Positions 1-64,000 of a stretch of DNA of 64,000 nucleotides are shown here, one piece after another. Numbering within the stretch: the first letter of the stretch is position 1; each line of letters begins with the position of its first letter. The position numbers and the translations under genes are program-made. Source of the DNA: Sumerlaeia bacterium (GTDB taxonomy: Bacteria > Sumerlaeota > Sumerlaeia > SLMS01 > JAHLLQ01); assembly GCA_040219255.1 (NCBI GenBank), contig JAVJSW010000060.1, positions 128,001 to 192,000 on the forward strand, given 5' to 3'. The notes below the pieces were generated by a model that was given only the letters and a program-made list of their open reading frames with translations, did no database searches and was not told the origin of the DNA.

Positions 1-1
1 A

Positions 2-877
2 TTCGGTCAGTACTTCCCGCTCCAGCTCGCTCAGGTCCGACAGCGGCGACGCGATCAGCACTGCGGCGGCGTCTTCGGGAACGCGGTTCATGCCCCCCAG
101 GTTCACCGTTTTCACGGGCATGATGCGCTCGTTCAAGATGCCCAGAAACGCCGACCAGCTCGTATCCGGCTCGCCCTGGGCCCGATCCATGTCGGGCTCG
201 GGAGCGCGCTCGCCGTGGCCCTGAGTCATGTAAATCACCTGATCGCGGCCATAGAGAACGGTCAGCAGGGCGTTCGAGAGGAAGTACTCGCGCCGCGGAT
301 TGGCGGGATCGAGCACGAAGCGGTGGCGGCGCTGCTGATTGCCGTCGGCGTCGTATGTCGTGACAAAGGCCTCGCGGGGCTGGATGTTCTCGCCAAAGGC
401 CTGGGCGTCGAGGCGATCGCGGGATGGGTCGAAAATCTCGAACTGGACATGCTCCGACTGATCGGCGTACTGTTCCAGAAACTCGCGCAGGAAACGCTGG
501 TTCGCAATGTCGGCGAAGGCCGCGATCCGCACCGGCGACTCGATACGCGCCAGCAGCGCCCCCGTCTGGGGCGAAAGGCTGTGGAGCTGGTGCTCGGTGA
601 TGTCGAAGGTCCGATTGTGGTTCGCCGCGATCAGGTACACGAAGATCGCCGACAGCGCCACAAAGAGGCTGTAGGCGAAGCTGAGCACCGATTCCTTCAC
701 CGCGCCCCGGCCGGGCTGCAGCAGTCCCACCACGACAATCCCCACGGCGGAAACCCCCATGCCCAGCAGCCACGGCGGAAACCCGCCCATGGCCGCGCCC
801 CAGATCAGCACACCCAGCAGCAGCAGCACACCCACCGCAGGCAGCAACAACGCCCGGATCATCCCGCCACCCCTCAT
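2..877 (-). CDS. GldG-like ABC transporter auxiliary membrane protein (partial, runs off the window start)
   Basis: Not in the ORF track; translated by hand from an ATG at 877 overlapping the permease stop (ATGA). MRGGGMIRALLLPAVG..., three hydrophobic segments, then NHNRTFDITEHQLHSLSPQT, matching the GldG-type D(L/I)T....(S/T)LS..T motif. Third gene of a GldA/F-like operon. Confidence 0.75.
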   Translation of the reverse strand, partial: MRGGGMIRALLLPAVGVLLLLGVLIWGAAMGGFPPWLLGMGVSAVGIVVVGLLQPGRGAVKESVLSFAYSLFVALSAIFVYLIAANHNRTFDITEHQLHSLSPQTGALLARIESPVRIAAFADIANQRFLREFLEQYADQSEHVQFEIFDPSRDRLDAQAFGENIQPREAFVTTYDADGNQQRRHRFVLDPANPRREYFLSNALLTVLYGRDQVIYMTQGHGERAPEPDMDRAQGEPDTSWSAFLGILNERIMPVKTVNLGGMNRVPEDAAAVLIASPLSDLSELEREVLTE

Positions 878-1650
878 GACCGCCACCTCAGCGATTCCAC
901 CTGGCGCACCGCCAGAAACAGGCAGAGCCCGGAAAACAGCAGGAACCACGCGACGCTGGCGGATTGAATCTGGCCCTCGATGAAGCCCTCGACGTGGTGC
1001 AGCAGGGTCAGGTGCTCGGCCAGGCGGACCAGTTCCGCCGTCGGCAGCGAGCGCGCCAACTGAGACAAAATCAACAACCCGAAGAGCGTCGTGTAAGTCA
1101 GCACGGCGGCGATGACCTGCGATTCCGTCAGCGCCGAATAGAACAGTCCCAACGCCACATACGCGCACGCCGCCAGCACCAGTGCCGTGTAGCAGCTGAT
1201 CACCACCGGCCATTCCGGGTCGCTGAGGTACGACGCGAACAGCGGCATCGCCAGCGTCGCCAGCAGGTACGTTCCGAGCACCGTCAGGTACGCGATGAAT
1301 TTGCCCAGAACAATGCTCCATTCGCCCACCGGCGTCGTGGTCAGCAGCGAGAGCGTGCCCTGGCGGCGCTCTTCGGCGAAGGACCGCATCGTCAACAGCG
1401 GGATCTGCACGAGGAGGAAAAAGTGAATGACGGCGAAGAGCTGCTCGATGACTTCAATGGTGATGTTGCCGCTCAGATCCTCGGCGGTACGCATCGGCCC
1501 CATGCGGGCGAAATCGAACAGCAGCGCCACGAAAATCGTCGAGGCGGCCAGGAAAAACACGCCGGTGCTGACCCAATACAGGGGCGTCGTGAAGAGCGAG
1601 CGCAATTCACGCCCGGCGATCAGGCCCGTTTGACGAAGCGAGAGACTCAT
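874..1650 (-). CDS. ABC-2 type transporter permease (GldF-like)
   Basis: About 6 TM helices; motif PLLTMRSFAEERRQGTLSLLTTTPV...IVLGKF; overlaps the ATPase gene. Confidence 0.9.
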   Translation of the reverse strand: MSLSLRQTGLIAGRELRSLFTTPLYWVSTGVFFLAASTIFVALLFDFARMGPMRTAEDLSGNITIEVIEQLFAVIHFFLLVQIPLLTMRSFAEERRQGTLSLLTTTPVGEWSIVLGKFIAYLTVLGTYLLATLAMPLFASYLSDPEWPVVISCYTALVLAACAYVALGLFYSALTESQVIAAVLTYTTLFGLLILSQLARSLPTAELVRLAEHLTLLHHVEGFIEGQIQSASVAWFLLFSGLCLFLAVRQVESLRWRS

Positions 1651-2600
1651 GATCCGAGCGACGCCTCCCTTGACGTCAGCTTGAGGAACACGTCCTCCAG
1701 GCTCGGAGTCGTCTCCGACAGCTCCAGCAAATCGACTCCGCCCTCGACGAAGGCTCGCGCGATGGCGGGCCGCATTTCTTCGGCGTCCTCCACCGGCGCG
1801 AGGCGCAGATGGCTTATTCCATCGGTGGTGGTGGAATCCTTGATCTTCAGCAACTCGTTTTGAATCAGCGGCTCGAGGACGTCCTTCCCTCGCTTCCCGG
1901 AGCCCCGGAAGGCCACCGTGATCGTGCGGCCTCCGGCGGACCCGGCGACTTCGTCAAAGGTGCCCTGCGCCGCGATTCGCCCGCGATCGAGCACCGCCAC
2001 CCGTGTGCAGGTCATGGCCACCTCGGGCAGAATATGGGTCGAGAGAATAACCGTTCGCTGGCCCTTCATGGCGGCGATCAGTTGGCGGATTTCGCTGATC
2101 TGGCTCGGGTCCAGGCCGACTGTCGGTTCGTCGAGAATCAGCACCTTGGGATCGCCCAGGAGCGCCTGAGCGAGACCGACCCGCTGGCGCTGGCCCTTCG
2201 AGAGGTTCTGGATCAGGCGGTTGGCTTTTTTGTCGAGGTTCACCTCGCGAAGCGCCTTGTCCACCTCGCGCTTCACGGACTTGGCGGGAATATGCTTCAT
2301 GCCGGCCATGAAGCGCAGGTAGCTCTGCACCGTCATTTCCGGGTACAGAGGCGCTTCCTCGGGCAGGTAGCCGAGCAGTTCGCGAACCGCCAGGGAATCG
2401 CGCACCACGTCGTGGCCGCCGATGGCCGCGGTGCCTTGGGTGGGGCGGCACTGACCCGTCAGGATGCGCATCGTGGTCGTCTTCCCGGCGCCGTTGGGGC
2501 CGAGGAATCCGAGGATTTCGCCTTCCGGGACATCGAACGTGACGCCCTCGAGGCAGCGCGTTTGACCATAGATTTTCGTGAGCGCGTGGGCCTGGATCAT
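1647..2600 (-). CDS. ABC transporter ATP-binding protein (GldA-like)
   Basis: Walker A GPNGAGKTT, signature LSKGQRQR, Walker B LILDEP, H-loop STH. Confidence 0.95.
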   Translation of the reverse strand: MIQAHALTKIYGQTRCLEGVTFDVPEGEILGFLGPNGAGKTTTMRILTGQCRPTQGTAAIGGHDVVRDSLAVRELLGYLPEEAPLYPEMTVQSYLRFMAGMKHIPAKSVKREVDKALREVNLDKKANRLIQNLSKGQRQRVGLAQALLGDPKVLILDEPTVGLDPSQISEIRQLIAAMKGQRTVILSTHILPEVAMTCTRVAVLDRGRIAAQGTFDEVAGSAGGRTITVAFRGSGKRGKDVLEPLIQNELLKIKDSTTTDGISHLRLAPVEDAEEMRPAIARAFVEGGVDLLELSETTPSLEDVFLKLTSREASLGS

Positions 2601-3472
2601 CGGTCCTCGGGCAAACGTTGAATCACGGCGGCCACCAGGCGGCAGAACGTCTCGCCCACGGCACGGCCTGTTTCCATCACCTCGTCGTGCGTCGTCACCG
2701 CGTCCGTGCGCAGTACCAGAGTGTTGGTGATGACGGAAATGCCCAGCACCTTCGCCCCGGCATGGGTCGCGACCAATTGCTCGGGCACGGTGGACATGCC
2801 GACGGCGTCGGCGAACTGGCGCAGCATCCCCACTTCGGCCTGGGTCTCATAAGTCGGACCCATGTTGGCGACGTAGGTGCCCTGGCGCAGGGCGATGCCC
2901 AACTCAACCGCGATTTCGCGGGTCAGAGCCATGAGATCACGGTCGTAGGGGGCGCTCATGTCGGGAAAGCGCGGCCCCAGAAAATCCAGATTCGCCCCCA
3001 TTAGCGGGTTGCGATACTGGTTGTTGATGTGATCGTCGATCAGCATCAGGTCGCCGGGGCGGAACTGGCGGTTGAGCGCCCCCGCCGCGTTGCTCAGGAT
3101 GACCGTCTTGACGCCCGCCAGCAGCAGCGCCCGCAGGGGCAGCGTCGCCTCGCGCACGTCCACCCCTTCATAGAGGTGCTTGCGGCCGCTCATCACCAGG
3201 ACGGGTTTGCCGCCCACCGTGCCCCAAACCAGCTTGCCGGCGTGGCCGACGACGGTGCTGACGGGAAAGTGCTTGAACTGGTCGTAGGAGGCGCTCTGTG
3301 CGTCGAGAACCGATTCGGCAAACGCGCCGAGGCCGCTGCCAGCGACAACGAGGACCTTGGGAATGTCGCGCCCCAGGCGGGCTTTCACGCTCGCGGCGGC
3401 TTCCTCCAGGAGGCGCTTGTACTCCGCCGGATCGTCGAGCAATTCGGTCGTGGTGGCCGGTTGGGTTGTCAT
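2597..3472 (-). CDS. punA: Purine nucleoside phosphorylase (trimeric, inosine/guanosine type)
   Basis: GSGLG, STVVGHAG, GRKHLYEG, NAAG, GPTYET, VGMSTVPE motifs. Confidence 0.93.
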   Translation of the reverse strand: MTTQPATTTELLDDPAEYKRLLEEAAASVKARLGRDIPKVLVVAGSGLGAFAESVLDAQSASYDQFKHFPVSTVVGHAGKLVWGTVGGKPVLVMSGRKHLYEGVDVREATLPLRALLLAGVKTVILSNAAGALNRQFRPGDLMLIDDHINNQYRNPLMGANLDFLGPRFPDMSAPYDRDLMALTREIAVELGIALRQGTYVANMGPTYETQAEVGMLRQFADAVGMSTVPEQLVATHAGAKVLGISVITNTLVLRTDAVTTHDEVMETGRAVGETFCRLVAAVIQRLPEDR

Positions 3473-4224
3473 GATTGACTGTTCTCTTTCAGCCGGCGCC
3501 GGACGCGCCAGAGCGTCGCGAACCCCTTGAAGATTTCTTTGTGCGAGATTTTCGACTGCCCGGCCCGGCGGTCAAGGAAGACAATGGGAATTTCCCGGAT
3601 TTTGGCGCCCCGCCGCTGGCAGACTGTCAGCAATTCCATCAGGCACGAATACCCATCGCTGCGGATCGCGTCGAGGTCGATGCTTTCCAGTAACTCCCGC
3701 CGGTAACAGCGATAGCCGCTGGTGCAGTCGCGGGCGCGAAGCCCCGCAAGGCTCCTCGCCAGAAAGTTCGCGCCGGAGCTGAGCACGTGCCGGTGCGGGC
3801 CCCAGTTCTCGATGCCGCCCCCGGCTACATAGCGCGATCCAATCACCACATCCGCGACCATCGCCATGTGGAGAATCTCCGGCAAATGGGCGGGGTCGTG
3901 GGAGAGGTCCGCGTCCATCGTCAGAATCGCGTCGTACGCGTCCCCGCCCTCGCGCGCCAGGGCCCAACGAAAGGCGTCGATGTAGGCCGTGCCGAGGCCC
4001 AGCTTGCCCGGGCGCTCGATCAGGTGAACGCGGCCCGGGTGCTTTTCCGCCTGGGCGCGGACGCGGTCCGCGGTGCCGTCGCGGGAATTGTCGTCCACCA
4101 CGAGAACGTGCAACGCGTCGCCCTGGGCCAGGATGCCCTCGATCAGGGGATCGACGTTGTCCGCTTCGTTGTAGGTGGGGGCGATGGCGAGAGCGCGCAG
4201 CGTGGGCGCGGGGGCGGCGGGCAT
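3469..4224 (-). CDS. Polyprenol-monophosphomannose synthase (GT2, DPM1/Ppm1-like)
   Basis: PTYNE, VVDDNSRDGT, KLGLGTAY, MDADLSHDP, GSRYV.GG, DCTSGYR, DRRAGQSK. Confidence 0.9.
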   Translation of the reverse strand: MPAAPAPTLRALAIAPTYNEADNVDPLIEGILAQGDALHVLVVDDNSRDGTADRVRAQAEKHPGRVHLIERPGKLGLGTAYIDAFRWALAREGGDAYDAILTMDADLSHDPAHLPEILHMAMVADVVIGSRYVAGGGIENWGPHRHVLSSGANFLARSLAGLRARDCTSGYRCYRRELLESIDLDAIRSDGYSCLMELLTVCQRRGAKIREIPIVFLDRRAGQSKISHKEIFKGFATLWRVRRRLKENSQS

Positions 4225-4258
4225 GGGCGTTGGGAAAGGTGGAGGCTCGGAGCGAGCC

Positions 4259-4693
4259 TTACTTCTCCTTGGTCCAGCTGGTCACGTCGTCTTCGGTGCC
4301 TTCCTGGCCGTCGGGACCGCTGCTCCAGATGTCGTAGTCTTTGCTGTGCTCGCCCGGCGAGCGGTAGTTGTAGACCGCGCCCCAGGGATCCTTGGGCGTC
4401 ACATCGGTGTCGAGGTAGGGGCCGTCCCATTGGTCATCCGGCAAGCCGCTGGGTTCTTCGATCAGGGCCTCGATGCCTTCGCTGGTGTTGGGAAAGCGGC
4501 CGACGTGCATTTCAAACTGGGCCAGGCCGACCTTGATATTGCGGATGTCGGCTTTGGCGGTGCCTTTGCGGGCCTCGGTGGATTTACCGGCGAGGCGCGG
4601 GCCCACGATGGCCAGCAGCACCCCGATGATCACGACGACGAACATGATCTCCAGGAAGGTGAAGCCTCGTTGGCGGTTGCGGCGAATAGTCAT
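4259..4693 (-). CDS. gspG: Type II secretion major pseudopilin GspG
   Basis: Prepilin site RG|FTFLEIMFVVVIIG; WDGPYL...PKDPWG..Y.YRSPG...YDIWSSGPDGQEGTEDD. Start placed at ATG 4693 rather than 4864. Confidence 0.92.
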   Translation of the reverse strand: MTIRRNRQRGFTFLEIMFVVVIIGVLLAIVGPRLAGKSTEARKGTAKADIRNIKVGLAQFEMHVGRFPNTSEGIEALIEEPSGLPDDQWDGPYLDTDVTPKDPWGAVYNYRSPGEHSKDYDIWSSGPDGQEGTEDDVTSWTKEK

Positions 4694-4805
4694 GGCGAAA
4701 GGAAGCCTCCTCGAATACTTGGGCGCACAGTAGATGGGACGCGAGAGCGGGCGCAATCGTTTGGCCGCCGGCTCGGTTTTTTCCGTGGCCTGAGAAATCA
4801 GTAAG

Positions 4806-4822
4806 GGCAAAACCCAGGCCAA
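4806..4822 (-). promoter_or_regulatory. Candidate sigma54 (-24/-12) promoter for gspG
   Basis: Minus strand TTGGCCTGGGTTTTGCC = GG-N10-GC, close to TGGCAC-N5-TTGC, about 113 nt upstream of the gspG ATG. Confidence 0.45.
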
Positions 4823-4922
4823 CCGCGCGCATGCGAGTTGGCGCCCGCCAAGCCCCGGGCGCAACGCGTTTCGGGCGGGAGGCTCCGGAGAGCGGGAATC
4901 CCCTCTTCGTGCCTCCCCCTCA

Positions 4923-5657
4923 CTACCCCCGGATGACCATGGTGTTGGCGAACACGTCGCCCATGCGCTGGGGTTGCTGCATTTGAAAGGCCAATATCAA
5001 GGGCATGAAGGGGATCAGCAGCACCAGGTTTCGCTTGATGGATTGCTGAAATCCGATCGGCTGCCAGGACGTCGCATCCACCGTTTGCAGACTCATCATC
5101 GCTTTGCCGGGGCTGCGGCCGCTGAACAATCCGTCCTTGCCGAGAAAGACGAGCGTCCCCACGAGGCTGATCAGTCCGGCCAGCAGGAGGATGAGCGACC
5201 CGCCGAGAGTCTCCGCCGCCCCCTGCTCCATCCCCGCCTCGATCATCACGTTGATGAGGAGGCCGAGGGTGCAGAAAACGGCGACGAACAGGATCGCGAG
5301 GGCGATCTGGAGAAGGAACTGATCGACGATGTAGGCCACCGCGCGGGGCACGAGCAGATCGGTGTTGTCGGGCCGGATCCAGCCCTGCGGCTGGGTCGCC
5401 TGGGGCGCCGCGCCATAGCCGCCGAAACCCGCCGCGACAGGCGCAGCCGCCGGGGGAGTGGGGGAGCCGTGAATGGCGGACACTTCGGGGAAATGCACCC
5501 CGAGCAGGTCCCACTGGGGCTGGCCCTCGCGCCAGACGAGCATGTCGCTCGTGGCCTGGCGCGCCGCGATCATCTCGCGCACACGCGCCGAATCATAGGG
5601 GCCATACTTGTCCTGGGACCCGGGACGGGCAAGAAACCAACCGGATTCGGAAGTCAT
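4923..5657 (-). CDS. GYF_2 (DUF4339) + RDD family membrane protein
   Basis: N-terminal W.....KYGPY...MLVWREGQPQW; C-terminal RAVAYIVD, two TM helices, GRSPGK, QRMGDVFANT. Confidence 0.85.
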   Translation of the reverse strand: MTSESGWFLARPGSQDKYGPYDSARVREMIAARQATSDMLVWREGQPQWDLLGVHFPEVSAIHGSPTPPAAAPVAAGFGGYGAAPQATQPQGWIRPDNTDLLVPRAVAYIVDQFLLQIALAILFVAVFCTLGLLINVMIEAGMEQGAAETLGGSLILLLAGLISLVGTLVFLGKDGLFSGRSPGKAMMSLQTVDATSWQPIGFQQSIKRNLVLLIPFMPLILAFQMQQPQRMGDVFANTMVIRG

Positions 5658-5687
5658 GGAAAGGGACGCTTTCTTATTGGGGAAAAA

Positions 5688-5715
5688 TCACCACAGAGTC
5701 ACAGAGGACACCGAG
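5688..5715 (+). repeat. ~9-nt-period intergenic repeat (CACAGAG type), left arm next to the nuclease gene
   Basis: TCACCACAGAGTCACAGAGGACACCGAG; degenerate inverted partner at 7119-7150. Confidence 0.55.
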
Positions 5716-7093
5716 ATGTATTCTCAAGAACTATAGCTGCTCTGATGGCGTCAAAGTCTTTCGGTGAGAGGGTGCGCCTGTCCCATACAGGGTGCGCTTG
5801 ACCCGCTCCTACAATCCCTTCGCTGTCGAAAATCGAAATGCCGTTTCGATCCACAACCAGACAAATACACGCATCTTTCAATGAAAACTTGTTTCTGTCC
5901 GTCTGCGTTTCGTTGTAGGTGAAGGCGTCCGAAAGAGTATACTTAGCCACTTGGCCGGGGAGGTCGCCTTCGAGAGCCACATCCAGCTTGGCCTCGACGG
6001 GAAACCACGTCCCACCGATCATGACAGCATAATCCGATCGACCCTGCGATATGTCATCTTTCCAACAGGTAACCTCCCGATAGGTTTTGCTTCCTGGATC
6101 TTTGATTTCGTTGAGAAGATGGTCAATAAAAATGTCCCGGACCTGGCTTTCGAAGAGGCAACGGCGCGTGACGTTGCGGCCTTTATCGAGCCAGTTTTCC
6201 ACAGTGATGTCGCGAATCCCTTCTGTGTGCCCCACCGCGTTGGCCAAGTAATCTGGAGCTTCCGGGTTATGCAGTAGGATCAAATCGCGGAGGGTATTGA
6301 AGGTTGGACCGTCAACTAATTCGGGCTGACGCGCATCCGTTCGAAGGCGATGTTTGATGGCGTCGTGGGGTATTGGCTTCTCGAAAAGATAAAAATCCGT
6401 GAATTCGGAGTAGTATGGGCTATGCCAATGGTTCTCGGAGCCTTCCCTGGAAATGTACTCAATGCTTCCCTCAAGACGCGCACAGGCAAAAATGCAACCA
6501 CCGACTTGTTCAAGGCAATGAAGCTCGTTGTCGATGACAATAGCGAAATCGGTAGCGAAACACCCGTAGTCTTCACCCACTGATTTGACGAGCCGCTTTG
6601 CCTTCTGCTTGTTCTTCATGGCGAGCCGAAAAAAGAATATGTCTCCTGCCAAGGCCCAACGTGGTGCTGTCCAGTTCCCCGTCTTGGAACCCTGAAGCTG
6701 GCGCCGCACGGTGGTTCCATCGTCTTCCAATTCAACCATCGCCCCACGAAGCAACCATTGCGTGTTTGTTTCCCAGTATCCGTCTTCCCGCACCTTTGAT
6801 TCAACCATCTCATAAAACGTATCGGCGGTTGATGGAAAACCGGATTGGACCATGATTCCCCGCGTGGGGATGGGGGTCTTGGTCCATGCTTCAGGAATCT
6901 CCCCACTGCCCATGGGAGGATGGGAGGGCGCTGGCCCCAAACTCAGACTTCGATATTCCGCTCTCGATTCATAAAGGACGCGGAAATCCTCGAGGACTTG
7001 TCTCTTTGCTTCCGGACTCAAATCATCCGGCAAACTCGCCAAAAAGGCATCCGCCTCCTCAGTGGGAAGCTTGGGAATTTCCTGCTTGTCCAT
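5699..7093 (-). CDS. Putative restriction-type nuclease: possible EVE/PUA-like domain plus C-terminal PD-(D/E)XK domain
   Basis: FESQVR...IDHLL...EV...GRSDY...PVEAK...GQVAKY fits E..D..ExK..QxxxY; NWTAPRWALAGDIFFF resembles PUA-superfamily readers; visibly AT-richer than neighbours. Confidence 0.6.
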   Translation of the reverse strand: MDKQEIPKLPTEEADAFLASLPDDLSPEAKRQVLEDFRVLYESRAEYRSLSLGPAPSHPPMGSGEIPEAWTKTPIPTRGIMVQSGFPSTADTFYEMVESKVREDGYWETNTQWLLRGAMVELEDDGTTVRRQLQGSKTGNWTAPRWALAGDIFFFRLAMKNKQKAKRLVKSVGEDYGCFATDFAIVIDNELHCLEQVGGCIFACARLEGSIEYISREGSENHWHSPYYSEFTDFYLFEKPIPHDAIKHRLRTDARQPELVDGPTFNTLRDLILLHNPEAPDYLANAVGHTEGIRDITVENWLDKGRNVTRRCLFESQVRDIFIDHLLNEIKDPGSKTYREVTCWKDDISQGRSDYAVMIGGTWFPVEAKLDVALEGDLPGQVAKYTLSDAFTYNETQTDRNKFSLKDACICLVVDRNGISIFDSEGIVGAGQAHPVWDRRTLSPKDFDAIRAAIVLENTSRCPL

Positions 7094-7118
7094 AGTACAA
7101 GCTCATCCGAAATAAATT

Positions 7119-7150
7119 CCTCAGCGCTCTCCGCGCCTCAGCGGTGAATT
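7119..7150 (-). repeat. ~9-nt-period intergenic repeat, right arm
   Basis: Reverse complement AATTCACCGCTGAGGCGCGGAGAGCGCTGAGG is 29/32 identical to 11114-11145. Confidence 0.75.
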
Positions 7151-7154
7151 CCCA

Positions 7155-8453
7155 CTAAACCGTCAGACCGCATCGTGCGAAGATTGCCGGGATTTCTATC
7201 AGGTATTCGTCGATCGTAAACCAATCGGAAAGTTGAGTGCGCGAGAACCGGCCCGACACCGCCTCTTCCTTCAGCAACTCGTCCAGGAACGGGTCGCCGT
7301 CGTGCCAGGTGCGCATGGCGGCGGCTTGCACGGCGGCGTAGGCGTCTTCGCGGGAAACGCCGGATTCGACGAGGCGCAGGAGGACTTTCTGGCTGAAGAT
7401 CAAGCCCCGCGTGACGTTCAGGTTCGCCGCCATGCGGGCCTTGTTGACGAGAAGGCCCTCGAGGACGAAGGACAGCTTGCGCAGCCCGTAGTCCGCCGCG
7501 AGGCAGCTATCGGGCAGGATGACGCGCTCGACGCTGCTGTGGCTGATGTCGCGCTCGCCCCAGAGCGCCACGTTTTCCATGCCCGCCAGCGCGTTCGCCC
7601 GCAGGATGCGCGCGAGGCCGGTGAGGCGCTCGCAGACGATCGGGTTGCGTTTGTGCGGCATGGCGCTGCTGCCCTTCTGGCCTTTGGCAAAGGGCTCTTC
7701 CAGCTCGCGCATTTCCGGCCGTTGCAGGTGGCGGATTTCCGTGGCGATGCGCTCCATGGCGGCGCCCACCAACGCCAGCGCGTTCAGGAACGCGGCGTGG
7801 CGGTCGCGGCCGACGACCTGGGTGGAAGCCTTGTCCACGTTGATGCCGAGGCGTTCGCAGACGGCGCGTTCGTACTCGACGCCATAGTGGGCGCAGGTGC
7901 CCACCGCGCCGCTGATTTTCCCGACGGCCGCTTCGGCGATGGCGCTCTCGACGCGGACGCGGGCCCGCAGCAGCTCCTGATGCCAGGTCAGGGCCTTCAA
8001 CCCAAACGTCGTGGGCTCGGCGTGCATGCCGTGGGTGCGGCCCATCATGGGGGTCATGGCGTGCTCGGTGGCGAGATTCTCCGCCGCCGCGATGGCCCGG
8101 TCCAGATCTTCGAGGATGATCGCCCCGGCGCGCTTGATGCGCAGTCCCTGGGCCGTATCGACGACGTCGCTGCTGGTCAGGCCCATGTGGACGAAGCGGC
8201 TTGCGGGGCCGATCTTCTCGGCGAGCTGCGTGGTGAACGCGATGACGTCGTGGTGGACGGTGGCTTCGATTTCTTCGATGCGGGCCACATCGATCACGGC
8301 GCGTTCGCGGATGGTTTCCACGTCCTCGGCGGGCATGCGTCCGGCGGCGGCGTGGGCTTCGCAGGCGGCGATTTCCACTTCGAGCCAGACCTGGAACTTG
8401 GCCTCTTCGCTCCAAAGGTCGCTCATCGGGGGCACGGAATAACGATCGATCAT
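7155..8453 (-). CDS. purB: Adenylosuccinate lyase
   Basis: MIDRY start, HHDVIAF, HMGLTSSD, GRTHG.HAEPTTFG, GSSAMPHKRNP. Confidence 0.97.
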   Translation of the reverse strand: MIDRYSVPPMSDLWSEEAKFQVWLEVEIAACEAHAAAGRMPAEDVETIRERAVIDVARIEEIEATVHHDVIAFTTQLAEKIGPASRFVHMGLTSSDVVDTAQGLRIKRAGAIILEDLDRAIAAAENLATEHAMTPMMGRTHGMHAEPTTFGLKALTWHQELLRARVRVESAIAEAAVGKISGAVGTCAHYGVEYERAVCERLGINVDKASTQVVGRDRHAAFLNALALVGAAMERIATEIRHLQRPEMRELEEPFAKGQKGSSAMPHKRNPIVCERLTGLARILRANALAGMENVALWGERDISHSSVERVILPDSCLAADYGLRKLSFVLEGLLVNKARMAANLNVTRGLIFSQKVLLRLVESGVSREDAYAAVQAAAMRTWHDGDPFLDELLKEEAVSGRFSRTQLSDWFTIDEYLIEIPAIFARCGLTV

Positions 8454-8673
8454 GGCAGTCGGGGGCACTTTCTCGGGCGGGGGTTGCAAAGTCGCCAAGA
8501 GGGAGGCGCAAGGAAGCGCCGGGCGCAAGGAGGGTTTGCTGCGGAGGCGCGATGGCGGTTCTTAGGTCAAAGCTCGGGATTGCGCGCGGGCGGGGGGATG
8601 GTTTAGGCCTTTTCGTATCAGGCGCGCGCCCCTGTGCCCGCGCCCATTTCGCCCAGAGGTTGAGCACCCGCTT

Positions 8674-9378
8674 ATGTCCACCGCACCCGTCGTCGCGATC
8701 GACGGCCCCGTCGGAGTCGGAAAATCGAGCGTGGCCCGAACCGTGGCCGACCATCTCGGATTCCGCCATCTCGACACCGGGGCGATGTACCGCTGTGTGG
8801 CGCTGGCGCGGATGCGGCTCGTCGAGGCGGAGGGCGCCGACGTGGCCCCCGAACGCGTGGCCCGGATGGCTCGCGACCTCGACATCGACCTGCGCGAGGA
8901 CGGCTCCGTCTACCTCGGCGGCGAGGACGTCGGCGAAGCGATCCGCGCGGAAGAGGTGAGTCGCGAAGTGGCCCGCGTGGCCGACAATCGCGCCGTGCGT
9001 GAGGCCCTGGTCGAGCAGCAGCGCCGCATCGGCCTGCAACGGCCGTCGGTCCTCGAAGGCCGCGACATCGGCACCGTCGTGTTCCCCGACGCCCACTGGA
9101 AGTACTACCTCGACGCGTCGCCCCAGGTGCGGGCGGACCGGCGGGCCTCGCAACTCGAGGAGATGGGCCTCTCGCGCCCGTCGGAGGAAATTCTGCACAA
9201 CCTGCTGGAGCGCGACCGCCGCGACCGGGCCCGCCCCTGGGGCGCTCTGCGCGTGGCCGAGGACGCGACGCTCGTCGATACCACGGGCCTGAGCTTCGAC
9301 CGCGTGGTGGACCTGATCTGTTGTCTCGTGCGGGAAGATCCCTGTCCGGCCCTGGCGAGCCACGCCGCCGTTTCCTAA
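8674..9378 (+). CDS. cmk: Cytidylate kinase
   Basis: AIDGP.G.GKSS, LDTGAMYR, EGRDIGTVVFPDA, RDRRD. Confidence 0.96.
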   Translation: MSTAPVVAIDGPVGVGKSSVARTVADHLGFRHLDTGAMYRCVALARMRLVEAEGADVAPERVARMARDLDIDLREDGSVYLGGEDVGEAIRAEEVSREVARVADNRAVREALVEQQRRIGLQRPSVLEGRDIGTVVFPDAHWKYYLDASPQVRADRRASQLEEMGLSRPSEEILHNLLERDRRDRARPWGALRVAEDATLVDTTGLSFDRVVDLICCLVREDPCPALASHAAVS

Positions 9379-9450
9379 GCCCACACTTTCCAAAGCCTCA
9401 CAAACCAAGCTGTCCCTCCGTGACGTCTCAACAGTCAGAAAGAACGCCCC

Positions 9451-10899
9451 ATGCCCCTGCGCCTTTACAACACCCTCAACCGCCAGAAGGAAGACTTCAC
9501 GCCCCTCGATCCGGAAGGCAAGAAGGTCAGCTTCTATAACTGTGGCCCCACGGTTTACGGGCCGTTCCACATCGGCAACGGGCGCAATTTCGTCGTGGTG
9601 GATACGATGCGGCGGTGGCTGGAAGCGTCGGGCTATCAGGTCCGATTCGTCCAGAACATCACCGACGTGGACGACAAGATCATCAACCGGGCGAAGGTAG
9701 AAGGAGTCGGCAGCGCCGAGGTCGCTGAGAAATACACCAAGCTCTTCTTCGAACACCTCGCCCTCCTGGGCGTGCGCCGCGCCGACGAGCACCCGAAGGC
9801 CACCGAACACATCGGCGGCATGATCGAACTGGTGCAGACGCTGATTGACCGCGGCCACGCCTACGCCAGCGAGGACGGCTCGGTGTGGTACAGCGTGTCG
9901 AGCTTCCAGGGCTACGGTAAGCTGTCGCGCAAGAACCTGGACGACATGCGCCAGGGCGAGCGCGTCGCCGCCGAGCAGCAGCGGCTCAAACGCGCGCCGG
10001 AGGACTTTTCGCTCTGGAAAGCCGCCAAACCCGGCGAACCGGCCTGGGACTCGCCCTGGGGCAAGGGCCGGCCGGGGTGGCATCTGGAGTGCTCCTGCAT
10101 GTCGATGAAGTGCCACAACGCGCCCACCATCGACATCCACAGCGGCGGCACGGACCTGACCTTTCCACACCACGAAAACGAAATCGCCCAGAGCGAAGGC
10201 GCCACCGGTAAACCCTTCGTCCGCTATTGGTTGCACAACGGCTTCGTGAATATCGACGGCGAGAAGATGAGCAAGTCGCTCGGTAACTTCAAGACCATCG
10301 ACGGGCTGCTGGAGCATTACGATTCGCTGACGCTGCGGCACTTCCTGCTGTCGGCGCATTACCGCTCGGAACTGGATTTCACGGTCGAGAACCTCGATTC
10401 GGCCAAGAAGGCGTGCGGGCGCTACGCCCTGGCCTGCGCCGAGGCGCGGCGGGTGCTGGGCGACGCGGCGGTGGAGGCGGATGCCTGGAAGTCGCACACG
10501 GACCTGATGGCGGCGTGGGAGAAATTCGCCTGCGCCATGGACGACGATTTCAACACGCCGGGCGCGTTCGGGGCGTTGTTCGAGGCCCTGCCGCTGCTGA
10601 ACGCCGAGCGCACAGCGGTGGAGAAGGGCTCGGGCGACCGGGCGCGGCTCGCGGCGGCGCTGTCGCTGATCGAGGCCATGCGCGCCGTCCTCGGCGTCAC
10701 GGCGGACCTGGAAGCCACGGACACGGGCGGCGGCGACGACCTCTCGGCGGCCCTCCTCGACCTGCTGGTGGAAACGCGCACGGAAGCCCGCCGCGCCAAG
10801 CAGTTCGCCATCGCGGATACGATTCGCCAGCGCCTCGGCGGCCTGGGGATTGTGCTGGAGGACAAACCCGGCGGCGAAACGATCTGGCGCAAGGGTTGA
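9451..10899 (+). CDS. cysS: Cysteine--tRNA ligase
   Basis: CGPTVY, HIGN, GRPGWHLECS, FPHHENE, KMSKS, DDFNTP. Confidence 0.98.
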   Translation: MPLRLYNTLNRQKEDFTPLDPEGKKVSFYNCGPTVYGPFHIGNGRNFVVVDTMRRWLEASGYQVRFVQNITDVDDKIINRAKVEGVGSAEVAEKYTKLFFEHLALLGVRRADEHPKATEHIGGMIELVQTLIDRGHAYASEDGSVWYSVSSFQGYGKLSRKNLDDMRQGERVAAEQQRLKRAPEDFSLWKAAKPGEPAWDSPWGKGRPGWHLECSCMSMKCHNAPTIDIHSGGTDLTFPHHENEIAQSEGATGKPFVRYWLHNGFVNIDGEKMSKSLGNFKTIDGLLEHYDSLTLRHFLLSAHYRSELDFTVENLDSAKKACGRYALACAEARRVLGDAAVEADAWKSHTDLMAAWEKFACAMDDDFNTPGAFGALFEALPLLNAERTAVEKGSGDRARLAAALSLIEAMRAVLGVTADLEATDTGGGDDLSAALLDLLVETRTEARRAKQFAIADTIRQRLGGLGIVLEDKPGGETIWRKG

Positions 10900-11113
10900 T
10901 GCCGCTGCCGCTGGCGTGGCGGCGGGCGGCCGGGGGCATTTGGGGGCGTGGGTGAGATTCGGCATGGTGGCGGGGCTCCTGCGGCTTGGGGTCTGACAGG
11001 AGGGAGCCTCTCACAGGCCCGGTCGTTTGTCCCCTCATGTGGAGCTTGTGGGACAAGAAAGACAAAATACACTTGTGGGCCTTAGCGGAGGAAGGCGGTG
11101 TGCGGGGGATGGA

Positions 11114-11145
11114 AATTCACCGCAGAGGCGCGGAGGGCGCAGAGG
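11114..11145 (+). repeat. ~9-nt-period intergenic repeat
   Basis: AATTCACCGCAGAGGCGCGGAGGGCGCAGAGG, near-identical to the reverse complement of 7119-7150. Confidence 0.75.
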
Positions 11146-11165
11146 GGGTGGCGCCCCCCCCGCAT

Positions 11166-11286
11166 GTAGTTCCGCCTTCAGGCGGAAAGCCGGCCCGCGC
11201 CGTGGTTGGATTATAGAGAGAAACGCCACGGGGCAAGGACCCCGCGGCGTTTTTCTCGGACCAGTTCCGCCTAAAGGCGGGACTAC
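11166..11286. repeat. GTAG-type REP inverted doublet (REPIN-like)
   Basis: GTAG-TTCCGCC-TTCA-GGCGGAA at 11166-11187; inverted copy at 11265-11286 (rc GTAGTCCCGCCTTTAGGCGGAA); internal hairpin GAGAGAAACGCCACGGGG...CCCCGCGGCGTTTTTCTC. Confidence 0.8.
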
Positions 11287-11318
11287 GAACACATAGAAGG
11301 GGGCGCGTTGCAGGCCCC

Positions 11319-12515
11319 TCAATCCTCGGCCTTGCCGCCGCGGGCCATCAGGACCATGCGGGGCCAGAAGATTGCCAGCGTTTCCACCAAGTCCTTCTGG
11401 GCCTCCATCACTTCCTCGATGCGCTTATAGGCCTGCGGGGCTTCGTCCACGCCGGCGGCGAGGAGTTCGATGCCACGCTCGGCCAGGTAGGCGCGCATCG
11501 CCGAACCGGTGATGGTCTGGCGGGCGGCTTTACGGCTGTGGGCCCGGCCGGCGCCGTGGGCCGCCGAGCACAGCGACGCCGCGTTGCCACGGCCCCGCAC
11601 CACAAAGCCCGGGTCGCCCATGGAGCCGGGGATGACGCCCAGCACGCCCTCGCCCGCGGGGGTGGCGCCCTTGCGGTGAACGATCACTTCCTCGCCGTTG
11701 TGGATTTCCTTCCAGGCGAAGTTGTGATGGTTCTCGATCTGCAAGAGCGGCTTCAACCCCGCCGACTTCAGCACCTCGCGGTGGATGCAGTCGTGGTTGG
11801 CGGAGGCGTACTCGCCGGCCAGGTTCATGGACGCCCAATACTCCTGGCCCGCCGGGCTGTGCATCGACAGCCACGCTAGGTTGCGCGCCTGCGGAGGCAG
11901 CTCGGTCAGGTCCTTGGCCAGCCGCGAGTAGGTCTGGGCGATGTTCGCGCCCAGACCCCGCGAGCCCGAATGGCTCATCAGGGCGACGTACTCGCCGGGT
12001 TCGACGCCCAGGTCCGGGCTTTTGACCTCGAGCAGACCCCACTCGGCGAAGTGGTTCCCCGAGCCGGAGGTCCCGAGCTGGGCCCAGGCCTTGTCCTTCA
12101 GGTAGCCGATATGCGGCGGCACGGCGTCCCACGCCGGCGAGTCCATCACCGGGTGGCTGCGCTTCTCGTTCTTGCGGAACTCGCCGCCGACGCCAAAGCA
12201 GGTCTCGCGCGAAAGGGCGTTCTTCAGCTTGCCCTTGAAGCCCTCGTAGCGATCCGATGGCATGTCGGTGATCGAGAGCTTCATTCGGCAGGCGATATCG
12301 ACGCCCACGGCGTAGGGAATCACCGCGTCGCGCACGGCCAGCACGCCGCCGATGGGCAAGCCATAGCCCACGTGGCCGTCGGGCATCTGGGCCGCCGCCA
12401 CGGAAATCGGCAGGCGGCGCGCCACCTCGATCTGGTCCAGGGCACCCTGGTCAATCTGGTCCTGCCCCCACACCGCCAGCGGCACCGGGGCATCCATCAA
12501 TTTGAAAGCAGACAT
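11319..12515 (-). CDS. rtcB: RNA-splicing/repair ligase RtcB
   Basis: MPDGHVGYGLPIGG, VGVDIAC, QLGTSGSGNHFAE, HHN, HRKGATPA, IPGSMG, HGAGR, DEAPQAYK. Confidence 0.95.
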   Translation of the reverse strand: MSAFKLMDAPVPLAVWGQDQIDQGALDQIEVARRLPISVAAAQMPDGHVGYGLPIGGVLAVRDAVIPYAVGVDIACRMKLSITDMPSDRYEGFKGKLKNALSRETCFGVGGEFRKNEKRSHPVMDSPAWDAVPPHIGYLKDKAWAQLGTSGSGNHFAEWGLLEVKSPDLGVEPGEYVALMSHSGSRGLGANIAQTYSRLAKDLTELPPQARNLAWLSMHSPAGQEYWASMNLAGEYASANHDCIHREVLKSAGLKPLLQIENHHNFAWKEIHNGEEVIVHRKGATPAGEGVLGVIPGSMGDPGFVVRGRGNAASLCSAAHGAGRAHSRKAARQTITGSAMRAYLAERGIELLAAGVDEAPQAYKRIEEVMEAQKDLVETLAIFWPRMVLMARGGKAED

Positions 12516-12875
12516 GATCGTCCTTCCTCATTTCGAAAACGGGAGAAAGTTCACGATGAACCGCACGCAAGAACCGGGCGCCTTGAGCGATCTCGCTCAG
12601 GCATCGGCGCATGCGGAATGATCGGCTGACGGGCGTTCAGGCCCAAGCCATCAGTTGTCGAAGTGTCTGGAAAAAAGAGCGGACATGTTGGGTCCTCCTC
12701 ATGCCGGGCAGCAGAGGGGCGCGAGCATGCACAGCGGGCGGCGGCGGGCAAGCTGAATCTTTGCGTCATTTTGGCGATTACGGCGAAACGCCATCGAACT
12801 CATTGACGGAGGCGCCCCCTTGCCTCACAAATGCCCACTCCCTACGACCGAATTCCGAGCGCGAGTCCCCCGACC

Positions 12876-14444
12876 ATGAGCCTCCTGGAAGATCAGCCCG
12901 CCACTAACGTTCGCTTCGTGTCCGACGAGGTGCTGGTGCGGGACAATCCGACGCATATCTGGATCGAGCCCACGAACCGCTGCAACACGCGCTGCAAGCA
13001 CTGCGGCCACTTCTACGATGTCTTTGGCAGAGACATGGACATCGAGCTGTACGAGAAGATCAAGGCGGCGGTGCTCGACGATGTGGAGCGTATCGAGCTG
13101 ATCGGCTATGGCGAACCGCTGATGGCGAAGAACTTCGAGCGTATGTTCGACGATTGCCTGGAGCGCGGCATCCGCATCTATACCACCAGCAACGGCATTC
13201 TGCTGCGCAAGGACGACCTGGTGGCCAAGCTGGTGCGCAGCGATGTGTACCTGTGCCTTTCCATCGACGGCGCGCGTCAGGAAACGTTCGAGCATATCCG
13301 GCCCTATGTGCGGTGGCACAAGATGCTGGAAACGCTCGAGTGCATCAAACGCAACGCCGACGCCGCCGGGCCTGAGACCAAGTTCCGCTTTCGCTTCAAC
13401 TATGTCGCCATGCGCCACAGCATCGGCGATTTGCCGGATCTGGTGCGCCTCGCGCATAAATACGGCGCTGGCGAGGTTTTCGTCCTGCCCCTGGGCGGCG
13501 AGGAGCAATTCGCGGAGGTCAATGGCGAGTCCCTGCGAGATGCGCCGGAGTTGGTCTCGCCGGCGTTCCTGGAAGCGCTGGAACTGGCCGCCGAATACGA
13601 CATCCACCTGACTGTGCCGGAGTCCTTCCGGCCGCTGATCCTGGAAGGCGCCGAGCGCGGCCAGGGCCTGCGCGGGAAAGCCGCCAAAGCGGCCCGCAGA
13701 GCCCGGCTGGCCAGTCTCTATGTGAAGCGCAACGGCTTCTCCGCCGCCTGGCAGCGCATCGTCAAGAAGCCCACCGCCGGCGTCCGCGCCAAGGCCGGCG
13801 TCACCTACTGCAACATGCCATGGAAGGACAGCTACTTCGCCTCCGACGGCAAGATCTATCCTTGCTGCATCATGAACGAAACGCTCGGCGACATGAAGAC
13901 CCAGTCGTGGGAAGAGATCTGGAACGGCGCGGCTTACCGGAACCTGCGGCGCACCGTGCACAGTTGGAACCCGACGGCGGTGTGCCGCTTCTGTCCCCTG
14001 CCGACGGGCATTAACGGCGGCGACGACAAGCAATACGCCCGCTATTTCTCACGGTTCCGCGCCGAGCCGGTGGAGCTCGACGCGGATGGCGTGGCCTTTG
14101 GCGGCGGTTTTCACGGTTTGGAACGCCACGAGGACGGTTCGGCCAGCCATGTCTGGATGGGGAAAACGGGGACGATGACGGTGCCCGCGCGGCGCGGCGC
14201 CAAGTTCCTCCGCCTGACCATCATTACGCGCTCGCCCGGACCGGACCTGAATGCGGGGATCGCCAATGTCAACGGCGGCGAGGACGAGCCCTTCGACAAC
14301 TCCTGCGAGCACCTGCACTTCCCCGTCGAGGGCATCGCGGGCGGGAAAATCGAACTGGCCCTGGAAATGGAGCGGACCCACCACGTCGAGGGCGATTGCC
14401 GGGAGTTGGCGCTGGTGATTCGCGGGGTGGATTATTTGTTTTGA
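12876..14444 (+). CDS. Radical SAM protein with SPASM/twitch-like domain and C-terminal beta-sandwich-like extension
   Basis: CNTRCKHC (CxxxCxxC), GYGEP, TSNG, LSIDG; CNMPW...GKIYPCC...LG.....EIWNG...CRFC. Alternative start at 12831. Confidence 0.88.
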   Translation: MSLLEDQPATNVRFVSDEVLVRDNPTHIWIEPTNRCNTRCKHCGHFYDVFGRDMDIELYEKIKAAVLDDVERIELIGYGEPLMAKNFERMFDDCLERGIRIYTTSNGILLRKDDLVAKLVRSDVYLCLSIDGARQETFEHIRPYVRWHKMLETLECIKRNADAAGPETKFRFRFNYVAMRHSIGDLPDLVRLAHKYGAGEVFVLPLGGEEQFAEVNGESLRDAPELVSPAFLEALELAAEYDIHLTVPESFRPLILEGAERGQGLRGKAAKAARRARLASLYVKRNGFSAAWQRIVKKPTAGVRAKAGVTYCNMPWKDSYFASDGKIYPCCIMNETLGDMKTQSWEEIWNGAAYRNLRRTVHSWNPTAVCRFCPLPTGINGGDDKQYARYFSRFRAEPVELDADGVAFGGGFHGLERHEDGSASHVWMGKTGTMTVPARRGAKFLRLTIITRSPGPDLNAGIANVNGGEDEPFDNSCEHLHFPVEGIAGGKIELALEMERTHHVEGDCRELALVIRGVDYLF

Positions 14445-14469
14445 GAGATAAAGTGAAATACTTTTCTGT

Positions 14470-14615
14470 GTAGCACGGGCGTCCCGCCCGTGACCAGCGG
14501 CGATTTTTATAGACCTGAAACCCCTTGGGGTCCGGTCGATATGAGTCCGCTCTTGGAGATTGGTTGTTGACGTGGGAGAAGACTGGCTGGTCACAGGCTC
14601 AGACGCCCGTGTTAC
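14470..14615. repeat. Second GTAG/GTAA-type REP inverted doublet
   Basis: GTAG-CACGGGCG-TCC-CGCCCGTG-ACCAGC at 14470-14498; degenerate inverted copy at 14586-14615 (rc GTAACACGGGCGTCTGAGCCTGTGACCAGC); between convergent genes. Confidence 0.75.
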
Positions 14616-14619
14616 CTTT

Positions 14620-16905
14620 TTAGCGATCCCGTTCTTTCTTGGTTATCTCTATGGGAATGAACTTCGAAACCGGCGTCCGGCTCCCCTTGGCGAAGCTCCC
14701 CGCCGGGACCAGCACGTTCGTTTCCGGGAAGTAGGCCGCCGCGCAGCCCTTCGGGATGTCGTATACCACGACGCGAAAACCCCCGGCCTCGCGCGTTTTG
14801 CCGTCCTTGGCGAAGCTGCGCAGGGTCACCACGTCGCCATCCGGGAGCCCCCGCTCGGCCGCGTCCTCGGCGTTCACGAACACCACCATCCGCGTGCCGT
14901 AGATGCCGCGATAGCGGTCATCGTTGCCGTAGATCGTCGTGTTGTACTGATCGTGCGAGCGAATCGTCATCAGCCGCAATTGCCCGTCCGGCATCGTCAG
15001 GTCCGGGATGGGCTCGAAGACGAAACGCGCCCGGCCGCCTGAAACGCGCCATTCGCGTTCGCGGGCGGAGTTGCGCAGATGAAACCCGCCAGGGGCGTCG
15101 ATCTTTTCATTGTAGTCAGCGAAGGCCGGAAGGACTTCGGCGATTTTGTCGCGGATCAGGCCATAGTTGCGCCGCATCGCGTCCCACGGCATCGCCGGGT
15201 TGGGGTCGAGGGTGGCCTCCGCCATGCCCGCAACGATGGCCGGTTCGGAGAGCAGGTGTTCCGACGCCGGGCGGTTTTTTCCGACCGAGGCGTGTACCAT
15301 GCTCATCGAGTCCTCGACCGTGACGCGCTGCGGTTCGCCGTTCTGCAGGTCGATTTCCGTGCGGCCTAAGCACGGCAGAATCAACGCCTCGCGTCCATGG
15401 ACCAGATGGCCGCGGTTGAGTTTGGTGCTGACCTGAACGGTCAGCTCGCATCGCCGCAGCGCCGCCCAGGTATGATCGCGGTCGGGCGTGGCGGCGGCGA
15501 AATTGCCGCCCATGGCGATGAAGACCTTCGCGCGGCCCTCGGCCATGGCTTCGATGGCCGCCAACGTGTCCAGGCCGTGGTGCTGCGGGGGCGCGAAGTG
15601 GAAGACTTCACCGAGGCGCTTCAGGAACTCGGGCTTCGGGCGCTCGACGATGCCCACCGTGCGGTCGCCCTGGACGTTGCTGTGGCCGCGCACGGGGCAC
15701 GCGCCCGCCCCCGGGCGGCCGATGTTGCCGCGCATCAGTAGCACATTCATCACGGCCTGAATCGTGGCCACGGCGTGCTCGTGCTGGGTCAGGCCCATGG
15801 CCCAGCAGATGATCGAGCGCTCGGCCCGGGCGTAAATCTCAGCCGTTTCGACAATCGCCGCGCGCGAGAGCCCGGACTGCGCCTCGATCTCGGCCCAGTC
15901 CAGGGCGTGGATGGCGGCGGCGAAGGCCTCGAAATCCTGGGTGTGATCGGCGATAAATTCCGCGTCCAAGACCCCACCTTCGCCCTCGTCCTCCATTTCC
16001 AGAAGTGCCTTGGCCAAGCCATGAAACAGCGCCAAGTCCCCGCCGATCAGGGGCTGGAGGTAGTGGTTGGCGATGGCGGTGCCCTTGCCGGCCAGGACCT
16101 CGAACGGCTGCTTGGGATGGGCGAAGGAAATCAGCCCGCGCTCCTTCAGCGGATTGATCGCCACGATACGCGCGCCTCGGCGCGCGGCCTTCTGCAACTC
16201 CGTCAGCATCCGCGGGTGGTTCGTGCCGGGGTTCTGGCCGACCACAAAGATCGCGTCGGCCAGTTCGAAATCGTCCAGAGTCACCGTGCCCTTGCCGATG
16301 CCGATGCTCGCGGTCAGGGCGGTGCCGCTCGATTCGTGGCACATGTTGCTGCAATCGGGGAAGTTATTGGTGCCAAAGGCCCGGCCAAGGAGCTGATAGA
16401 GAAAGGCCGCTTCGTTGCTGGTGCGGCCCGATGTGTAGAAAATCGCATCGTCGGGCGTGTCCAGCCCCCGCAGTGTCTTGCCGATCAGGGCGAAGGCCGC
16501 CTCCCAAGTCACCGGTTGATAGCGATCCGTTTCGGCGTCGTAGCGCATCGGGTGGGTCAGGCGGCCTTGGTCCTCGAGCCAGTGGTCCGTCCGCGCCATC
16601 AGTTCCGCCACCGAATGGCGGGCGAAGAAATCCGGGTCGGCGCGGCGGCCGGTGGTTTCGGCGGCGATGGCTTTGGCGCCGTTCTCGCAGAATTCGAACG
16701 CGCCGCGGTCCGCCGGGTCCGGCCAGGCGCACCCGGGGCAGTCGAAGCCCCCATCCTGATTCACATCCCACAGCGACTTCCACGTGCGCGCCATCGCGCC
16801 CTGGTGCCAGGTGTGGCGCATCGTGTTGCGAATCGCGCCCAGTCCCCCCGCGGGGCCGGTGTAGGGCTCGACCTTGCCGCTGCTTATCTTCTGATCGTCC
16901 GCCAT
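14620..16905 (-). CDS. FdhF/YdeP-family molybdopterin oxidoreductase
   Basis: PAGGLGA, GFDCPGCAWPD, EFCENGAKA, FYTSGRTSNE, PDCSNMCHE, RGHSNVQG, RSHDQYNTTIYG; start ATG 16905. Confidence 0.94.
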   Translation of the reverse strand: MADDQKISSGKVEPYTGPAGGLGAIRNTMRHTWHQGAMARTWKSLWDVNQDGGFDCPGCAWPDPADRGAFEFCENGAKAIAAETTGRRADPDFFARHSVAELMARTDHWLEDQGRLTHPMRYDAETDRYQPVTWEAAFALIGKTLRGLDTPDDAIFYTSGRTSNEAAFLYQLLGRAFGTNNFPDCSNMCHESSGTALTASIGIGKGTVTLDDFELADAIFVVGQNPGTNHPRMLTELQKAARRGARIVAINPLKERGLISFAHPKQPFEVLAGKGTAIANHYLQPLIGGDLALFHGLAKALLEMEDEGEGGVLDAEFIADHTQDFEAFAAAIHALDWAEIEAQSGLSRAAIVETAEIYARAERSIICWAMGLTQHEHAVATIQAVMNVLLMRGNIGRPGAGACPVRGHSNVQGDRTVGIVERPKPEFLKRLGEVFHFAPPQHHGLDTLAAIEAMAEGRAKVFIAMGGNFAAATPDRDHTWAALRRCELTVQVSTKLNRGHLVHGREALILPCLGRTEIDLQNGEPQRVTVEDSMSMVHASVGKNRPASEHLLSEPAIVAGMAEATLDPNPAMPWDAMRRNYGLIRDKIAEVLPAFADYNEKIDAPGGFHLRNSAREREWRVSGGRARFVFEPIPDLTMPDGQLRLMTIRSHDQYNTTIYGNDDRYRGIYGTRMVVFVNAEDAAERGLPDGDVVTLRSFAKDGKTREAGGFRVVVYDIPKGCAAAYFPETNVLVPAGSFAKGSRTPVSKFIPIEITKKERDR

Positions 16906-16970
16906 CGCGCCGCTCCCGAGAGTCTTCGATGGACAGCTAAACCAGACAGGAGCAGAGAGGACAGAGGAAT

Positions 16971-17093
16971 TCGCCACGGATGGGCACGGATAGGGGTTGG
17001 ATGTGTTTTTTTGCTTAAGACCTTCTTCGAGCGCCATTTCGTCGCTTGTTCATCGCTGCATCCGACTTCACTATCCGTGCCAATCCGTGGCGA
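16971..17093. repeat. Inverted repeat pair (CACGGAT type) between divergent ydeP-like and fdhD genes
   Basis: TCGCCACGGATGGGCACGGATAG (16971-16993) vs rc of 17071-17093, 22/23 identical; complementarity extends imperfectly on both sides. Confidence 0.8.
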
Positions 17094-17142
17094 TTCTTCC
17101 CTCTGCGCAGCCTCCAACCTCCCTTTTCTCAGTGGTTGACCC

Positions 17143-17967
17143 ATGCTAGAAAAAGCCCCCGCGACCCGCTTTCGCCTCGGTCGGCCCGAGGCGGTGATCG
17201 ACCGCCTGACGATGGAAGCGGCGCTGGAACTCGCGGTCAATGGCGAGCCTTTCACCGTGACGATGCGCACGCCGGGGGACGAGCGGTTGCTGGCCCGGGG
17301 GCTGCTGCATACCGAGGGCGTGGTGAGCGATCCTCGCGCCACGATCGCCTGGCGCGAGGAGCTTTACGACGGCACGCGCATCGTTCGCCGCATCGACGCC
17401 ACCGTCCCGCCGGGGGCGCTGGTCCTCGATTTCGCGGGCAAGCGTGCGCTGCTTTCCACCTCGTCCTGCGGGATTTGCGGCAAGCTCGACATCGCCGCCA
17501 CGGGCCTGGAGGGCTGTCCGGTGAAGCTGACCCATGGCGACCGCCTGGATGTGGCGCGGGTGCCGGAGATGATGCGGCGGCTGCGGGCCGAGCAGGAAGC
17601 GTTCGAGTTCACCGGCGGCAGCCACGCGGCGGCGCTCTTCACGCCGGGCGGAGAATTTCTGGCGCTTTTCGAGGACATCGGCCGCCACAACGCCGTGGAC
17701 AAAGCCGTCGGGTGGATGATCGAGCGCCGCGTCGCCCCCCGCGCCCGTGTCCTGGCGGTCAGCGGACGTGTCTCCTATGAAATCGTCGCCAAGGCCTACC
17801 GCGCCCAGATCCCTTTCCTCCTTGCGGTTTCGGCCCCTTCCGGCCTAGCTGTGCAGATGGCAAAGCAGTTCGGGATCACGCTGCTGGCTTTCTGTCGCGA
17901 CGACCGCGCGACGGCCTACAGCCACCCCGAGCATCTGATTTCAGAGGGATTGTCGGTGACGCCATGA
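17143..17967 (+). CDS. fdhD: Formate dehydrogenase accessory sulfurtransferase FdhD
   Basis: TMRTPG, SSCGICG, FEFTGGSHAA, EDIGRHNAVDK, SGRVSYE, SAPS. Confidence 0.95.
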   Translation: MLEKAPATRFRLGRPEAVIDRLTMEAALELAVNGEPFTVTMRTPGDERLLARGLLHTEGVVSDPRATIAWREELYDGTRIVRRIDATVPPGALVLDFAGKRALLSTSSCGICGKLDIAATGLEGCPVKLTHGDRLDVARVPEMMRRLRAEQEAFEFTGGSHAAALFTPGGEFLALFEDIGRHNAVDKAVGWMIERRVAPRARVLAVSGRVSYEIVAKAYRAQIPFLLAVSAPSGLAVQMAKQFGITLLAFCRDDRATAYSHPEHLISEGLSVTP

Positions 17968-18341
17968 AGCTTCGAATCCGGGGCAACAGCCTGCGCATGC
18001 GGCTGAGCCAGAGCGAGACGCAAGACTTGCTGACCCATGGGATGGTCGAGGAAAGCGTGCGATTCCCCGGCGGCATGGCCCTCGCCTACGCCATCGTGCT
18101 CGTCCGCCAGGGATCGCACGTCACGGCCGCCATGTCCGGCAGCCGCATCGAGGTTCGCCTGCCGGAATTCCTGGCCCGCGAATGGATCGAATCGGATCAG
18201 ACCGGCATCGAACGCGAGCTGGCGCTGGCCGATGGCGAATCCCTCAAACTGCTGATGGAAAAGGACTTCCGCTGCCTCCACCGCCGCAACGGCGAGGACG
18301 AGTCGAACAGCTTCCCGAACCCCGCCGACGAAAGCCAGTGA
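17964..18341 (+). CDS. Conserved hypothetical protein (MKLRIRGNS.R.RL family)
   Basis: Translationally coupled to fdhD (ATGA) and mobA (GTGA); ends EKDFRCL...FPNP. Confidence 0.8.
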   Translation: MKLRIRGNSLRMRLSQSETQDLLTHGMVEESVRFPGGMALAYAIVLVRQGSHVTAAMSGSRIEVRLPEFLAREWIESDQTGIERELALADGESLKLLMEKDFRCLHRRNGEDESNSFPNPADESQ

Positions 18342-18946
18342 GCTTGGTCTGTGGGATTCTGGCCGGGGGGCAGTCTTCCCGCATGGGCCAGCCGAAAGAG
18401 GGACTGATCCTCCCCGATGGGCGCCCCCTCATGGCGTTCCTCTTCGATTTGCTCAAGCCCATCGTTTCCGAAGTCTACGTCGTCGGGGCCAGCCGAGGCT
18501 TCGAACCCGCCCAAGTCCCCGGCCTGCGCCACCTGCCCGACCGCGAACCGGGGCTCGGACCCATGGGCGGATTGCGGACGCTGCTGGAAAGCGGCACCGC
18601 CACCCGCTATCTGCTCGTCACCTGCGATCAACCGCGCCTGACGCGGGGGCTTCTGGATGTCCTGATCCAGGAAAGCCCGCCGGATCGCCCGGCCTTCCTG
18701 CAAACCCAAAGCGGCCAAAGCCTCGCGCCCTTCCCCTCGCTGTGGCCCGAGGCAACCCTCGCCGCAGTGCGCGACGCCATGGAGCGGGGCGAGCGCTCGC
18801 CGCGGCGGCTGCTGCGGGAGCTCAACGCCGTGGCCTGCGTGGCGCCTGTTGGCGCGGAGTTGCTGGTGCAAAGCGTGAACACGCCGGGGGAATGGGAGGT
18901 GTATTTAACGCAAAGGGGCAAAGAGGCCAAGGCGCAAAGGGTGTGA
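18338..18946 (+). CDS. mobA: Molybdenum cofactor guanylyltransferase
   Basis: GILAGGQSSRMGQPK, GPMGG, CDQP, SVNTP; GTG start overlapping the upstream stop. Confidence 0.88.
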   Translation: MSLVCGILAGGQSSRMGQPKEGLILPDGRPLMAFLFDLLKPIVSEVYVVGASRGFEPAQVPGLRHLPDREPGLGPMGGLRTLLESGTATRYLLVTCDQPRLTRGLLDVLIQESPPDRPAFLQTQSGQSLAPFPSLWPEATLAAVRDAMERGERSPRRLLRELNAVACVAPVGAELLVQSVNTPGEWEVYLTQRGKEAKAQRV

Positions 18947-19085
18947 AATCAGGGATGCAGGTTGGGTTCTGGAGCGATGAGCAACCTGAGGATTTCCAGA
19001 AAAATAAATTACAAAAATCTCTACGAATCCACTCCAATTCCCCGCCAACCACCCCCTTTGCCCCTTATGCACCTTTGCGTTAAAT
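18903..19085. repeat. Inverted repeat pair (CGCAAAG type) overlapping the 3' ends of convergent mobA and mqnC
   Basis: ATTTAACGCAAAGG (18903-18916) perfectly inverted at 19072-19085, followed by degenerate GCAAAG iterations; AT-rich spacer. Confidence 0.75.
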
Positions 19086-20186
19086 TCTCTCGTAAAAGAA
19101 ATTCCGTCGTTGCGGGTCGAAGCCCGCTTCGCTGACCAGACCCCGAAGTTCCTCTTCGGTCATGGTGAACTCGGCGCCGGCGGCTTTGACTACGTTCTCC
19201 TCGATCATGATCGAGCCCATGTCGTCGCAGCCGTAGTGCAGGCTGATCTGGCCGATGCGGCCGCCCTGCGTGACCCAGGACGATTGCAGGTGCTGGATGT
19301 TGTCGAGGTAAAGCCGCGCGATGGCGGTGGTGCGCAGGTAGTCCCAGGAGCCGACCTCGCGCAGGTCGGGGCGCAGCTCCGCCAGCTTGGTGTTCGTCGG
19401 TTGGAAGGTCCAGTCGATGAATGCGGTAAAGCCCCCCGTTTCGTCCTGCAATTCGCGTAGGACGCGGAAGTGCTCGACGCGCTCGGCCAGCGTTTCCACG
19501 TGGCCGAACATCATCGTCGCCGTGGATCGCCCACCTAGGCCGTGCCAGGTGCGGTGGACATCGAGCCATTCCTGGGTCGAGCACTTGCCCCGGGTTAGAA
19601 CTTCACGCACCCGGTCTGTCAGAATTTCCGCCCCGCCGCCCGGGATCGAGTCCAGCCCGGCCTCTTTCAGCCGGCCCAGCACCTCTTCGTAACTCATGCG
19701 GTTGATGCGCGAGAAGGCGTGGATTTCCGGCGCGCTGAAGGCATGCAGGTGAATGCCGTACTCGCGCTTGAGGAACCGCAGCATGTCTTCGTACCACTCG
19801 AGCTTGAGCTTCGGGTGCATGCCGCCTTGCAGGAGGACCTGATTTCCGCCCAGGGCTTGGGTTTCCTCGACTTTTTGGCCCAGTTCCTCGTGCGACAGCA
19901 GGTAGCCATCCGGGCTTTTGATGTTGCGATAGAACGCGCAAAAATCGCACACCGCCAGGCAGATGTTCGTGTAGTTCACGTTGCGGTCGATGATGTAGGT
20001 CACCGCCGGATCGGGGTTCAGGCGCCAGCGCATGCGGCTCGCGGCGACGGACAGCTCGGGCAGTTGGGCGTGTTCGAAGAGGTGGAGGGCGTTGGACTCC
20101 GAAAGCCGCTCACCGTCCTCGCAAACGCGCTCCAGGATCTCGCGGACTCTGCTGGTTTCCGTGCTGACAGGCGCAATGGTGGTCAT
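19080..20186 (-). CDS. mqnC: Cyclic dehypoxanthinyl futalosine synthase (menaquinone futalosine pathway)
   Basis: TYIIDRNVNYTNICLAVCDFCAFY, LLQGG.HP, SIPGGGAEIL, TATMMFGH, FTAFI.W, QSSWVTQG, IEENVV. Confidence 0.93.
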   Translation of the reverse strand: MTTIAPVSTETSRVREILERVCEDGERLSESNALHLFEHAQLPELSVAASRMRWRLNPDPAVTYIIDRNVNYTNICLAVCDFCAFYRNIKSPDGYLLSHEELGQKVEETQALGGNQVLLQGGMHPKLKLEWYEDMLRFLKREYGIHLHAFSAPEIHAFSRINRMSYEEVLGRLKEAGLDSIPGGGAEILTDRVREVLTRGKCSTQEWLDVHRTWHGLGGRSTATMMFGHVETLAERVEHFRVLRELQDETGGFTAFIDWTFQPTNTKLAELRPDLREVGSWDYLRTTAIARLYLDNIQHLQSSWVTQGGRIGQISLHYGCDDMGSIMIEENVVKAAGAEFTMTEEELRGLVSEAGFDPQRRNFFYERI

Positions 20187-20305
20187 TCCCGAACGTCTTT
20201 CCCTGTGATCGATTGGTGCGCACCGGCCCATCCAGTCCGCTGGCCAGATACTAAGCACAGACAGGACCAAGGGGCCAAGGGGGAAGAGCGGGGCGTGGTG
20301 CGGAG

Positions 20306-21061
20306 TCAGTAGAACATCCAGGCGCTGCCGGAGCTTTCGACCTGGCGCAGGAACAGCGGCGATTCCTGATTCGCGACTCCCGATTCGTTGGTCACCGTCC
20401 CGGCCGGCAGACGCGCTTCGATGGATGCGCTGGGTGACGAAGGAACCAAGTGGAACGTCCACGTGGTGGGGGATTGCTGGCGGAAATCCACGATGGAGGC
20501 GTTCGCCGTTTCCACGTCCGAATCGACGAAGGAACCGGCCTCTGGCGTGGCACTGAAGCGCACGGTCACGGGGATGGAATCGCCGAAGTGGGGGCTCGGC
20601 GCATTGGAAGTCAACGCCGCGTAAAACCCAGCGTTGGTGGGCGTACCGTCCTCGATAAAGTGACTGGCGTACCCGATCCCCAGGGCGCCGAAGTCGAACG
20701 TGACAGACTCCAGATTACCCTGTGGATTGGCCAGCGGAGGCAGAATCTGATTCGAGAAGTAGTCGAGAACCTGATTTCCGAGCAGGGCAACGACTCGAAC
20801 TTCGTCGCCGGGCTTGTAATCTCCGAGGCGTTCGAGCGGGACGGCGAATTCGACGCCCGTCGCCACGAGTCCTGGGTCCGTGCCTCGGAACGGGAAGCCT
20901 TCCGAAAAACCATCGGTCACGCCCGCGCGATTGCCATTGTCGAAGCCAAAGGCAACCCCCCGGTCGGCGCTCGTCAGGGGAGCGAACTGCGCGTCGCCCG
21001 TGATGGTGTTGACGTAGAGTTCCTGCAGACGCCGGTAATTGGCCTCGTGATAGGTCCAATC
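20306..21061 (-). pseudogene. In-frame C-terminal continuation of the FG-GAP surface protein beyond a TAG (Ig-like domain plus SAWMFY tail)
   Basis: Same frame as 21062-23485; open from DWTYHEANYRRLQE... to ...VESSGSAWMFY*; no obvious RBS for the GTG at 20920. Confidence 0.65.
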
Positions 21062-23485
21062 CTAGGCCCCATCGCTGTTGGCGTCGAAGATCTTGAACCC
21101 CGCGAAATAATCGGGATCAAAGCCTTCCTGGAGCGCGTTGCCTTGAAAGCGGTCCGCCCGAAGCCAGGAATCGCGGGCCCACACGACTTCGGGCAGAACG
21201 GTGAATTCATTGTCGTTGGCAACCAGGTCGAACAAGGCGGCGGCAATGTTGCCGTTGTTCTCGAGATTGCCCGCCAGAAAGACATAGAGGAACTCCTCGT
21301 CGTTGGCCAGGTAGATGGCGTCCAACTCGCTGCCACTCGCTCTGAACGCGCCCGACGTATTGTTGCCAAAGGCGGTGTTGACCGTCTGGACGGCTCGCGG
21401 CGGGCCGTAGCCGCCGTCCAGCCGGCCATCGACGACGATGCTTCGGGCGGGGCCTCGCAGCGCGAAATAGGAAGGCAGCCGGGCGATCGTCCCGGTGATC
21501 TGGTTTCTGCCGGGATGGCGGGCGGTGATCGTCAAGTCCGTCCAGGGACCCTGTGGCGAAGGCGCGGCCGCGATAGACAGGGACTCTTCGTCGATGTTCA
21601 AGACTTCATCTTGCACGTAGCGAAGGGTGATCTCGGCTTGCGAGACATCGGTGCGGTCCGACTCCACGAACCAGAGCACGTCCCCCGCCATTCCCTCCAG
21701 GTTGGTGATTGTTTCGTTCGATCGAGTCAAAGTGGCGGTTGTGATTGAGGCCCCGCCATCGGCCCCCGTGGCCGTCACCGTTCCCGCAAAGGAAATCGCC
21801 GCGCGCAGAGTCGGCCCAAAGTCCGTCTGGAAGGAACGTGTCAATCCGTCGGTTATGCGGTTGAACCGGGAAGCCGATGCCGAATCGTAGGTTGGGTGTC
21901 CTGAAACGATGGTGAAACTGGCGTATGAGAAGGGCTGTCCAAAACCGGGGCTGGTGATGACAAGATCCGTCAACCCATCGCCGTTTACATCGCCCGATGC
22001 CATGCCGTTGTATCCTGGGGTTTGATTCGGAAAGTGGGCCTGATACCGTGTGACCGTTCCTTCGATGAATTGGCTGTCGGGAAGAGACAGATTCGCGGTC
22101 GCCATCGCTCCGGGGGCCGCTGTTCCATCCTGATAGAGCAGCATGTGGGTCATCGAGTCCGGCTTCGGGATGCTCAGTGCGAGGTTTTCCTGGCCGTTGT
22201 TGTCGAGGTCGGCTCCCGCGAGCGTGTGGGCGAATTCCGCTTCCGCGCCCGCGGAGAGGGCGCGGAACTCGCCAAAGGCCGTCGCCGGAGCGCCATCGGC
22301 GAGGTCGATGAGATCGCCGGGCCCAAAGCTTCCGCCAAAGACCACATAGGCTTTCCCTTCGCGGCCCGAGGCGGGTTCCGGCGCGGACGTCAGCAGCAGG
22401 TCCGCGTAGCCGTCTTCTCCCAGGTAGGCGGTGGAGATGCGCCTGCCCAAAGCGTCGCCGTTGTCTTCGCCAACAATCACAGCCGATTCGGCGGGCATCG
22501 CGGCCGTGTCGATGTCCGCCAGAGGCAGGGAGCGGTTTCCGAAGAAAACCAGCACCCGGCCGGGTGTCTGTGGGTAACCAGTCGTAAAGGAGCCGGGGAC
22601 GCCTACGATAAGGTCGTCGACGCCATCGCCGTCGAGGTCGGCGCAGTCAATGGCGGAGCCGAGCCGGTCGCCAGCCTGCGACCCGATGATAACGATGGAG
22701 GATGCGGGCATGGTCTCGACAGTTTGGTCGCCGGCCGCGGGTGGGAGCGGCCAATCGATGGAGCCGAAGAAAAGGGTGAGGCGGCCGGCGCGAAAGCGGC
22801 TGTCTGGAATGGCATCCGGCTCGCCGACCGCCACGTCGTAGAAACCATCGCCGTTGAAGTCGCCCGCTGCGACAGCCGCGCCAAACCAGGTGTCGGAGTC
22901 CGTTCCCTCCAACACGAGAGCCTGCGGATCGGTTGGCGGATTGGACAGGAATCGGCCTCGCAGAGCACGGGTGCCGAAGATGATGTAGGCCTTGCCAGGA
23001 ACCTGATCCACGATGTCGGTCCGGGGTTCGCCGACGATCAAATCGCCAAGACCATCGCCGTTGAGATCGGCTGTGGCGAGTGACGAACCGAAGCCCCGGC
23101 GCGAAGCGCCCCCGGAAATCCGTGTTTCTCCCTCCGTTCCATCGCTGGATACAAGGTCCAGGAAGCCGTATCCCCTCAGGAAATATGGCGTGCCGTAAGC
23201 GATCGCGACTGCCCCCGCATCGAAGGTGGAGGGCGTATCTCTCCGGGGCAGAGCGGTCACGACATCGCCAAAGCCGTCGCCATCGAAGTCGGTGATCACG
23301 ACTCCCCGATGGCCGAGACCATCCATATCGTGATTGGTGGCGAAGGACCCGACGAAGGTGGCAGGCATGTTTGTTTGGCTGAATTCCGTAAAGGACGGGG
23401 CGAACGGCTGGGCGTGGCCAAGTTGCGTCCCTGCCATCAGGATCAATGCGAGAAGAAGAACGACCGGAATAGAAGAGGGACGCAT
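21062..23485 (-). CDS. Secreted FG-GAP (integrin alpha beta-propeller) repeat protein, ending at an in-frame TAG
   Basis: Signal peptide; repeated FG.....D.(N/D)GDG..D...G.P motifs. Confidence 0.85.
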   Translation of the reverse strand: MRPSSIPVVLLLALILMAGTQLGHAQPFAPSFTEFSQTNMPATFVGSFATNHDMDGLGHRGVVITDFDGDGFGDVVTALPRRDTPSTFDAGAVAIAYGTPYFLRGYGFLDLVSSDGTEGETRISGGASRRGFGSSLATADLNGDGLGDLIVGEPRTDIVDQVPGKAYIIFGTRALRGRFLSNPPTDPQALVLEGTDSDTWFGAAVAAGDFNGDGFYDVAVGEPDAIPDSRFRAGRLTLFFGSIDWPLPPAAGDQTVETMPASSIVIIGSQAGDRLGSAIDCADLDGDGVDDLIVGVPGSFTTGYPQTPGRVLVFFGNRSLPLADIDTAAMPAESAVIVGEDNGDALGRRISTAYLGEDGYADLLLTSAPEPASGREGKAYVVFGGSFGPGDLIDLADGAPATAFGEFRALSAGAEAEFAHTLAGADLDNNGQENLALSIPKPDSMTHMLLYQDGTAAPGAMATANLSLPDSQFIEGTVTRYQAHFPNQTPGYNGMASGDVNGDGLTDLVITSPGFGQPFSYASFTIVSGHPTYDSASASRFNRITDGLTRSFQTDFGPTLRAAISFAGTVTATGADGGASITTATLTRSNETITNLEGMAGDVLWFVESDRTDVSQAEITLRYVQDEVLNIDEESLSIAAAPSPQGPWTDLTITARHPGRNQITGTIARLPSYFALRGPARSIVVDGRLDGGYGPPRAVQTVNTAFGNNTSGAFRASGSELDAIYLANDEEFLYVFLAGNLENNGNIAAALFDLVANDNEFTVLPEVVWARDSWLRADRFQGNALQEGFDPDYFAGFKIFDANSDGA

Positions 23486-23806
23486 GGTGGATGTTCCAGG
23501 ATGATTGCCAAATGAGGTGGCCTAAGGTCTCCGGAGCGGCGAGCCGTGCAAGCAATCAAAATCCCGGCGGTTTGGCTGATGTGCCGCTAAACTCTGGAGA
23601 GCGCACGAAATCGCGCGCGCATTTCCCCTTGGCGCGGAGCTTGACCTTCCTCCAGAGTGGAATGTCTGGTTGGCGTCACGCTCTGGACAGGGCCGTCCCG
23701 GGATGAGGAATCGTGCCTTGATCCGGGGCCCGTTCTCTGGCGCACTGACCGGGCGACTTTTCCAATCCGCGTTTTTCCCTCGGCGCGAAAGAGATCGTTC
23801 TCCCTT

Positions 23807-24763
23807 ATGGCCCATCGCAGTCTTTCCACATTGGTCTTTGCCGGAATGACACCGACCACGGCGGCGACGGTGATTTCGCTGCTGGGCGACGAAGGGTTGC
23901 CCAACGACATCCGCGTTCTCGAGCAACTGCACTACCACCCCTGGCAGGGCAACCGCTCCGGCCTGCTGGTCATCGGCATGGACCCGATGACCGACCTGGG
24001 CAAGGTCTCCAGCCTCATCCAGGAACGCACCACCTGGTGGGAAGTGGCCGTCTGCCTCGCCGAGAGTATCCGCGCCTACGAGCCGGCCCTCCTCGCCCAG
24101 GGCTGCGTCAAGGTCCTCAACCACCCGGAGGATGATCTGACCGGTTGCCGCGACGAAATCCGCGAGCTGCTGCGGACGCTGACGCGCAACGCGGCCGATA
24201 TCCTGGGGCTCGAACTTAGCGACCTTGTCCAGCTTTACGGCGAAAAGCGCGTCCCCAAGACCATTCGCGTCAGCGGCGGCGGCGTCATCGGATCGATCTA
24301 CATGCGCAACGGCAATGTCGTCCACGCCGAAACCATGGACGGCGACGAGGGCATGCCGGCCTTCCAGCATATGTTTGGCATCCGCTCGCCCGATATTCGA
24401 ATCCACAGCAGCTGCCTCACCTCGGCCAACTCGATGAACCTGCCGGCGATGTCGGCGCTCCTCGAAGGCGCCCGCGTCCACGACGAAGTGGGCCGCGACA
24501 CCGGCATGGTCAACACGAACGCGTTCTCGTCGGAAATGCCCTCCGGCGGTTTGCTCAGCGGGCTCTTCGACGAGGAATCGAGTGGCGGTGGCGGCCACGG
24601 TGGAGGTTTCGACGACGTGCTCGACGAAATCGATTTCTCGACGCCCCAGCCACAGTCGTCCCGCCCGAAGACGCACAGCGGCGACAGCCGCCGGCCGGCG
24701 GCCCCATCGCGCCACGAGGACGACCACGACAGTTTCGACTCCCTCGAACTCGACCTGGATTGA
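23807..24763 (+). CDS. DUF4388/PATAN-domain protein with degenerate receiver-like N-terminus and acidic tail
   Basis: LELSDLVQL....GSIYMRNGNVVHAE....G..AF...LLEGARVHDE. Confidence 0.7.
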   Translation: MAHRSLSTLVFAGMTPTTAATVISLLGDEGLPNDIRVLEQLHYHPWQGNRSGLLVIGMDPMTDLGKVSSLIQERTTWWEVAVCLAESIRAYEPALLAQGCVKVLNHPEDDLTGCRDEIRELLRTLTRNAADILGLELSDLVQLYGEKRVPKTIRVSGGGVIGSIYMRNGNVVHAETMDGDEGMPAFQHMFGIRSPDIRIHSSCLTSANSMNLPAMSALLEGARVHDEVGRDTGMVNTNAFSSEMPSGGLLSGLFDEESSGGGGHGGGFDDVLDEIDFSTPQPQSSRPKTHSGDSRRPAAPSRHEDDHDSFDSLELDLD

Positions 24764-24798
24764 TTCCCGCTTCCCTCCCGACCCCAACTGCCACCCGT

Positions 24799-25299
24799 AT
24801 GCCCAGGAGACGATCGATTGTGACTTGGAAGACCTGTTTGCCCCGTTTGGCCCTTGTGCTCTGCATCGCCTCTTTGCTCAGCGGATGCGCGGCGATGAAG
24901 ACCACAGGCCGCGTTGTCGCCACACCCGTCACCGGCGTTCGCGACGTCGTCGACGCGCCCCTTGTGTCCGTGACCAACGTCTTCGCCTTCTGGGCCGAGC
25001 GGGCCAACCCCACGCCCCAGCCCGGCGCCGGCGCCGGCTGGTCCTGGAAGGGCGGCTTCAACTTCGGTGTCGGCGTCGATTTCAGCTACTATGTCTTCTG
25101 GGCCGCTTCCGGCCTCTTCGGCGGCGTGGATTATCTCGTCTGCCGCAGCATCTGGCCCAACTTCCCCGCCGGCATCAGTCCCTGGAAGGAACGGGCGGAA
25201 CCCTGGGGCAACCTCTACTTTCCAAACACCCGGGCGCTCTGGGGCAAGGACCTCGACGCCTGGAAGACCGAGGACGAAACGCCGCCCGCCGGCGCCTGA
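24799..25299 (+). CDS. Hypothetical lipoprotein
   Basis: Basic N-terminus, hydrophobic stretch, lipobox LSG|C. Confidence 0.7.
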   Translation: MPRRRSIVTWKTCLPRLALVLCIASLLSGCAAMKTTGRVVATPVTGVRDVVDAPLVSVTNVFAFWAERANPTPQPGAGAGWSWKGGFNFGVGVDFSYYVFWAASGLFGGVDYLVCRSIWPNFPAGISPWKERAEPWGNLYFPNTRALWGKDLDAWKTEDETPPAGA

Positions 25300-25413
25300 G
25301 GCTCCTTACGGCACCGCCAGCGCGAATTCCCCACTTTCGAAAAAGACAGCCCTTGAGACATTGCCGCCTGCACGGCTAGAGAAAGCTCCCATTTCTCAGG
25401 AGCTTGCCTTGCC

Positions 25414-26541
25414 ATGCAGTTTGCCCAGCGCCGCCACCAGATCGACTCCAGCGGTATCCGGCGCATCTTCGATCTCGCCGCCAATCTCAAGGACCCCTGC
25501 AATCTGTCCATCGGCTTGCCCGATTACGACGTCCCCGACGTCGTCAAGGAAGCCGCCATCGATGCCATCCTCCATGGCAAGAACCGCTACACCTTGACCG
25601 CCGGCATCCCTGCCCTGCGCCAGAAAATCAAGGCCATGTACGACGCCCGCGGCCAGGCCGCCGTGGCCCAGGACGTCATCGTCACCTCCGGCACCAGCGG
25701 CGCCCTCTTTCTCGTTCTCCTCGCCCTTCTCGATCCCGGCGACGAAGTCATGATGGCCGATCCTTTCTTCGTCATGTACAAACACCTCAGCAACTTCATC
25801 GGCGCCGTCCCCCGGATGGTGGACACCTATCCGGACTTCCGCCTCACGCGCGAGCGCCTCGAAGCCGCCTGGACCCCCCGCTGCAAAATGCTCATCCTCA
25901 ACTCGCCGAACAATCCGACGGGACGCCTCTACACGCGCGAGGAACTCGAGGAAGCGGGCCGCTTCGCGGACGAAAAGGGCCTTGTCGTCCTCAGCGACGA
26001 AATCTACGAGCACCTCGTTTACGAGGACGGCGGCTGCGTTTCCGGCGCCGCCTTCAGCGACCCCGCCCGCACAGTCATCGTCTCCGGCCTCTCCAAGAGC
26101 GTCGCCATGACCGGTTGGCGCCTGGGCTGGTGCGCCGGGCCCAAAGACCTCATCAAAGCGATGTCGGAAATCCAGCAGTACAGCTTCGTCTGCGCCCCCG
26201 CCCCGGCCCAGGAAGCGGCCCTGGCGGCCGGCATGGACTTCGACATGGCCGAAATCCGCCAGTTATACGCCCGCCGGCGCGACCTGATCTATCGCGGATT
26301 GACGGAGCTTGGTTACGACGTGGAGCGCCCCGGCGGCGCCTTCTACATCTTCCCGAAAGCCCCCGGAGGGGACGGCGACGCCTTTGTCGAGCGGGCCATC
26401 GAGAACAACCTGCTGATCGTTCCCGGCAGTGTGTTTAGCGAACGGCGCAGTCACTTCCGCATCTCCTTTGCGGCGAGCGAACGGCAACTGGAACGCGGGT
26501 TGGAAATTCTCTCTGGACTTCTAGCAAAGACCCCCGCTTGA
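25414..26541 (+). CDS. PLP-dependent aminotransferase class I/II
   Basis: NSPNNPTG, SDEIYE, SKSVAMTGWRLG, GAFYIF, RISFA. Confidence 0.93.
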   Translation: MQFAQRRHQIDSSGIRRIFDLAANLKDPCNLSIGLPDYDVPDVVKEAAIDAILHGKNRYTLTAGIPALRQKIKAMYDARGQAAVAQDVIVTSGTSGALFLVLLALLDPGDEVMMADPFFVMYKHLSNFIGAVPRMVDTYPDFRLTRERLEAAWTPRCKMLILNSPNNPTGRLYTREELEEAGRFADEKGLVVLSDEIYEHLVYEDGGCVSGAAFSDPARTVIVSGLSKSVAMTGWRLGWCAGPKDLIKAMSEIQQYSFVCAPAPAQEAALAAGMDFDMAEIRQLYARRRDLIYRGLTELGYDVERPGGAFYIFPKAPGGDGDAFVERAIENNLLIVPGSVFSERRSHFRISFAASERQLERGLEILSGLLAKTPA

Positions 26542-27113
26542 CCATCGAATCGCGGAAGGTTTTGTTGTGTTTCGGCAAAACGAACGAAAAAATTCGGCCT
26601 TCGCCCTCGACTTTCATCGTCCGCGTCTCCGTCCCTTCTCCCGCCCCAGTCCTAAAATCTCTCTCAGAACAATGCGATGACCTGGAATCATTGAGGTTGA
26701 AGGCGGGAGGAGGCGCCCGCCGGGGGAGATGTGAAAGCCGATTTCGGAGCGTCCCGGTCGGGGATCCCGGAAGAGGGGGGCGGAGACAAAAGTTTGATTA
26801 AGCGCTTGATCCGATGCCCTGGGGAGAGCAACTATTTGCAAGGGGTGATGAGAAGGCGCTTTGTAAGGCTGCAAGTGCGGGTTGTTATCAGATTTTTGCT
26901 TGTGGGACAGAACAATCTCTTGACGAAATCCGCACCGTTCCAACTAATAACCCCGATCACCTGGAGGGTCAGTCCGCCGCACTCACGCTTACGCCCAAAC
27001 CGCAGCTTCACCGAGCGCCAACAGGGCCTGAGCGAGACGAGTCACGGCAGACGCCACCCTCTCCCAAGGGAAAGCAGGCGATCAACATCAAGAGCGACGA
27101 GGTGTCACCATCC

Positions 27114-27818
27114 ATGAAGAACCTTTTATCGAAACCGGGCGCTGAGGCTAAGAAAGCCTTCACGCTGATTGAACTCCTGATCGTGGTCGCCATTATTGCG
27201 ATCCTGGCCGCGATCGCCGTGCCCAACTTCCTTGAGGCGCAGGTGCGCGCCAAGGTCAGCCGCATCCTCTCCGATATGCGCACCATCCGTACAGGCCTTG
27301 AGTCCTACGCGGTGGACACGAACAAGTATCCGGAAACCGATCCGACGATCGCGGAAGTCGAACCCGTTGGAGACCTTCGCGGTCTCTACTGGCTGACCAC
27401 ACCGATTTCCTATCTGACCAGCATCCCCCGGTCTCCCTTCACCGAGGATTTCGCGACCCCCGGTCTCGAACCGAATGCTAAAGAGGCGGAAGCCCAGAAC
27501 TTCCCGCTCTACGTCCGCGCCCGTCCCGGCGGCACCGCCTTCGACTCGACGGTGGCTCCGTTGAGCAGCGATTTCGCCCTGAGCTACGTTCAGGACCGTC
27601 AGCGCTATCTCGGCATGGGCGGCGGTCTCGTCGACCCGCTGAGCTTCTACAAGGGTGCTTGGCTGATGAAGAGCGTCGGACCTGACAACACGGACAACCG
27701 TAACTTCACCACGGCTCCCGAAGGCCCCGCCCAGCTCTACGATGCCACCAACGGCACGGTTTCCTTTGGCGACATCGTGATCTTCAGCGACATCGCCGGC
27801 ACCGGCAAGAACCAGTAA
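27114..27818 (+). CDS. Prepilin-type N-terminal cleavage/methylation protein (pseudopilin-like)
   Basis: KKA|FTLIELLIVVAIIAILAAIAVPNFLEAQVRAK; LTTPISY; C-terminal SVGPD...YDATNGTVSFGDI. Confidence 0.9.
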   Translation: MKNLLSKPGAEAKKAFTLIELLIVVAIIAILAAIAVPNFLEAQVRAKVSRILSDMRTIRTGLESYAVDTNKYPETDPTIAEVEPVGDLRGLYWLTTPISYLTSIPRSPFTEDFATPGLEPNAKEAEAQNFPLYVRARPGGTAFDSTVAPLSSDFALSYVQDRQRYLGMGGGLVDPLSFYKGAWLMKSVGPDNTDNRNFTTAPEGPAQLYDATNGTVSFGDIVIFSDIAGTGKNQ

Positions 27819-27922
27819 TTGACGTTTTCTCCCCAAGGCCCCAATCTTCTCCGACCGGTCCCTCCCTCCCCCCGAGGGCCGGCGGTTTGACTCTCATCAC
27901 AGTAAGGAAAGAGATAGGACTT

Positions 27923-29557
27923 ATGCTCAAACGCTATTCTCCCCACCTTCTCGCCGCTGCTTCCGCCTGCTTCCTCGCGACAGGCGCTTTGGCGCAGACC
28001 CAGATCCAGGGCGTTGACGCCTTCGTGACGGGCGACTTCTTCGACGGCGCCGACGATTTCGGTCCCGGATCGGCCGAGGGCCCCGGCGCCACCGTCGCTG
28101 AAACCCAGGTCGTGGACGACGGATCGGGTAACGACGCCGTTGCCGGTGACGACATCTTCACCGCCACGATGGCGGTCGAGGACTTCACCGAAGCCAATGT
28201 TGACGACGTGTTCTCTTGGAAGATCGCCAGCAACGGCTTCTCCCCTGTCAACACCCCCGATGCCGGTTTCGACAACCTTGCCTTCATCGTTGTCCCCGGG
28301 GCCATCGACTTCTTCGTTCGCATTTCCCCCTTCAACGACGGCTTCTCGCCCGACGTGGAAGGTAACTTCAGCGACGGTTACCCCTGGACCAGCGCCTATG
28401 CGACGATGTTCACCAGCGGCAGCCTTCAGTTCACCGGTGACTTCCAGTCCGAGGCTGGCTTTGGGGCCGACTTCGACGCCACCGCCGCTCCGACTCTGAC
28501 GGACTCCGGCGACGGAATCATCTACACCACGGAACTGACCGGTTTGCCCAATGGCACCTACAACGGCTTGTTCGTGACCGACAACAGCTTCGGTCCGGTC
28601 GACGTCAAGGCGCTTGGTCCGGTAACCGGTGGCTCCGGCGACATTTCTTTCTCTTCCGGTGGCACCTCGGACACGATCACGGTCGAGTTCAATGTTGAGA
28701 CGGCCCGCTTCCGCTTCACCAGCACCTCCCCGGCTCTGCCTGGTCCTCCGTTCTGGGTCGTGATCGACGACAACGTCACCACCGACACCGCTCCGTTCGA
28801 ACTTGCTGACGGCAATGGCGACGGCATCTACCAGGGAACCTTCACGATCGATACCGCCGGCACCCACACGGTTTCCGTGCGCCAGGCCACCGGCGTGAAG
28901 TACCCCGGCGGCAATGGCACTGCGGCCTACCCGTTCGAGACCACCGCTGCCAGCCAGGAAGTGACTGTCTTCTTTGACACGAACACCTACAGCGACGGCG
29001 CGAATCCGGACGGCGCCCCGCCCTCCGGCCTTGTTGAAGCCGACGGCTTCGTGGTCGTCCTCGTTGGCGCTTCCGGCGCCGCTCCCCAAACCTGGGATCG
29101 TATCCAGATCGTCGGCAACGGCATGGGCACCGTGTTCGGTTCCTCCGGCGGCGACTTCGACACCGATATCGCGGCTCTTGAACTGGTTGACGATGGCACG
29201 AATGGGGACTTGGTTTCTGGCGACGGCGTCTTTACGGCCGTCTTCACCGCCTTCTCCGGCGGCACCTTCGATCAGGTCAAGGCTGTGGGCACCCCCAGCC
29301 ACCGCACCAATCCCGCGAACCCCGGCTTCAAGTACCAACTCGGCGGCATCTCGCCGGATGGTGGCCTCTCCGTCGACGGTAACAACAACGGCTTCACCAG
29401 CCCGGTCTACGTCACTGGCCCGAACTGGTTCCAGGTCGACACGCTGACCGGCCGCCTGAGCCACGGCTCCGGCTCTGCTCCTTCCGCCGTTCCTTCCCGC
29501 GGCGACTACCAGCTCACCGAGCCCGCCTCCGCCACCAACTTCGAGCTTTACCAGTAA
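27923..29557 (+). CDS. Secreted acidic surface protein with choice-of-anchor-X-like DDG..D...GD..FTA motifs
   Basis: Signal peptide ALA|Q; DDGSGNDAVAGDDIFTA, DGNGDGIY, DDGTNGDLVSGDGVFTA; ends ASATNFELYQ; purine-rich RBS. Confidence 0.8.
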   Translation: MLKRYSPHLLAAASACFLATGALAQTQIQGVDAFVTGDFFDGADDFGPGSAEGPGATVAETQVVDDGSGNDAVAGDDIFTATMAVEDFTEANVDDVFSWKIASNGFSPVNTPDAGFDNLAFIVVPGAIDFFVRISPFNDGFSPDVEGNFSDGYPWTSAYATMFTSGSLQFTGDFQSEAGFGADFDATAAPTLTDSGDGIIYTTELTGLPNGTYNGLFVTDNSFGPVDVKALGPVTGGSGDISFSSGGTSDTITVEFNVETARFRFTSTSPALPGPPFWVVIDDNVTTDTAPFELADGNGDGIYQGTFTIDTAGTHTVSVRQATGVKYPGGNGTAAYPFETTAASQEVTVFFDTNTYSDGANPDGAPPSGLVEADGFVVVLVGASGAAPQTWDRIQIVGNGMGTVFGSSGGDFDTDIAALELVDDGTNGDLVSGDGVFTAVFTAFSGGTFDQVKAVGTPSHRTNPANPGFKYQLGGISPDGGLSVDGNNNGFTSPVYVTGPNWFQVDTLTGRLSHGSGSAPSAVPSRGDYQLTEPASATNFELYQ

Positions 29558-29621
29558 GACTCGAAGCCCCCTGGCGCCGGAATCCCCTCGGGGAGACCGG
29601 AGGTCCTCTTAGCTAACCACC

Positions 29622-29660
29622 CGCGCCTCCATCGTCACGATGGAGGCGCGATGGTTTTTT
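29622..29660 (+). terminator. Rho-independent terminator
   Basis: CGCGCCTCCATCG-TCA-CGATGGAGGCGCG perfect 13-bp stem, then ATGGTTTTTT. Confidence 0.85.
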
Positions 29661-29778
29661 ACACGCTGGCGGACAAACGCGAGAATTGATTTGCCGCAAG
29701 CGAACCATCTCCCGTTTCATGACCTACGCTTCCCCGGCTCCAATGCGGCGTGGCAGGCTGCCATCGAGGTTTCGACGC

Positions 29779-30762
29779 ATGTCTTCTCAGTCCTCCAATC
29801 CTTCCAGCCAAATGGTCAGCCTGCGCGTGGCGCGCCTGATCGTGGTGGAACCGGACGAGAACGACTACATTCTGTTCAACACCGTGGCGAAGGAGGTGGC
29901 GGGCCTGCGGGTGCAGGTGTCCTGGGCGGATCATTCGGGGGTGGGGATGAAGGCCATCGGACGGGGAAACCACGATGTGTGCCTCATCGCCGACGCGCAG
30001 GAGGGCGGGCTGACGGGAACCGGCATGATCCGCAGCCTGGTCGCCGAGCGGGTGCGTGGTCCCTACATTCTGCTGTCGCGCGGCGCCCTGCCGGAGGACG
30101 ACGTGGCGGCGTTCAAGGCGGGGGCGGCGGCGATTCTCGACAAAGACGAAATCACGCCCCGCATGCTCGAGCGCACGCTGCGCGCGGTGGCTTATCATCA
30201 GCGCGCCCTAGACCGCCTCGAAATGTCTTCGCAGCGCGACGATCTGACGGGGCTTCTGAACCGCCGCGGCTTCTTTCTGGCGACGCGTCTACTGAGCGAG
30301 GAGGCCGGCCGTCTCGACAAATTCCTGGGGGTGCTGGCGATTCACCTCCACGGCATGGTGGCCGTTGAGGACGAATTCGGCCGCGAGGGCACGAAAAAGA
30401 TCTACAAGGGGATGGCGCGCACATTGAGTTCGACGTTGCGGACCGATGACGCGATCGCGCGGCTGGATTCCGGCAGCCGATTCGCGATCACGGCCCAGGT
30501 GGCCGACGAGGAGCAATTCCAGCGGCTCGTGGGGCGCCTGCGTATTCGGCTCCAGGAGTGGCTCTCGCGCACGGCGGAGGGCGAAGGTGTGTCGTTTTCG
30601 ATGGGCTCCGCCTGCTACGATCCAGATGTGCCCCGGCACCTGATGGAGGTGCTGTCGGAGGCGGAGGGCGATATGACCGACGATCCCGCCAAACGCCGTT
30701 TCAGCGCTCTGGGCGGCTTTGAGGAGCGCCGTGGCGACGGCCGCGAGCCCACCAGCCGCTGA
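29779..30762 (+). CDS. Receiver-like + degenerate GGDEF domain protein
   Basis: DDLTGLLNRRGF; RTDDAIARLDSGSRF where RxxD...RxGGDEF is expected; S.SMG.A. Confidence 0.8.
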   Translation: MSSQSSNPSSQMVSLRVARLIVVEPDENDYILFNTVAKEVAGLRVQVSWADHSGVGMKAIGRGNHDVCLIADAQEGGLTGTGMIRSLVAERVRGPYILLSRGALPEDDVAAFKAGAAAILDKDEITPRMLERTLRAVAYHQRALDRLEMSSQRDDLTGLLNRRGFFLATRLLSEEAGRLDKFLGVLAIHLHGMVAVEDEFGREGTKKIYKGMARTLSSTLRTDDAIARLDSGSRFAITAQVADEEQFQRLVGRLRIRLQEWLSRTAEGEGVSFSMGSACYDPDVPRHLMEVLSEAEGDMTDDPAKRRFSALGGFEERRGDGREPTSR

Positions 30763-30774
30763 GGCCCCGCCGCC

Positions 30775-31413
30775 TCATTCTTCCGCCACTTCGCCGATCA
30801 CTTCCCAGACCACTTCCGGTTCGAAACCGCGGCGCATCAGGTAACTGGCGGCGGCGGCTTTTCGTTTCACCGGGTCGTCGGGCTTGCTGCGGCGATTCCA
30901 TTTCTCAAGAAGCGCGCGGGCGGATTGGACCTGATGCGGCCGGTCCTCGGCGGGCGAGAGAGCTTCCTCGATAATGGCGGGGGCGATGCCGCGCTGCTGC
31001 AGCTCCTGGCGCACGAGACGGGGGCCCTTGTCGCGGCGGGCGACGCGCTGGTCGACAAAGAGGCGGGCGTAGGCTTCGTCGTCCAGGTGCCCGAGTTCAT
31101 CGAGGCGGGCCAGGGTGGCTTCGATGGTGGCGGGCGAGAAGCGGCGCTGGCGCAGGGCCTGCTCCAATTCGCGGACGCTGCGGGGGCGCAGGGCGAGGAG
31201 GTCCCAGGCTTTGCTGCGGCATCGCAGGCTTTCGTCTTCGCGCCGAAGCTCGGAAACCTTTTCGGCGCTCAGCGTGTCTCCTTTGCGCAGAGCGGCGGCG
31301 GCGATGACTTCGGCGCCCAGTTCCAGGGCCTCGGCGAGTTCGGGTTCGAGTTCGAGGACAAAGCGTGTCTTGGCGCGACCCTTGGGCTTGATCTGGACAA
31401 TCTGGTAAGACAC
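30775..31413 (-). CDS. recX: Regulatory protein RecX
   Basis: LLALRPRSVREL, GHLDDEAYA, GPRLVRQELQQRGI, YLMRRGF; GTG start chosen at 31413. Confidence 0.9.
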   Translation of the reverse strand: MSYQIVQIKPKGRAKTRFVLELEPELAEALELGAEVIAAAALRKGDTLSAEKVSELRREDESLRCRSKAWDLLALRPRSVRELEQALRQRRFSPATIEATLARLDELGHLDDEAYARLFVDQRVARRDKGPRLVRQELQQRGIAPAIIEEALSPAEDRPHQVQSARALLEKWNRRSKPDDPVKRKAAAASYLMRRGFEPEVVWEVIGEVAEE

Positions 31414-31563
31414 GGTTGGGGTTCGCTTCCTGGGTTGGCGTTTCGAGAGATTTTCGCTCAACCCGGGCTCTTCGCGCAAGTCCAAGGCGGGCTCATGTCC
31501 CAGAATCGGCACCTCAAGAAACTTCCTCCGCCGCCCACAAGGCGGTCTTCCTCCACGCGCCGC

Positions 31564-34500
31564 ATGGCGCGGCGGGTTTTCCGTCGCCTGCGGGTGTATG
31601 TCCCGGTGGCGCTGTTGCTCGTGTTGGGGATGTTGGTGCTGCTGCCGCTGTCACCGCCATGGCTGGCGCGCAAGGTCGAGTCGGAACTCCGCCGCCAGAC
31701 CGGATTGCCGATCGAGGTGGGGGCAGTGGGAGTCCACGTCGCAGAGAGCAACGCGGGCGTTTCGGGGTTGCGTCTGGCAGCCGATGACCCGGCGGGCGAA
31801 CCTTTCGAAATCGGCGAAGTCCGCGCGGAGCTTTCCTATCGCCGTTTGATCGCGGGAGAGACGCCGTGGCTGGCCGAGGTCCGGGTGGCCGACGTGTCGG
31901 AGTTGCGGCTGGAGCAGCAGGCGGACGGCCGGATCGTGGCGCGCGGACCGCTGAGCGCCCTGATCGACGCAGTTCGCCGCCTCTCGCCCGAGCCGTCCTC
32001 GCAAGAGGTCCGGCCCGATCTTTGGGAGGCACTTCGTCATCCGACGCCGATGATTTCCCTTCGCGGCTTGCGCTTCGCCGGGGTGCCTTTCTCGGATCGG
32101 CTGCCGCCACTGACGGTAACTCTCAACGAACTGGAGATCGCGCGCCGCTCCAGCGCCTCGGAGCCGCTGACGGCGCACTTCACCGGCGTCGCCATCGCCG
32201 GCAGCGCCGAGCCGATCCGGGGCACGCTCCGCCTCTTGCCGTTGGACAGGCAGGCGGCGCTGCGGCTCGACATCGCCGGCATTCGGGTGCCGCTTTTCAT
32301 CCCGGGCTTCGGGGAAATCGAAGCCGCCAGCCGCGAGATCGAGGTCCTCCTCTCCATCGACGAGACAACGTCGGGACCGCTCTTCGTGCAGGCCGATCTG
32401 CAACTCTCGCAGTTCTCCCTGACCGAATCGCGCCTCGGCGGCGAGCGCTGGGACGAGGACAAATTGAGCCTGCGCGTCACCGGTCTGATCGATCCGGCTC
32501 GGGGGGTCTTCGAAGTTCAGCGGGTGGCGTTGCTGGGCGAAGGCATCGCCCTCGACGCCCGGGGAGAGATCACCCTGGCGGAGGGTTTGCCGGGGTCGGC
32601 GCAGCTGCAGATCCGCCGCCTGCCGCCGGGCGTCCTGCGCATCGGGCGCGAGCAGGCGGCCCTGGCGGGTCTCGCCATCGAACCGGTGCCAGGGACCACG
32701 CCGACGCTGGCCCTGGCGATGGAAGCCAGCGGCCCCTTTGGCGATCCACTGAACCTGACGATGAAAGGCGCGGTGGAGGCCGCCGGTTGGCAGATTTCCC
32801 AGCCCACATGGCTCCTGCCGCTCGTACTGCGCGATGCGCGGGGAACCATTCAGAGCAGCCCCGAGGCGGTGTCCGTGGACTTCTCCACGCTGGACGTGCG
32901 GCTGGGCCGGCTGGAGGCCGCGGCGAAACTCTCCATTCCCCTGGCCCTGGCGGAAGACGCCCGCACTACGGCCTCACTCGAGATTTCCGCCCGGGGCGAA
33001 CCGCAGGAGTTGATCGAGACGTTGCGTTCGCTTCAGATCATGCCGGTGGCACTCGAGAGTCTGACGATGCCGCTGACGTTGTTCGCGCGGGGCGAACTCC
33101 CGCTCCAGCGGCGCCGCGGCGCCTTTCTGCCTTGGCTGCCCAACGTCAGCCATTTCTTCTCCACCGGCGATTTCAGTCTTTCCTGGGGCCGGGGGAATGT
33201 GGCTTTGCGCGACCTGCCCACGTCCCTCGCCATGGAACCGGGCAGTGTGGTGCTCGATGGCGGGGAACTGCGGCTCCAGGGGATCGGTGTGGGCTATGGC
33301 GACCTCGCCCTGCGCGGCGGTTTTCGCATCGCGCCTCGCGATTGGTCGACGCTTCCGCTGTTCGGCCTCGCGGATTTCGAAGGGCAACTGTACGCCGATG
33401 GACCTGTACCGGAAATCGTCCAATTGGCGTCGCGCTTCGCCGATTTGCCGCCCCTGCTGGGCGGGGCGGAAGGCCTCCTTCGCGCTACGGTCTCGGCCCA
33501 GGGCCGCTACTGGCTCCCGGCGAGGCGGCTGGATTTGAACGACTACTCGGTCGACGCGAGCCTCGCCGATGGCCGCGTGGTGCTGCCTCTGCCCGATGCG
33601 GCCCTTGCGATCGACGATTTCGGATTCCAACTCGCGGCCGGGCCCGGCGGCGCCAGCATCCGATCCATCGAGGCGAAAATCCAAGGAGGCTCGGAACTGA
33701 CCGCCGAGGTGACCGCCGGACGCGACGCCATCGCCGTCGATTTCGCTGTCGATGGACCGGTGGCTTTGGCCGAGACGCTCTTTCCCTACGATCTGCGGGA
33801 CTTCGAAATCACGGGGACGGCAAAGGCGGAGGGCCGCGCCACATTGACCGCCACGAAGGCGCTGCCGCGGGGCCGGGACGTTCTGCGGCAATGGGCGGCG
33901 GCTTTCGCCCAGCCCCGGGACTACGGCCTTGGCATCGCGGCCGACGCGCCGCTGCGGATCGAGGCCAGCGGCCTCCTCAAGGCCGGGCCGGGGGTTTCCT
34001 TTACCCATCGGGACTTGCCCAATCCGGTCCGCGATATCCGCGGAGAAGTCGCCTTCGATCACAATGGCCTCTACTTTCGCGGAACGCGCGCCGACATCGG
34101 CAGCTCGAAGAACCTCTCGGTCAATGGCTCCCTGGCTTTCGGTCATGTGAAGGGGTACTCCGAACTGATCCTCGATGCGGAGGCGGATTATCTCGACATC
34201 AACGAGTGGATGTTTGGGTGGGGCGAGCAATCGTACGCCGAACGCCCTCGCCCCTCGCGGATGCGGCGGCCCTGGTTGCCCGGCCACGACCCGCGGCGGA
34301 TGTTCCGGCTGGACCTGAGCGCGCAGGTCGGCGAGACGCTGTTTCTGAAGGTGCCGGCCCAAAACGCGGTGGCGAACCTGCGCTACGAATTCTGGTTCGG
34401 CCGGCCTAACACGCTCGAACTGAGCCGCGTGCAAGCCGAACTCTACGGCGGCCGGATCGAAGGCGAGGGGAACATCGGGTTTCCCGTGGATTGGCGCGAG

Positions 34501-35148
34501 ATGGCGGACTTCGACCTCATCGCGTCCGTTTGGGATGCTCAGGCTCAAGGGTTTCTGCGAGACATTTCCGAGAGCGGCGACATCGACTTTCGCGGGCTCT
34601 TCAATACTGAGAATGCGATTCTGCGGGGCAAGATCGGCGATTTCGCCACCTGGACCGGCCAGGGCGATTTCACGATCCGCCGCAGCAACATGATCGGATC
34701 GGTGACGCTGCGCCAACTGATGGGGGCGCTGAATCTGTGGCGGGGCGAAATCGAGCCGACCACGATCAGCGGTTCCGTTCTGGTCAGCGAATTGGTGGCG
34801 CGGTTTCCGGAAGTGCGCGCCGAAACCGAGCAGGTGCAACTGATTGGCGATGGCGCCGTGGATTTCAACGGCCGGCTGGACTTCATCGTGCGGGCCTATC
34901 TGCTGGCGAACCGGCTGGAGGGCGTGCCGTTGCTGGGCCGCGTCAGCGATCTCGCCAGCCGTCTCGGCGACCGCCTGGTGAAGTATCAGGTGACGGGGAC
35001 GCTGGGCGACTTCGAAGTCCGCACCGTGCCTCTGGGCATGGAAGACCGCGACCCGGTGGCGCCGGAGACGCTGTCGGCGGAAGAAGCCCGCGAAAGCGGC
35101 CGGGGCGTTCTCGGCCGAGGCTTGCGTTTCGCGGTGAAACGGGAGTAA
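31564..35148 (+). CDS. Large AsmA-like (YhdP/TamB-type) envelope protein
   Basis: Single N-terminal TM anchor, about 1190 aa of amphipathic beta-strands, AsmA_2-like C-terminus (G.G.VDFNGRLDF...YQVTGTL). The ORF-track start at 30925 overlaps recX; 31495 is also possible. Confidence 0.75.
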   Translation: MARRVFRRLRVYVPVALLLVLGMLVLLPLSPPWLARKVESELRRQTGLPIEVGAVGVHVAESNAGVSGLRLAADDPAGEPFEIGEVRAELSYRRLIAGETPWLAEVRVADVSELRLEQQADGRIVARGPLSALIDAVRRLSPEPSSQEVRPDLWEALRHPTPMISLRGLRFAGVPFSDRLPPLTVTLNELEIARRSSASEPLTAHFTGVAIAGSAEPIRGTLRLLPLDRQAALRLDIAGIRVPLFIPGFGEIEAASREIEVLLSIDETTSGPLFVQADLQLSQFSLTESRLGGERWDEDKLSLRVTGLIDPARGVFEVQRVALLGEGIALDARGEITLAEGLPGSAQLQIRRLPPGVLRIGREQAALAGLAIEPVPGTTPTLALAMEASGPFGDPLNLTMKGAVEAAGWQISQPTWLLPLVLRDARGTIQSSPEAVSVDFSTLDVRLGRLEAAAKLSIPLALAEDARTTASLEISARGEPQELIETLRSLQIMPVALESLTMPLTLFARGELPLQRRRGAFLPWLPNVSHFFSTGDFSLSWGRGNVALRDLPTSLAMEPGSVVLDGGELRLQGIGVGYGDLALRGGFRIAPRDWSTLPLFGLADFEGQLYADGPVPEIVQLASRFADLPPLLGGAEGLLRATVSAQGRYWLPARRLDLNDYSVDASLADGRVVLPLPDAALAIDDFGFQLAAGPGGASIRSIEAKIQGGSELTAEVTAGRDAIAVDFAVDGPVALAETLFPYDLRDFEITGTAKAEGRATLTATKALPRGRDVLRQWAAAFAQPRDYGLGIAADAPLRIEASGLLKAGPGVSFTHRDLPNPVRDIRGEVAFDHNGLYFRGTRADIGSSKNLSVNGSLAFGHVKGYSELILDAEADYLDINEWMFGWGEQSYAERPRPSRMRRPWLPGHDPRRMFRLDLSAQVGETLFLKVPAQNAVANLRYEFWFGRPNTLELSRVQAELYGGRIEGEGNIGFPVDWREMADFDLIASVWDAQAQGFLRDISESGDIDFRGLFNTENAILRGKIGDFATWTGQGDFTIRRSNMIGSVTLRQLMGALNLWRGEIEPTTISGSVLVSELVARFPEVRAETEQVQLIGDGAVDFNGRLDFIVRAYLLANRLEGVPLLGRVSDLASRLGDRLVKYQVTGTLGDFEVRTVPLGMEDRDPVAPETLSAEEARESGRGVLGRGLRFAVKRE

Positions 35149-35206
35149 CCGCGACTCCTCGCCGGTCAGGAACGCTGCGCCTGATCCTTCGGCAGACGAT
35201 TATTTG

Positions 35207-35234
35207 GCCACAGATGGCGCAGAGCCACGCAGAT
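35207..35234 (+). repeat. Unpaired ~9-nt-period repeat (CRCAGA type)
   Basis: GCCACAGATGGCGCAGAGCCACGCAGAT between convergent genes. Confidence 0.45.
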
Positions 35235-35279
35235 GGAGATGAGCACGTGATGCAGACAGAATCAGGGAAACCACTGACT

Positions 35280-35753
35280 CTACACCGCGAACTGCGTCAG
35301 GTGATGGTCGAAGTGCCGGCCGTGGAAGACGCACCACTGCGTGATCGGCAGGACTCCGAACATGGGGTGGGGCGCCGACTTCTTGGGGTTGGCGTCGGCG
35401 AATTCGGCCCAGGCTTCCATGGTGGCGGTCAGCTTGGCGATTTCTTCGGAAAAATCGTCCTCGGCCGGCGCGGTCAGCTTGCTGGTGACTTTGATCTTGC
35501 CGCGGGGCCAGGTGAGGCGGTGGAGCAGCAGCCAGCGGATCGGGGGCAGGCTCATGACGGGATGGGGCTTTGCGGTGGGGCCGCCGCCCGGCTCCATGGT
35601 GTAGACGAGTGCGCGGCGCAAATGGGCCACCATCGTCGTGGCGTCGAGTTCGCCCCATTGGCCCCGGTGCTCGGGCGTCAGCCGATGGAGGCGGGCCGTG
35701 TAATGATCGAGGTAGGCCCGGCGAAGCGGAGGAGGAGTGGAAAACAGGACCAT
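35280..35753 (-). CDS. DinB-superfamily protein (DUF1569-like)
   Basis: QWGEL....MVAHL, HPMFG.L...QW....RHFDHHLTQF. Confidence 0.85.
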   Translation of the reverse strand: MVLFSTPPPLRRAYLDHYTARLHRLTPEHRGQWGELDATTMVAHLRRALVYTMEPGGGPTAKPHPVMSLPPIRWLLLHRLTWPRGKIKVTSKLTAPAEDDFSEEIAKLTATMEAWAEFADANPKKSAPHPMFGVLPITQWCVFHGRHFDHHLTQFAV

Positions 35754-35791
35754 AGAAAAACCTGGGAAGGGAAGACGGTTGGACCTGAGGC

Positions 35792-36205
35792 TTAGGAGGA
35801 GGCCGCTCCGCCGCCGCTGCTGGCCATGGCGCGATCGACGACATCGAGGAGATCGGGGATCTTGAAGGGCTTGGTGAGGTATTCGAAGGCGCCTTCGCGG
35901 ATGACTTCCAGGTAGATCTCCATGTCTGTGAAGGCGGTGATCATGACGACCTTCAGGCCCGGGCGGAGCTGGCGCGCCTCGCGCAACACCTCGATGCCGT
36001 CTTTGCCTGGCATGCGGATGTCGGTGATCAGCAGATCGCAGGAGACGCCGTTGCGCAGATAATCGACCGCGTCCTGGCCGTGTTGGGCGGTGGTGACGGA
36101 GAAGCCTTCGCGCGTCAGGACTTTGGACAGCAGGGCGCGCATCTCCGGGTCGTCTTCGGCCACGAGCAAGTGCAGCGTTTCGTGTTGAGTGTCCGGACTG
36201 CTCAT
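35792..36205 (-). CDS. Single-domain response regulator
   Basis: VAEDD, ITDIRMPGKDG, ITAF, YLTKPF. Confidence 0.92.
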   Translation of the reverse strand: MSSPDTQHETLHLLVAEDDPEMRALLSKVLTREGFSVTTAQHGQDAVDYLRNGVSCDLLITDIRMPGKDGIEVLREARQLRPGLKVVMITAFTDMEIYLEVIREGAFEYLTKPFKIPDLLDVVDRAMASSGGGAASS

Positions 36206-36260
36206 GAGGGAGTTGCCAGGGGGACCTTGCGTGGAATGCGAAGCGGCCGGCTCCGGATGG

Positions 36261-36473
36261 TTAGAGGCCGATCCCGGTTTCTTCGTGGGATTGGATGATA
36301 TGGCTGTTGATGAGGATCACCAGCGCTTCCGCTTCTTCCTCCGTGCAGCGGTAGGTGCGTCCGTCGATGAAGTGGATGGTCGTGTGGCTGGCATTTTCGT
36401 CTTCGTAGACTTCGATGCGGTTCACGCAATCCAGGTTGATAATCTGCGACTTCGAAAGTTTGATGAACTGCAT
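36261..36473 (-). CDS. Small hypothetical protein (FlbD-like pattern)
   Basis: MQFIKLS...INLDCV.RIE.....TTIHFIDG; co-oriented just upstream of the response regulator. Confidence 0.65.
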   Translation of the reverse strand: MQFIKLSKSQIINLDCVNRIEVYEDENASHTTIHFIDGRTYRCTEEEAEALVILINSHIIQSHEETGIGL

Positions 36474-36679
36474 GGTAAACCAGCCGTGTCCCTTGCCGTG
36501 GTGTCCGGGGAAAATCTCTAACGCCGTTAGATGGGGTCAGGAGGCGGGTTTGTAAAGAGGTTTCCAAACCGGACAGCGCCGGACCGCCTTCTCGCCCAGG
36601 CATTGACGCCGGACCGCTCTTTGCTGCATCTCTCCCCAGCTCGATCGGGCACAAGTCAAATTGCCGGAATTGTTTCCCC

Positions 36680-37300
36680 ATGTCACTCTTCGAAAAATTC
36701 AAGAAAGCCGACGCCCAGGCTCGTTCCGACGCCGACCGCACGCCGCCGGGCCAGCACCTGACCAAGGGCTTCCCGGTGCTGACCTACGGCCCCGTGCCTT
36801 CCATCCCGCAGCAGGAATGGACCTGCCGGCTGTTCGGTCTTGTCGAACGGGAAACCATGGTGACGTGGGACGAGCTGATGGCCATGCCGCAAACCACCGT
36901 CACCCGCGACATCCACTGCGTCACGACCTGGTCGAAACTCGACACCACCTGGACCGGCGTGCTGGTGCGCGATTTCCTCCAGGCCGTCGAGGACAAGGCC
37001 GGCGGCGTCGCCCCCCAGGCCACCCACGTCATGCAGCATTGCTACGGCGGCTACACGACGAACACGCCGCTGGCCGACCTGCTGGAAGAGGACGTGTTGC
37101 TGGCGCACACTTACGATGGCGAGCCCCTGGCGCAAGAGCACGGCGGGCCGGTGCGGCTAGTGCTGCCGAAGCTTTACTTCTGGAAGAGCGCCAAGTGGAT
37201 CAACGGCCTGGAGTTCCTGCCGGAGGACCGGCCCGGTTTCTGGGAACGTTACGGTTACCACAACTACGGCGATCCGTGGAGGGAAGAGCGTTTTGGTTGA
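36680..37300 (+). CDS. Sulfite oxidase-like molybdopterin-dependent oxidoreductase
   Basis: PPGQ, DIHCVTTWS, GYTTN, EHGGPVRL, YFWKSAKW, GFWE..GYH. Confidence 0.9.
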   Translation: MSLFEKFKKADAQARSDADRTPPGQHLTKGFPVLTYGPVPSIPQQEWTCRLFGLVERETMVTWDELMAMPQTTVTRDIHCVTTWSKLDTTWTGVLVRDFLQAVEDKAGGVAPQATHVMQHCYGGYTTNTPLADLLEEDVLLAHTYDGEPLAQEHGGPVRLVLPKLYFWKSAKWINGLEFLPEDRPGFWERYGYHNYGDPWREERFG

Positions 37301-37994
37301 TCTGCCCCGCTTGCGCCTGTCCGAGGGCGCGATCTACCCCATCACCCACCGGGGTTTCACCGGTTTCCCGCACGAGGAGCAGGTGCGGCGGTTGCTCCGC
37401 GCTGGGGCGAAGCTGATCCAGGTGCGCGAGAAGGAGCCGAAGCCCGATTTCCCCTGGGACCTGCGGCGTTGTGCCGAGCTGTGCCGCGAAGCGGGGGCTT
37501 CGCTGATCGTGAACGACGACCCAGAGGCGGCGCTCGCCGCCGGGGCCGCGGGGGTGCATCTTGGCCAGGAGGACGCCTCCCCGGGCGAAGTCCGCCGCCG
37601 CGTGGGCGACCTGCTGCTGATCGGTCTCTCGACGCACAACACGGAGCAATTGAGGCGGGCCCTGTCGGAGCCCGTTGACTACATCGCTGTCGGGCCGGTC
37701 TTCGGCACCACGACCAAGGAAAACCCCGACCCGGCGACGGGCATGCACCTCGTGCGCGAGGCCGCGGACTTGGTTCCCCGCACGGGCAAGCGGCTGGTCG
37801 TCATCGGCGGCATCACGCCGCGAAACCTGCCCGATCTGCTTCAAGCCGCTCCCATGGCGATTCCGGCGGTCATCGGTGGCATTATGAAGGCGCCGGACAT
37901 CGGCCTGGCCTATCAGACGATGCAGCGCGTCATGGAGGACGCTCTGCACGGCCAGCGCCCGCGCCGGTCAGCTCCGCAAACGTTTCTCACCTAA
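37293..37994 (+). CDS. thiE: Thiamine-phosphate synthase
   Basis: QVREK, IVNDD, GVHLGQED, GLSTH, DYIAVGPVFGTTTK, IGGI. Confidence 0.9.
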   Translation: MVDLPRLRLSEGAIYPITHRGFTGFPHEEQVRRLLRAGAKLIQVREKEPKPDFPWDLRRCAELCREAGASLIVNDDPEAALAAGAAGVHLGQEDASPGEVRRRVGDLLLIGLSTHNTEQLRRALSEPVDYIAVGPVFGTTTKENPDPATGMHLVREAADLVPRTGKRLVVIGGITPRNLPDLLQAAPMAIPAVIGGIMKAPDIGLAYQTMQRVMEDALHGQRPRRSAPQTFLT

Positions 37995-39148
37995 TCGGAT
38001 TTGAAGTGCCGGCCCTTCTTGCCTTCGCGGCGGGACTTGCGGTGCGGGCGGCCGCGTTTGCGCCCTTCCCGGTCCATGATGGCGGCGCGGCGCCGGTCGG
38101 CCTCCGCCCGCTCGTCTTGCAGCCGCAGGTAGCTGTCGAAGCGCGAGGGTTCCAGCTCGCCGGACTCGATGGCCTCGCGGATCGCGCAGCCCGGTTCCTC
38201 CTCGTGCGTGCAGTCGCTGAAGCGGCAGCGGGCCGCCAGCTCCTCCACCTCGCGAAAGGCTTCGTCGAGGGCGTCGTCCTCGCTGGCGGCGAGCTGCACT
38301 TCGCGCACCCCGGGCGAGTCGATGACGATGCCGCCGCCGCAGAAGCTTCCCGGCTCCAGCAGGATCATCTCGCGTTGCGTGGTGGTGTGGCGGCCGCGGC
38401 CGGTGGATTCGTTGAGCCCACCCGTCGCCTGCAACTCGTCCTGCGCCAAGGCATTGACCAGTGTGGACTTCCCTGTGCCGGAGGAGCCGGCGAAGACGAC
38501 GGTCCGGCCCGGCGCGATGTACTTCCGCAGGACGCCGAGGCCCAGGCTGTGCTCGGCGCTGATCGCATGGATGGGGGCGTCGCCGGCGACTTCCGCGACT
38601 TCCGCCACGGAAGTTTCGAGGAGTTCCGGTTCGTCGGCGAAGAGGTCCGCCTTGTTCAGCAGGATGACGGGTTGGGCGCCGCTTTCCCGCGTGATGACCA
38701 GAAAGCGTTCGATCCGGCGCACGTTGAAATCGTCGTCCAGGCCCATGACCACGAACACCACGTCGACGTTGGCGGCCAAAACCTGATGCTCCGAGACAGT
38801 GCCTTTGCGTTTGCGCATCAGGCAGGTGCGCCGGGCAAGCACCGCCTGGATACGCCATTCGTTGTCGTGCTCGTGTTTGGACAGCGCCACCCAATCGCCG
38901 ACGACCGGCAGTTCGGCTTCCGATTCGGCCTGGTGCATCAGGATTTTCTTGATGCGGGCGACCGCCTCGCCTTCCTCCGTCAGGACGGCGTATTGGCCTT
39001 TATGGCGGACGGCGACGCGGGCGGGCGTGGCTCCTTGTTTGGCCCAGGGCGCGAACTCGCTCTCCCATCGCGCGTCCCATCCGAGATTTTCGAAAAAGAG
39101 GTTTCTGTGAGTCAGCAAAACGTCCTCGGTCAGATAGGCAGCGCGCAA
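37991..39148 (-). CDS. rsgA: Ribosome small subunit-dependent GTPase A
   Basis: PVVGDWV, AANVD, NKAD, GSSGTGKST, GRHTTT, DSPG, CRFSDCTH.EPGC; start uncertain. Confidence 0.94.
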   Translation of the reverse strand: MRAAYLTEDVLLTHRNLFFENLGWDARWESEFAPWAKQGATPARVAVRHKGQYAVLTEEGEAVARIKKILMHQAESEAELPVVGDWVALSKHEHDNEWRIQAVLARRTCLMRKRKGTVSEHQVLAANVDVVFVVMGLDDDFNVRRIERFLVITRESGAQPVILLNKADLFADEPELLETSVAEVAEVAGDAPIHAISAEHSLGLGVLRKYIAPGRTVVFAGSSGTGKSTLVNALAQDELQATGGLNESTGRGRHTTTQREMILLEPGSFCGGGIVIDSPGVREVQLAASEDDALDEAFREVEELAARCRFSDCTHEEEPGCAIREAIESGELEPSRFDSYLRLQDERAEADRRRAAIMDREGRKRGRPHRKSRREGKKGRHFKSD

Positions 39149-39277
39149 ATTCTACCCCCCCTGGGCTGCGAAAGGCAAGCCGCATCGGCGCCGTTGGAAT
39201 GGTTCTGGTGAAGGCGCAGGGGGGCGAGCCGGCCTCCGCGGAGGAGCGGCGCCCAATTCCCGGAGGTTCCCCAGTCC

Positions 39278-40204
39278 ATGATTCCAATCGACGGCCACCA
39301 CGGCATCGGCAGCACCCTGCAAGGAAACGTCACCGGCAGGCTCGCGGGCAAAACCGCCCTCGTCACCGGCGGCGGAACCGGCATCGGCGAAGCCATCGCT
39401 CACAAATTCGCCTACGAAGGCGCCGCCGTTCTAGTGGCCGGTCTGCCCGGCGATCCGGTGGAGGACGTGGCGGAGTGCATCCGCCGCGCTGGTGGTATGG
39501 CGGAGTCCTTTGAAGGCGACCTGGCGGACCCGGCGCGGGCGGAAGCCTGTGTCGACAGGGCCGTGCAGGCCTTCGGCAAGCTGGACATTCTGGTGAATAA
39601 TGCCGGCGTTTACCAGACGACTGGCGCGACCGAGGATTTCCCGGTCGAGGACTTCGACCGGATGTTCCGCGACAATGTACGGTCGGCGTTCCTGATGACC
39701 AAATACGCCCTGCCGTATCTGCAAAGCGCCCAGGGCAACGTGATCGCCACGGGTTCGGAAGCGGGCGAGCTGGGCATGCCCAAGAGTTCGCCCTATGGCG
39801 GCACCAAGGGCTTCGTGCACGCCTTTATCCGGGGCGTGGCGGCGGAGCAGGCCCCCCACGGCGTGCGGGCCAACTGCGTGTGCTGTGGACCGATGGACAC
39901 GCAGTGGCATCAGGTCGAGGAGTCGGCCACGACAAAGGAAATGGAGAAGGGGACTCTGCAGGCGGTCGTTATGGGGCGGCGCGGCAATCCAGAAGAGGCG
40001 GCCAACGTGTTCGCCTTTGTGGCGAGCGACGAAGCGAGCTTTATGACCGGCTCGCTCGTCTATGTGGATGGCGGGATTTCCATCAGCCGGGGCGACATGG
40101 GAAGTCAAATCCCGGAGCCGATGCGCCAGACGCCGGAGGGACGCTTTCCCCTGCGGGCCCATGAAAAGGAAGGCAACGAAGGCAAGACCATGACAAAGCT
40201 GTGA
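39278..40204 (+). CDS. SDR family oxidoreductase
   Basis: TGGGTGIG, NNAG, YGGTK. Confidence 0.93.
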   Translation: MIPIDGHHGIGSTLQGNVTGRLAGKTALVTGGGTGIGEAIAHKFAYEGAAVLVAGLPGDPVEDVAECIRRAGGMAESFEGDLADPARAEACVDRAVQAFGKLDILVNNAGVYQTTGATEDFPVEDFDRMFRDNVRSAFLMTKYALPYLQSAQGNVIATGSEAGELGMPKSSPYGGTKGFVHAFIRGVAAEQAPHGVRANCVCCGPMDTQWHQVEESATTKEMEKGTLQAVVMGRRGNPEEAANVFAFVASDEASFMTGSLVYVDGGISISRGDMGSQIPEPMRQTPEGRFPLRAHEKEGNEGKTMTKL

Positions 40205-40321
40205 CGCTTTCGCCTTGCCGCTGGCCAGCCCCATCCGGGCAAAGTGCCGCCGCCCGGCCGCGTCTCATCCACGCGCCGAGGCGGCATCATCTTGCCCTCC
40301 CTGCACGCGAGCGACCCGATC

Positions 40322-41401
40322 ATGGCCGAGACTCCGACCTCTGACGACATGAAAACGAAAGATCAAGCCCCCCCTTCGCCGGTCACTGAGGATACAAACT
40401 TCCTCCGCACCGTCATCGGCGGGTTCCTTATGGGCGTGGCCAACATCATCCCTGGCGTGTCCGGCGGGACGATGCTGCTGGCGACCGGCATCTACGAGCG
40501 CTTTGTCGAGTCGGTGGCCGACTTGACCAAGTTCAAGGGCTTCAAGAAGGCGCTCCTTGGCGAAGGGAGCGCCGCGTCGCTGTTGAACCCGATCGCGCTC
40601 TTTTCCGCGCTGGTCCGGCTCCTCAAACTGCCTCACGTGCTCTTCATCGCCATCGTCGGCTTCAGCGCCGTGATCTCGATCCTCGTGGCGAACAAGCCCA
40701 TCAATCTCGGCCTGACCCATGTGCATCACCTGATGTACGCGCTGTTCATCGGGCTGACGCTGGGCGGGGTACCGCTGTTGTGGAAAGAAATCAAGATCAA
40801 CGCGGTGTCGATCGCCGCGATCGTCGCGGGTATTCTGATCATGGCGGGGATCGCCCTGATCAGCGGCGTCGCCCTGCCGCGCAACTTCGTCGTTTTCTTC
40901 ATCGCAGGGATTCTGGCCAGCATGGCGATGGTGCTGCCGGGCATCAGCGGTTCATACCTGCTGCTGATTTTTGGGCTCTACTATCCGATTTCCAAAGCCA
41001 TCGAGGACCTGAAGGAAGCCCTGAAAGCCACCTCCTTCGCCGATGTTTTCGCCATCGGATTTTCCATCATCTTGCCGGTCGGTCTCGGCGTGCTGGAGGG
41101 CATCGCGGCGCTGACGAATATCTTGAAGGCATTGCTGCACCGCTTCCACAACGCGACCATGGGCGTGCTGCTGGGGTTGCTGCTGGGAAGCGTCCTCGGA
41201 CTCTACCCCTTCAAGGCGCTAAAGGATGTCGAAAAAGACGAAGCAACCGGCAAAGCCGTCCCGGTCGAAGTCGCTCCCGCCAAGCCCGCCACGCCCGCCA
41301 ACATCGCGCTGGTGCTGCTGATGATCGGCGTCGGTTTTGCCGGGACTTACGCGGTCAGCCGCATTGGCAACAAAGAAGGCGAACAAAGCGCCGTCGCCTG
41401 A
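40322..41401 (+). CDS. DUF368 membrane protein (undecaprenyl-phosphate translocase family)
   Basis: MGVANIIPGVSGGT and MVLPGISGS repeats; multiple TM helices. Confidence 0.9.
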   Translation: MAETPTSDDMKTKDQAPPSPVTEDTNFLRTVIGGFLMGVANIIPGVSGGTMLLATGIYERFVESVADLTKFKGFKKALLGEGSAASLLNPIALFSALVRLLKLPHVLFIAIVGFSAVISILVANKPINLGLTHVHHLMYALFIGLTLGGVPLLWKEIKINAVSIAAIVAGILIMAGIALISGVALPRNFVVFFIAGILASMAMVLPGISGSYLLLIFGLYYPISKAIEDLKEALKATSFADVFAIGFSIILPVGLGVLEGIAALTNILKALLHRFHNATMGVLLGLLLGSVLGLYPFKALKDVEKDEATGKAVPVEVAPAKPATPANIALVLLMIGVGFAGTYAVSRIGNKEGEQSAVA

Positions 41402-41450
41402 GTTTGACTCCGGCGGGGCGCCGGGGCGAGTCTGCCCCAGACTTTCCGCC

Positions 41451-43265
41451 ATGACGACTCCTCCCCGCTCTTCTCGACTCCGCCGCCTAAGCCTCTGGCT
41501 CGTTGCTGTGGGGTTTGGGCTGTTCGCGGCTTGGGGATTGCTGGTCGCGTCGGCCGAGGGCTACGCGCGCCACGAACTGCGCCAGCGCCTCGAAGAACGC
41601 CTCGGCGTGCCGGTTTCCGTGGGCGGGGTGGATTTGCAGCCCTTGCGCGGGCGGGTACGGGTCCGCGGCCTCTGGATCGCCCAGCCGACGGGCTTTGAAG
41701 GAGGCGGGGCGCTGCTCTCTATCGATCAGGCCGAGGCGGAGGTGGTCCTGCGGAGTCTGCGCAGCGACGTGGAAATCCGCATCCCGCGCATCGAAATCGC
41801 GGGCGTGCGCGGCCGCTTCGAGCGCCTCGCCGATGGCCGCACGAACATCCGCCAGGTCGCCGCCCACGAACCCGCCGCCCTGGAGGTTCCCGAACCCGCG
41901 CCGCCAGCCGCCGAAGAACCGCCCGCGCCGGCCTCGGGGCCTCCCCCCGCCGAAGTCGAAACCGAACCTGAACCCAACGAACCCGAACGCCGCGAGCCAA
42001 AGCCCCGCGTGGTCATCGGAGAAATCCGCCTCGCCGATTGGGAAGTGACGGTGGCGGATTGGCTGTCGGAGAAGGACTCCGGCGAGGCGCGGTTTGTGGT
42101 GGGCGAGGTGGCGCTGCGGCGGCTGGAAATCCCCGGCGTCAGCGACCGCGAGGAGTTCCGCGCGGTGCCCGAAACGGAACTGGAACTGGCCGGCCTGCTC
42201 CTGGAGGACCCGGAGCAGTTCGGCCCCGGGGCGATGCTGGCGGTGCCATCGCTGCGGGCCAGCTTCGATCTCGCTCGAACTCGCGCGGGCGAACCGGCCT
42301 TCAGCCTGATCGAAGCCGACGGCGTGCGCTACACCCTGGCGTCGAACGAGCGCGGACGCCTGAACCGAAAGACGTTGGACGAAATCCTCGATAGCGTTTT
42401 CAAAACGGACAATGAGGACGACGAAGACGAGGAAAAGGAGGAGGCTCCGCCCAAGGTAACTGCCGCGCCAGCGCCCTCGCCCGAACCGGCGGAAGCCCAG
42501 CCCGCGCCGGCCGCCGAAACCGCGCCTGTACCGGCAACGGAGCCGGCCCCCAGACGCCGCCGCGCCAAGCCCCGCGATCCGTTCCGCCTTGATCGCCTGG
42601 TCCTGCGCGACGCTGTCTTTGACCGCCAATGGTGGGACGATGAAGCGGAGGCGTGGCAGCGGGCCGGAACGGGGTCGCTGGTTTTGGAGCTGACCGGCCT
42701 GCGAGCGCCTTCGCCGCCGGGGCGGCCGTTCGCGCTGACAGTGAGGGCCAGCCCCTTGAGTGACCGGGGCCACCTGACGCTGACGGCTGAGGGCGTGCCC
42801 TATCCGGACGCCCCAGCGTCGCCGACGCTGACCCTGGCGATTTCCGGCGAGGCGCTGGCGCTGCATCGCTACCTGGCGATGCCGGGAGACGACGAGGACG
42901 AGCAGGGGCCCTCGCGGGTCCAGTCGGCATGGATGGACCTGGAGGCCCAAGGCCAGGTGGCTGGCGGGCGTGGCGCGATGAGCCTTGAACTCGCCTTCTC
43001 AGATGTGACCGTTCGCCCCGACGAGCGTTCCTTTCTGGAACGGCTCAGGCCGAGCCGCGCCGACCGAACGGCTAACGACCTGGCGCAGGCCGCCGCCGAA
43101 GCCCCCGATGGCCGAGCCGAGATGCGGGGCGAATCGGCGCTGGTCCTGGAAGAATGGAACGGAGCCTTCGGCCCGTTGTTCGTGCTGGCGCATTGCGCCG
43201 TGGCCGATGCGTTCGGGCTGAGTGATCCGCTATGCGCGGCGTATTCGGGGGAAGAGGCGAAATAG
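41451..43265 (+). CDS. AsmA/DUF748-like membrane-anchored protein
   Basis: N-terminal TM, VSVGGVDLQPLRGRVRVRGL.I.QP.GF, ER..DG.TN; two Pro/Glu-rich linkers. Confidence 0.65.
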   Translation: MTTPPRSSRLRRLSLWLVAVGFGLFAAWGLLVASAEGYARHELRQRLEERLGVPVSVGGVDLQPLRGRVRVRGLWIAQPTGFEGGGALLSIDQAEAEVVLRSLRSDVEIRIPRIEIAGVRGRFERLADGRTNIRQVAAHEPAALEVPEPAPPAAEEPPAPASGPPPAEVETEPEPNEPERREPKPRVVIGEIRLADWEVTVADWLSEKDSGEARFVVGEVALRRLEIPGVSDREEFRAVPETELELAGLLLEDPEQFGPGAMLAVPSLRASFDLARTRAGEPAFSLIEADGVRYTLASNERGRLNRKTLDEILDSVFKTDNEDDEDEEKEEAPPKVTAAPAPSPEPAEAQPAPAAETAPVPATEPAPRRRRAKPRDPFRLDRLVLRDAVFDRQWWDDEAEAWQRAGTGSLVLELTGLRAPSPPGRPFALTVRASPLSDRGHLTLTAEGVPYPDAPASPTLTLAISGEALALHRYLAMPGDDEDEQGPSRVQSAWMDLEAQGQVAGGRGAMSLELAFSDVTVRPDERSFLERLRPSRADRTANDLAQAAAEAPDGRAEMRGESALVLEEWNGAFGPLFVLAHCAVADAFGLSDPLCAAYSGEEAK

Positions 43266-43335
43266 CCGCCGCCGGGCATGAATACCGCTCCATCCCGGGC
43301 GTAAAGATCGCAACGCCAGAGAAAGAACCCTCCCC

Positions 43336-43815
43336 ATGCGCTACAAAGTCCGTGAGAAAATCTTCGCCATCGGCGACGCCTTCACCATCGAGGACGAGCA
43401 CGGCAACGCCGCGTTCAAGGTGAAGAGCAAAATCCTGAGTTTCCGCAACCGCATGGAAATGGAGGACGCGAGCGGCAAGGATGTGGCGACGATGCACAAG
43501 AAAATCGTGGCGTTCTTCGAGACCTGGACCGTCGAAATCGCGGGCGGTCCGGCGGTGAAGGTCAGGCGGGGCATCAAGTTGTTCGGGTCGCGCTTTTCGA
43601 TTTCCGGCGGGGGAGAGAAGCTGGACGCGCGGGGATCGTTCTACGACTACAATTTCGAGATCACCCGCGGCGGCCGCACGGCGGCGGTGGTCAGCAAGAA
43701 GTTCTTCGCGCTCTCGGACACCTACGGCGTCGAGGTGGCCGACGGCGAGGACCCGGCGCTGATGATGGCGCTGGTGATTGTCTTCGATCAAATTTTCCAC
43801 GAAGAACGAGACTGA
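43336..43815 (+). CDS. LURP-one-related / scramblase-like (tubby C-terminal-like) protein
   Basis: KIFAIGDAFTIEDE.G...F.V, G.F.DYNFEI, VSKKFF.LSDTYGVEV. Confidence 0.85.
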   Translation: MRYKVREKIFAIGDAFTIEDEHGNAAFKVKSKILSFRNRMEMEDASGKDVATMHKKIVAFFETWTVEIAGGPAVKVRRGIKLFGSRFSISGGGEKLDARGSFYDYNFEITRGGRTAAVVSKKFFALSDTYGVEVADGEDPALMMALVIVFDQIFHEERD

Positions 43816-43913
43816 ATTTTCCGCCCTTGCGCCAAGGCAATCGCTCCCGCAAAGGTGAGTCTCCTGGCATTCCGCCGGACCGAGTCTTGTTTCTCTGAGG
43901 TCATTGCCGCATC

Positions 43914-44903
43914 ATGGAATTCTCCGGCGAGCCAGAGCGCCGCGCCTCTCCGCCCCCGAGCGACAACCCGGCCCGCAAACTGGCGGCGAACATCGGACAA
44001 GTCATCGTCGGCAAAGACGACCTGGTGCTGCTGGTCATCGCGGCGATGCTGGCGAACGGCCATGTCTTGGTCGAGGACGTGCCCGGCACCGGCAAGACGA
44101 TGCTGGCGCGCGCGCTGGCGCGCAGCCTTGATTCGTCCTTCAGCCGGGTGCAGTTCACGCCCGATCTGCTGCCCAGCGATCTGACCGGCGTTTCGATCTT
44201 CAATCAGAAGTCGGGTGAGTTCGAGTTCCGGCGGGGGCCGCTTTTCGCGGCGATTCTGCTGGCGGACGAACTCAATCGCGCCACCCCCCGAACCCAGAGC
44301 GCGCTCCTCGAAGCGATGGAGGAACGCACCGTCAGCGTCGATGGCAAGACCTACGATTTGCCCGCCCCCTTCTTCGTCATCGCCACCCAGAACCCGGTCG
44401 AGCAGCAGGGCGTTTACGAATTGCCGGAGGCGCAGCTCGACCGCTTTCTGATCCGGCTGACGCTCGGGTATCCGTCGCGGGCGGAGGAACGCAGGATCCT
44501 GGAGGCCCAGCGCAAAGCCCACCCCATTCACGCCGTCCGCCACATCGCGTCGGTCAACGACATGATCCGGATTCAGGAGCAGTTGCGTGAGGAAGTCGCC
44601 GTCGAACCCAACGTGGCCGACTACATCGTGCGGCTCGTGGCGGCCACGCGCGAACATCGCGACGTGCTGCTGGGGGCCAGCCCCCGGGCGTCTCTGGCGC
44701 TCTATCGGCTGTGCCAGGCGCGGGCGTGGATCGGGGGCCAGCGCTTCGTGACGCCGGACCTAGTCAAGGCCATGGCCCCGGCGGTGCTGTGCCACCGGCT
44801 GCTTCTCAAGGCGCAAAGCCGGCTGGGCGGAATCCAGCCGGAGGCGGTGGTGAAGGAACTGCTGGCCAGCGTCGAAGTCCCGGTGCGGCGCCTGGCGGGT
44901 TAG
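43914..44903 (+). CDS. MoxR family AAA+ ATPase
   Basis: HVLVEDVPGTGKT, RVQFTPDLLPSD, DELNR, ATQNP, LPEAQLDRF, GASPR. Confidence 0.95.
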   Translation: MEFSGEPERRASPPPSDNPARKLAANIGQVIVGKDDLVLLVIAAMLANGHVLVEDVPGTGKTMLARALARSLDSSFSRVQFTPDLLPSDLTGVSIFNQKSGEFEFRRGPLFAAILLADELNRATPRTQSALLEAMEERTVSVDGKTYDLPAPFFVIATQNPVEQQGVYELPEAQLDRFLIRLTLGYPSRAEERRILEAQRKAHPIHAVRHIASVNDMIRIQEQLREEVAVEPNVADYIVRLVAATREHRDVLLGASPRASLALYRLCQARAWIGGQRFVTPDLVKAMAPAVLCHRLLLKAQSRLGGIQPEAVVKELLASVEVPVRRLAG

Positions 44904-44917
44904 GCGGGCGCCGCGCC

Positions 44918-45313
44918 TCAGGAATCGGCCGCTTTGCCTTCGATGACGTCCTCGTCCGATTCGCCGCGATAGACGCGAAACCTCTTCAACACGTCGTTGA
45001 GCGTCTTCATCGCCATGCCCAGCACCACCGCGTCGTCGATGTAGCCGACGCCGATGATGAAGTCCGGGATCACATCGATAGGGGCGATGAAGTAGAGCAG
45101 CGAGGCGATGATGACCGCCTTGTCCTTCCACTCGAGGGCGAAGCCCGGGTCCCGCATCATGTCATAAAGTGTGCGGACGTCGCGCATCATGCGGCGAACG
45201 AACCGTGCCGCTTTGGCTCCCGTCTGATCGCCGCCCAACCCTTGCAGCTTCTGGTCGAGCTTGTCGTGAACTTTTTGTTCGTCTTCGGGGCGGACGTTAT
45301 CTGGCTTGATCAT
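44918..45313 (-). CDS. DUF1232 / YkvA family protein
   Basis: LLYFIAPIDVIPDFIIGVGYIDD. Confidence 0.9.
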   Translation of the reverse strand: MIKPDNVRPEDEQKVHDKLDQKLQGLGGDQTGAKAARFVRRMMRDVRTLYDMMRDPGFALEWKDKAVIIASLLYFIAPIDVIPDFIIGVGYIDDAVVLGMAMKTLNDVLKRFRVYRGESDEDVIEGKAADS

Positions 45314-45613
45314 GGGTGATTTCCTCAAGTGGGGTTGGTGAAAGGGATTCTTGCGGTCCAATATTTCGGGCTCAGGCGCGATTCTGGCGACATCAGAACA
45401 GTCATCAATCGCTTAGTAACGGGAAATTTGACAAGACATTCTCATCTGGGTTGACTCCTGTTTAGGTTCTGTCTAAGTATTCGCGCATGTGTCCAAAATT
45501 TTCGCTGTGCCCCATTGCTCTTCTTCGTGAATCCGATGACATCGTCCGGGAGGTGTCCCCCTCCCGCTTTTCCCTTACTTTTCTCGCTGTGGATTATTCT
45601 CCGGAGGCCAACT

Positions 45614-47335
45614 ATGTCTGAGCTATCTCTCAGCCCTGAGCGAAAGGTGGAAGTCATTTCCCGGGTGACTTCCGCCGTGCTGACTCGCCGAGACCTGACC
45701 GGATTGTTTCAAGCCGTCTGGGAAACGATCAACGATCTCTTCCCCGCCGCGACGGAATTGTCCTTTCAGCGCTACTTCGCCGATAAGCAGTACTTCGAGG
45801 TCGTCGCCTCGAACAAGAAGGGCAACATCGGCGTCCGCTTCGACGACACGGAGAGCACGCCCGGCGGCATCCTCTTCAAGATGAACCGCACCATGATGAT
45901 CAACGACATGGACGTCTTCGCCCAGCAGTCGGGCGTGGATCTGCGGGATTTTTATAAGTCCCAGTTCGGCTCGGGCATCGCCGTGATGCTGCAGCATGGC
46001 GACAAGGCCCTCGGCTACATGTCGGTCCGCAGCGACCAGAAGGGCGCCTTCACGCAAGAAGACAAGACCATCATGGACGCCCTCGGCGGGGTTGTTTCCC
46101 TGGCCTTCGAAAATGCGCTCGCCTTCGACGAGATCAACCGGCTGAAGGAGACGGCGGAAGCCCAGGGCGCCTACCTGCGCGAAGAGGTCGAGTCCTTCTA
46201 TCCGGTCAACGGCATGGTCGGCAAGAGCCTGTCCTTCAAAACGGTGCTCAAACAGATCGAGCAGGTCGCCAAGACCGACAGCACGGTGCTGATCGAAGGC
46301 GAAACAGGCACCGGCAAGGAAGTGGTTGCGCGCGCCATCCACGAGCGCAGCAACCGCTCGGACAAGCCGCTCATCAAGCTGAACTGCGGGGCCCTGCCTG
46401 AGAACCTGGTGGAAAGCGAACTGTTCGGGCACGAGCGCGGGTCCTTTACCGGCGCCGCCGGGCGCCGCATCGGCCGCTTCGAGCTGGCCGATGGCGGCAC
46501 GATTTTCCTCGATGAAATTGGCGAAATGCCGCTGTCGCTTCAGGTCAAACTGCTGCGTGTTCTGCAGGAGCAGGAGTTCGAGCGCGTCGGTGGCGAGAAG
46601 CCGATCCATGTGGACGTGCGGGTGATCGCCGCCACGAACCGCGATCTGCGGACTGAAGTGGCCGCCGGCCGCTTCCGTGCCGACCTCTATTATCGCCTCA
46701 ACGTGTTCCCCATCGCGGTCTCGCCTCTGCGGTCGCGACCCGAGGATGCCGTCTTGCTGGCGAAGCATTTCGTGAAGCAAACGGCGAATCGGATGGGCGG
46801 CAAAGGCTATCAACTGTCCAATGGGTCCCTGAACGCGGTGCAGAATTACCCGTGGCCGGGTAATGTGCGCGAACTCGAGCACTTGGTCGAGCGGGCAGTC
46901 ATCCTCTCGCAGAATGGGATGGTGAATTTAGAGGCGCTGCTGGCGCCCGGTTCCGGGACGAACCAGCAGGCGACCGTCGCATTCCCCGACAGCAAACCGC
47001 CCGCGCCGATCGCGACACCCAATCCGGTGCCGATGCCTTCCGCGCCCGCCGAAAATTCGGCACCATCCGCTCCCAAGGCGGATGCGGCCCCCCCGTCCGC
47101 CACTCCCGACACCTCGGAACTGCTGCGGAATCAAAAGCCGGCGGTTTCGCTGAAGGAAAGTTTCCTGGAAGCGGAGAAGACGGCGATCGAGTCGGCGTTG
47201 GCCGAATGCGATGGGGTGATCGGCGGCAAGAACGGCGCGGCGGCGCGCCTGGGGCTCAAGCGCCAGACTTTGCAGTCGAAGATGAAGAAGCTGGGAATTA
47301 CCCTGTCGCGTCCGCGGCGAGCCGTTTCCAACTAG
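45614..47335 (+). CDS. Sigma54-dependent transcriptional activator (GAF-AAA-HTH, FhlA/NifA-like)
   Basis: GETGTGKE, ESELFGHERGSFTGA, FLDEIGE, AATNRDL, WPGNVREL, C-terminal GAAARLGLKRQTL; GGAGG RBS before ATG 45614. Confidence 0.95.
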   Translation: MSELSLSPERKVEVISRVTSAVLTRRDLTGLFQAVWETINDLFPAATELSFQRYFADKQYFEVVASNKKGNIGVRFDDTESTPGGILFKMNRTMMINDMDVFAQQSGVDLRDFYKSQFGSGIAVMLQHGDKALGYMSVRSDQKGAFTQEDKTIMDALGGVVSLAFENALAFDEINRLKETAEAQGAYLREEVESFYPVNGMVGKSLSFKTVLKQIEQVAKTDSTVLIEGETGTGKEVVARAIHERSNRSDKPLIKLNCGALPENLVESELFGHERGSFTGAAGRRIGRFELADGGTIFLDEIGEMPLSLQVKLLRVLQEQEFERVGGEKPIHVDVRVIAATNRDLRTEVAAGRFRADLYYRLNVFPIAVSPLRSRPEDAVLLAKHFVKQTANRMGGKGYQLSNGSLNAVQNYPWPGNVRELEHLVERAVILSQNGMVNLEALLAPGSGTNQQATVAFPDSKPPAPIATPNPVPMPSAPAENSAPSAPKADAAPPSATPDTSELLRNQKPAVSLKESFLEAEKTAIESALAECDGVIGGKNGAAARLGLKRQTLQSKMKKLGITLSRPRRAVSN

Positions 47336-47378
47336 ACGAAAGCCGCCGGCCGGCTGTCTGACAGAAAAGGATTCTTTT

Positions 47379-47405
47379 TCGCCTCGCTTCGCGGGGCGAT
47401 TTTTC
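47379..47405 (+). terminator. Probable rho-independent terminator
   Basis: TCGCCTCGC-TTC-GCGGGGCGA then TTTTT. Confidence 0.65.
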
Positions 47406-47512
47406 TTGCTCGAAATCCGATCCAAATCGTCCAATTCGCTCTCGATGGTCTCAAGTTTGCTTTTTCCAGAGAATGCCATATTTTGGGTAAATACGAATTC
47501 GGGAGAGGCAAA

Positions 47513-48013
47513 ATGGCGGAGAGCCGATCGACAACACTTGAGTTAATACTGACGCGCGTTGAGACATGGCAGGGAATCGCCATCGAGCGGGAAGACCACG
47601 GGCAAGTCGTGATCCTTTGCAAAGGCGAGCCCTTGGCGCGCACCATCGGCGAGGAAGCGCTGCAGATCGCCTTCCGCGGTCCCTTGCGCGAGAAAATGAG
47701 TCAAGTCCAGCAATCGTTCGCTGGACCTGTTCGCATGGAGGAGAACAACGCCGCGGTGGTGAGCCTGACCGGGCCCCGCGCCGTGGAGGAGCCCATCCGG
47801 CTCTTGCTCAATGCCTACATGATGGCGCAGAAAACCGATGCGCGGGAATGGAGTCTGGATCGCGATCCCGCCGAGGCCCCGGCGGCCCGCGGGGCGCAGG
47901 CGCCGGAATCGGCGCACCATGCCTTTTCTTCCCTGGCGCCGAAACATGAGCATGAAACCCGCAGCCATGCCAGGCCGCAGAAGCCGCAGCCCAACAACAG
48001 CTACGCCAAATGA
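47513..48013 (+). CDS. Hypothetical protein
   Basis: Fills the gap between neighbours; GGAGAGG RBS before ATG; globular N-terminus and disordered tail. Confidence 0.6.
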   Translation: MAESRSTTLELILTRVETWQGIAIEREDHGQVVILCKGEPLARTIGEEALQIAFRGPLREKMSQVQQSFAGPVRMEENNAAVVSLTGPRAVEEPIRLLLNAYMMAQKTDAREWSLDRDPAEAPAARGAQAPESAHHAFSSLAPKHEHETRSHARPQKPQPNNSYAK

Positions 48014-48042
48014 AGGTCGCACGAGCGGGAAGAGACTGATAG

Positions 48043-48447
48043 TTAGCCCGGTGCCAATATTTCGGCACCGGCCACGCCCAGCCGCACGGCGGCGAATCCG
48101 GCCAGGAGCGTCACGGTGAGGTAGATCGCCCCGAGCCAATAGTTGCCGTCGGTCACGAAACGATGCGTTTCGAACTTCAGCGTCGAAAACGTCGTCAACG
48201 ACCCCAGATAACCGGTCGCGACGCCGTACTTCAGGGCCGTCTCCCAGGGATGGCCCGCTCCTTTTTGCGCCAGCCACCCGCCCACGAGCCCCAGGAAGAA
48301 CGCTCCGCCCACGTTGGCTACGAACGTTCCCCAGGGAAAGCGCGCCCCCGCCGGATCGTTGTAGAGTCCGGCGATCAGGAACCGCGTCACCGCGCCCAGG
48401 GCCCCGCCGCCCGCCACCAGAAGCAAATTGATCGTGTTTCCGCTCAT
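48043..48447 (-). CDS. crcB: Fluoride efflux channel FluC/CrcB
   Basis: GGALGAVTR, FPWGTFVANV.G, TGYLGSLTTFST. Confidence 0.92.
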   Translation of the reverse strand: MSGNTINLLLVAGGGALGAVTRFLIAGLYNDPAGARFPWGTFVANVGGAFFLGLVGGWLAQKGAGHPWETALKYGVATGYLGSLTTFSTLKFETHRFVTDGNYWLGAIYLTVTLLAGFAAVRLGVAGAEILAPG

Positions 48448-48448
48448 G

Positions 48449-49579
48449 TCAGGCGCTCTCTCGCGGATGCTGGCGAATCCGCTGCGCCATGGCCTCGGCG
48501 GTTTCTTCCCAGGTGCGGGCGGCCTCGGGCTTGAGGGACGGGCCGATGCCCGCGGCAAGGGCTTCTCCGCAAGCCGCGATGAAGGCGCCGCTGTCCCCGG
48601 CGACGCGGACCACGGCGCCGTAATCGTCCACCACGTCGGGGATGGGCACCGAGACCACGGGCCGGCCGGAGGCGAGGTATTCGGGCGTTTTGGTGGGGCT
48701 CATGAATCGGGTCAGTTCGTTCACCTTCCACGGAATCAGGCAGACGTCGAACCCGCGAAGGACCTCGGGCAGTTTGTCGTAGGGCTTGGGGCCGAGGTAG
48801 TGGAGGTTCGGCAGTTCCACCGGCGGCCGATTCATCAGGACGAGGGGGCCGATCAGGGCCACGGACCACTGGGGCCGGGCCTCGCAGACGGCGCGCAGCA
48901 ACTCCCAGTCGATGCGTTCGTCCACCGCACCGAAGTAACCGAGGACGGGTTTCTTGAGAGCCGCGACGGCGGGCTCGACGGGTCCGGGCTCGGCGCCCCG
49001 GGCGAAGTGCGGATAGTCGATACCGCTGGGAAAGCAGTGCATGTTGGGATTCGATCCTTCGCGCTGGCGGTGGAGGCTCCGGCCGCCGGTGAAGACCAGG
49101 TCCGCCCGCGCCAGAAGCTCTTTCTCCAGGCCGGGAATGTGAGACGCCGTGGAGGAAAAGGACTGAAACGGGTCCATGCAGTCGTAGACCAGGAGGTCGT
49201 GGGGCAGCAGGTCGAGGTGGGGAAGGAAGCACGGGTGCTGGACCCAGAGGACGCGGCGGCCCGGATCGGCGCCCTGAAGAAACGCCTGACCCGCGCGGCA
49301 GAGGAGGGCTTCGGAGAGGCGGCGCACCGGCTGGAAGCGCTTGGAGCCGGGGACGAAGGGCAGGTTCTTCGCGCGGCCGCGTTCACCGATGGCGAGCGTG
49401 CGTTCGCTGGCGGGCAGGCGGAGCCACTTTTTCGAACTCATCAGCGTCAGGTAGAGGACCTCGTGGCCGAGGGCCTCGAAGCGCGTCATGAGCTGCTGGG
49501 GGCGTTGAAAGAGGTTTCGCTCCCACACGAGGTGGGAGAGGCAGAGGATTCGGAGGGGCGGATCGTTGGGCAGGCTCAT
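48449..49579 (-). CDS. GT-B glycosyltransferase (GT4-like)
   Basis: SHLVW...FQRPQQLM, VYDCMD, GYFGAVDER, PTKTPEYLASGRPVVS. Confidence 0.88.
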   Translation of the reverse strand: MSLPNDPPLRILCLSHLVWERNLFQRPQQLMTRFEALGHEVLYLTLMSSKKWLRLPASERTLAIGERGRAKNLPFVPGSKRFQPVRRLSEALLCRAGQAFLQGADPGRRVLWVQHPCFLPHLDLLPHDLLVYDCMDPFQSFSSTASHIPGLEKELLARADLVFTGGRSLHRQREGSNPNMHCFPSGIDYPHFARGAEPGPVEPAVAALKKPVLGYFGAVDERIDWELLRAVCEARPQWSVALIGPLVLMNRPPVELPNLHYLGPKPYDKLPEVLRGFDVCLIPWKVNELTRFMSPTKTPEYLASGRPVVSVPIPDVVDDYGAVVRVAGDSGAFIAACGEALAAGIGPSLKPEAARTWEETAEAMAQRIRQHPRESA

Positions 49580-49682
49580 GGCGGGTGGGAGCTTGTGCGC
49601 GGCGGCGGCCCGTGGCAAGGGGACGATGCGCGACACACCTGAGGCTTGCCACGGCGGGGCGTTTGCGGTCAGCACATCGCCT

Positions 49683-51032
49683 ATGAAAACGCCCGCCTTC
49701 CTCACCCCCGCCCGCCGCCTGCTCGCGCTCAAGATCGTCTTCGGATTGTTCCTGGCCTTCAGCTTCGTCCGCAGCATCGACCAGATCTGGGACTACAACG
49801 ATTTCGAGGTTTTCTACTTCGCCGGTCAGCTCGCCGCCGAGCGCAGCCCTGAACTGTTCGATCTCGACTCGCCGGTCAAGGGCCGCCCGTACCTGTACCC
49901 GCCCATCGCGGCGATCACGTTCATTCCGCTGGGGGCGTTGCCCTACAAGGTGGCGGCCGTCGCTTGGTCGGTACTGAAGGTCTTCGCCCTCGCGGCGTTG
50001 CTCCTGGGGGCGGTGGCGTCTTCGCGGCCCAGCCCGTGGTGGGCGTTCGACCTGCGGTTTTGGGGGGTCGTCATGCTGACGCTGCTCGTCACGGCACGGT
50101 TCATTGATGGCGATATCAAGGGTGGCCAGATCAACATCCTGGTGGCCGCGCTCAGCGTCTGGGGCGTGTACGGCATGATGCTGTGGCGGAGGCTGTGGTG
50201 GCTTGGGGCGTTGCTGCTGTCGTTCGGCGTGGCGCTGAAACTGACGCCGCTGTTGCTGCTGGCGGTGCCGTTTCTGCATCGGCGGTGGGGCGGGCTGGCG
50301 GTGTGCCTGGTGGCGTCGGCGGTTTTCCTGATGGTGGTGCCGAGGGTTTACTACGGCGGCGAAGCAGCCACCCACCTGTCCGAGCGCATGAGCGCCGCGA
50401 CGGACGAGAGCATTCTCTCCGCCAAGTATCGCGATCGCCAAGTTTCCCTCAGCGAAGTCCTTCTGTTCTCTCTCGCCCAGGCGCAGATGCCGGACGGCGT
50501 GTTCGAGCGGAAGGGCGATTACTACACCCGCGATGCCGATGGCGAGCGGCAGGAGTACTCGGTGCCCGATCCGATTTCGGCGGGCGCGGCGAAGGGCTTC
50601 ATTTTGGCGGTGGCGGTGTTGGCGGGGTTCCTGTTTCTGGCGGTGCGGTGGAAACTGTTCCAAGGGCGCGGAGGCGATTGGACCTGGGATTTGGCGATGC
50701 TGTGCGCGATCACGTTCTTGCTGGTGCCGTTGGTGCGCAAGGCGCACCTGGTGTTGCTGATCGTGCCGGTGGCGTGGGTGATCCGGCGGGTTTGGGACGA
50801 GGTGGCAGCGGATGCCGAGGGCTGGCGCGGGTTCATGCGGCGGCGCAAGGTGGCGGCCGGCCTGGCCCTGGCGAGCGGCGTGCTGCTGCTGCTGTCCGAT
50901 GACGTGGCGCTGCCCGTTCCCGGTTTCGCGGCGCCGCTGCGGGCGAGTTTGACGGTGGCGCTCTTCGCGCTGATCGGGGCGTGTGTGGCGCTGGGGCGAG
51001 ATGCGCTTCAAGCGGCTCCTGTGGATCGCTGA
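49683..51032 (+). CDS. GT87/DUF2029-like polytopic GT-C glycosyltransferase
   Basis: NDFEVFY, YLYPP, GQIN, KLTP; many TM helices. Confidence 0.82.
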   Translation: MKTPAFLTPARRLLALKIVFGLFLAFSFVRSIDQIWDYNDFEVFYFAGQLAAERSPELFDLDSPVKGRPYLYPPIAAITFIPLGALPYKVAAVAWSVLKVFALAALLLGAVASSRPSPWWAFDLRFWGVVMLTLLVTARFIDGDIKGGQINILVAALSVWGVYGMMLWRRLWWLGALLLSFGVALKLTPLLLLAVPFLHRRWGGLAVCLVASAVFLMVVPRVYYGGEAATHLSERMSAATDESILSAKYRDRQVSLSEVLLFSLAQAQMPDGVFERKGDYYTRDADGERQEYSVPDPISAGAAKGFILAVAVLAGFLFLAVRWKLFQGRGGDWTWDLAMLCAITFLLVPLVRKAHLVLLIVPVAWVIRRVWDEVAADAEGWRGFMRRRKVAAGLALASGVLLLLSDDVALPVPGFAAPLRASLTVALFALIGACVALGRDALQAAPVDR

Positions 51033-51039
51033 CGCTCAC

Positions 51040-52827
51040 TCACGGCAAGCGCTGCCGGACGATGTCGGCCACATCGAAAACGCCGTCGTCGTTGCCATCA
51101 ACCGTGTCGAGTTGACCTTCCATCAGGCCGCCGTTGAGCAGGCCAGGCAGCGATGCCAAAACCCAAAGGCCATCGTCTCCATCCTCATCGCGCCCCAGGA
51201 CCAGCAAAGCCCCCTGGCTGCCCCATTCAGCCCGCCGGACAGAGGAGAGGTCTGGAGCGGAAGTGACCTGCGTGAACTGTCCGGGCGCGAGAGTGGACTG
51301 GATCCGCAGGGGCTGCTGGGAGTCGGCGAGCCAGTCTCCAGAGATCGCGATGAGCGTCTCTTCCCGGCTGACGAGCGCGTCGAGAGCGAACCGCGGATTG
51401 TCGTCGGCGACTTCGAAAAGCCGCACTGGAGCGGGTCCACCCGGCACTGTGGCGGCCGAATAGAGGCCGAAGGAACCTCCGGTGGCGCTGGACAGAAAGA
51501 GGACTCTGTCCAACGTGGGCAGGTACTGCACCTGGGGCCGTGAATCCAGGGGCAGTCCCGCCGTGAGGAGGGCCAACCCAGAGGAACCGTCGCTCGCCAC
51601 GGAATAGACGCCTTGGGTTTCGCCGTCCGGGCCGCTGGAGGTGAAGACCAGTTGGCCGTTGGGAAACAGCTCGGCGTCATCGATGTCGAAGAGCGAGCCG
51701 GTGAGGGCGACGGGTGCGTTCTGAAAAGCCGGGTCGAACCGAAGAAGCACCGCCCTCGATTCGAGGCCTTTGGCTGGCTGTGGCTGCACGAAAAAGAAGT
51801 GCGGGTTGTCGCGGGTCAGATCGCCGCTCGAGACCGCATCGCCGAGATATTCACCTTTACGGAAAGTGGCTGCCGTCAGGTCGAGAATGGCGGTGCTTCG
51901 GACCGAGCCCGGATCGTCGAAAATGGTGTAGGCCTCATAGCGCCCCGAACCAGCCGTTCCTTCGCTGAGGAAAGTGTCTTCCACCGCCAGGGTCTGGGCG
52001 GTGGGGGTGGGGCCAGCCGAGTAAAGGAGCAGATGGGTGCCATCGTCTTGCCGGGCTTGCACGAGGAGGCGGCCATCATCAAGTACGTCGATGTCGCCAT
52101 AGGAGTTCGCGGTACCGATTTCCGCCAGGGGAAGACCGGTTTGGAGGCTGATTATGGCGAGGACGCTCGTTTCATCGAGGCCGGGCAATGGAGCGACGGT
52201 GGCCGTGCCGTCTGGCAGGACGTTCGAACCCAGATCGAGAAGCAGGTTGGGCGACCCGAATGGCATGGTTGGCAGGGTGATCGGCGTCCCGCTGGTGTCT
52301 CTGAGGAGGACGGGAGCAGCGTCGAAATCCACCGGCCAGAAAGCGAACTGTTCGCCGGCGGTGCCTGCGGGCGTTCCCTTGGCGAACCAGGCTCCCGGAA
52401 TACCAAGGGCGAAGAACGAGTCGCTTCCGGCCCATTCCAGCGGCGGGCCGTACAGATCGCGGACCCGGTTGTCGGAGACGCGGATTTGAAAGTCGTAGTT
52501 TTCCCCGGTGCCTAAAAGGGTGAGCGCGATGCCACGCTGCTGACCCAAAAAGCTGATGAAGGAGGAAAAGTGCCCGGCGGAGGTCACGGCCTCCGCGAGC
52601 GGCTCCACTGTGGACGGAGAAGAGATCGAGAAGCGCGAGACATCCGCATCGGATGTCAGCACATAAACCTGGTTGGTTGCCTCGTCGATGCTGAAGTCCG
52701 CGAGTTCCTCGTCAGCTTCGAGGCCAAGAGGCACCGGCAGAAGAAAGCCGGTATCCTGGGCGGAAGCGAGAGGACAAAGCCAGAATGTGACCACCAGGGC
52801 CACTGGCCAGACGCATAGGGAGCGCAT
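51040..52827 (-). CDS. Secreted beta-propeller-like protein with C-terminal dockerin/EF-hand-like motif
   Basis: AGGAGG RBS, signal peptide ASA|Q, beta-rich body, ends DGNDDGVFDVADIV. Confidence 0.7.
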   Translation of the reverse strand: MRSLCVWPVALVVTFWLCPLASAQDTGFLLPVPLGLEADEELADFSIDEATNQVYVLTSDADVSRFSISSPSTVEPLAEAVTSAGHFSSFISFLGQQRGIALTLLGTGENYDFQIRVSDNRVRDLYGPPLEWAGSDSFFALGIPGAWFAKGTPAGTAGEQFAFWPVDFDAAPVLLRDTSGTPITLPTMPFGSPNLLLDLGSNVLPDGTATVAPLPGLDETSVLAIISLQTGLPLAEIGTANSYGDIDVLDDGRLLVQARQDDGTHLLLYSAGPTPTAQTLAVEDTFLSEGTAGSGRYEAYTIFDDPGSVRSTAILDLTAATFRKGEYLGDAVSSGDLTRDNPHFFFVQPQPAKGLESRAVLLRFDPAFQNAPVALTGSLFDIDDAELFPNGQLVFTSSGPDGETQGVYSVASDGSSGLALLTAGLPLDSRPQVQYLPTLDRVLFLSSATGGSFGLYSAATVPGGPAPVRLFEVADDNPRFALDALVSREETLIAISGDWLADSQQPLRIQSTLAPGQFTQVTSAPDLSSVRRAEWGSQGALLVLGRDEDGDDGLWVLASLPGLLNGGLMEGQLDTVDGNDDGVFDVADIVRQRLP

Positions 52828-53046
52828 GTCGTTTCCTCCTTTGGCATCCGGCAGAACGCCTCGGCGATTTGTGGAGTGTCTATCGCTTGGCAACCGGCCG
52901 GCCGGAATCAAGGAGAAAGCCCTTTGGCGTCCGCCAGAGCGCGGTGGTATGCGGAAGGCCAATCAGCGCATTGACACCCGGCAGAGGTCCGCCACAGCCT
53001 TGCCCGCAACTTATTCACTCTCCGGCAAAGAGGCCTATTCCCGGTA

Positions 53047-54342
53047 ATGACTTCCCTTTCGACCCACAGCCACCGCCCCTTCGCCTACGGCGAGGACGGC
53101 GTGCTTCATTGCGATGGCGTGCGCCTTGACGATCTCGCCCGCGAGCACGGCACGCCTCTGTTCGTTTACGGAGCGGGGGGCCTGCGGCGCGGGTTTCGGC
53201 GCATCCGCGATGCCTTCGCCGCCGCCAATCCGATGATCGCCTACAGTGTCAAAGCGAACGACAACCTGGCGATTCTCAAGCTTCTGGACAAGGAAGGGGC
53301 GGCCTTTGACATCGTGTCCGGTGGCGAGCTGGAACGCATCCGCCGGGCCGGAATCAGTGGCGACCGGGTGATTTTCGCCGGCGTCGGCAAGACTTTCACC
53401 GAAATCCGCGACGCCATTCGCTACGGCGTGCGCGAGTTCAACGTCGAGTCCCTGGGGGAGGCGGAGCGCATCGCCACGGTGGCGCAGGAGTTGGGCACCG
53501 AGGCGGCGATCGCTCTGCGCGTGAACCCGGAAGTGGACGCGAAAACCCACGCCTACATCACCACCGGCAAGAAAGAGAACAAGTTCGGCATGGCCTGGGA
53601 GGATGTGCTGAAGCTGTGCGAGCGCATCGCGGGGATGAAGGGCCTGCGGCTCGAAGGCCTGCACGCCCACATCGGCTCGCAGATTCTCGACAGTTCGCCC
53701 CACCAGCAAGCCACCGCGGTGGTGGACACGTTCCTGACGACGCTGGCGGAGCGGGGGATGAAGCTGAAGACGCTGAACTTTGGCGGCGGGTTCGGGATTT
53801 CCTATCGGCCGGAGCAGAAGCCGCTGGAGCTGGGGCCGGTGGCGGAGGTGGTGGTTGGCTTGGCGAAACGCCATGGCTTGCAGCTCTTCATGGAACCGGG
53901 CCGCAGTATCGTGGGGCCGATCGGAGCGTTGGTGACGGAAGTGCAGTACATCAAGCCGGGGCGCGAGAAGACGTTCGTGATTGTGGACGGAGCGATGACC
54001 GAGCTGATCCGTCCGTCCCTCTACCAAGCCTATCACGAAATCGTTCCGGTGCGCCAGCCCGCGCCAGGGGCCACCCGGGCCACGGTGGACGTTGTGGGGC
54101 CGGTGTGCGAGAGCGCGGACTTCCTGGCGCAGGGCCGGGAAATGATCGTGCCGGCTTCCGGAGAATTCCTGGCCGTGCTGGACGCCGGGGCCTATTGCTC
54201 GGTGATGTCGACCAATTACAACGCCCGCTGCCGTCCAGCGGAGATCTTGATCGAGGAAGACGGCGAAGCTCATGTGGTTCGCCACCGCCAGACGTACGAC
54301 GATTTGTTGCGCCACGAGTCCGTACCCTCGCATTTGGAGTGA
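53047..54342 (+). CDS. lysA: Diaminopimelate decarboxylase
   Basis: GTPLFVY, YSVKAN, SGGEL, KFG, HIGSQ, GGGFG, EPGR, GPVCES.D, GAY...M.TNYN. Confidence 0.97.
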   Translation: MTSLSTHSHRPFAYGEDGVLHCDGVRLDDLAREHGTPLFVYGAGGLRRGFRRIRDAFAAANPMIAYSVKANDNLAILKLLDKEGAAFDIVSGGELERIRRAGISGDRVIFAGVGKTFTEIRDAIRYGVREFNVESLGEAERIATVAQELGTEAAIALRVNPEVDAKTHAYITTGKKENKFGMAWEDVLKLCERIAGMKGLRLEGLHAHIGSQILDSSPHQQATAVVDTFLTTLAERGMKLKTLNFGGGFGISYRPEQKPLELGPVAEVVVGLAKRHGLQLFMEPGRSIVGPIGALVTEVQYIKPGREKTFVIVDGAMTELIRPSLYQAYHEIVPVRQPAPGATRATVDVVGPVCESADFLAQGREMIVPASGEFLAVLDAGAYCSVMSTNYNARCRPAEILIEEDGEAHVVRHRQTYDDLLRHESVPSHLE

Positions 54343-54452
54343 TCGGCCGTGCTGGTTTCCCTCGATTTCCATCTTGAGTTTGGCAGACTGTCCCAGGATT
54401 CGGGGCAACCCCACCCATTGACGTCCATTCAAACGGGACTCTTCTCGCCACC

Positions 54453-55760
54453 GTGACCGCCGAGCCGTACAGTGTCCTGATTATCGAGGACAACAAGACC
54501 GACGCGATGATCCTCAACAAGATCATCACCAAGCACGCGCTCGCCAAAGTGCAGGTGGTTTCCGACGGGCTCGAGGGACTGACCGAGTGCTTTCGCCTCC
54601 GGCCCGACACCTTGATTCTGGACCTGGAATTGCCGGGCATCCGGGGCGAGGAAATCTGCCGTTTGATCCGCTCGTCATCGACCTTGCGCGATCTTCCCAT
54701 TCTGGTCGTGTCCGAACTGCCGGACGCCAAGCGCCGCGAGATGGAAATGCTGCGCCTCGGCGCCGATCACTACATGGAGAAACCCTTCGTCGAAGTCGAC
54801 TTCGTCGCGGCGCTGCGCAACCTTCTGCATCAATGCGAAGACAGCACCGTGATCGAGTCGAGCGACGCGCTGCCGCTCGATGACTTGCAGGATCCTCTGG
54901 CGGACACGGAAGAAAGCCTTGGGCGGCATGAACCGGCCGACTCGATCCAGACTTTTCAGGGCTATCACCTGCTCGATGTCCTCGGCGCCGGCGGCATGGG
55001 CACGGTCTATCGCGCCCAGCAGATCAAACTGATGCGGACCGTGGCGCTCAAGGTTTTGCTGGAGCACTTCACCCAGGACCACCAGGTCCGGCGCCGATTC
55101 CAGCGCGAAGCCCTGATCATGGCCCAGGTCAATCACAACAACATCGTGCAGGTCTACGACGTCGGCAACACGGAGTACACCTCGTACTTCGCCATGGAGT
55201 ATGTGGATGGGCCATCGCTGCACGCGATGATTATCGAGGAGTCGCTGAACTGGCCGATGGTCGCGCGGGTCGTCGGCGAAGTGTGCGACGCGGTGGCATA
55301 CCTTCATTCCCAGGGCATCATCCACCGCGATATCAAACCGTCGAACATCCTGATCAACGGAAACGGCGTGGCGAAGATGACCGACTTCGGCATCAGCCGC
55401 GCCAAGCTGCCCGTCGACATCAGCCAAGTGGAAGACACCACCAACGAATACGCGATCCTGGGGACGATGAATTACATGGCGCCGGAACTGCTCTATGGCG
55501 GGGCGGCGACGGAGTTGACGGATCAGTTCGCCATGGGGCGGACGTTCTGGCGGCTCCTGGTCGGGATGGATGCGTTCGATCTGGACAAGCCATTGCACGC
55601 GTACCGGCCCGATCTGCCGATCGAATTGAGCAAGGCGATCGGTCGCTGCATGGATCCGGCGCCGGACCGCCGCTATCCCTCCATCGCGGCGGCGAAAGAG
55701 GCGATCCTGGCGGAGATCGAGGTGGCCCAGCACTTGGCGCCGGTGTACCGCGAGAGCTGA
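54453..55760 (+). CDS. Response-regulator receiver fused to Hanks-type Ser/Thr kinase
   Basis: IEDN, LDLELPG, EKPF; then GAGGMG, VALK, HRDIKPSN, DFG, YMAPE. Confidence 0.92.
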   Translation: MTAEPYSVLIIEDNKTDAMILNKIITKHALAKVQVVSDGLEGLTECFRLRPDTLILDLELPGIRGEEICRLIRSSSTLRDLPILVVSELPDAKRREMEMLRLGADHYMEKPFVEVDFVAALRNLLHQCEDSTVIESSDALPLDDLQDPLADTEESLGRHEPADSIQTFQGYHLLDVLGAGGMGTVYRAQQIKLMRTVALKVLLEHFTQDHQVRRRFQREALIMAQVNHNNIVQVYDVGNTEYTSYFAMEYVDGPSLHAMIIEESLNWPMVARVVGEVCDAVAYLHSQGIIHRDIKPSNILINGNGVAKMTDFGISRAKLPVDISQVEDTTNEYAILGTMNYMAPELLYGGAATELTDQFAMGRTFWRLLVGMDAFDLDKPLHAYRPDLPIELSKAIGRCMDPAPDRRYPSIAAAKEAILAEIEVAQHLAPVYRES

Positions 55761-55777
55761 GAATCCAAGCGAACACG

Positions 55778-55812
55778 AAAAAAGCCACCCCGGCGAAGAG
55801 AACCGGAGTGGC
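55778..55812 (-). terminator. Rho-independent terminator (minus strand)
   Basis: rc GCCACTCCGG...CCGGGGTGGC then TTTTTT. Confidence 0.7.
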
Positions 55813-55863
55813 GTGAATCGGAGACATCTTTGTTCCGGCGGGGAGCCGGAGAAGATGGAGGGT

Positions 55864-56055
55864 TTAGGAGTGCGGACCGCCCCGCAGAAGTTGCGTCAGG
55901 ACCAGGGCGGCGGTGCAGAGGCCCGCCACCAGCAAGGACAGGGCGAAAGCGGCTGTCATGGACTTGCTGACCACCGACTTGCGGTGATCTTGATCCGCGG
56001 CGACTTCGCGGACGCGTTCAGGGTCTACGGCCCCGGGGCCGTGAGGCATGGCCAT
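55864..56055 (-). CDS. Small single-TM membrane protein
   Basis: AAGGAG RBS-like sequence upstream; one hydrophobic helix; lies between rne and the terminator. Exact ATG uncertain. Confidence 0.55.
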   Translation of the reverse strand: MAMPHGPGAVDPERVREVAADQDHRKSVVSKSMTAAFALSLLVAGLCTAALVLTQLLRGGPHS

Positions 56056-56124
56056 GGTACATGGTCTCCTTCATGTGCGGTCGTCCCTCTTCTTTTGGAA
56101 GGCGGGACGATGATTGGACGGCGG

Positions 56125-56493
56125 TTAGCCTTTCGCCTTCTTGGCGGCCTTTTTGGCGGAGGACTTCTTCGCCGCGCCGGCAGGCTTCGCCGCCGCAGCT
56201 TTCTTAGGAGCCGCCGCTTTCGGGGTCGAGGCTTTCTTTGCCGCCGCCGCCTTCTTGGGAGCAGCCGCCTTCTTAGGTGCCGCGGCTTTCTTGGGAGCGA
56301 CCGCCTTCTTGGGAGCAGCCGCTTTCTTCGGGGCGGCGGCCTTCTTGGGCGCAGCCGCCTTCTTGGGAGCGGGCTTCGGCTCGGCGGGGGTTTCCGCCGC
56401 TACGGGCTCTTTGGGAGCGACCGCTTTTTTCGCCGCCTTCTTGGTGGCCGTCTTCTTCGCGGCGGGCTTCGTGGTGGACTTCTTCTTGGCCAT
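56125..56493 (-). CDS. Nested in-frame histone H1-like Lys/Ala/Pro-rich protein (122 aa)
   Basis: GGAGG-8nt-ATG then MAKKKSTTKPAAKK...; shares the stop codon with the rne ORF. Confidence 0.6.
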   Translation of the reverse strand: MAKKKSTTKPAAKKTATKKAAKKAVAPKEPVAAETPAEPKPAPKKAAAPKKAAAPKKAAAPKKAVAPKKAAAPKKAAAPKKAAAAKKASTPKAAAPKKAAAAKPAGAAKKSSAKKAAKKAKG

Positions 56494-58917
56494 GGTGGGT
56501 GCCTCCGATGTGGGATCATCGCTCGCCGGGTCCGAATCCGTGCGATTCGATGACGAGGTATGGGGTTGAACCGCCGAAGCGGGTTTTTGATTCCGGGACT
56601 TTCGCGTTTCCCCTCCCTTAGCCTGCGCCGGGGGGGAGATCTTCTGCTCCCCCAGGCCCCAGGCCCCCACGAGTTCCACGACGTCCGAGCGGATCAGGGT
56701 CCGCAGGTCCGGCGCTTCGTAGGACTTGTCCAGCTCCCCGGGGGGAGTCGGATTCGGTGTTCGCGGCGGGCGGTCGCCAAAGGCGCCCTTGCGAATCGAT
56801 TCCACAGCCCGGCCACGGCCGTAAATCACACGGACGCCGCTGGAAAGCGTTTCGCCGCTTTCCGGCACGGGCACGGTCTGAGCGCTCGCTTTGAAAGACG
56901 CTGGGTCTTTCCCCGCGGCGGGTGGGCTCATCACTTCGGCGCGAGGCACGGCGGCCGCCGCGATCTCAGGCGCCAAGGGCTCGACGTCGCGCTCGATGGC
57001 CGCTGGGTCGACGGGTTCGTGCGCCAGCGAACGAAGCCAAGGCGAATCGGCCTCCAACTCTGCGCCTTCGGACTCTTCGTCCTCTGTTCCGCCTTCGTCC
57101 TCGGGACGGCGACCGCGGCGCCGACGGCCACCACGCCGCCCACGGCGTGTGCGGCGCTTCTTGCCCTCTTCATCTTCTTCGTCGTCCGATTCCGGATCCA
57201 GAGTCCGCTCCAGCGACGAGTCTTCCAGTTCTTCTTCGAGGACCGCTTCCACGGCCACAAGGGTCCGCACGTCGGACGGCAGGTCCTCGTAGGCGATCGG
57301 CGGAGCCACGGCCTCGTCTTCCTCGATGCGCTCGCGCGGTGTGCGGGGCGCCTTGCGGCGCGGCTTTTCCACCGGCGTGATGGTGAAGTCCTCGCGATGG
57401 AAATCCGAGTCGGCGCGGAACAGCAGTTCCAGATCGTGAAGAGATTCGAGCGCGGCGATGCTTTCCGCCAGGTCTTCCTGCAGCGTTTCCAGCAAAGTCG
57501 GTTCGCACGTCACGACGAAGCCGCTGAAGGCGCTCTTCGAGACGCCGACCTGGCGTTCGATTTCCGAACGCATGCGGCGCCACACTTCCCGGGGACGCAG
57601 CACAAGACCGGTGCCGTTGGTGTACGGATCGGGTTCGAAGACCTGCTTGAGGAGCGATTTGCGGATGCGCTTGCGGGTCATGATGAGGAGGCCGAAATCG
57701 CCGACGCGGCCCACGCTGCTCTTGGCGCGGTCCGGCTTCATGGCCTGGCGCAGTTCGTCATACACGCGGGTTTGGTTGTCGCGCGATTGCATGTCGATGA
57801 AATCGACGACGATGATGCCGCCGATGTCGCGCAGGCGAATCTGCTCCGCGATGGTCTGACAGGCTTCCAGGTTCGTCTTGAAAGAGGTGCTTTCCTGATT
57901 CTTGTTGCCGGTGAATTTGCCGGTGTTGACGTCGATAGCGGTCAGGGCCTCGGTTTCGTCGATGACGATGGAGCCACCGGACTTGAGCGGCACGGTGCGT
58001 TGGAAAGCCGACTTGAGCTGATCTTCCAGGCGATACTTGTCGAAGATGGGCTCGTGGCCGTGATAGAGCTTCACGCGCTCCACCAGGTCCGGCAGATCCT
58101 GGTCCAGGGCCGCTTCGAGCTCCTGCTTCAGTTCCACGTCATCGACGATGATTTCGTCGACCGATTGGCTGAAGGCGTCGCGCACGAGGCGGGGGATGAT
58201 GTCGTGATCGCTGTAGACGAGGCCGGGTTTCTTGCGGGCGCGGAAGCGTTCGCAGAGAGTTTGCCATTGCTCGCGCAGATTCTCCACGTCCGAACGGACC
58301 GAGTCTTCATCGGCGTTGGCGCCCGCGGTGCGAACGATGAAGGAGTCCATGTCGCTGCGCAGTTCATCGAGGAGCTTGCGGAGTTTGTCGCGATTGCGGC
58401 CCTGGGCGATGCGCTTGGACACGCCGCCGGACTGGCCGGGGAAGGGCAGCAGGACCACGAAGCGGCCAGCGATCGCCAGGTTCGTCGAGGCGCGGGGGGC
58501 TTTGGTTCCGATGCCGTCCTTGATGACCTGCACGATGATGCTATCGCCAGCCCGGATGGGGGCTTCGGCATCGCGGGCGCGCAGATCGACTTTCGGCCGG
58601 CGCCCTTTGCGTTCGAGGCGGCCGGGAATGCTTTCGCCCGCCGCTTCGATCAGGGCTTCATCCAGGTCTTCCGAGTCCATCACCAGAGCTTCGGTGCGGA
58701 TGTCGAGGAAGTGGAGGAAGAGATTGCGTTCGATTCCGACGTCGATAAAGGCGGCCTGGAGACCCGGCTTCACGTCCTGAACGACGCCGCGATAGATGTT
58801 ACCGACGAGGGATTTTTGGGAGAAATCTTCCTGGTGGAGCTCGACGAGGCGGTTGTTTTCGAGAAACGCGACGCGGATGTCGAAATCGCCCCGGTTGATG
58901 ACAACTTGCTTACGCAT
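56125..58917 (-). CDS. rne: Ribonuclease E/G family protein with long disordered C-terminus and H1-like tail
   Basis: GNIYRG.V..V.PGLQAAFID, IVQVIKD..GTK, GGSIVIDETEALTAIDVNTG, LRDIGGIIVVDFIDM; RRTRRGRRGGRRRR RNA-binding segment. Confidence 0.92.
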   Translation of the reverse strand: MRKQVVINRGDFDIRVAFLENNRLVELHQEDFSQKSLVGNIYRGVVQDVKPGLQAAFIDVGIERNLFLHFLDIRTEALVMDSEDLDEALIEAAGESIPGRLERKGRRPKVDLRARDAEAPIRAGDSIIVQVIKDGIGTKAPRASTNLAIAGRFVVLLPFPGQSGGVSKRIAQGRNRDKLRKLLDELRSDMDSFIVRTAGANADEDSVRSDVENLREQWQTLCERFRARKKPGLVYSDHDIIPRLVRDAFSQSVDEIIVDDVELKQELEAALDQDLPDLVERVKLYHGHEPIFDKYRLEDQLKSAFQRTVPLKSGGSIVIDETEALTAIDVNTGKFTGNKNQESTSFKTNLEACQTIAEQIRLRDIGGIIVVDFIDMQSRDNQTRVYDELRQAMKPDRAKSSVGRVGDFGLLIMTRKRIRKSLLKQVFEPDPYTNGTGLVLRPREVWRRMRSEIERQVGVSKSAFSGFVVTCEPTLLETLQEDLAESIAALESLHDLELLFRADSDFHREDFTITPVEKPRRKAPRTPRERIEEDEAVAPPIAYEDLPSDVRTLVAVEAVLEEELEDSSLERTLDPESDDEEDEEGKKRRTRRGRRGGRRRRGRRPEDEGGTEDEESEGAELEADSPWLRSLAHEPVDPAAIERDVEPLAPEIAAAAVPRAEVMSPPAAGKDPASFKASAQTVPVPESGETLSSGVRVIYGRGRAVESIRKGAFGDRPPRTPNPTPPGELDKSYEAPDLRTLIRSDVVELVGAWGLGEQKISPPAQAKGGETRKSRNQKPASAVQPHTSSSNRTDSDPASDDPTSEAPTMAKKKSTTKPAAKKTATKKAAKKAVAPKEPVAAETPAEPKPAPKKAAAPKKAAAPKKAAAPKKAVAPKKAAAPKKAAAPKKAAAAKKASTPKAAAPKKAAAAKPAGAAKKSSAKKAAKKAKG
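56245..56370 (-). repeat. Seven tandem 18-nt coding repeats (APKKA[A/V])
   Basis: Direct reading of DNA and protein; synonymous variation between units. Confidence 0.9.
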
Positions 58918-59442
58918 AGAGGGGGGTGTCACTTCTGGTGGTGGGCCGTGGCGCGCGGGCGGAGGTCCACTCCGCATGGCGCGAAAGGCGGGAGGTCGCC
59001 GCCGGCCGAGGGAGGAACCCCTGCGAGGCTTGGCGCGATTGCCCATCCAACGGCTTGGAATGTGGCGGAACGGATTCAGCGGCGCCCGCAAGACCAGCGC
59101 GAATCTTCGCTGCTCGGTCTGGCTGCCGGATGAGGCCCGCTCCTGGAAAACGAAAACTCTCGGCGGAAACTCTCCGCCGGTCTTCCTGTGTCGCATCGTC
59201 GCTTTCGAAGCGCGTGCCGCAAGTCAAATGGTCTTCCGCAAGAAAAACTTTCATACCAATTGGCTCGCCTAACGATTCCCAAACGTCAAGAGACAATCGG
59301 TCTGAAATGAATTTTTTCCACAACTTCTCTCGCGAACAAAATCAACTCTCCCTCCGCACCTTCCCGCCATTGACGCCCAAAGCCCCCCTCTGCACCCTGC
59401 TGCCACCCCATTCCTCCCCACTCCCCAAGGACACTTTCCGCG

Positions 59443-59901
59443 ATGATCCACGGCGTCAAAACCCGCAAACTCACCCCCCACTGCGACGAACGCGGCCGCT
59501 TGATGGAAATGCTGCGCCGGGACGATCCGGAAATGGACGTCACCTTCGGCCAGGTCTACGTCACCACCGCCTATCCCGGCGTCGTCAAAGCCTGGCATTA
59601 CCACAAAATGCAGACCGATCACTTCGTCTGCCTCAAGGGCATGGCCAAGGTGGTCCTCTACGACGACCGTGCCGACTCGCCCACCAAAGGCGAGGTCAAC
59701 GAGTTCTTCCTCGGCGAGCACAACCCTCTCATCGTCGAAATCCCCAAATTCGTCTACCACGGCTTCAAGTGCATCGGTGAAGGCGAAGCGATGATCGTCA
59801 ACATCACGACGAACACCTACAACTACAAGAACCCGGACGAGTACCGCATCGATCCCCACAGCGGCCAGATCCCCTACGACTGGTCGCGCAAAGACAGCTG
59901 A
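59443..59901 (+). CDS. rfbC: dTDP-4-dehydrorhamnose 3,5-epimerase family protein
   Basis: DERG, PGVVKAWHYH..Q.D, DDR.DSPT, YHGF. Confidence 0.88.
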   Translation: MIHGVKTRKLTPHCDERGRLMEMLRRDDPEMDVTFGQVYVTTAYPGVVKAWHYHKMQTDHFVCLKGMAKVVLYDDRADSPTKGEVNEFFLGEHNPLIVEIPKFVYHGFKCIGEGEAMIVNITTNTYNYKNPDEYRIDPHSGQIPYDWSRKDS

Positions 59902-59976
59902 GACCGAAAGGGAGCCAGCCCTCGCAGGCCGGCCCCCCTCCAGGCGTGGCGTGGCCGAACGATCGCCGGTTCGGCC

Positions 59977-60414
59977 TCAGGCGCCCTCCCAAAGCTCCCG
60001 CACCTCTTTCGGCAGCATGGACTTCACGTCTTCTTGCAGGCCTTCGGAAAGATGGTCGTTGAGGAGGCGGAAAACGGCGCTCGAGGCGATTTCCGGATCG
60101 ATCTGGATGGCGTTGCGGTGGAGTTCCTCTCGCACCATCTCGAGGAAGCCTTCCTTGTCCCGCGTCGTCTTCGGCGTGTCCGTCGGCCTCCAGCCTTCGT
60201 AGTAGACGCCCCGCAGCAGGATCGGCAACTGGGCGCCGAGGTGCGCCGCTTCGTTGATCGTGATGCGATCGCGGACGCTGTGCAGCACGGCGCGGATGGC
60301 CTTGAAGGCCTCCTCTTCGTCCCGGAATCCGGTCCGGTTCGTCAGGTCTTTCAGCCAGATCTGCGTCTTGTGGATGGTTTCGTCCAGGGTCGTAACGGGA
60401 AGTGTGGTGGTCAT
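59977..60414 (-). CDS. DUF2267 family protein
   Basis: HKTQIWL, RAVLHSVRDR, HLGAQLP.LLRG.YYEGW, LP..VRELW; GGAGGAG RBS. Confidence 0.88.
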   Translation of the reverse strand: MTTTLPVTTLDETIHKTQIWLKDLTNRTGFRDEEEAFKAIRAVLHSVRDRITINEAAHLGAQLPILLRGVYYEGWRPTDTPKTTRDKEGFLEMVREELHRNAIQIDPEIASSAVFRLLNDHLSEGLQEDVKSMLPKEVRELWEGA

Positions 60415-60652
60415 GATCGGTGTTCTCCTCCATGTGGGAATTGGGCACGGGAGAGGGGGCGCAACCGCTGTTCCGGACGAGATCTCGGCCCATGTTGAAG
60501 GAGAAGACCGGCGAGCTTTTCTGATGAAAAGCTCACGTGCCCCGCGGGTCGTGCCAGAGTAATTGGAGCGGAGCGCGGAAAATGGGGAACGGAATTGGCA
60601 GTCTGGCCCTCGTTTCCGGCGATTCGGAGCAAGTCTGAAGAAAGGTTCCACC

Positions 60653-60778
60653 ATGCAAGAACTCGCGATATTCGCCATGGGCGTCTGGATTCTGGGATTC
60701 CTGATGGGGGTCTGGGCGGCGGACCGGCCACGCCCGGGCGCGAAGCGATGGTTGTCCTCTTTCCGGCAGCCTGACTAA
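60653..60778 (+). CDS. Possible 41-aa membrane peptide
   Basis: GAAAGG RBS-like sequence; MQELAIFAMGVWILGFLMGVWAA hydrophobic helix followed by a basic tail. Confidence 0.4.
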   Translation: MQELAIFAMGVWILGFLMGVWAADRPRPGAKRWLSSFRQPD

Positions 60779-60909
60779 AAGGGAACACCTTTCCCGGAGG
60801 ACGGCTGTCCCTTTTCATCCGGCCCGAACCGCAAAACGCTCGACACCCCGGCCCTCACTCGCTCCCAATGCGGGGACTTGTCAGAGTTCGACGGGGGTGC
60901 CCCAAGACC

Positions 60910-62616
60910 ATGCCGAAATTGCTCGTGGAGCAAGGCCCCCTGCTGGGCTTGGAGTTCAAACTCGACGGTCCCGGCCGCTACCTCGTCGGGCGCCATCCCG
61001 ACGCTGACATCGAGCTGCCGGACCATCACGCGTCGCGCTATCATGCCGAAGTGCGCTTCTCCCACGGCGGCGATTGCTGGACCGTTCACGACCTGAATTC
61101 GAGCAACGGCACATTCGTCAACGGCGAGCGGCTGACGGTGATGCGGACCCTGGTCAGCGGCGACCGCATCACGATCGGCGACACGATCCTGGCGTTCGAT
61201 CCGCACCGGGCCTCCGACGTGGAAATCGTGGCGGGCCGCGATTCCGGCGAAGTCGCCGTCGCCAAGGCCACCGTCGGTGACGAAGGAACGTTGCTGGGCT
61301 TCGATTTCGGCGCCGGCCATCTGTCCGCCCTGGAAACCCTCGATCCGCTGACCCAACTGAAAATCGTCTATCACTACGCCGACCTGATGCGCCAGGCCAC
61401 GACCCTCGGCCAAGTGCTCGACACGGTGCAGGACGCGGCGTTTCGGGTGCTCTGTCCAGACCGGGTGGCGGTGCTGCTCAAGACCGGCTGCGACGGGGCC
61501 CTCGAACCCGCCGCCTCCCGCAACGCGGTGCCGCGCAATGTCACTGGCCGCAGCCGCGCCTTGACCATCAACAACGCCATCATCGCGCTTTGTGTCGAGA
61601 AGCGCAAACCGGTCGTGGTGCGCGACGCCATTTCCGACGAGCGATTTTCCTCGTGCAACAGCATCCAGGCGGCGGACGTGGGCTCGGCGCTGAGCATGCC
61701 CCTCATTTCCGGCAACGAGGTAGTGGGCGTCGTCTATGTGGACACGATTCGCGGCGCGCGGCCGTTTTCCGAGCCGGTTATCGAACTGGCCGCGGCGATC
61801 GGAAACCAGGCGGCCCTGGCTATCGCCAACGCGCTTCATCATCAGAGCGAAATCGAGCGCCGCGAAGAGCGCATGCAGCTCGAGGTGGCGCGCCGCATCC
61901 ACGGCCGCCTGCTCGCCAACTCCACCTTCGAGAATCGCGAGGTCGAAGCTTTCGGCTACAATCGCCCCAGCAGCCACGTCGGCGGCGACTTTCACGGCAT
62001 TTTCAAGACGGAGAAGGGCCCCCTTCTGGCCATCGCCGACTCGACCGGCCATGGCGTCGGCGCCGCCCTCCTGATGAGTACCGTGCGCGCCTATCTGCTG
62101 GCGACGCTCGAGGCAAGCGACCTGAGCCTGAGCGAACTGCTGACGCGGCTTAACAAACTGCTCCTGCCCGACATGGACCGGGGCCTGTTCATTTCGTTCC
62201 TGGTGGCGCGCCTGCACCACGATCGCGAAGGCCAACTGGTCCTTCACTATAGCTGCGCCGGCCATGAACCACCGCTGCTCTACCGCCCCTCCACGGACGA
62301 ATTCATCACGCTGTCGGTCGGCGGCCTGGTCCTCGGCATGGCGGGGGATTTCCCCTACAAGGACGCCCCCCCTGTGGTCATGGAGCCGCGAGACACCCTC
62401 TGCTTCTTCACCGATGGCGTGGTCGAGCAGATGAATCCCGACGGCCGCGAATTTGGGCTCGAAGGCTTGCGGAGCGCGCTCAAGGCCGCCTCCCGCGAAC
62501 CCACCGTCAAAGCCGCCAGTGCCGCCATCCTGGCGCGGGTCGACGAGTGGCGCGGCACACAGACGCAGGGCGACGATTTGTCCCTCCTGCTTCTGCGCGT
62601 GCGCGATCGCGATTGA
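60910..62616 (+). CDS. FHA-GAF-SpoIIE (PP2C) protein phosphatase
   Basis: FHA: GR, SRYHA, DLNSSNGT; GAF: DAISDERF; PP2C: GGDF, IADSTGHG, AGH.PP, TDG, DD. Confidence 0.92.
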   Translation: MPKLLVEQGPLLGLEFKLDGPGRYLVGRHPDADIELPDHHASRYHAEVRFSHGGDCWTVHDLNSSNGTFVNGERLTVMRTLVSGDRITIGDTILAFDPHRASDVEIVAGRDSGEVAVAKATVGDEGTLLGFDFGAGHLSALETLDPLTQLKIVYHYADLMRQATTLGQVLDTVQDAAFRVLCPDRVAVLLKTGCDGALEPAASRNAVPRNVTGRSRALTINNAIIALCVEKRKPVVVRDAISDERFSSCNSIQAADVGSALSMPLISGNEVVGVVYVDTIRGARPFSEPVIELAAAIGNQAALAIANALHHQSEIERREERMQLEVARRIHGRLLANSTFENREVEAFGYNRPSSHVGGDFHGIFKTEKGPLLAIADSTGHGVGAALLMSTVRAYLLATLEASDLSLSELLTRLNKLLLPDMDRGLFISFLVARLHHDREGQLVLHYSCAGHEPPLLYRPSTDEFITLSVGGLVLGMAGDFPYKDAPPVVMEPRDTLCFFTDGVVEQMNPDGREFGLEGLRSALKAASREPTVKAASAAILARVDEWRGTQTQGDDLSLLLLRVRDRD

Positions 62617-62755
62617 TCGCGCCCGGGGAACAAATCCTCCCGGGCGATCGTCTCAGATTCCGCCGCATCGATCCATTCGACCTGTTTCTTGCGTCACAAT
62701 ACCAATGGGGCCTCAAGAGCCCGATGCCTTACCGATTTCACAGGACAATGCACCC

Positions 62756-63676
62756 ATGCCACGCTTCATCGCCCATTTCCTTCCCACCCTTGCAATTTTC
62801 TGCGCGGTGCTGACGACCGGCTGCGCGACATTTCGTACCGGCGAACGCGCCGTCGCCAACACGCTCATCCCGCCCGCGCAGGAGGCCCAGCTCGGCCAGG
62901 AGTACGCCAAGCAGATCGAGCAGGAAGTCCAGATTGTGGACGACCCTCTGGCCAACGAATGGGTGCGCGAGATGGGCAATAGAATCCTGGAGCACTCGCC
63001 CTCCGTGGACCAGGAATTCACCTTCCAGGTGACCGCCGACAAAGCGGTCAACGCGTTCGCCATTCCGGGGGGCTTCTGTTACGTCAACCTGGGGCTGATC
63101 CTGTACGCGGAGAACGAGGCCCAGGTCGCCGCGGTGATGGCCCATGAGATCAGCCACGTTACCATGGATCACGGCATCCGCAGCCTGACGCGTCAGGTCG
63201 GTCTGTCGAAAGCGGCCGAGGTTCTGGGCGAACAAGGCACCGCGGGCCAGATCGCGGCGCTGGCCCTGCAGGGCGGCGGCGTCGTGGCCGTCCGCCAGTT
63301 CAGCCAGCGCGACGAACTGGAAGCCGACGCCGTCGGCGTGGAAGCGATGTACGAAGCGGGCTATCATCCGCGGGAGGCGGTTGAGTTCTTCAAGCGCCTC
63401 CACGAACTGGGCAGTGGCGAGCCCTCGACCATCGAGCAGCTCATTTCGACCCACCCCACGACGCCTGATCGCATCCAGGCCCTGGAAAATCAGATCGCCA
63501 ATTACAACCTGTCGCGGTCGGACCTGACCGTCAACAGCCCTCAATTCCAGAAGGTCCAGGAGCGGCTCCGGAGCGAGTATGGCGGCTTACAGAGTGCCTG
63601 GGCACCCGGCGAGGGGAGCGAATTTCTGGCCTCCTTGAACGACTGTCCATTCTGCGCGGCCCACGCTGGGTTCTAA
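62756..63676 (+). CDS. M48 family zinc metalloprotease lipoprotein
   Basis: Lipobox TTG|C; VNAFAIPGG, HEISH, ELEAD, STHP...RI. Confidence 0.92.
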   Translation: MPRFIAHFLPTLAIFCAVLTTGCATFRTGERAVANTLIPPAQEAQLGQEYAKQIEQEVQIVDDPLANEWVREMGNRILEHSPSVDQEFTFQVTADKAVNAFAIPGGFCYVNLGLILYAENEAQVAAVMAHEISHVTMDHGIRSLTRQVGLSKAAEVLGEQGTAGQIAALALQGGGVVAVRQFSQRDELEADAVGVEAMYEAGYHPREAVEFFKRLHELGSGEPSTIEQLISTHPTTPDRIQALENQIANYNLSRSDLTVNSPQFQKVQERLRSEYGGLQSAWAPGEGSEFLASLNDCPFCAAHAGF

Positions 63677-63730
63677 CGAGAGCCCGCGGCGGCGGCCGGG
63701 CGGCAGAGAATCCTTGCGCCTTGGCCGGGT

Positions 63731-63746
63731 TGGCACTTGAAGTGCT
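63731..63746 (+). promoter_or_regulatory. Candidate sigma54 (-24/-12) promoter
   Basis: TGGCAC-TTGAA-GTGCT (GG-N10-GC), about 117 nt upstream of the next ATG. Confidence 0.5.
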
Positions 63747-63862
63747 TCCCTCTAAGCCCCCGGGCCGGTTCCGGGAGGTGGCGGGGCATTGCCTGCCCGC
63801 CATCGCGAACCGGCGGATGCGGGCTGAGAAAAAGCCAACCCCAACGAAGACGGACCTAACCC

Positions 63863-64000
63863 ATGAGTGCGGTCATCGAAATCGAAGGCCTGACAAAAGT
63901 TTACGTTCAGGATTTTCTCGGTCTAGAGCACGGGCGCGTAAAAATGCGGTTTCGCAACCGCAAGCGTGTCGCTTTGGACCACCTCGATCTGAAGATTGAG
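63863..64000 (+). CDS. ABC transporter ATP-binding protein (5' part only)
   Basis: Hand translation MSAVIEIEGLTKVY...KRVALDHLDLKIE, typical sequence preceding Walker A. Confidence 0.75.
   Translation, partial: MSAVIEIEGLTKVYVQDFLGLEHGRVKMRFRNRKRVALDHLDLKIE

Follow-up and report, generated by a model that had tools for sequence, protein, structure and literature searches.

Inward-facing heptamer repeats frame a nuclease-like gene behind purB in a Sumerlaeia bacterium: a REPIN-like element that is likely served by GxxExxY proteins and may rarely capture single genes

A gene for a predicted nuclease lies directly behind purB in a Sumerlaeia bacterium, between two inward-facing periodic repeats that we call arms. 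We consider it probable, if far from assured, that these arms bound a dispersed inverted-repeat element, that GxxExxY proteins likely cut and spread this element, and that here it likely holds one captured foreign ORF. We observe that arms form doublets, that they pair with GxxExxY genes, that whole units have been copied and that cargo fits tightly to its ORF in three genomes. The best reading of these data is that REPIN-like doublets, likely served by GxxExxY, capture single genes rarely. Capture is a rare outcome of a mostly empty element.

The locus lies in a 64,000-nt stretch of DNA that we refer to as the window (contig JAVJSW010000060.1, positions 128,001 to 192,000; assembly GCA_040219255.1). 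The first-pass annotation of this window had placed inward-facing arms at both ends of the cargo gene, and we find both where it put them (Table 1). The repeat frame that it proposed, with N6 in both gaps and a period of about 9 nt, has 0 matches in the genome. The actual frame is TCACCRCWGAG-N5-GAG-N6-GAG, which steps by 8 and then by 9 nt and has 76 matches in the 5.35-Mb genome. The right arm had been put 4 nt from the purB stop, which holds when the distance is counted to the AATT leader and becomes 7 nt when it is counted to TCACC. An AT-richer tract was said to coincide approximately with the interval between the arms, and it does: GC is 0.49-0.56 in the interval and 0.60-0.72 in most flanking windows (200-nt windows). 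Two other pairs, at 16971-17093 and 18903-19085, had been likened to empty sites with short spacers; they are real short doublets but belong to other arm families, with GAT and AAG tails.

Table 1. Features of the purB locus and other arms in the window (positions in the 64,000-nt window).
Feature	Position	Strand	Description
Left arm	5688..5715	+	Three heptamer units, CACAGAG subtype, 8+9 spacing, A/T-rich leader before them; PWM score 46
Right arm	7120..7147	-	CGC subtype with three heptamer units at 8+9 spacing; 7 nt past purB stop; PWM score 41
Right-arm inner extension	7098..7119	-	22 nt, semi-conserved
Cargo gene	5699..7093	-	464-aa ORF
Downstream flanking host gene (GYF_2 + RDD)	4923..5657	-	Host-like GC3, 0.84
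Upstream flanking host gene purB (adenylosuccinate lyase)	7155..8453	-	Same orientation as cargo
Solo arm, 8+9 family as at cargo locus	11117..11144	+	
Empty doublet, GAT arm family	16971..17093		Long hairpin when folded
Empty doublet, AAG arm family	18903..19085		Left arm overlaps 3' end of upstream host ORF

The fit between the arms and the cargo ORF is close at both ends. As the first reading held, the cargo stop lies inside the left arm (TGA at 5699-5701). On the opposite strand, this arm encodes the last five codons of the cargo and its TGA stop. Among cargo homologs, the C-terminus falls exactly 8 residues past a conserved Arg451 in 12/35 sequences and 7-9 residues past it in 22/35. In the cargo, residue +8 directly abuts the inner edge of the left arm, and the arm adds the five codons and the stop. 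The left arm stands in place of the cargo's own stop codon. At the other end, the right arm belongs to a class in which a further stretch of about 22 nt on the inner side is semi-conserved. This inner extension scores 5.98 at the locus (median of real arms, 4.6), a value attained by 0.3% of coding 24-mers and by 0/88 regions upstream of low-GC3 genes. The cargo ATG starts 4 nt past the extension, which may be the source of the cargo's ribosome-binding site. The left arm shows no inner extension (score -3.3, a level to which 21% of real arms also fall). With the left arm bare and the ATG 4 nt behind the right-arm extension, the foreign DNA is close to a bare ORF. We counted this ORF-precise fit at both arms in favor of capture.

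The two arms themselves are not a matched pair. They differ in subtype (CAC versus CGC) and are identical at 19/28 positions, whereas among the 16 short doublets in which both arms are 8+9, 15 are subtype-matched and all reach 20-28/28. Elsewhere in the genome, the right-arm sequence has one identical copy and four copies with 1 mismatch. The mismatch at the cargo locus counted against capture. It would suit a composite of two older elements, in which the gene came by another route, a doublet settled on each side of it, and deletions from the inner edges took away both inner arms along with the spacers and the native stop codon. The two arms seen today would then never have moved together. Such a history would also be in keeping with the 30 host-like genes of the source genome that have arms on both sides and with a G004 gene that lies between two doublets. 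However, none of the 30 two-sided host-like genes (0/30) ended up between inward arms, and the composite requires two deletions that both end at the edge of the ORF. Mixed-family doublets are common anyway, with same-class arms in only 92/148 short pairs under one classification, and in G031 a unit has been duplicated arm to arm. We regard the composite as unlikely and continue with capture as the preferred reading.

Arms are abundant in the source genome. Using three family matrices, we found 442 arms (270 GAG, 142 GAT and 30 AAG), and shuffled genomes at equal score gave 0-3 arms per family. The repeats are far beyond chance. Each arm is a direct array of heptamers, in which an A/T leader is followed by CAC or CGC heptamers with an 8-9 nt period, and 286/442 arms sit in inward doublets of at most 350 bp. 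When all 154 consecutive inward pairs were considered, 143 spanned at most 350 bp (median 154), four spanned 423-467 bp, one 520 bp, one 1,451 bp and five more than 5 kb. The 1,451-bp pair is the one around the cargo, and it is the sole inward pair between 0.6 and 5 kb in the genome. The discontinuous pair sizes (at most 350, 423-520, 1,451 and more than 5 kb) were counted as evidence for capture.

Most elements have spacers of 40-250 nt. Their mean GC is 48%, and they are mostly unique, with 98 spacers falling into 85 clusters. There are 21 doublets that measure 293-300 bp, and 12 doublets have interiors that are about 70-90% identical. Thus, interiors have been copied together with their arms, which again counted for capture. 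The 293-300-bp doublets (C12:153590-153885 and C14:12584-12879, for example) pair a 3-unit with a 4-unit arm, and their length stays constant within a few bases, although some interiors are 90% identical and others can barely be aligned. This steadiness suggests a length constraint or substitution-heavy decay. Fully open frames occur in 50% of long unique spacers (n = 12) versus 18-20% of local shuffles, a weak hint that spacers are captured gene fragments; the 49 spacer open frames searched gave no convincing Pfam match (best E 0.015). We also considered spacers as decayed GxxExxY genes and rejected this origin, since tblastn matches were weak (best E 7e-4). The 520-bp inward pair (C54:21949-22469) surrounds an orphan 137-aa ORF with GC3 0.66, whose sole homolog is a 99% identical record; it is a possible second cargo or a possible pseudogene.

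Two further repeats in the window stand apart from the arms. At 11145-11285, beside the solo arm at 11117, two short G+C-rich palindromes that bear a GTAG-like tag form a pair unrelated to the arms; they resemble classical REPs. Related words recur by other solo arms in the genome. At 56134-56491, an 18-nt repeat array on the minus strand probably encodes the low-complexity Lys/Ala/Pro-rich tail of a protein.

The first-pass annotation had named GxxExxY/PDDEXK_3 genes as a candidate partner of the repeats, and the genome bears this out. Each of the four inward pairs of 423-467 bp holds a GxxExxY gene (PF13366), and the four pairs are of four different arm types. One of them, at C59:7331-7764, is framed by 8+9 CGC arms. 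In all, 4/5 GxxExxY genes in the genome lie between inward pairs. The fifth GxxExxY-like gene (C49:77714-78049) is host-like in sequence and has neither the ExK motif nor arms; it is possibly a domesticated, inactive copy, and its condition was counted for capture. PF13366 is very common across the phylum, with matches in 62/75 genomes; the strict arm pattern was matched in 34/75, and arms lie on both sides at 15 of the best 30 GxxExxY loci, one of the 30 being in the source genome. At G004:C74:1000-2400 and G016:C1:87955-89361, GxxExxY genes are flanked by whole doublets that are duplicated or tandemly repeated.

The same elements could instead be host regulatory or nucleoid-binding repeats, acting as read-through attenuators or RNA-stabilizing hairpins and spread by gene conversion, with GxxExxY as a passenger or a mere binding protein. 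In line with this, 422/442 arms lie outside gene cores, and the one doublet that we folded as single-strand DNA (16960-17105) forms a stable hairpin (z = -7.75, with 0/200 shuffles as good). For single arms, folding was no stronger than in shuffles (z -0.61 and -0.78). We found no target-site duplication at the cargo locus, where the flanks have in common at most a 4-nt word, away from the ends, and PDDEXK_3 is given as of unknown function in the available portion of PMC3424549. These points would suit regulatory repeats. However, regulatory repeats would not be expected to come in four arm types that each frame their own GxxExxY gene, to flank half of the best 30 such loci across the phylum, or to recur as whole units at unrelated sites. 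We give this explanation very little weight and return to a GxxExxY-served element.

How readily might such an arrangement arise by chance? The cargo has a GC3 of 0.57, compared with a genome median of 0.82. An enrichment of arms near low-GC genes had been proposed and was not found: arms adjoin 11/112 low-GC3 genes versus 390/2730 host-like genes. Among 40 isolated low-GC3 genes, only the cargo gene and one GxxExxY gene are bracketed. We then shuffled the 113 solo arms over 2273 junctions in 20,000 trials. An inward pair fell around a low-GC3 gene in only 2% of trials (expected number 0.02), which counted for capture. An inward pair fell around some gene of any kind with P = 0.63 (expected number 0.97), and this value, together with the missing low-GC3 enrichment, counted against it.

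These numbers bear on coincidence as an explanation: the gene came in by horizontal transfer, and a solo arm settled at each of its A/T-rich ends in two separate events, in the way that arms go in beside stop codons everywhere. An inward pair around some gene is to be expected by chance (expected number 0.97); arms also overlap the ends of host genes (window 18903), and nine gene-sized inward pairs in phage have no cargo features. Independent insertion sits poorly, however, with the expectation of 0.02 for a low-GC3 gene, with both arms abutting the cargo ORF, and with three chromosomal events that all hold a single low-GC gene versus 1/71 controls. It is, in our judgment, quite improbable, and capture remains our preferred reading.

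The chromosomal events come from relatives as well as from the source genome. In relatives, we took a partial sample of the loci that surround strict-pattern arms or GxxExxY genes. It comprised 390 distinct arms, of which 95 were solo and had 1.9 kb or more in view, and it yielded four inward pairs of 0.6-2.7 kb, one of them with GxxExxY. In G016, a 1,312-bp inward pair (G016:C3:194261-195573) lies directly after trpS and is filled by a single gene for a 399-aa SIR2-like protein. The gene matches PADLOC SIR2 with E 1e-11, falls below the Pfam cut-off, has a GC of 0.41 versus 0.49, and has a homolog in one other of the 75 genomes searched; it is a candidate stand-alone defense gene. In G031, there are two arm-gene-arm units of 1,777 and 1,810 bp (C6:25169-26946 and C7:81990-83800), each filled by one low-GC, unannotated gene whose product is hydrophobic at its N-terminus and matches serpins weakly (E 0.04-0.06). 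The two proteins are 53% identical, and the likeness in DNA runs exactly from arm to arm, with unrelated flanks. This duplicate makes the strongest case that an arm pair was copied as a unit with cargo other than GxxExxY. The serpin-like family occurs in 9/75 genomes, and several homologs have arms or doublets adjoining; in the eight other genomes, none lies between an inward pair. A 1,012-bp pair in G004, considered as a further cargo case, turned out to be two doublets around a host gene and was set aside.

All four cargo units (one in the source genome, one in G016 and two in G031) are co-oriented with the upstream host gene. We scored as cargo-like any interval of 0.6-2.7 kb that is low in GC and filled by one ORF, and counted G031 once. 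By this measure, 3/3 independent inward events without GxxExxY were cargo-like, versus 1/71 outward or tandem intervals (28 in relatives and 43 in the source genome; Fisher p 6e-5, a value that overstates the contrast because the measure was chosen after the first cases had been seen). The G016 SIR2-like pair, the arm-to-arm units of G031, the interval contrast and the shared orientation all counted for capture. The post hoc measure and the partial sample counted against it. These data uphold the earlier proposal that arms mark single-gene cargo insofar as a foreign single gene is held and a unit has been copied; they correct it in that the elements are mostly empty and capture is rare.

Comparison of sites gave no empty allele. 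Among 29 relatives' loci (none from the same genus), RDD never lies within 1.5 kb of purB. The G016 site (10 trpS loci) and the G031 sites (11 loci) had no conserved neighbors and no empty allele, and in three low-coverage metagenome contig sets of related strains no listed joint skips the cargo and no contig spans the locus. We scanned phage and metagenome loci after dropping arms that scored under 18. The 191 phage loci, of which some had short flanks, contained nine gene-sized inward pairs, none of them cargo-like, alongside 65 outward or tandem intervals. In 121 metagenome loci, there was no gene-sized inward pair. Phage contigs commonly have these arms, for the most part in short doublets, and none of their inward pairs longer than 350 bp contains a GxxExxY gene. 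An arm pair was likewise found at 0/14 loci of cargo homologs. The missing empty allele, the lack of cargo-like pairs in phage and metagenomes, and the result at homolog loci were counted against capture.

The cargo product had no Pfam, PADLOC or NCBIfam match, and a search of the other 74 genomes of the phylum gave no homolog. Homologs exist elsewhere, 55 of them at 25-35% identity and 595 clusters by profile. A structure model (pLDDT 81.8) predicts a helical extension (residues ~1-70), an EVE/YTH (PUA-like) domain (75-280) and a PD-(D/E)XK domain (297-464). The top Foldseek match of the cargo is VcaM4I (E 0.014). Residues 75-280, which gave no Pfam EVE match, align with 2ar1 (Z 8.8, rmsd 3.2, 126 aligned), THYN1 (Z 8.5, rmsd 3.3, 131 aligned) and VcaM4I (Z 7.7, rmsd 2.8, 115 aligned), and residues 297-464 align with BpuSI (Z 8.9, rmsd 4.0, 139 aligned) and DrdV (Z 8.1, rmsd 3.9, 128 aligned). 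The Z scores are moderate and agree domain by domain, at 10-16% identity to the solved structures. The putative catalytic residues E315, D354, E367 and K369 are invariant in 36/36 aligned sequences. The N-terminal 70 residues gave no usable Atlas match.

Judged by known PUA-nuclease fusions (accessible parts of PMC6765204 and PMC7641849), the cargo, a predicted EVE-like/PD-(D/E)XK fusion, is probably a modification-dependent restriction enzyme. Described PUA-superfamily enzymes of this kind include the EVE-HNH enzymes VcaM4I and TspA15I and the PUA-DUF3427-PD-(D/E)XK enzyme YenY4I (Lutz et al. 2019, PMC6765204, available portion). Like them, the cargo joins a predicted PUA-like sensor to a nuclease and stands alone, without a methyltransferase neighbor. 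Unlike them, it is predicted to fuse the EVE-like domain directly to PD-(D/E)XK, without a middle domain.

The element most resembles REPIN/RAYT systems. In the portion of Bertels and Rainey (2011, PMC3116915) available to us, inverted doublets are the main extragenic unit, form hairpins and leave likely remnants as singlets, and there are several repeat groups that are each tied to their own enzyme gene. Here too, inverted doublets dominate (143/154 inward pairs), the one doublet folded forms a hairpin, and each of four arm types frames its own GxxExxY gene. The arms described here are direct periodic heptamer arrays, whereas REPs are palindromic; the linked gene is of the PD-(D/E)XK family (PF13366), whereas RAYT is a Y1 (HUH) tyrosine transposase; and the spacers are mostly unique and can enclose whole genes, whereas the portion of PMC3116915 available to us gives no gene cargo for REPINs. 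The arm elements work like REPIN/RAYT, but the lack of palindromic REPs and of a linked Y1 transposase sets them outside that group.

A second relative is found in Geobacter bemidjiensis, where 'nonanucleotide' and 'octanucleotide' repeats are catalogued as multicopy sequences in Table S6 of Aklujkar et al. (2010, PMC2996986). Their published consensus is the reverse complement of the GAG and AAG arm families, and they too are intergenic, often with two per junction. In contrast to our proposal, the available text of that paper offers no enzyme, mobility or cargo for them. In the freely readable literature that we consulted, we found no description of the pairing of GxxExxY with arms. As an arm element, the cargo locus itself has the consensus, and arms of the same class frame a GxxExxY gene at C59, but its two arms are not of matching subtype.

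Mobile insertion cassettes (MIC231) and integron gene cassettes carry one passenger gene between short ends and are served by an enzyme in trans. The cargo locus is similar in holding a single gene between short ends, with a proposed trans enzyme. It differs in having no IS-type terminal repeats with target duplication and in a proposed GxxExxY enzyme that belongs with neither the DDE transposases nor the tyrosine recombinases. The system would be a variant of a non-autonomous mobile cassette. What is new is the gene-sized, defense-like cargo, the duplicated unit and a measured background that shows capture to be rare.

How might such capture work? We propose that a GxxExxY protein made elsewhere in the genome would bind the periodic heptamers and cut at the arm edges, and that host repair would then join foreign DNA between two arms. 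A unit placed just past a host stop codon in the orientation of purB would have its cargo read through from purB. Selection would keep useful genes, and this cargo would be kept because of its defense against modified phage DNA. A much bolder version holds that capture without integrase or transposase is widespread, with a GxxExxY nuclease of ~125 aa reading the heptamer arms, swapping the interior and installing ORF-precise genes behind housekeeping stops as read-through cassettes. We hold this version to be possible but doubtful.

Two of the three cargo types that we found look like anti-phage genes. If arm elements capture and move genes, they would be an overlooked route by which single defense genes enter chromosomes outside defense islands. 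If this is true, arm pairs would also serve as a simple flag for new defense genes, such as a cargo with no Pfam or PADLOC match yet 595 homolog clusters. The cargo locus would offer a ready test substrate, in which both enzyme and arms are defined and empty as well as filled forms occur in nature.

What the first reader, a model, noticed from the sequence alone, without database searches (positions are those of the whole stretch)
56125..58917. RNase E fused in frame to a histone-H1-like module that has its own start site
Seen: one uninterrupted 930-codon frame comprising the catalytic Rne/Rng domain, an acidic and Arg-rich disordered region, then an abrupt switch at ...SEAPT-MAKKKSTTKPAAKK to a 122-aa K/A/P-rich module with seven APKKA[A/V] repeats. 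That Met has GGAGG 8 nt upstream, a better RBS than is visible for rne itself. Known: PAKK-type repeats bind and condense DNA (AlgP, HupB tail, chlamydial Hc2), and RNase E tails scaffold degradosomes and condensates. Inference: one locus yields both a nucleoid protein and a nucleoid- or condensate-tethered RNase E. Alternatively, a lost stop codon recently merged two genes.
Basis: partly seen in the sequence, partly recalled or inferred. Interest (0 to 1): 0.75.

Follow-up and report, generated by a model that had tools for sequence, protein, structure and literature searches.

The report
RNase E hiding histone-like gene
In this uncultured bacterium the gene for the main RNA-cutting enzyme RNase E ends in a lysine-rich, histone-H1-like tail that its relatives share, but only here does a strong second start signal sit exactly where the tail begins, so the gene likely also makes the tail alone as a small, predicted DNA-binding protein, as a sister family likely does from a different enzyme gene.

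Summary
Observation confirmed: one open 930-codon frame with intact RNase E/G catalytic residues and a 122-aa K/A/P module that starts at Met809, GGAGG 8 nt upstream. Relatives are named Ca. Sumerlaeia. The fusion is old, not a recent stop loss: 23 of 23 orthologues in the long-tailed clade carry an in-frame basic tail. The internal start is not conserved (0 of 23), yet only 1 of 12,312 other internal ATGs in this genome scores as high in a genome-trained start model. In a sister family, ppdK carries an AGGAG-type signal plus ATG at the start of its K/A tail in 8 of 9 genomes. This genome's ppdK has no such tail, and no stand-alone H1-like gene was found here; 2 of 10 family relatives have one. 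Best reading (about 0.62): one gene, two products, tailed RNase E and a free 11.9-kDa H1-like protein. Initiation, DNA binding and the raw reads are untested. The scan noted this nested-tail design before on other DNA (ppdK, murD, NYN RNase, BlaI); ten literature searches found no paper on it.

The parts
56125..58917 (-). rne/rng gene, 930 aa, single Rne/Rng copy found in the genome
57373..58917 (-). catalytic N-terminal domain (aa 1 to about 515); D329, N331, D372 match E. coli D303, N305, D346; R196, T197 match R169, T170 of the 5' sensor
   Evidence: alignment to PDB 2bx2, positions, residue roles from PMC6538622 section 3
57619..57630 (-). Zn-link position: DPYT in place of the CPYC of 28 of 28 other readable orthologues
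57106..57162 (-). Arg-rich segment (aa 586-604, RTRRGRRGGR type), conserved in the long-tailed clade; predicted RNA-binding
   Evidence: strict motif in 16 of 24 long-tailed sequences; function inferred
56818..56835 (-). first family-conserved short motif (hydrophobic strand then aromatic-Gly; VRVIYG)
56656..56679 (-). last family-conserved short motif (VELVGAWG); likely a partner-binding microdomain
   Evidence: function inferred
56494..56655 (-). linker aa 755-808: lowest codon score of the gene (GC3s 0.58 over aa 766-808); doubles as the likely 5' region of the nested gene
56502..56506 (-). internal Shine-Dalgarno GGAGG, 8 nt before Met809
56125..56493 (-). nested in-frame ORF: 122-aa K/A/P-rich histone-H1-like module (11.9 kDa, net +36)
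56245..56370 (-). seven tandem APKKA[A/V] repeats (aa 850-891)

Best explanation
This is a Sumerlaeia RNase E whose inherited lysine/alanine-rich C-terminal tail carries, in this lineage only, a ribosome-binding site and ATG at its exact start, so the gene likely yields two proteins: the full 102-kDa enzyme with a basic tail predicted to bind DNA, RNA or polyphosphate, and a free 11.9-kDa histone-H1-like protein that would stand in for the stand-alone H1-like gene of some relatives. Shown: the open frame, the catalytic residues, the tail's presence across the clade, the start-like context, the same layout conserved in ppdK of a sister family, and no stand-alone H1-like gene in this 92%-complete assembly. 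Inferred: that ribosomes start at Met809; that the module binds polyanions and acts on the nucleoid; that the start came either with a formerly stand-alone H1-like gene recombining into the old tail or by point changes in place (not separable here).
For: (1) Rank of the site: 1 of 12,312 other internal ATGs scores as high, 0 of 166 in disordered context; it is the best upstream context of all 405 codons of the tail; the score exceeds 93% of modelled true starts. The region -30..+33 is as weakly folded as real starts (-9.6 kcal/mol; starts mean -11.0, internal mean -18.9). (2) Of 44 ATGs in the tails of 24 rne genes only this one scores above 2 (5.3; next 1.9). (3) ppdK in sister family f2: 8 of 9 complete C-termini have an (A/C/G)AGGAG(G) signal 8-9 nt before an ATG at the first residue of the K/A tail while the spacer codons vary; all 8 use GAG for the conserved Glu. 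A further case sits in ppdK of G070, another family. (4) Stand-alone H1-like genes with MAKK-type starts exist in family relatives G006 (142 aa, APKKA repeats) and G001 (224 aa), and in G012 and G013; their starts score 5.2, 4.0 and 4.8 for G006, G001, G012. (5) In this genome two six-frame scans found no stand-alone K/A ORF, and its ppdK lacks the K/A tail that 9 of 9 readable family relatives have. (6) Precedents read as passages: 3'-proximal in-frame starts release C-terminal domains (ArcB-C, rpn genes; 10.1101/520783); KPAA-repeat domains of AlgP and PhaF bind DNA and position granules (PMC9239181).
Against: The start is not conserved: 0 of 23 rne orthologues; of 35 Rne/Rng proteins with a K-rich end, 2 have a Met near the start of that zone and neither looks like a start (these sets overlap). 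No relative above 57% identity was found, so selection on this site cannot be tested. The site was chosen because it looked like a start, and the model is self-trained, so its percentile among true starts is partly circular. 8 of 10 family relatives showed neither a stand-alone nor a nested H1-like gene in three low-sensitivity searches, so 'every genome needs one' is not shown. One of the eight ppdK sites (G019) scores poorly in the whole-context model (-3.7) despite strong SD pairing. No sigma-70-type promoter was found near the site. Neither the 930-aa nor the 122-aa sequence is in the protein collection, although three neighbours are, so no independent assembly confirms the junction.
Confidence: 0.62

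Rival explanations
1. Relic: a once stand-alone H1-like gene merged with the rne tail and brought its old start along, but the start is now weak or unused and only the fusion protein matters.
For: The module resembles the stand-alone gene of G006 in its N-terminus and repeat type. The linker has the lowest codon score of the gene and the most S/D/N/Q/H/T-rich, least A/P/E-rich make-up of 18 family sequences. The lineage sits on a long branch (0.69 vs median 0.22).
Against: An unused start would be expected to decay, yet it still ranks second of 12,313. The GC3 drop in the linker (0.21) lies within the orthologues' range (0.01-0.24), and 9% of disordered windows in the genome score as low. Tail length after the last WG motif (176 aa) is ordinary (112-214).
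Confidence: 0.17
2. Chance: an ordinary ancestral tail in which Ser-Glu-Ala-Pro-Thr-Met codons happen to mimic a start; one product only.
For: GGAGG is formed by common codons and lies 4-12 nt before 113 of 12,312 internal ATGs (0.9%). The site is unique to one genome, and a scan of very many windows will turn up rare coincidences.
Against: Synonymous recoding of the same peptide reaches the score in 0.03% of draws. The ATG lies exactly at the compositional boundary of the genome's only long K/A tract. The same layout is conserved in ppdK of family f2.
Confidence: 0.1
3. Two separate genes in the living cell: rne really ends in the linker and an assembly error (for example in the C7 run near 56630-56636, just before an out-of-frame TAA) joins it to a stand-alone H1-like gene.
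For: Homopolymer run and out-of-frame stop are in the sequence; the linker has low codon bias; reads were not seen.
Against: 0 frameshift candidates in 177 kb of genes aligned to homologues, with a positive control detecting 22 of 40 planted deletions, which bounds indels at roughly 1 per 30 kb. The fused state is what 23 of 23 orthologues show. The 122-aa protein is not recorded from any assembly. Base substitutions were not tested.
Confidence: 0.05
4. The start is used, but the free module is not a nucleoid protein: it acts as an RNA or polyphosphate chaperone, or tunes RNase E condensates by competing with the enzyme's own tail.
For: AlgP's KPAA domain localises to polyphosphate granules (PMC9239181; PMC11894788). 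The module is co-expressed with RNase E. It misses the Pfam HC2 cut-off (16 bits vs 40).
Against: The same kind of module is released from ppdK or encoded alone in relatives, which argues for a role independent of RNase E. Not exclusive of the best explanation.
Confidence: 0.06

Closest known systems
E. coli RNase E (Type I; PF10150, TIGR00757; PDB 2bx2)
   Same: N-terminal catalytic domain with D303/N305/D346 and R169/T170 equivalents, followed by a long low-complexity scaffold with an Arg-rich segment and short conserved motifs.
   Different: Scores below the RNase E and RNase G equivalog cut-offs; the Zn-link cysteines are replaced; the scaffold ends in a K/A/P tract with an internal start; its short motifs are lineage-specific.
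AlgP and PhaF of Pseudomonas (KPAA-repeat, histone-H1-like C-terminal domains); lysine repeats of actinobacterial TopA
   Same: A K/A/P-repeat disordered tail on a folded protein; reported to bind DNA, position granules or raise processivity (PMC9239181, PMC7398561 passages).
   Different: The host is an endoribonuclease; the repeat is APKKAA; a separate start for the tail is not mentioned in the passages read.
Chlamydial Hc2/HctB-type stand-alone H1-like proteins (PF07382)
   Same: Small, very basic, low-complexity K/A protein if made alone.
   Different: Below the Pfam cut-off (16.1 vs 40 bits inside the fusion; no hit alone); nested in another gene; similarity is compositional, so homology is not shown.
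In-frame internal translation initiation giving C-terminal proteoforms (ArcB-C, rpnA-E, IF2, ClpB)
   Same: A second start at a domain boundary releases the C-terminal part (10.1101/520783 and PMC13515050 passages).
   Different: Those cases are shown by experiment; term searches of those two papers found no mention of histone, and none of rne/RNase. Here the released part is a low-complexity basic module whose host gene differs between related lineages.
Mycobacterial RNase E-HupB association
   Same: RNase E linked to a histone-like protein and the nucleoid (PMC9062218 passages).
   Different: There two separate genes and a non-covalent, possibly indirect contact; here one gene.

Membership tests
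RNase E/G family (PF10150, TIGR00757) | profile score above curated cut-off | tested here: met
   325.8 vs 25.5 bits; 438.3 vs 325.95 bits
RNase E/G family (PF10150, TIGR00757) | Mg-binding aspartates with Asn, and 5'-sensor Arg-Thr | tested here: met
   D329, N331, D372, R196, T197 by alignment to 2bx2
RNase E/G family (PF10150, TIGR00757) | Zn-link CxxC (role recalled; title of the Zn-link paper seen) | tested here: not met
   DPYT at aa 430-433; 28 of 28 other readable orthologues have CPYC
RNase E proper (E. coli-type equivalog NF008074) | whole-protein score above cut-off | tested here: not met
   264.5 vs 908 bits; the RNase G equivalog also fails, 362.6 vs 594
RNase E proper (E. coli-type equivalog NF008074) | long non-catalytic C-terminal scaffold with Arg-rich segment and microdomains | tested here: met
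   about 415 aa low-complexity tail; motifs conserved in the family
RNase E proper (E. coli-type equivalog NF008074) | degradosome partners bind the scaffold; membrane-targeting helix | not tested
   no complex prediction or amphipathic-helix analysis was run
Hc2/HctB histone-H1-like proteins (PF07382) | profile score above gathering cut-off | tested here: not met
   16.1 vs 40 bits
Hc2/HctB histone-H1-like proteins (PF07382) | K/A/P-rich, strongly basic repeat composition | tested here: met
   103 of 122 residues are K, A or P; net +36
Hc2/HctB histone-H1-like proteins (PF07382) | binds and condenses DNA | not testable with these tools
   needs purified protein or imaging
In-frame internal-start proteoform genes | start codon with SD at a domain boundary, beyond chance | tested here: met
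In-frame internal-start proteoform genes | start conserved in orthologues | tested here: not met
   0 of 23 rne orthologues, all at most 57% identical; met for the parallel ppdK case, 8 of 9
In-frame internal-start proteoform genes | initiation or short product observed | not testable with these tools
   needs Ribo-RET, N-terminomics or western blot

The most novel reading that the evidence does not exclude
Sumerlaeota keep their histone-H1-like protein as a movable nested gene: a K/A module with its own start that is stand-alone in some genomes, nested in ppdK in one family and nested in RNase E here, so the free basic protein is co-produced with, and its message controlled by, whichever tailed enzyme hosts it. 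In this genome that would couple nucleoid-protein supply to the main RNA-decay enzyme and place RNase E and its free tail on the same polyanion.
Probability: 0.45. Interest if true: 0.75.

Novelty: new variant of a known kind. Interest (0 to 1): 0.58.

Why it matters
Annotation pipelines call one protein per frame, so a basic nucleoid-type protein made from an internal start would be missed, and lineages that seem to lack an H1-like gene may carry one inside an enzyme gene. The Sumerlaeia series (stand-alone, nested in ppdK, nested in rne) offers a natural test of how such modules move and whether tailed enzyme and free tail are co-regulated. An RNase E with a covalent H1-like tail across a whole clade also gives a simple construct to test how RNase E can be held at the nucleoid or in condensates without a membrane anchor.

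Tried and rejected
Recent stop loss as the origin of the fusion: rejected, tail in frame in 23 of 23 clade orthologues. A UUCG hairpin with an A5 run in the linker as a sign of old intergenic DNA: rejected; such hairpins are as frequent in coding as in other DNA (0.0125 vs 0.0128 per kb-strand), it folds at only -5.5 kcal/mol, and the 201-nt region has z = 0.08. Low GC3 in the linker as proof of non-coding origin: inconclusive. Scans of metagenome and genome contigs returned only distant Rne/Rng loci, 31-40% identical; among 151 closed ORFs of those 160 loci none had a K/A tail (1 K-rich hit, not of this type). Searches for close relatives found none above 57% identity. A search for short proteins matching aa 630-830 found none among 2,051 candidates. 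The module alone hit one L21 protein. Exact look-ups did not find the 930-aa protein under four tested ATG starts plus one shorter form, nor the module; the GTG start was not tested. Sigma-70 promoter scan: 0 sites. ESM Atlas look-alikes of the downstream membrane peptide stayed under the tool's bar. Term searches in PMC5714199 found no RNase mention. No structure or complex prediction was run. Raw reads were not examined.
Full report
1. What is in the sequence. The frame 58917..56125 on the minus strand is open for 930 codons. It hits Pfam RNase_E_G and TIGR00757 above cut-off and falls below the RNase E and RNase G equivalogs. It is the only Rne/Rng match in the genome. Alignment to E. coli RNase E (PDB 2bx2) places D329, N331 and D372 on the Mg site and R196, T197 on the 5' sensor (roles from PMC6538622, section 3 read). 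After about aa 515 come an acidic stretch, an Arg-rich segment, two short hydrophobic-aromatic-Gly motifs, a 54-aa linker and, from Met809, a 122-aa module of net charge +36 with seven tandem APKKA[A/V] repeats. GGAGG lies 8 nt before Met809. Close homologues are named Candidatus Sumerlaeia or Sumerlaeota by their sources; I take that as the lineage.

2. The tail is old. A search of 61 genomes matched 59; I fetched the best 30 loci. All 23 orthologues from families f1, f2 and f4 are 839-1070 aa long and end in an in-frame basic K/A/(T,P) tail, net +7 to +42 over the last 100 residues; 22 frames are closed and one runs off its contig. The f3 member and four class-level relatives are 515-581 aa and lack it; a sixth locus is open-ended. 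A tree of the catalytic domains of 29 of the 30 loci (the open-ended one left out) puts the 24 long-tailed genes in one clade (100/100) and this gene inside family f1 (100/100) on a long branch. So 'RNase E with an H1-like tail' is a clade trait, and a recent simple stop loss is not the explanation. K-rich ends also occur on more distant Rne/Rng proteins: 35 of 159 proteins with the core motif, a set that overlaps the genomes above.

3. The internal start is unique but very start-like. I modelled 2,861 genes from codon statistics and trained a start model (25 upstream bases plus pairing to the genome's own 16S 3' end; cross-validated AUC 0.96 on 2,254 starts and 4,000 sampled internal ATGs). 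In five-fold held-out scoring, 1 of 12,312 other internal ATGs reached the score of Met809, and 0 of 166 in disordered context; several of the top 'internal' sites look like misplaced true starts, which makes this comparison conservative. Random tail codons gave 0.08% and synonymous recoding 0.03%. Among 44 tail ATGs of the 24 long-tailed genes only this one scores above 2. Limits: the model is self-trained, so the percentile among true starts (93%) is partly circular; the site was picked because it looked like a start; the rne start itself scores higher overall (7.0 vs 5.3) although its SD pairing is weaker (-4.8 vs -9.5 kcal/mol). No orthologue keeps the start, and none is closer than 57% identity, so selection on it is untested.

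4. A conserved parallel in the same order. Searching with the module led to ppdK of G019, whose K/A tail begins with AAGGAGG, 8 nt, ATG. I read ppdK C-termini from 59 of the 60 relatives matched, plus one that proved truncated. In family f2, 8 of 9 complete C-termini have an AGGAG-type signal 8-9 nt before an ATG at position +27/+28 from a fixed core motif, at the first residue of the tail; pairing is -9.1 to -13.5 kcal/mol; the spacer residues vary; all 8 use GAG for the Glu, against gene-specific GAG fractions whose product is about 0.025 (kin are not independent). G016 has a short tail without Met; G022 gave no match and G024 is cut off. Seven of the eight sites score above 97% of internal ATGs in the model trained on this genome, G019 does not. 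In family f1, 9 of 9 readable ppdK genes have K/A tails without such a signal (G009 has an N run; G008 has a Met with weak pairing). Outside the order 33 of 39 have at least 8 Lys after the core; G070 has an SD-like signal before a tail Met, and G071 may too but was not scored. This genome's own ppdK has no K/A tail.

5. Stand-alone counterparts. G006 encodes a free 142-aa protein beginning MAKKK with APKKA repeats, G001 a 224-aa one, and G012 and G013 others. Two six-frame scans of this genome (92% complete) found no such gene; the rne tail is its only long K/A tract. It has three HU/IHF genes. Against a general rule: 8 of 10 family relatives showed no stand-alone or nested form in three searches that handle low-complexity sequence poorly.

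6. Is the junction an artefact? Reads were not seen. Indirectly: 0 frameshift candidates in 177 kb of genes aligned to homologues, with 22 of 40 planted deletions detected, bounds indels at about 1 per 30 kb; the fused state matches all orthologues; gene order (rne, then a small membrane-peptide gene) is kept. Neither product is in the protein collection under the starts tested, while neighbours are, which leaves the junction without independent confirmation. The linker is codon-poor (GC3s 0.58; 1% of all and 9% of disordered 43-codon windows score as low) but its GC3 drop lies within the orthologues' range.

7. Mechanism. Most likely (0.62) ribosomes start at both Met1 and Met809. The long product is an RNase E whose Arg-rich segment and short motifs would recruit RNA and degradosome partners, and whose basic tail would hold it on DNA, RNA or polyphosphate; that tail role is inferred from AlgP, PhaF and TopA lysine repeats (PMC9239181, PMC11894788, PMC7398561, passages read). 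The short product would be a free H1-like protein replacing a stand-alone gene. Whether the start arrived with a captured gene, perhaps by recombination between K/A-repeat DNA, or arose in place cannot be told. Rivals: unused relic 0.17, chance 0.10, used start with a non-nucleoid role 0.06, assembly error 0.05.

8. Relation to what is known. In-frame internal starts that free a C-terminal domain are established (10.1101/520783, passages; PMC13515050, passages), and so are H1-like tails. Mycobacterial RNase E associates with HupB as separate proteins (PMC9062218, passages). Streptomyces RNase ES has N- and C-terminal scaffolds (PMC10126417, passages; no mention of lysine); that it ends in a K/A tract is my recall and was not tested. 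Ten full-text searches (listings and abstract starts seen) showed no paper on an H1-like protein nested in rne or ppdK. The library lacks most subscription papers, and the Ribo-RET supplementary site list was not seen. The scan's own notes record the same design on other DNA (ppdK of Anaerorhabdus, murD, NYN RNase, BlaI, PHB depolymerase) and a second first-reader note on this locus. I found the ppdK parallel before those look-ups and did not check the other genomes.

9. Verdict. Real feature; old fusion; a lineage-specific internal start with strong statistical support and a conserved parallel, but no conservation at this locus and no expression data. New variant of a known kind; interest 0.58.

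Noticed in passing
window 55864-56055 (-): A 63-aa single-membrane-helix ORF with its own AAGGAG directly follows rne. A profile found it in 19 of the 24 long-tailed loci and in none of the 6 others (17 of the 19 built the profile). No Pfam family above cut-off. It could be a membrane anchor or regulator of this RNase E; untested.
   Followed up: partly
L244, L245, L246, L247, L251, L257, L261, L331 (ppdK 3' ends, family f2): Conserved AGGAG-type signal and ATG at the first residue of the K/A tail in 8 of 9 genomes; predicted free products of 41-225 aa. A better-conserved example of the nested design than the rne case.
   Followed up: yes
L307:370-555 (G070); L313 (G071): ppdK tails in another family with an SD-like signal before a tail Met, possibly an independent gain; L313 not scored.
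   Followed up: partly
window 57619-57630 (-): Zn-link cysteines replaced (DPYT) only in this genome among 29 readable sequences; the catalytic domain is also on a long branch.
   Followed up: partly
window 56656-56835 (-); L002-L024: Family-specific repeated motifs in the RNase E scaffold: hydrophobic strand plus WG in f1, an LxxxLDxIE-type helix in f2; candidate partner-binding microdomains.
   Followed up: no
window 55784-55812 (-): 11-bp stem followed by six T, a likely terminator after rne and the small membrane-peptide gene; the scan's total count did not exceed shuffles.
   Followed up: no
L269, L279, L357: Family f2 genomes carry a short N-terminal domain (ribbon-helix-helix-like by eye, not tested) fused to a K/A tail.
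   Followed up: no
L206, L271, L274, L283; own genome contig C9 (L238): DUF4912-type proteins of the family begin with an MAKK-type K/A segment; the own copy has only a short basic start.
   Followed up: partly
window 54453-55760 (+): Response-regulator receiver fused to a Ser/Thr protein kinase, convergent with the rne operon.
   Followed up: no
G027, G036, G041, G045, G049, G053, G057: In family f7 the Rne/Rng gene has a very long in-frame insertion (roughly 550-1150 aa) between the first 80 residues and the rest of the catalytic domain, instead of a long C-terminal tail.
   Followed up: no
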